A stretch of 17,568 bases of DNA from NCBI GenBank assembly GCA_046726415.1, contig JBKPAK010000094.1, positions 1 to 17,568 on the forward strand. The letters run 5' to 3'. The position numbers and the translations under genes were made by a program. Under the pieces are notes generated by a model. It ran no database searches. It saw only the letters and a list, made by a program, of their open reading frames with translations, and was not told the origin of the DNA. The DNA comes from Candidatus Methylomirabilota bacterium. Its GTDB lineage: Bacteria; Methylomirabilota; Methylomirabilia; Rokubacteriales; CSP1-6. Below, piece after piece: positions 1-17,568 of this stretch. Numbering within the stretch: position 1 is the stretch's first letter; every line of letters begins with the position of its first letter.

Positions 1-912
1 AGCAGAGCCCCGTATTCCCCCGGGTATGACCTGGCGTCGGCGCCCGTTGTCAGGCCTCCCCAACCTCCCGCGGAATCGAGGAGCCCCCCGGCTCCGCCGG
101 GGCGCGACGAGCGTCGGGGGGCTTGGGGGGCCCTTTCGAGGCCCCCCATCTTACTCGACGTGCGGGATCTCAACGTCCCGGCGGCCCGAGGCCACCTGGG
201 GTTGCAGGCCTGCTCTGTCCGTGTGGCGCCTGGGGAGGTCGTCGGCGTGGCCGGGGTCGCCGGCAACGGACAGCGGGAGCTGGCCGATGCCCTGGTAGGC
301 CTGCGGGTACCGGCACACGGCGCCATCATGCTCGATGGCCGCGACGTGACGAAGGTCGGAGTCCGCGAGCGCCTCCAGGCGGGTTTGGTCTACATCGCGG
401 AGGACCGGATCCAGGACGGGCTCCTGCCAGGTCTCTCGGTGGCCGAGAATTTCATGCTGGGTCTGCACGCCTTCGGGTTGGCCGGGCGGGTGGCCTTCAA
501 TCGCGCGCGGGCCCGGGCGCTGACGCGCGAGGCGATCGACGAGTACGCCATCCGCGCGCCCAGCGAGGAGGCGCGCGCGATCGATCTGTCGGGCGGCAAC
601 ATCCAGAAGGTGCTGGTGGCGCGGGCCATGACTCAGGCGCGCCTCGCCGGCGGGCGGATCCTCGTCGCTCTCAATCCGACGCGTGGGCTCGATGTCCGCG
701 CCACGGAGTTCGTGCGCCGCCGCTGCATCGACTTCGCCCGGGCCGGTGGTGGCGTGCTGCTCGTCTCCGAGGATCTCGATGAGCTGCGCCAGCTCTGCGA
801 CCGGATCGCCGTGATGTTCCGCGGCGCCATCGTCGCCGACCGCGCGCGAGGCCACTTCGATCCCTACGCCATCGGGCGCCTCATGGCCGGCATGGACAGT
901 TCCTCCCCATGA
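1..912 (+). CDS. Nucleoside/sugar (CUT2-type) ABC transporter ATP-binding protein, C-terminal half; 5' partial (frame open from base 1)
   Basis: Second-NBD motifs of two-domain CUT2 ATPases: degenerate Walker A GVAGNGQRE, YIAEDR, signature LSGGNIQK, NPTRGLD, VSEDLDE. No stop in frame 1 between 1 and the track start at 160, so the GTG at 160 is probably internal. Stop TGA 910-912. Confidence 0.9.
   Translation, partial: SRAPYSPGYDLASAPVVRPPQPPAESRSPPAPPGRDERRGAWGALSRPPILLDVRDLNVPAARGHLGLQACSVRVAPGEVVGVAGVAGNGQRELADALVGLRVPAHGAIMLDGRDVTKVGVRERLQAGLVYIAEDRIQDGLLPGLSVAENFMLGLHAFGLAGRVAFNRARARALTREAIDEYAIRAPSEEARAIDLSGGNIQKVLVARAMTQARLAGGRILVALNPTRGLDVRATEFVRRRCIDFARAGGGVLLVSEDLDELRQLCDRIAVMFRGAIVADRARGHFDPYAIGRLMAGMDSSSP
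30..150. repeat. Multi-hairpin palindromic element (REP/MITE/RPE-like) inside the ATPase inter-domain linker; left boundary uncertain
   Basis: Three stem-loops: 30-54 (CCTGGCGTCGG/CCGTTGTCAGG, wobbles and one mismatch), 86-102 (perfect CCCCGGC-TCC-GCCGGGG), 124-148 (TGGGGGG-C-CCT-TTCG-AGG-CCCCCCA). Core 75-113 shares two exact blocks with 11739-11778. Confidence 0.65.
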
Positions 913-1979
913 CGGCGGAGACGCGATCGCTAGCGACCGAGTCGGCGGCTCCGCCCGTCCGGTCAGGGGTCGTCGCCGAGGGCCTCGCCTACCTCGTCGC
1001 GGTCGGGGTGGGGGCGGCGGTCAGCGCGCTGTTCATCCTCGCCATGCGCGGGGACGTGATCGTCGCGTTCCGGACGATCATACTCAGCTCGCTCGGCAGC
1101 GTGGGCGGCGTGGCCCAGACGCTCAACAAGGTCTCGCCCCTGCTCCTGGGCAGCGTGGCGGTCATGGTTGCCCGGCGCGGCGGCTTCTTCAACATCGGGG
1201 TGGATGGACAGATCTACGGAGGCGCCATCGCCGCCACCGGGCTTGCCTTCGCCGTCGGCGCCGGGCCCGCGGTCGTGATGCCCGCGCTCGTGCTCACCGC
1301 GGGCTGTGTGGGCGGGGCGTTCTTCGGCGCCATCCCGGGCCTGCTCAGAGCGCGTTGGGGAGTCAACGAGATCTTCGTCACCGTGATGCTGAACTTCGTG
1401 GCGTACTACTTGACCGAGTACATCGCCACCGGCCCCTGGAACGACCCCATCACCGGCGAGGCCATCACGCGCATGATTCCCGAGACGGCAACGCTTCCCA
1501 TGCTGCTGCGCACGGCCGGCGCGCACTCCGGCATCCTCGTGGCTCTGGTCGCCGCCGCGTGCGCCTCGCTGCTCCTCACGCGCAGCGTGCTCGGCTACGA
1601 GATCCGCGCCGCCGGCGACAACCCGCGGGCCGCAACCATCGGCGGGATTCGCCTCGGCCGCATCGCGCTGGTGACGCTCGCCCTCAGCGGCGCCCTGGCC
1701 GGGCTCGCTGGCGCCATCGAGGTGGCCGGTTATCATCACCGCCTCATCCTCGGGCTCACTCCGGGGTACGGCGCCATGGCCATCCTCATCGCGGTGCTGG
1801 GCCGAATGAATCCCCTGGGCGTCGGCATCGCCTCCGTCCTCGTGGCCATCCTGATGGTGGGATCCGATTCGCTGCAGCGCAGCGTGGGGCTCCCGGCCAG
1901 CGCCGGCTTCGTCTTCCAGGCCATCGTCGTCCTCTGCGTGCTCCTCGTAGAGGCACGCGCGGCCCGCAGACGCGGATGA
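909..1979 (+). CDS. Nucleoside/sugar ABC transporter permease (BPD_transp_2 type)
   Basis: Hydrophobic 356 aa; FNIGVDGQ, GVNEIFVTVMLN, GYEIRAAGDNPRAA, SGALAGLAG motifs; ATGA overlaps with both neighbours. Confidence 0.92.
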   Translation: MTAETRSLATESAAPPVRSGVVAEGLAYLVAVGVGAAVSALFILAMRGDVIVAFRTIILSSLGSVGGVAQTLNKVSPLLLGSVAVMVARRGGFFNIGVDGQIYGGAIAATGLAFAVGAGPAVVMPALVLTAGCVGGAFFGAIPGLLRARWGVNEIFVTVMLNFVAYYLTEYIATGPWNDPITGEAITRMIPETATLPMLLRTAGAHSGILVALVAAACASLLLTRSVLGYEIRAAGDNPRAATIGGIRLGRIALVTLALSGALAGLAGAIEVAGYHHRLILGLTPGYGAMAILIAVLGRMNPLGVGIASVLVAILMVGSDSLQRSVGLPASAGFVFQAIVVLCVLLVEARAARRRG

Positions 1980-4387
1980 GCACGCGCGCGATCGGAAGTC
2001 GCGTCCCGCGTAACGAGGATCCGCGCCTGCTGCGCGGGTTGGGCTGCTTCGTGGACGACGTGAACCCCGCCGGCGTGCTACACGCGGCCTCCTTGCGCAG
2101 CCCGCACGCGCACGCCCGGATCATCAGCATCGACACCGCCCGGGCGCGCCATCTCCCCGGCGTCCACCTCGTCCTGACCGCCAAGGATCTCGGCGAGCAG
2201 AACCAGCCAGGCCCTCTCCTCATTCCCCACCCCGCGCTCACGCAGCCCCGCACGCAGCGCCCGCTGGCCGCGGGCGAGGTGCGCTTTGTGGGTGAGACGG
2301 TCGCCTTCGTCGTGGCGGACAGCCGCTATCTGGCCGAGGACGCGGCAGGGCTCATCGAGGTGGCGTACGAGCCACTGCCGGCCGTCACCGACCTCGAGAC
2401 GGCCCTCGCCGAGGGAGCAGCGCGCGTCCACGCCGACGTCCCCGCCAATCGAGCCGCCCGCTTTCCGCAGACGGCGGGCGATCTCGACGGTGCCTTCCGC
2501 CGCGCGGCGCACATCTTCCGCGAGCGGCTCGTCATCGAGCGCAGCTGTGGCAGCCCCATCGAGGCACGCGGCGTGGTGGCCGAGCACGATCGACGTACTG
2601 GCGTACTCCGGGTGTGGACCTCGACCCAGGCGCCCCTGCCCATCAAGAACGGCCTGGCCAGGATGCTCGGTCTGGCGGAGTTCGCGGTGGAGGTGATCGC
2701 GCCCGACATCGGGGGCGGCTTCGGCACCAAGATCATGCTCTTCTATCCGGAGGAGATCCTCGTGCCTCGGGCTGCGCTCCGGCTCGGGCGACCCGTCAAG
2801 TGGACGGAAGATCGGCGCGAGCATCTCATCGCGGCCAACCAGGAACGGGGCCAGGTCCATCATGTCGAAGTGGCGGTGGACGCCGACGGGCGACTCCTGG
2901 GACTGCGCGACCACTTCGTCCACGACGCTGGCGCCTACACGCCGTACGGCATCGTGGTGCCGATCATTACCGCCACCCAGCTTCCCGGGCCCTATCGCCT
3001 GCGCAACTACCAGGTCGAGTTCGAGGTGGCCTACACCAACAAGGTGGCGGTGAGCCCGTACCGCGGAGCGGGGCGGCCGCACGGCGCCTTCGTCATGGAG
3101 CGCATGATCGGTCGCATCGCGCGGGAGCTGGGACTCGAGCCGGCCGAAGTGCGCCGGCGCAACTTCATCCAGCCTGACGAGTTCCCGTGGGACGTGGGGC
3201 TCACCTTCCAGGACGGCGGCCCCACGCGCTATGACAGCGGCAGCTATCCGGCCGGGCTGGACATGGCTCTCGAAATGATCGGCGCGCGCGAGTTTCGAGC
3301 GCAACAGGTGGATGCGCGCAGGCAGGGGCGCTACATCGGACTCGGGCTCGGCTGTTACGTCGAGGGCACCGGCATCGGCCCCTACGAGGGAGCGCACGTG
3401 CGCGTGGAGCCGAGCGGCAAGATCTTCGTGGCCACCGGGCTCAGCACGCAGGGCCAGGGCCACCCGACGACCTTCGCCCAGATCACGGCCGACGCTCTGG
3501 GATGCGATCCCTCCGAGGTGACGGTCGTCACCGGCGACACGCGCCAGGTCAACTGGGGCGCCGGCACCTACGCGAGCCGCGGCCTGGTGACGAGCGGCAG
3601 CGCCATTCACGCGGCGGCGGTGAAGGTGCGGGACAAGGTACTGCGACTGGCCGCTGACCTCCTGGAGGCATCGCCCCATGATCTCGAGATCATCGAGGGC
3701 CGCGTGCGCGTGAAGGGCGCACCGGGCAAGGAGCTGACCCTCGGCGCCCTGGCCACGGTGTCCAACCCCATCCGCTACGCGTACGGCAAGGAGGCCTCCG
3801 AGGCCGCGCTGAGGCTCGTGAAGCCGCGCGAGGGTGCGGTGCTGGCGCCGGGCGAAGAGCCAGGGCTCGAGGCGTGGGGCTACTACGCCCCGCCTCACGC
3901 GACCTTCGCCAGCGGTTGTCACGCCGCCATCGTCGAGATCGACGTGGAGACCGGTGAGCTTCGCTTCTTGCGCTACGTGGTCCAGCACGACTGCGGGACG
4001 ATGGTGAATCCGACCATCGTGGAAGGACAGATCCGCGGTGGCGTGGCCCAGGGCATCGGGGGCGCGCTCTACGAGCGGCTCGTGTACGACGCGAGCGGAC
4101 AGCCCCTGACGGCCAGCTTCATGGACTTTCTGATGCCGACGGCTGTCGAGGTTCCCACCCTCGAGATCGGCCACATCGAGACGCCGTCGCCGCTGAATCC
4201 GCTCGGCATCAAGGGCGTGGGCGAGGCGGGCGCCATCCCCGGGCCGGCCCTGGTGGCCGAGGCGATCGACGATGCCCTCGCTCCCCTCGGCGTGCGCATT
4301 CGCGAGATGCCCGTCACCCCGAGCCGCCTCCGCGAGCTGATCCGCGCCGCCGGCGGGCCTGGGCGCTCCGCAGCACCGCCTGGATGA
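1976..4387 (+). CDS. Xanthine dehydrogenase/CO dehydrogenase family molybdopterin-binding large subunit (CoxL form II-like), 803 aa
   Basis: True start ATG 1976 (MSTRAIGSRVPRNEDPRLLRG), overlapping the permease TGA; RSPHAHARI, GGGFGTK, active-site loop PYRGAGR, QGQGH, EGQIRGGVAQGIG, KGVGE. Confidence 0.93.
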   Translation: MSTRAIGSRVPRNEDPRLLRGLGCFVDDVNPAGVLHAASLRSPHAHARIISIDTARARHLPGVHLVLTAKDLGEQNQPGPLLIPHPALTQPRTQRPLAAGEVRFVGETVAFVVADSRYLAEDAAGLIEVAYEPLPAVTDLETALAEGAARVHADVPANRAARFPQTAGDLDGAFRRAAHIFRERLVIERSCGSPIEARGVVAEHDRRTGVLRVWTSTQAPLPIKNGLARMLGLAEFAVEVIAPDIGGGFGTKIMLFYPEEILVPRAALRLGRPVKWTEDRREHLIAANQERGQVHHVEVAVDADGRLLGLRDHFVHDAGAYTPYGIVVPIITATQLPGPYRLRNYQVEFEVAYTNKVAVSPYRGAGRPHGAFVMERMIGRIARELGLEPAEVRRRNFIQPDEFPWDVGLTFQDGGPTRYDSGSYPAGLDMALEMIGAREFRAQQVDARRQGRYIGLGLGCYVEGTGIGPYEGAHVRVEPSGKIFVATGLSTQGQGHPTTFAQITADALGCDPSEVTVVTGDTRQVNWGAGTYASRGLVTSGSAIHAAAVKVRDKVLRLAADLLEASPHDLEIIEGRVRVKGAPGKELTLGALATVSNPIRYAYGKEASEAALRLVKPREGAVLAPGEEPGLEAWGYYAPPHATFASGCHAAIVEIDVETGELRFLRYVVQHDCGTMVNPTIVEGQIRGGVAQGIGGALYERLVYDASGQPLTASFMDFLMPTAVEVPTLEIGHIETPSPLNPLGIKGVGEAGAIPGPALVAEAIDDALAPLGVRIREMPVTPSRLRELIRAAGGPGRSAAPPG

Positions 4388-5246
4388 GCGGCGCCTCCGC
4401 CCGGTCGCGGTGATACACGAGGTCGATCCGGCGTCGCAGACCCGAGAGTTCTGACCCCCGAAGCTTCAGCAGGGCGAGCCGACCATCCCGGACCTCGTGC
4501 CCGACGATCGTACGGGACACGAGGCTGAGGCCGCCGCCCATCTGGACGATGCGCTTCACCGCTTCGTTGGATCCCACCTCCATGCCCACCGTCAGTGGCA
4601 GGCCCACGCGAGCTGCCAACTGCTCGGCGAAGGCGCGCGTGGCCGAGCCCGGCTCGCGAAGGATGAACGCATGTCCCTTGAGGGCGTCGAGCGGGACGGA
4701 GCGCTGTTTGGCCAGTGGGTGCCCGGGAGCCGCGATGATCACCAGGGGATCGCTCCAGAGTTCGTGACGAACGATCTGGGAATGCTGAGGTTCTCCGCCG
4801 AGGACGCCGACGTCGGCCTCCAGGGCCAGGATGTGCTCGAGCACGCGGGTGGAATTGGCGACGACGACCCGCACCTCGACGCCGGGATGGCGGCGCTTGA
4901 AATCGGTCACGAGCGGCGGCACGTAGTAAGCGGCCAAGGTGACCCCAGCCGCTAAGGTGAGGCGGCCCCGCTGGAGCCCACGCGTCGCCTCGAGAGTTTG
5001 CCCGGCTTCGTCGAGCAAGGCGAACACGCGCTGAACGTAGCGGTACAGAGTCTCCCCGGCATGGGTGAGGCGCGCGCGGCGACGGATGCGCTCGAAGAGC
5101 GCGACCCCGTAGTCGCGTTCGAGCCGCCGAACCTGGGCGCTCACCGCGGGCTGCGTCACCGCCAACTCGCGGGCGGCCTGGCTGAAGCTGCCGAGGCGGG
5201 CCACGGCTTCGAACACGCGGAATGCCGTGAGGCTTCGCGGTCTCAC
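4314..5246 (-). CDS. LysR-family transcriptional regulator (CysL/CmpR-like substrate domain)
   Basis: N-terminal HTH FEAVARLGSFSQAARELAVTQPAVSAQVRRLE; REPGSATR and SNEAVK motifs; GTG start with an in-frame stop shortly upstream. Confidence 0.93.
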   Translation of the reverse strand: MRPRSLTAFRVFEAVARLGSFSQAARELAVTQPAVSAQVRRLERDYGVALFERIRRRARLTHAGETLYRYVQRVFALLDEAGQTLEATRGLQRGRLTLAAGVTLAAYYVPPLVTDFKRRHPGVEVRVVVANSTRVLEHILALEADVGVLGGEPQHSQIVRHELWSDPLVIIAAPGHPLAKQRSVPLDALKGHAFILREPGSATRAFAEQLAARVGLPLTVGMEVGSNEAVKRIVQMGGGLSLVSRTIVGHEVRDGRLALLKLRGSELSGLRRRIDLVYHRDRAEAPLIQAVLRSAQARRRRGSARGGGSG

Positions 5247-5258
5247 GCGCGACCCATC

Positions 5259-5285
5259 ATAATCACTACGTTATCAACTCGATAA
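5259..5285. promoter_or_regulatory. Putative LysR binding sites in the divergent lysR/MFS spacer
   Basis: AT-rich island holding a perfect inverted repeat TTATC-N5-GATAA (5271-5285; T5272-N11-A5284) and an overlapping ATAA-N8-TTAT (5259-5274). Confidence 0.6.
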
Positions 5286-5297
5286 TAATGGTCGCTC

Positions 5298-5325
5298 TTG
5301 TCTTCTGGTCCCGACGCTCTACTGT
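5298..5325 (+). promoter_or_regulatory. Putative sigma70 promoter of the MFS gene
   Basis: TTGTCT (5298-5303) - 16 nt - TACTGT (5320-5325), 6 nt before the GTG start. Confidence 0.5.
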
Positions 5326-5331
5326 AACGCC

Positions 5332-6570
5332 GTGGCGACCCTCGGCTCGACCGTCGGCGCGGCGACCACCCGGAGGGCGTCGGGGCGCGCGATCCTCGGC
5401 CTGACCTGCGCGACGCACTTCGTTCACGACGGCTTCTCCGATCTCGTCTACATGCTCCTCCCCATCTGGGCGTCGGAGTTTCGCCTGAATTACGTCCAGG
5501 TCGGCGCCCTGCGAACGGTGTACACCGGCGGAATGGCGCTCTTTCAGCTTCCCGCGGGACTGCTGGCCGAGCGATACGGGGAACGTTCGTTGCTCGCCGG
5601 CGGCACCGCGATCACGGCGGCCGGCTTCGTCCTGACCGGATGGGCAGGCTCGGTGACGTCGCTGTTCGGGCTGCTCCTCATGGCCGGACTCGCGTCCGGG
5701 GTGCAGCACCCCTTGTCCTCGACCCTGGTGTCAGGCGCCTACGAACCCCACACAAGGCGCACCGCCCTCGGCACCTATAACTTCTCGGGCGATCTCGGAA
5801 AGATGGTGGTGCCGGCCGCCGTCGGCCTCGCCGCCACCGCGGTCGGCTGGCGCGTCGCCTCCAGCGCCTGCGGCGTCATCGGCATCGCCGCCGCGCTCAT
5901 CCTGTTCGTCATGCTCCGGGAATTCTCGGTGGGCAGCCGTCCGCAGGCGGCCCGGGTAACGTCCCCGCCGGCCGGGTGGGGAATCCGCAATCGCCCGGCG
6001 TTCAGCGCGCTCGCCGCCATCGGTGCCCTCGACAGTGGGACGCGGACTCCGTTCTTGACGTTCCTCCCGTTCGTGCTCATCGCGAAGGGCTCGACGACCG
6101 CGGGGATCGGCATGGCACTCGCCCTGGCCTTCGCGGGCGGCGCCGCCGGCAAGCTCCTGTGCGGTCTGCTCGCCCAGCGCGTGGGCGTCATCAGGGCGGT
6201 GGTGGTGACGGAAGCGGCCACCTGCGCCGGGATCATCACCCTCGTCGTGGCCCCGCTGCCGATGGCGCTCGCGATCCTCCCTTTCCTCGGTGCCGCGCTG
6301 AACGGCACGTCATCGGTGCTGTATGGCACCGTCGCCGATCTGGTGGTCGCCGAGCGACAGTCGCGCGCCTACGGCCTGTACTACACCCTGATCCAGATCT
6401 CGTCAGCGGTGTCCCCCATCGGGTACGGCTGGATCAGCGACCGAGCCGGGGCGTCAATGACCCTCGTTCTCGTTGGCACGGTGGTCCTGGCCACGATCCC
6501 GCTCGCGCTGTCGCTTCGGCGAGCGATCGACCACGCCGGAGAACTGGCGCGGCCCGCTACCCCGGGATGA
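5332..6570 (+). CDS. Major facilitator superfamily transporter (Fsr-like)
   Basis: 412 aa with many hydrophobic segments; HFVHDG, motif A GLLAERYGER, QHP, GDLGK, GWISDRAG. Confidence 0.92.
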   Translation: MATLGSTVGAATTRRASGRAILGLTCATHFVHDGFSDLVYMLLPIWASEFRLNYVQVGALRTVYTGGMALFQLPAGLLAERYGERSLLAGGTAITAAGFVLTGWAGSVTSLFGLLLMAGLASGVQHPLSSTLVSGAYEPHTRRTALGTYNFSGDLGKMVVPAAVGLAATAVGWRVASSACGVIGIAAALILFVMLREFSVGSRPQAARVTSPPAGWGIRNRPAFSALAAIGALDSGTRTPFLTFLPFVLIAKGSTTAGIGMALALAFAGGAAGKLLCGLLAQRVGVIRAVVVTEAATCAGIITLVVAPLPMALAILPFLGAALNGTSSVLYGTVADLVVAERQSRAYGLYYTLIQISSAVSPIGYGWISDRAGASMTLVLVGTVVLATIPLALSLRRAIDHAGELARPATPG

Positions 6571-7746
6571 AGCCGTAGAGCTTTCCCGCGTTCTCGCAGG
6601 TGACCTTGCGACGGACGCTGGCCGGCAGGTGCCCGAGCTCGCGGGCGAGCACCTCGCTGGAGTCGGGCCAGACGCCGTCGGGATGCGGGAAGTCCGAGCC
6701 CCACATCACGTTGTCCTCGCCCAGCTCGTCCAGCAGCTTGAGCCGATGCGATCCGACTGATAGGTGGCTCGGCACTGGCGCCGCCAGTAGTCGCTCGGCT
6801 TCATGCTAAGGCCGAGATCGCCGAACTGGTCCTCCCACTCCAGATCCATGTGGTCCAGGATGTAGGGGATCCAGCCGATCCCGCCCTCGCCGATGACGAC
6901 GCGCATGCGCGGATGGCGCTCCAGCACCCCGCCGTAGACGAGCGACATCAGGATGGTCGACATGTAGATCTGGAAGCCGCTGATGTGCACCGCGAACCCG
7001 GCCCGGGCCACCCGGTGGGGCAGCGGCGCGTCAACCTTCTCGCCCCACGCGCTCCCCCACAGCGTCTTCCCGATGGCGTCGGGCATCCGCCCACCCACCG
7101 TGTGGAAGTGCAGCGGGAGCCCCGATTCGTCGACGGAGTCCCACAGCGGCTCCCAGTAGGGGTCGTAGAGCGGTGGCATGTCCAGAGTGTTGGCCACGTC
7201 GACGCCGCGGACGGCACCCCGCTTGACCACGCGCTGGACCTCGCTGACCGCGGCGTCGATGGGCGCGCTCGGGATGCAGGCGAGCCCGGCGAAGCGGTCC
7301 GGGTGGGTGTCACAGAAGTCGGCGAGCCAGTCGTTGTAGATGCGGATCATCTCGACGGCCGCCTCGGGGTCGTTCATGCGCGTGCTGGAGCCGAGGATGC
7401 CGTACAGCACCTCGGCCTGGACCCCGTCGCGATCCTGATCCTTGAGCCGCAGCTCGGGTTCGCTCAGGCGCCGGATCCCGCGCTTGCCGTCCTCGTACAG
7501 GCCGGTGGAGGCCATGCGATCCGAGCGATGGATCTGACCCGGCACGTACTCGCGTCCGCCGGAGCCCATACCGTTGGCTAGCCCGAAGTGTCCGCCCTTC
7601 TTGGTGACCCACATGGGGCCCTTGGGCCCTTCGGTGACGTAGGGCATGCGATCCCGCATGGCGGCCGAGGCGCGGCTGGTGAAGAGGTCTGGCGGCAACC
7701 AGCAAAGATCGAGGTGACAGTCCGCGGAGATTCTCTCGTAGTGCAT
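6557..7746 (-). pseudogene. Amidohydrolase-2 family protein, split by a 1-nt deletion near 6742 (pseudogene or sequencing error)
   Basis: ATG 7746 with GGAGG; ISADCH, YNDWLADFC, LHFH, LERHPRMRVVIGEGGIGWIP in one frame; C-terminal KLLDELGEDNVMWGSDFPHPDG in the adjacent frame ending TAG 6557-6559. Adding one base gives 396 aa. Confidence 0.85.
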
Positions 7747-7791
7747 GCAGCCTCCCGGCTGGTCGCGATTGGTCTCGACCGAGCGTGCCGT

Positions 7792-7821
7792 AGTGTAGAA
7801 ACCCTCGTGCAACCGTGTCAA
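7792..7821 (-). promoter_or_regulatory. Putative sigma70 promoter of the amidohydrolase gene
   Basis: Minus strand TTGACA (7821-7816) - 18 nt - TACACT (7797-7792). Confidence 0.6.
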
Positions 7822-7854
7822 ACGCCGTCCGGCTCGGCGGGGCCGCCGCAATCC

Positions 7855-7863
7855 TGGTACAGT
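7855..7863 (+). promoter_or_regulatory. Putative extended -10 promoter for the TauD-SDR genes
   Basis: TGG-TACAGT matches TGn-TAnnnT, about 40 nt upstream of ATG 7901. Confidence 0.35.
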
Positions 7864-7900
7864 GTCGATCGGCGACGGTCAGCCGGAACGGGGACACGCG

Positions 7901-8749
7901 ATGCCGACCATCACGCCGCTCGAGATACTGCCCATTGACGGTGCGCTGGGCGCCGAGATCCACGGCGTCGATCTGGGGCATGATTTGGACAACGCGACCA
8001 TTGCCGACATCCGCCGCGCGCTGCTCGATCACTGCGTGATCTTCTTCCGCAACCAGTCGCTGGACGTGGCCCAGCACAAGGCCCTGGCCCGGCGCTTCGG
8101 CGACATCTTCATCCACCCCAACTACTACGGCATGCAGCCGGACCCGGAGATCGTGGAGATCCGTCGCGAGCCCGGAGACACGCGCGTGGTCGGTGAGGAG
8201 TGGCACACCGACACCACCATGGTGGCGGAGCCACCGATGGGCGCCATCCTCTATGCGCTCGAGGCCCCGCCCTACGGCGGCGACACGCTGTTCGCGAACC
8301 AGTACCTGGCCTACGAGACACTGTCCGCCGGGATGCAACGCCTCCTGGCCGGCCTGCGCGCGGTGCACAGCGACCGGAAGGTCGCGGGACCGAGGGCCGG
8401 CGCCAACGCAGGGCGGACCACCAAGGCCCGCGACGACGACGCCTGGCGAGAGACCGTGAGCGTTCACCCGGTGGTGCGGACCCACCCGGAGACCGGGCGC
8501 AAACTTTTGTTCGTGAACGCCGCCTACACCGTCTGATGGGAAGGTCTGTCCGAGGTGGAGAGCCGCCCGCTGCTGGACTACCTGCTCGAGCACGGCCACC
8601 GTCCAGAGTTCACCTGCCGGTTCCGCTGGGCCACCGGGTCGGTCGCCTTCTGGGACAACCGCTGCGTCAAGCACCTCGCCGTCAACGACGCGGGCCCGTT
8701 CCGTCGCGTCATGCGGCGGATTCAGATCGCCGGCGACCGTCCCGTGTAG
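7901..8749 (+). pseudogene. TauD/TfdA-family Fe(II)/2-oxoglutarate dioxygenase interrupted by an in-frame TGA at 8534-8536
   Basis: LGAEIHGVDL, VIFFRNQ, WHTD (HxD), GGDTLFAN, HPVVRTHPETGRK before the stop; FWDNRCVKH and RRVMRR after it in the same frame. Read-through gives 282 aa, a normal TauD length. Confidence 0.85.
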
Positions 8750-8794
8750 TCGGTATCGCGGGCGCGGCGCCCCCATGGCCCAGGAGGCCCCCGC

Positions 8795-9586
8795 ATGGCC
8801 GGATCACTCGAAGGCAGGGTTGCCATCATCACCGCCGGCGGCGCCGGCATCGGAGCCGCCACTGCGCGACGCTTCGCTCAGGAGGGGGCCGCGGTCGTCG
8901 TGGCCGACCTGAGCGGCCGACGCGCCGACGAGACCGCCGCCGCGATCACAGCGGGAGGCGGCCGGGCCGCGAGCCTCAAGATGGACGCTGCCGATCCCGA
9001 GGGCGTCCAGGCGGCGATCCGAAAGGCGCTGGACGCGTTCGGCCGTCTGGATATCCTCTTCAACAACGCGGGAATGGCCGAGGCGGCCTCTCTCGACGAC
9101 ATCTCGCTCGAGAGCTGGAACCGCGTGATCGCCGTCACCCTGACCGGCACTTTTCTCGGCATGAAGTACGCGCTGCCGGTCATGCGCCGCCGGGGCCGCG
9201 GCGTCATCATCAACACCGCCTCGATCTCGGGAACGGGTGGCGACTACGGTCTGTCCTCGTACAATGCGGCCAAGGCGGGCGTCATCAACCTGACCCGCGC
9301 AGCGGCCCTGGAGAACGCCCGGCACAACATCCGAGTGAACTGTGTCTGCCCGGGGGCGATCAACACCCGCGCCGCGCAGATTCTCGGCGGCGACCGGGCC
9401 GACGAGGTGCGGCGCGTGCAAGCCGCGGCTCATCCCCTGGGCCGGATCGGCGAGCCCGAGGAGATCGCCAACACCGTGCGGTTCCTCGCTTCCGACGAAG
9501 CCTCGTTCATCACCGGCGCCGCGATCGTGGTCGATGGCGGGCTCACCGCGCATACGGGATTGCCCACGTTCCTGCCCGCGTCCTGA
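8795..9586 (+). CDS. Classical short-chain dehydrogenase/reductase (SDR)
   Basis: TAGGAGIG nucleotide-binding motif, NNAG, YNAAK catalytic motif, CPG, SFITG..VDGG; AGGAGG upstream. Confidence 0.94.
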   Translation: MAGSLEGRVAIITAGGAGIGAATARRFAQEGAAVVVADLSGRRADETAAAITAGGGRAASLKMDAADPEGVQAAIRKALDAFGRLDILFNNAGMAEAASLDDISLESWNRVIAVTLTGTFLGMKYALPVMRRRGRGVIINTASISGTGGDYGLSSYNAAKAGVINLTRAAALENARHNIRVNCVCPGAINTRAAQILGGDRADEVRRVQAAAHPLGRIGEPEEIANTVRFLASDEASFITGAAIVVDGGLTAHTGLPTFLPAS

Positions 9587-9609
9587 GCCCCGCGCTTTCC
9601 CGGTCATTC

Positions 9610-9638
9610 GGCTCTCCCCGCTGGAAGCAGGGAGGGCC
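9610..9638. terminator. Hairpin between convergent SDR and PQQ dehydrogenase genes (possible bidirectional terminator or small REP-like palindrome)
   Basis: GGCTCTCCCCGCT-GGA-AGCAGGGAGGGCC: 13-position stem with one mismatch and one G-T; no clear U tract on either side. Confidence 0.4.
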
Positions 9639-9645
9639 GCCCACC

Positions 9646-11592
9646 TCACGGGAGCGCGAACGCCACCACGTGGTCGCCCATCTTCGTTCCGAGCTTTCCG
9701 TGGCCGCCGGCGGCAATGACGATGAACTGCTTGCCGTTCGGGCCGAGCTGATAGGTCATCGGCGTGGCCTGAGCGCTGGCGGGCAACTCTCCACGCCATA
9801 GCAGCTTTCCCGTCTCCACGTCGAAGGCGCGCAGAGCAGGGTCCATCGCGGCAGCGACGAAGATCAGGCCGCCCGCGGTCGCGATCGGGCCTCCCAGATT
9901 GATCGCGCCCCAGGCGCTGGCCTCGGGGATGCTCGCGAGCTGCGGTACGATGCCGAGCGGCACCTCCCAGCGCACCTCGCCGCGCACGAGATCGACGGCG
10001 GCCAATGTGCCCCAGGGCGGCGGATTGCACGGCAGACCCGAGGGGGACAGAAGGGGTTCCCGGTACATCGCGTACGGCGTCCCCGCCTGCCGGCCGAACT
10101 CGCCCCGCAGTCGATTCGCGATGCCGGCGGCTCGCTCCTGATCGTAGTCCGCGCGGGGGATGAGCTTCACCAGAGTGGCCAGCCGGTTGGTGTTGACGAT
10201 CACCAGCCCGCGCGCCGGGTCATGGGCCATCCCGCCCCAATGCATGCCGCCCGCATTACCCGGAAAGTGGACCGATCCCTCGAGGCTCGGCGGCGTGAAG
10301 ATGCCATCCGAGCGAAGGGCGGCGAGCCGAGCCCGGCAGGCGTCGCGGTCAGCCGGAGTGAGTCCCCAGGCATCTGCCCACATGAGACGCTGGGGCACGA
10401 GCGGCGCGGGCCGGAGGGGAAACGGTTGCGTCGGCGAGGCTAGCTCGCCGGGCACGTGACTGGCGGGTACCGCGCGTTCCTCGACGGGAAAGATGGGCTG
10501 CCCGGTGTCGCGATGGAGCACGAAGAGATGTCCCATCTTGGTGCCGACCACAACCGCCGGGATCTGGAGGCCGTCCCGGGTGACGGTCAAGAGCGTCGGC
10601 TGGGAGGCGACGTCGTAGTCCCAGAGGTCGTGGTGGACGACCTGGAAATGCCACGCGACCTCCCCCGTCGTCGCTCGCAGCGCCACGACGGAGTTCGCGT
10701 AGAGATTGGCGCCGCGGCGCTCGCCGCCGTAGTAGTCCGGGCTCGGACTGCTGGTCGGCACGAACACGAGGCCTCGGCCAGGATCTGCCGAGATTGGCGC
10801 CCACGCATTCGCCGCGCCCGTCCGCTCGGCACTCCCCGCCAGCCAGGTCAGGTTCGCCGGGTCGGAGGCGCGGCGCGGGATCGGGTCCCAGCTCCAACGC
10901 AGGTGTCCGCTCCTCGTGTCGAACGCGCGTACCACGCCTCGCTCGACCTCGACACCGCGATTGTCTCCGATGGATGAGCCGACCACGACCAGCTCGCCGA
11001 GGATGGCGGGGGGCGAAGTGACCTGGTAGTTGCCCCGCTCGGCCAGTCTGACATCTCGCGTGAGGTCGACCTGGCCTCCTTGACCGAAATCCCGGCAGGG
11101 CGCGCCAGAGACCCCGTCGAGCGCGATGAGACGCGCGTCCAGGGTGGCGCTGAAGATGCGCCGCCGGCACGGAGCTCCCAATGTGGCGACCGGGTCGAGC
11201 CACGCAGAAACGCCGCGCGAGGTGACCTCGGAGTACGACCGGGATCGGTCGATCCCGGGATCGTAGACCCATCGCTCCGTGCCCCTCGCCGGGTCGAGCG
11301 CGATGACCCGACTGAACGGCGTGCTGAGATAGAGGGTGTCGTCAACGAGGAGCGGCGTGGCCTCGAACGCCGCCTTGCGCCGCATCGGGCTCTGGTCATT
11401 CGCCTCGCCGGTGCGGTAGGTCCAGGCCACCTGCAGGCGCGTGACGCTCGCGCGGTCGATTTGCGTCAACGGAGCGTAGCGGGTCGCGCCAGCATCGCGG
11501 CCATAGGCCGGCCAGTCCCTTCGGCCGTCTGGCGCGTCGGAGTGGGCCGGCCCACCGGCGAGGAGGGCGAGCGCTATCGACAGGAGCCGCAT
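9646..11592 (-). CDS. PQQ-dependent dehydrogenase, glucose/quinate dehydrogenase (mGDH)-like catalytic domain with a signal peptide; alternative start 11691
   Basis: WPAYGRD...YAPLTQI, FEATP, SRGVS, VHHDLWDYD, PVEER, GGMHWGG, CNPPPWG, GGPIATAGGLIF, ATPMTY, AGGHG. MRLLSIALALLAGGPAHS resembles a Sec signal. ATG 11691 has a GAGGG upstream, so the start is unresolved. Confidence 0.9.
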   Translation of the reverse strand: MRLLSIALALLAGGPAHSDAPDGRRDWPAYGRDAGATRYAPLTQIDRASVTRLQVAWTYRTGEANDQSPMRRKAAFEATPLLVDDTLYLSTPFSRVIALDPARGTERWVYDPGIDRSRSYSEVTSRGVSAWLDPVATLGAPCRRRIFSATLDARLIALDGVSGAPCRDFGQGGQVDLTRDVRLAERGNYQVTSPPAILGELVVVGSSIGDNRGVEVERGVVRAFDTRSGHLRWSWDPIPRRASDPANLTWLAGSAERTGAANAWAPISADPGRGLVFVPTSSPSPDYYGGERRGANLYANSVVALRATTGEVAWHFQVVHHDLWDYDVASQPTLLTVTRDGLQIPAVVVGTKMGHLFVLHRDTGQPIFPVEERAVPASHVPGELASPTQPFPLRPAPLVPQRLMWADAWGLTPADRDACRARLAALRSDGIFTPPSLEGSVHFPGNAGGMHWGGMAHDPARGLVIVNTNRLATLVKLIPRADYDQERAAGIANRLRGEFGRQAGTPYAMYREPLLSPSGLPCNPPPWGTLAAVDLVRGEVRWEVPLGIVPQLASIPEASAWGAINLGGPIATAGGLIFVAAAMDPALRAFDVETGKLLWRGELPASAQATPMTYQLGPNGKQFIVIAAGGHGKLGTKMGDHVVAFALP

Positions 11593-11641
11593 GGCACGGA
11601 GCCGTGAACGCCATGGTCGGCGTCTGGAGCGTGCGCGAAGC

Positions 11642-12493
11642 TCAACGTGTCCCATTGCGCGTCGCCCGACGGCGCTTTCCAGGTGTCTCATGGGGGATCC
11701 CTCGACGGCGTGAAGGTGGCGAGCTGGGGTTCACCCCGCGCTCGTCGCGCCCTTGGGAAGCACGGCGCGCTCCTCGATACTCCAACGCGCTTCTCGGCCG
11801 GACGGGCGCGGAGGTCAGGGCGTCGACAAGGACGTGCACCACGGTCTCTCGGGCAGCGATGTCGCCGATGAGCACTCCGTCCCGATCGCCGTGGCGATGC
11901 ATCGCGAACCAGGCCACGGTCTCGAGGATGAGTCGGGCCACCGCCGCGGGATACGGGGCCGGGCGGAGATCGCCCACGCTCATGCGAGCGGTGAGATACC
12001 GCTCGATCCGATCGAGCAGCCCGCGGCGCTTCTCGAAGTAGAACAGCGTGGCCAGGTCGGGGAGCTCGAGCGCCGATCGCTCGAGCACGACAATGCCCTC
12101 GCGGCGGCGCTCGATGAGCGCGTACAGCTCGCGCACAATCCCCTCCAGCTCCCCGCGAGGGTCGCCCGTCGGCGAGCGGCCCGGCGCCGCCTCCAGCTGG
12201 GGGAGCGCGGTGTCGGCGAGGCGCTCCCGGATGATGGCGAGCGTCGCGCCGGGTGGAGGGGTGGGAAACGGGAGCGACGCGGGAGGCTCAGGCGGTCCGA
12301 GGGAGAACGCGCGATCGATGACGAGGTGGAACAGCCCCTCCTTGCTCTCGACGTAGTTGTAGAGGGTCCCGGGAGAGACCCCCATCTCGCGAGCGACGTC
12401 GGCCATCTGGGTCTGGCGGTAGCCCTTGTCGCCGAAGACCCGCAAGGCGGCGTCCACCATCTGATCGAACCGTTCCCCCAGTTTCCGCCTCAT
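11642..12493 (-). CDS. TetR/AcrR-family transcriptional regulator with a low-complexity C-terminal tail of about 55 aa
   Basis: HTH AALRVFGDKGYRQTQMADVAREMGVSPGTLYNYVESKEGLF; helical domain appears to end near 11815 (VLVDAL). Confidence 0.9.
   Translation of the reverse strand: MRRKLGERFDQMVDAALRVFGDKGYRQTQMADVAREMGVSPGTLYNYVESKEGLFHLVIDRAFSLGPPEPPASLPFPTPPPGATLAIIRERLADTALPQLEAAPGRSPTGDPRGELEGIVRELYALIERRREGIVVLERSALELPDLATLFYFEKRRGLLDRIERYLTARMSVGDLRPAPYPAAVARLILETVAWFAMHRHGDRDGVLIGDIAARETVVHVLVDALTSAPVRPRSALEYRGARRASQGRDERGVNPSSPPSRRRGIPHETPGKRRRATRNGTR
11726..11778 (-). repeat. Degenerate second copy of the hairpin element, inside the TetR tail
   Basis: Minus strand ATCGAGGAGC-N16-GGGCGCGACGAGCG (11778-11739) versus ATCGAGGAGC-N15-GGGCGCGACGAGCG at 75-113; followed by a small GGGGT-GA-ACCCC palindrome (11737-11726). 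Confidence 0.6.
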
Positions 12494-12501
12494 GGTTCAG
12501 C

Positions 12502-12529
12502 ATAATAACTAAATGAATCATTCAGTCAA
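12502..12529 (-). promoter_or_regulatory. tetR promoter with an overlapping palindromic operator (autoregulation)
   Basis: Minus strand TTGACT (12529-12524) - 16 nt - TATTAT (12507-12502); inverted repeat ACT-A-AATGA-A-TCATT-C-AGT at 12508-12526 fills the spacer. Confidence 0.7.
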
Positions 12530-12574
12530 GCTGGGTGCTGGCCACTGGGGCCCGCCGAAGGTCGGTCTTTGGCG

Positions 12575-13912
12575 TTACGAGCCCGGGGCGGGTGGGCCTA
12601 TTCGCGCTTCTCGGCGCAGGAAGCTGACCGGTGCCGGTTGCCCGTCCAGGAGCAGCGTGGCCCGCGCCGGCTCTGTCCGAGCGACCAGACGGCCGCGGGC
12701 AATCACCGCTGTGCGCGCCGCCAAGGTGCGCACGACATCCGCCACCGTGACCGCGTCGAAGACAACCAGGTCGGCGCGCATGCCCTCCATCAACCCATAG
12801 TCGGTCAGGCCCAGGCAGCGCGCCGCGCGCGTGGTCACGAAGTCGAGCATTCCCGCCACCTCGTCGCCGCCCGACATCTGGCCGTAGTGCACCATCACGA
12901 AGCACGCCTGCACGGGATCTCCCACCCCGAGCGGGTACCAGGGATCCATGATCGAGTCGTGTCCGATGGCGACATTCACGCCGGCGCGCAACAACTCCTT
13001 CACCCGCGTGAAGCCACGGCGGATCGGATAGGTGTCGAAGCGCCCCTGCAGCACCGAGTTGTCGAGAGGGTTGGTCACGAAGTGGAGCCCGGCGGCGCAG
13101 GCCAGCCGGATCAGGCGATGGGCGTAGGCGTTGCTGTAGGAGTGCATGGCGGTGGTGTGGCTGGCCGTCACACGACCTTGCAGGCCGAGGCGGATCGTCT
13201 CCGCGGCCAGCACCTCGAGAAAGCGGCTCTGGTCGTCGTCGGTCTCGTCGCAGTGAAGATCAGCGGGGCGCCCGTAACGGGCGGCCAGGGCCAGGGCCGT
13301 CTTGACGTCGCGCTCGCCGTACTCGCGTGTCCACTCGTAGTGCGGGATGCCGCCCACCACGTCGACGCCCCGCTCGAGCGCTTCGATCATGAGGGCCTCC
13401 CCGTTGGGAAACGAGTAGATGCCCTGCTGGGGGAACGCCACGAGCTGGATGTCGATCACCGGGCGCCACGTCGCGCGCACCTCGAGCAGCGCTTGCACGG
13501 CCGTCAGGGACGGGTCGCTCACGTCCACGTGGGCGCGCAGGCGCGTCACCCCGTTGGCCACCAGCCAGCCCAGGGCCCGATCGGCGCGGCGCTTGACGTC
13601 CGCCACGGTCAGGCTCTTGACGCGCTCACCCCAGATCTCGATGCCCTCGAAGAGGGAGCCGCTCTGGTTGGCGCGCGGCTCCCCCTCCGTCAGCACGGCG
13701 TCCAGATGAAGGTGGGGCTCCACCAGAGCCGGCGTCACGAGATTGCCCCTGGCGTCGATCTCGGTTTGACCGCGCTCGGCCAGGCCGGCGCCGATGCGCG
13801 CGATGCGCTCACCGCGCGTGGCGATGTCGACGAGCTCATCGTAGCCGGCCACCCGAGCCTGCCGGACGACGAGATCGATGGATTGCGGCGAGCGCGTCCC
13901 GGCCGCCGTCAC
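12575..13912 (-). CDS. codA: Bacterial cytosine deaminase (CodA family), Ser variant; candidate 5-methylcytosine deaminase; 445 aa
   Basis: GTG 13912 overlaps the binding-protein TGA; EPHLHLD, AFPQ, GGIPHYE, HCDE...QSRF, TASHTTAMHSY, LQGRFDTYP.RRG.TRVKE, GHDSIMDPWYPLG closely follow E. coli CodA as I recall it. Confidence 0.92.
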   Translation of the reverse strand: MTAAGTRSPQSIDLVVRQARVAGYDELVDIATRGERIARIGAGLAERGQTEIDARGNLVTPALVEPHLHLDAVLTEGEPRANQSGSLFEGIEIWGERVKSLTVADVKRRADRALGWLVANGVTRLRAHVDVSDPSLTAVQALLEVRATWRPVIDIQLVAFPQQGIYSFPNGEALMIEALERGVDVVGGIPHYEWTREYGERDVKTALALAARYGRPADLHCDETDDDQSRFLEVLAAETIRLGLQGRVTASHTTAMHSYSNAYAHRLIRLACAAGLHFVTNPLDNSVLQGRFDTYPIRRGFTRVKELLRAGVNVAIGHDSIMDPWYPLGVGDPVQACFVMVHYGQMSGGDEVAGMLDFVTTRAARCLGLTDYGLMEGMRADLVVFDAVTVADVVRTLAARTAVIARGRLVARTEPARATLLLDGQPAPVSFLRREARIGPPAPGS

Positions 13913-14913
13913 TTCTTCTGGGCCAGGTCCCAGATCTCGTGGGTGTAGGCGCCGGCATCGGCAGCCTTCTTGATGACCCCGAACTTGAGGGCGATGTCCG
14001 CCGTTCGCTTGAAGGCCTCCGCGTCCATCTTGCCGAGCGGACTCTTGGGAGTGGGGGGACCCCAGATCAGCTTGTTGATTTCCGCCATCATCCAGGTCTG
14101 GTGCTCGCGCCCGAGCACTGGACTTTCCTTGAGCACGATCTCCACGCACTCGGCGGGTTTGTCCCGGCAGGCTTCCCAGCCCTTGAGCGAGGCGCGGAGG
14201 AAGCGCGCGGCGATCTGCTTGTTCTTCGCGTCTCGGAGCCAGTCGCCCTTGACGAAGATCCCGTCCTCGAGCATCGCGGTGCCTTCCTTGTTGAAATCGA
14301 TGACCACGAGGTCGTCGGGCTTCACCCCGGCGTCCAGCACCTGCTTGTACTCGTTGTAGGTCATGGCCGCCGCGGCGTCGACCTTCTTTTGGAGCAGGAG
14401 GTTCATATCGAACGGCTGCTGCACGAGCGTCACGTCCTTGTTGCGGTCGATCTTGTACTTCTCCAAGGTCGCCAGCAGCTCGAACTCGTTGCCGCCGAAC
14501 CACACCGCGACCTTGCGCCCCTTCAGATCCGCCGGCCCCTTGATGCCGGAGGACTTGAAGGCGATCTCGCGCATGCCGCTATAGGCGAAGACCTGCGCGA
14601 TGTTCACCAGCGGCGCCCCCTGGTCGCGTGCGGAGAGGAGGCTCGGCAGCCAGTCGATACCGAAGTGGGCTCCCCCGCCCGCCACGACCTGCTCGGGGAC
14701 GATGTCGGGGCCGCCGGGGCGAATGGTCACGTCGAGACTCTCCGCGGCATAGAGGCCCTTCGCCTTGGCCGCGTAGTAGCCGGCAAACTGCGCCTGGGTC
14801 ACCCATTTGAGCTGGAGCTGCAGCTTGTCCGCGGCCTGGCTGCCGCTCTGGGCGACCAGGGCGAGGATCATCACGCCGGTCATCGCCAGGCCCAGAAACC
14901 ATCGTCTCCGCAT
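13909..14913 (-). CDS. ABC substrate-binding protein, NMT1/THI5-like (pyrimidine-type)
   Basis: Signal peptide; LQLKWVTQAQFAGYY, PGGPDI, GNE, AMTYNEY, LEDG motifs; AGGAGG at 14926-14921. Confidence 0.92.
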   Translation of the reverse strand: MRRRWFLGLAMTGVMILALVAQSGSQAADKLQLQLKWVTQAQFAGYYAAKAKGLYAAESLDVTIRPGGPDIVPEQVVAGGGAHFGIDWLPSLLSARDQGAPLVNIAQVFAYSGMREIAFKSSGIKGPADLKGRKVAVWFGGNEFELLATLEKYKIDRNKDVTLVQQPFDMNLLLQKKVDAAAAMTYNEYKQVLDAGVKPDDLVVIDFNKEGTAMLEDGIFVKGDWLRDAKNKQIAARFLRASLKGWEACRDKPAECVEIVLKESPVLGREHQTWMMAEINKLIWGPPTPKSPLGKMDAEAFKRTADIALKFGVIKKAADAGAYTHEIWDLAQKK

Positions 14914-14944
14914 GGCTGGTCCTCCTGTTGGTAAGGTGCGAGGC

Positions 14945-15703
14945 CTAGCTGCGATCGACGCGCCACGGCATGGCCAGGCGCTCGACCAGGGCGACCGCGA
15001 AGTAAAAGGCGAGCCCGAGCGCGCAGGCCACCAGGATCGCCGACCAGGCCTGGCGCGTCTGGAACAGGCTCGCCGTGCTCTTGATATACACCCCGAGCGA
15101 TCGGACCGGCCCGCCGAAGAACTCGCTCACGACGGCGCCAATCATGGCGAGGGTGGTGCAAGTCCGCAAGGCGGTGAAGACGAACGGCAGGCTGTGGGGC
15201 AGTCGCAGCTTGGCGAAGACCTGCCATTCGCTGGCCGCGCAGCTCCGCATGAGCTCGAGGGCCTGGGGCGGCACGCTGAGCAAGCCTCGGAGCGTGCTGA
15301 TGAAGGTCGGGAAGAACGTCAGCAGGGTCACGATGGCGATCTTCGATCCCTGCTCCACGCCGAACCACACGATCGCCAGCGGAGCCAGCGCGACGATCGG
15401 CACCGAGGCCGATGCGATGGCATAGGGAAGGACCAAGTCGGCGAAGCCGGGCGACCGGCTCGCCGCCATGGCCGCCAGGATTCCGGCTCCACAGCCCAGA
15501 GCGTAGCCCGCCACCGCCTCAACGAAGGTGTAGAGTCCGGCCTCGAGCAGGAGGGGGTAGTTCTCTCGGAGGTTGAGGAGGATGACGTGTGGCGCAGGCA
15601 GAAGGTAGAACTCGATGGAGAAGGCGAAGACCACGGCCTCCCACAGGACGAGCCCGGCCACCAGGACGGCGCCCGCGGGCAGGTACTGGACAATCCTGGC
15701 CAT
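14945..15703 (-). CDS. NitT/TauT-family ABC permease
   Basis: ATG 15703 with GGAGG; LLPAP, VPIVALAPL..WFG, FFP, EAA-like region ELMRSCAASEWQVFAKLRLPHSLP, GAVVSEF. Confidence 0.92.
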   Translation of the reverse strand: MARIVQYLPAGAVLVAGLVLWEAVVFAFSIEFYLLPAPHVILLNLRENYPLLLEAGLYTFVEAVAGYALGCGAGILAAMAASRSPGFADLVLPYAIASASVPIVALAPLAIVWFGVEQGSKIAIVTLLTFFPTFISTLRGLLSVPPQALELMRSCAASEWQVFAKLRLPHSLPFVFTALRTCTTLAMIGAVVSEFFGGPVRSLGVYIKSTASLFQTRQAWSAILVACALGLAFYFAVALVERLAMPWRVDRS

Positions 15704-15705
15704 GC

Positions 15706-16563
15706 CTACCTCCCGGGTCCAGTCGGGCCGAGGCCGGAATCCTGCCGCAAGCTGTCGCGCACGGTGGTCACCAGATCGAAGAAGCGAGGAAGCGCGCGGG
15801 TCTTGTCGACGCGGGGACGGGGGAGGTCGATCTCCACCATCCGCTCGATGCGCCCGGGTCGTGGGCTCATCACCACCACGCGGCTGGACAGAAACACAGC
15901 CTCGGCGATGCTGTGGGTCACGAACACCACCGTGGCCGATGTTTCGCTCCACACGCGGAGCAGTTCCGAGTTCAGGTGCTCGCGCGTCATCTCGTCGAGA
16001 GCGCCGAACGGTTCGTCCATCAGAAGGATGGACGGGTTGAGGGCAAGGGCGCGGGCGATGGCCACGCGCTGCTGCATCCCGCCGGAGAGCTGCCACGGAT
16101 GGTGGTCGCCGAACGCCTCCAGTCCGACCAGCCGCAAGAGCATTCGCGGTCGTTGCTCGTGCTCGGCCCGTGGGCGCCCGGCCAGCTCGAGCGGCAGCCG
16201 CACGTTCCCCACGACCGTGCGCCACTCGTACAGGACCGGCGTCTGGAAGACAATGCCGTAGTCGCGGTCGAGCCGGGCCTGGCGGGGACGCTTGCCGTTC
16301 ACCGTCACGGTGCCTGCCGACGGCTCCACGAGGTCCCCGACGATGCGGAGGAGCGTGGACTTCCCGCATCCGGATGGGCCGATGATGGACACGAACCCCC
16401 CGCGCTCGACGGCGAGCGAGATGTCGCGCAGCGCTTCGGTCTGGCCAGTTTGCCCCGTGAAGGTCTTGCTCACGCCAGCGATGTCGATGATCGGGGCCGC
16501 CGATGACGCGGGGCGCACCGGTGCAGCCGTCGGCGCCGGACCCGGCGTCGATCGCGCAGCCAT
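15706..16563 (-). CDS. NitT/TauT-family ABC ATP-binding protein
   Basis: Walker A GPSGCGKS, signature LSGGMQQR, Walker B LLMDEPF, VTHS, MSPRPGRI; ATG 16563 just after the upstream permease stop. Confidence 0.95.
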   Translation of the reverse strand: MAARSTPGPAPTAAPVRPASSAAPIIDIAGVSKTFTGQTGQTEALRDISLAVERGGFVSIIGPSGCGKSTLLRIVGDLVEPSAGTVTVNGKRPRQARLDRDYGIVFQTPVLYEWRTVVGNVRLPLELAGRPRAEHEQRPRMLLRLVGLEAFGDHHPWQLSGGMQQRVAIARALALNPSILLMDEPFGALDEMTREHLNSELLRVWSETSATVVFVTHSIAEAVFLSSRVVVMSPRPGRIERMVEIDLPRPRVDKTRALPRFFDLVTTVRDSLRQDSGLGPTGPGR

Positions 16564-16567
16564 GGGC

Positions 16568-17395
16568 CTACACCGAGGGCGCTGCGGTGGGCCAGCGGAC
16601 CACACAGCGTTCGACGGCTGCCACCGCGTGGTAGAAGGCGATGCCGATCAGCGCCGACACGAGGATGGCGGCCCACAGATTGGCCGGCCGCCAGTTGTAG
16701 TACTGGGCGGCATTGATGATGACCACACCCATACCGAACCGACTCCCGACGGGAAGCTCCCCCACGATGGCGCCGACGACGCTGGCCGTCGCCGACAGGC
16801 GGAGCGCGGTGAACAGGTAGGGCAGCGAGGCGGGGAAGCGGAGCTTCACCAGGATCTGCGTGGGAGTCGCGGCCAGGGCGCGCATGAGCGCGAGAGCGTC
16901 CGCGTCGACCGCGCGCAGCCCGCGCAGCATGTTGATCGTGACGGGAAAGAACGTCAGGTACGCCGCGATCACGGCCTTGGAGAACCAGGACGTGCCGAGC
17001 CACACCACGATCATGGGGGCGATGGCGAGGATGGGCACCGTCTGCGAAGCAATGACGTAGGGAAGCACACCCCGCTCGAGCAGTGCGGAGTGCGCAAAGG
17101 CCAAGGCGAGGACGAGCCCGGTGGACGCGCCCAGGGCGAAGCCGACCAGGCTCTCAATGGCGGTGACACCCGCGTTCTGGGCCATGATCCACGCCCAGCG
17201 CTCGCCGCCTGCGCCCTCCCGCACGAAGTCGGCGAAGATCTCGTGCACGTGCGGAAGCTTGTAGGTGGGGAGGGCGAACAGGGCCTTGCCACCCTCCCAG
17301 AGGGCGACGATGAGCCCGATCACGGCAAGCGGTCGGAGGCCGCGGCCGGCCGCCGCTCGCATCCAATCGTAGTCCGGCGAGTTCACCCGGCCCAT
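16568..17395 (-). CDS. NitT/TauT-family ABC permease; start uncertain (17395, 17386 or 17362)
   Basis: SQTVPILAIAP, FFPVTINMLRGL, KLRFPASLPYLF, GAIVGELP. Confidence 0.92.
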   Translation of the reverse strand: MGRVNSPDYDWMRAAAGRGLRPLAVIGLIVALWEGGKALFALPTYKLPHVHEIFADFVREGAGGERWAWIMAQNAGVTAIESLVGFALGASTGLVLALAFAHSALLERGVLPYVIASQTVPILAIAPMIVVWLGTSWFSKAVIAAYLTFFPVTINMLRGLRAVDADALALMRALAATPTQILVKLRFPASLPYLFTALRLSATASVVGAIVGELPVGSRFGMGVVIINAAQYYNWRPANLWAAILVSALIGIAFYHAVAAVERCVVRWPTAAPSV

Positions 17396-17423
17396 TGTAG
17401 CGCCCTCGCCGGGAACCGACGGT

Positions 17424-17568
17424 GCGGACCACCATCCAGCCGGTCAGCCCGATCACCAGCACCACGTTGGCGATGTTCGAGCCAAAGACGGCGAGCACCA
17501 GGAGGGCCAGAAAGAACGTGGGGACCGTGAGCATCCCGTCGGTGAGCCGCATGATCAGCGTCTCGGAG
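17424..17568 (-). pseudogene. Internal fragment of a DppC/OppC-type peptide ABC permease, truncated before the EAA loop; 5' part lies outside the window
   Basis: ETLIMRLTDGMLTVPTFFLALLVLAVFGSNIANVVLVIGLTGWMVV fits the DppC middle helices; resemblance stops abruptly and none of the three frames continues into an EAA motif. Confidence 0.75.

What the first reader, a model, noticed from the sequence alone, without database searches (positions are those of the whole stretch)
1..150. Multi-hairpin DNA element translated in frame inside an ABC ATPase linker
Seen: bases 1-150 form three GC-rich stem-loops (30-54, 76-110, 124-148), yet frame 1 stays open and runs into the second NBD (SRAPYSPGYDLASAPVVRPPQPPAESRSPPAPPGRDERRGAWGALSRPPI-LLDVRDL). 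The peptide is Pro/Arg-rich and uses codons uncommon in the rest of the gene (AGA, AGG, CAA, CCT, CTT). Known precedent: Rickettsia palindromic elements insert in frame into protein surface loops. Inference: a small non-autonomous mobile palindrome that colonises coding sequence at tolerant sites and donates new peptide. I cannot name a described family for it.
Basis: partly seen in the sequence, partly recalled or inferred. Interest (0 to 1): 0.75.

Follow-up and report, generated by a model that had tools for sequence, protein, structure and literature searches.

The report
Rokubacterial repeat element translated in ATPase linker
Bases 74-153 are one copy of a small two-hairpin DNA repeat scattered through the genomes of Rokubacteria soil bacteria, and here it sits in frame inside a transporter ATPase gene and lengthens a flexible linker, a known kind of event in a repeat family that seems undescribed.

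Summary
Frame 1 is open from base 1 into the second nucleotide-binding domain (NBD2). Bases 1-153 lack coding periodicity and are rich in rare codons. Stem-loops exist at 83-105 and 124-148.

The discrete element is 74-153, not 1-150. It matches a repeat family (nhmmer E 1.9e-18) found in 123 loci, 117 of them from assemblies named Rokubacteria or Methylomirabilota. The top element matches are 88-95% identical, while flanking genes are 65-72% identical. Both hairpins show compensatory changes.

Family copies are normally intergenic and abut stop codons. About half form head-to-tail arrays. I found no terminal inverted repeats, no target-site duplication and no REP-type transposase in the DNA sampled.

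In this ATPase the element is read in frame. Close relatives (97% and 85% identical) are full-length proteins with linkers of 117 and 53 residues, against 17-34 in 18 orthologues. The window starts inside that tandem array.

The same element, in the same frame, also sits in a loop of full-length ATP-dependent DNA ligases.

Verdict: a new member of a known kind (REP, RPE or MIRU-like repeats that occasionally become coding). How it spreads is not shown.

The parts
1..912 (+). 3' part of a fused two-domain ABC transporter ATPase ('simple sugar / general nucleoside' type): end of the inter-domain linker plus the second nucleotide-binding domain (NBD2). The gene start lies upstream of the window.
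   Evidence: Open frame; Pfam ABC_tran; 73% identity to 500-520-aa fused ATPases; 97% identity to residues 299-601 of P0122.
1..72 (+). Tail of an upstream, degenerate repeat unit of the tandem array in the linker. Inferred, not shown at the DNA level.
   Evidence: In P0122 the linker has a 26-residue period (59 of 90 positions identical at offset 26, at most 18 of 87 at other offsets), and the window's first 24 codons fall in that register. At the DNA level there is no family match and no significant self-similarity (score 15 against a shuffle mean of 15.5).
74..153 (+). One canonical copy of the dispersed repeat of about 80 nt, read in frame as 26-27 codons of linker ending directly before the first strand of NBD2.
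   Evidence: nhmmer E 1.9e-18 to model positions 2-81 of 83. 222 BLASTN matches in the loci, with starts clustered at 75-77 and ends at 146-151.
83..105 (+). Hairpin A of the element (arms 83-92 and 96-105, 3-nt loop).
   Evidence: Conserved pairing with a C-G to G-C swap in 23 of 140 copies at the loop-closing pair.
124..148 (+). Hairpin B of the element (arms 124-132 and 140-148, 7-nt loop; a G-run paired with a C-run).
   Evidence: The G-run and C-run lengths co-vary across copies (84 copies with six and six, 40 with five and five, 13 unmatched).
909..1979 (+). ABC permease gene overlapping the ATPase stop codon.
   Evidence: Pfam BPD_transp_2, E 9.6e-38.

Best explanation
Bases 74-153 are a copy of a conserved two-hairpin repeat of about 80 nt that is dispersed through genomes of Candidatus Rokubacteria (Methylomirabilota).

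The family normally sits between genes, right against stop codons, and often forms head-to-tail arrays. In this lineage a copy lies in the linker between the two nucleotide-binding domains of a fused ABC ATPase, in a frame without stops. It has been tandemly amplified in units of 26 codons.

It is translated as a Pro/Gly/Arg-rich, probably disordered spacer. The gene tolerates this because the linker is naturally variable in length. The window begins inside the array.

Shown: family membership, the element's limits, hairpin conservation, the usual intergenic niche, the open frame in full-length relatives, and the shorter linkers in orthologues.

Inferred: that the protein is made and works, that bases 1-72 are a decayed copy, and that the family spreads by some hairpin-dependent process followed by local slippage or unequal recombination.
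For: - Family. 117 of 123 loci come from assemblies named Rokubacteria, Rokuibacteriota or Methylomirabilota, and 31 assemblies are represented.
- Copy count. nhmmer gave 256 hits (E below 1e-3) in the window plus 1.17 Mb of loci, with exactly one in the window, at 74-153, E 1.9e-18.
- Sharp ends.
- Conservation. The top element matches are 88-95% identical, while genes in the same comparison are 65-72% identical.
- Hairpins. 93.5% of cells are paired, against 39.5-58.6% when partners are slid. 9 of 20 pairs show double changes. There are 83 double-change cells against 26.1 +/- 3.8 in shuffles, and 0 of 500 shuffles reach that.
- DNA, not protein, is what is conserved. P0245 reads the motif in all three frames, matching window frames 1, 2 and 3.
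- In frame in the ATPase. P0122 (601 aa, 97% identical) and P0123 (559 aa, 85% identical) run through both domains with linkers of 117 and 53 residues, against 17-34 in 18 orthologues.
- Period of 26 residues.
- The P0122 linker 233-345 is modelled with pLDDT 25-34 and no secondary structure, while the domain cores reach 75-94.
- Second host. Full-length DNA ligases of 542-574 aa carry the same peptide in the same frame in a loop that is 13-19 residues in 65 of 70 homologues.
- Usual niche. The stop codon of the convergent gene lies within -4 to +5 nt of the element's 3' end in 56 of 73 cases. Same-strand upstream genes stop 0-29 nt before the element's start in 43 of 44 cases.
- Arrays. 119 of 247 hits are head-to-tail.
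Against: - The window itself does not show the upstream half of the gene. Continuity rests on relatives, not on this contig.
- No expression data exist, so translation is not shown.
- The family consensus carries TGA and TAA flanking the core in the very frame used here. The usual copy would therefore close a reading frame, and this one differs at both ends.
- Bases 1-72 give no DNA-level match to the family and no significant self-alignment.
- The structure model is only moderately confident overall (mean pLDDT 60, alignment of 11 sequences).
- Mobility has no direct support. There is no target-site duplication (at best 7 of 72 isolated copies against 1.8 expected), no terminal inverted repeats (12 of 25), and no REP-type transposase in the loci (best E 0.32).
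- No filled-versus-empty site pair was recovered.
Confidence: 0.8

Rival explanations
1. The gene is split or dead. The element is really an intergenic spacer between two half-ATPase genes, or it marks a pseudogene, and the open frame is a by-product of high G+C content.
For: The family is overwhelmingly intergenic and abuts stop codons. All six frames of the core are open in 123-133 of 136 copies, so openness is cheap. Two intergenic copies, in L035 and L083, are also read through without a stop. The window lacks the upstream half.
Against: Three versions with different array lengths all keep NBD2 in frame: the window, P0122 and P0123. The array period is exactly 26 codons. NBD2 is well conserved (73% to orthologues, motifs intact). 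The only nearby start codons (TTG 123, GTG 160) lie inside the element or would cut into the first strand of the domain. All 120 listed homologues in the near-length search that are full-length are fused.
Confidence: 0.1
2. The family is not mobile at all. It is a selected cis-acting RNA or DNA signal (an mRNA 3'-end stabiliser, a terminator without a U-tail, or a protein-binding site) that spreads by recombination. The copy in the ATPase acts at the nucleic-acid level, for example by pausing or attenuating between the two domains, and the peptide is incidental.
For: Copies sit at gene 3' ends within a few bases of stop codons. Both hairpins show compensatory change. Conservation is much higher than in neighbouring genes. 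No target-site duplication, terminal inverted repeats or transposase were found. REPs are also thought to work as RNA elements (PMC3733652, abstract and section 15 read).
Against: Copies occur in both orientations relative to the adjacent gene. There is no Rfam match (best 14.8 bits against a gathering score of 34). Hundreds of near-identical copies with sharp ends across 31 assemblies are easier to explain by copying than by convergence. This rival concerns the family's nature and does not conflict with the in-frame reading.
Confidence: 0.2
3. It is an ordinary in-gene minisatellite that arose from the native linker and is unrelated to any dispersed element.
For: A 26-residue tandem period with copy-number differences between close relatives. 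Part of the last unit aligns loosely with native linkers of orthologues.
Against: 222 BLASTN matches outside this gene, and nhmmer E 1.9e-18. The same sequence is read in other frames elsewhere.
Confidence: 0.03
4. It is an assembly artefact: a chimeric join or collapse at a high-copy repeat.
For: The window starts, and the fragment P0243 ends, inside the array. That is what assemblers do at repeats.
Against: Both sides of the repeat belong to the same gene family in the right order. Separately recorded proteins (P0122, P0123, P0243) agree. A break at a repeat affects copy number, not presence.
Confidence: 0.03

Closest known systems
REP elements, GTAG- and CGTC-tagged palindromic repeats (Di Nocera et al. 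2013, PMC3733652; abstract and sections 6 and 15 read)
   Same: Both are high-copy, GC-rich palindromes. Both lie mostly between convergent or co-directional genes, within about 20 bp of ORF 3' ends, with ends that can overlap stop codons. Occasional copies lie inside genes and encode 20-80 residues, including in a DNA ligase. On the reverse strand a CGTC motif lies directly 5' of hairpin A here.
   Different: The unit here is about 80 nt with two different hairpins, not one 20-40 bp palindrome. The stems lack the A/T first positions described for CGTC families. Neighbours are only head-to-tail (119 of 247 hits, with 0 adjacent opposite pairs), whereas the CGTC REPs described there are mostly head-to-head dimers. 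No RAYT was found.
Rickettsia palindromic elements (RPE), as described in PMC3733652 section 15 and PMC3184786 passages
   Same: A palindromic repeat inserted in frame in conserved proteins, adding a peptide segment at a tolerated site.
   Different: No sequence relation was tested, because I held no RPE sequence. Here in-frame copies are the exception: none truly within a gene among 210 sampled genomic copies. The host phylum differs, and tandem amplification inside the gene is prominent.
Mycobacterial interspersed repetitive units (MIRU); description taken from passages of Delihas 2011, PMC3184786
   Same: Units of 40-100 bp, GC-rich internal inverted repeats, about tens of loci per genome, head-to-tail arrays with variable copy number, and ends that overlap the neighbouring genes' codons.
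   Different: MIRUs are reported with short direct repeats at filled sites and imperfect terminal inverted repeats, and neither was found here. The copies here occur in both orientations relative to the flanking gene. No sequence comparison was made.
[quoted passage not shown]
   Same: Small, non-coding, multi-copy, with sharp ends.
   Different: The defining terminal inverted repeats and target-site duplications were tested and not found.

Membership tests
REP (GTAG/CGTC-tagged) | Single 20-40 bp imperfect palindrome with an unpaired GTAG or CGTC tag at one end | tested here: inconclusive
   CGTC lies next to hairpin A on the reverse strand (alignment), but my search pattern required that motif. 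A sub-group has another sequence there. The unit is about 80 nt with two hairpins.
REP (GTAG/CGTC-tagged) | Mostly inverted (head-to-head or tail-to-tail) dimers | tested here: not met
   0 adjacent opposite-orientation pairs; 119 of 247 hits are in head-to-tail arrays.
REP (GTAG/CGTC-tagged) | Location close to ORF 3' ends, between convergent or co-directional genes | tested here: met
   The stop codon lies within -4 to +5 nt of the element's 3' end in 56 of 73 convergent cases. It lies 0-29 nt before the 5' end in 43 of 44 same-strand cases.
REP (GTAG/CGTC-tagged) | Associated RAYT (Y1 transposase) gene flanked by the repeats | tested here: inconclusive
   tblastn of E. coli RayT against 1.17 Mb of loci gave a best E of 0.32. 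The loci are a small, truncated sample of the genomes.
MITE | Terminal inverted repeats | tested here: not met
   Best match is 12 of 25 between the 5' end and the reverse complement of the 3' end of the family consensus.
MITE | Target-site duplication flanking each copy | tested here: not met
   Over all boundary offsets and k = 3-6, at best 7 of 72 isolated copies show a flanking direct repeat, against 1.8 expected.
RPE (Rickettsia palindromic elements) | Sequence membership in an RPE family of Rickettsia | not tested
The host here is Rokubacteria.
RPE (Rickettsia palindromic elements) | In-frame insertion inside conserved protein genes without breaking them | tested here: met
   ATPase linker and DNA ligase loop. 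This is rare relative to intergenic copies.
MIRU-like minisatellite | Head-to-tail arrays of 40-100 bp units with copy number varying between strains | tested here: met
   Periods are mostly 76-102 nt, plus a 43-56 nt class. Linkers are 117 against 53 residues in relatives that are 97% and 85% identical to the window. The ligase loop is 13-65 residues.
MIRU-like minisatellite | Same orientation as the flanking operon genes | tested here: not met
   Both orientations are common: 73 cases with a convergent gene at the 3' end and 44 with a same-strand gene at the 5' end.
Rfam RNA families | Match to a curated covariance model | tested here: not met
   Best match is 14.8 bits against a gathering score of 34, E 4.

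The most novel reading that the evidence does not exclude
The family is a distinct class of hairpin-dependent selfish or domesticated repeat, specific to Methylomirabilota, that fits neither REP/RAYT nor MITE rules. It has no terminal inverted repeats and no target duplication. Its arrays are strictly head-to-tail, and it docks within a few bases of stop codons. Its in-frame arrays act as evolvable length modules for disordered protein linkers, changing copy number between strains in an ABC ATPase and a DNA ligase.
Probability: 0.15. Interest if true: 0.7.

Novelty: new member of a known kind. Interest (0 to 1): 0.5.

Why it matters
- It gives a concrete, checkable case of non-coding repeat DNA becoming protein sequence in an uncultured soil phylum, and in two unrelated essential-type enzymes.
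- It defines a repeat family with sharp ends, two co-varying hairpins and a stop-codon-abutting niche, and I could find no paper describing it. My searches cover only the open-access library.
- The family breaks assemblies: this window starts, and fragment P0243 ends, inside an array.
- The family generates spurious gene calls such as P0242 and P0245, which look like ORFs read across repeat arrays.
- Knowing the family should therefore improve annotation of Rokubacteria genomes.

Tried and rejected
- Tandem Repeats Finder found nothing in 1-150.
- A local alignment of 1-60 against 61-160 scored no better than shuffles (15 against a mean of 15.5; 293 of 500 shuffles as high). The tandem structure therefore cannot be shown from the window alone.
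- The whole-region fold of 1-160 is not unusual.
- A hairpin-motif search in the window found only the copy itself.
- Rfam gave only noise.
- An empty-site search, joining the two flanks of each copy and running BLASTN against all loci, returned only matches caused by neighbouring array copies or overlapping loci. No filled-versus-empty pair was found.
- A motif-based survey of linker length over 220 homologues was unreliable, because outliers arose from missed motifs. I replaced it with 20 checked sequences.
- tblastn of P0122 against the loci found only 28-35% identical paralogues and no orthologous locus.
- E. coli RayT against the loci found nothing.
- The cluster-member look-up could not be made, so copy-number variation within the 90% clusters stayed unchecked.
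- An early idea that the last unit is simply the native linker was dropped.

Full report
**What is in the window.**
Residues 69-212 match Pfam ABC_tran (E 7.5e-13). A BPD_transp_2 permease follows at 909-1979. The rest of the window holds ordinary metabolic, regulatory and transport genes.

Bases 1-150 do not look like normal coding DNA of this 71% G+C genome:
- GC by codon position is 0.72/0.76/0.76, against 0.78/0.48/0.87 in 151-912.
- 15 of 51 codons in 1-153 are rare in the neighbouring genes, 29% against 5.1%.

The three stem-loops fold when taken alone:
- 30-54: z -2.2.
- 76-110: z -1.3.
- 124-148: z -3.0.

The inverted repeats lie at 83-92/96-105 and 124-132/140-148. The region 1-160 as a whole folds no better than shuffled sequence.

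**The gene and its linker.**
The closest proteins of normal length are fused two-domain ATPases of 500-520 residues. They are about 73% identical over NBD2 and do not cover the first 30-50 residues of the window's peptide.

A search among longer proteins found two closer relatives:
- P0122: 601 aa, 97% identical, 100% of the query covered.
- P0123: 559 aa, 85% identical.

Both run without interruption from the first nucleotide-binding domain through the linker into the second. Measured between the same two flanking motifs, the linker is 117 residues in P0122 and 53 in P0123. It is 17-34 residues in 18 more distant orthologues.

The P0122 linker is periodic. At an offset of 26 residues, 59 of 90 positions are identical. 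At every other offset from 20 to 34, at most 18 of 87 are identical. The window's first 24 codons fall in the register of one such unit and the next 26-27 codons form the last unit, so the window begins inside a tandem array.

An AlphaFold2 model of P0122 has mean pLDDT 60 and rests on an 11-sequence alignment, so it is only moderately reliable. It gives the linker 233-345 a pLDDT of 25-34 with no secondary structure, while the domain cores reach 75-94.

**The repeated thing is DNA, not protein.**
A scan of 1.84 billion representative proteins with the 50-residue peptide found four hits.
- P0243 is an N-terminal fragment of the same ATPase that ends inside the array.
- P0242, P0244 and P0245 carry several tandem copies of the same motif in other contexts.
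- P0245 reads the motif in three different frames, and these match the window's frames 1, 2 and 3. Only a conserved nucleotide sequence can produce that.

**A dispersed family.**
- 117 of the 123 loci come from assemblies named Candidatus Rokubacteria, Rokuibacteriota, Methylomirabilota or Methylomirabilia.
- Six loci come from three assemblies with other names.
- 31 assemblies are represented in all, several with 11-17 separate loci.

A profile built from 131 distinct copies found 256 hits (E below 1e-3) in the window plus 1.17 Mb of loci. The window has exactly one hit, at 74-153, E 1.9e-18, aligned to model positions 2-81 of 83. Bases 1-80 alone give no hit, even with all filters off.

BLASTN of window 1-200 gave 222 matches. 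Starts cluster at 75-77 (111 of 222) and ends at 146-151 (151 of 222). The top element matches are 88-95% identical to the window copy, while the best gene matches in the same comparison are 65-72% identical. The window carries no second copy.

**Structure of the family.**
In an alignment of 140 distinct copies, the two hairpins are kept:
- 93.5% of cells are paired, against 39.5-58.6% when the partner is slid by one to three columns.
- 9 of 20 pairs show changes on both sides.
- There are 83 such cells against 26.1 +/- 3.8 in shuffles, with 0 of 500 shuffles as high.

The clearest cases are:
- A C-G to G-C swap at the loop-closing pair of hairpin A, in 23 copies.
- Matched lengths of the G-run and C-run of hairpin B: 84 copies with six and six, 40 with five and five, 13 unmatched.

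These copies are related, so the shuffle control overstates significance, but the slid control agrees.

**Where the family normally lives.**
Of 247 distinct copies, 210 had enough flanking DNA to judge by codon-position GC. Only two had a stop-free frame with a coding signal on both sides. On inspection both lie between genes rather than inside one:
- L035: between a permease and an ATPase.
- L083: between hrcA and grpE.
In each case no in-frame stop intervenes.

The commonest setting is a convergent gene whose stop codon lies within -4 to +5 nt of the element's 3' end (56 of 73 cases). Same-strand upstream genes stop 0-29 nt before the element's start in 43 of 44 cases.

About half the hits (119 of 247) are in head-to-tail arrays. 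Periods are mostly 76-102 nt, with a shorter class of 43-56 nt. None is next to a copy in the opposite orientation.

Tests for the marks of known mobile elements were negative:
- Among 72 isolated full-length copies there is no consistent flanking direct repeat (best 7 against 1.8 expected).
- The ends are not inverted repeats (12 of 25).
- E. coli RayT found nothing in the loci (best E 0.32). This is a weak negative, given how little of each genome was sampled.
- Rfam has no match.

**The copy in the ATPase.**
It lies in the family's plus orientation, in the frame where the family consensus is bracketed by TGA and TAA. The window copy has other codons at both places, so the frame runs on.

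Its 3' end abuts the codons of the first conserved strand of NBD2. The very rare TTA codon at 151-153 belongs to the element's end.

All six frames of the core are open in 123-133 of 136 copies. An open frame therefore needs no special adaptation. What argues for real translation is that three versions with different array lengths all keep NBD2 in frame, in exact 26-codon steps. In addition, no plausible independent start exists for NBD2.

**A second host gene.**
P0244 begins like the N-terminus of ATP-dependent DNA ligases: six PDB ligase chains match, with a best E of 0.0011. A search among longer proteins found full-length ligases with all three Pfam ligase domains:
- Four are longer: 573 aa (P0246), 574 aa (P0250), 546 aa (P0248) and 542 aa (P0270).
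- Most of the other full-length ligases are 518-530 aa.

The extra residues sit in one loop and carry the element's peptide in the same frame as in the ATPase. They match element copies in the loci by tblastn at 46-83% identity.

The loop is 13-19 residues in 65 of 70 homologues and 30-65 in five. P0249, which is 97% identical to P0246, has a 16-residue loop.

**Comparison with what is known.**
In Di Nocera et al. 2013 (PMC3733652) I read the abstract and sections 6 and 15. REPs are described there as follows:
- They lie mainly between convergent and co-directional genes, within about 20 bp of ORF 3' ends.
- Their ends sometimes supply stop codons.
- Intragenic copies encode 20-82 residues in several species, including in a DNA ligase. 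The Rickettsia RPEs are named as the richest case.

In Delihas 2011 (PMC3184786) I read passages only. MIRUs are described as 40-100 bp interspersed units with G-C-rich internal repeats and ends that overlap adjacent genes. In-frame fusion of small repeats is listed as a known phenomenon.

The present family shares the niche, the hairpins and the occasional coding copies. It differs in four ways:
- It has two hairpins in an 80-nt unit.
- Its arrays are only head-to-tail.
- It lacks terminal inverted repeats and target-site duplication.
- Its host is a different phylum.

Four literature searches combining Rokubacteria or Methylomirabil- terms with repeat terms found no paper on such an element. 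These searches cover only the open-access library. Supplements were not consulted.

**Verdict.**
The limits, the number of hairpins and the claimed habit of colonising genes need correcting, and mobility remains an inference. It is a new member of a known kind.

**Left unchecked.**
The nucleotide sequence of the arrays in the relatives and the upstream half of this gene therefore stayed unchecked.

Noticed in passing
L035:9978-10048 (- strand): An element copy lies between an ABC permease and the next ABC ATPase gene with no in-frame stop, so the permease frame runs through the element into the ATPase start. The element's 3' end supplies an ATG there.
   Followed up: partly
L083:278-357: An element copy (reverse orientation relative to the genes) lies between hrcA and grpE, and again no in-frame stop separates the two reading frames.
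   Followed up: partly
proteins P0246, P0250, P0248, P0270 (no DNA available): Full-length ATP-dependent DNA ligases carry one or more element-derived segments in a loop after about residue 65. A 97%-identical ligase (P0249) has only a 16-residue loop, suggesting recent gain or loss.
   Followed up: partly
proteins P0242 and P0245: Predicted proteins that look like ORFs called across repeat arrays. P0245 changes frame between units, and the C-terminal half of P0242 looks to me like an antisense read of a GC-rich gene. They are probably spurious gene calls.
   Followed up: no
L001, L023, L121 (Acidoferrum-named MAG); L003, L116 (uncultured bacterium); L007 (Microtetraspora-named MAG): Six loci with the element come from assemblies not named Rokubacteria or Methylomirabilota. 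This could be binning contamination or transfer, and was not examined.
   Followed up: no
L031:10001-10397; L049:9980-10485; L018: Long head-to-tail arrays (5 copies at a 91-nt period; 5-7 copies at an 87-nt period; 9 hits in L018). Some arrays repeat only the first half of the unit, with periods of 43-56 nt.
   Followed up: partly
window 909-4387: Only one permease gene follows the ATPase. It is followed directly (overlapping stop and start at 1976-1979) by a xanthine-dehydrogenase-type molybdopterin subunit (Pfam Ald_Xan_dh_C, MoCoBD_1, MoCoBD_2).
   Followed up: no
window 74-153: The window copy has a run of six C at 84-89 where the family consensus has a mixed sequence. This gives it an extra, copy-specific long pairing with the G-run at 116-121 in the minimum-energy fold.
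   Followed up: no
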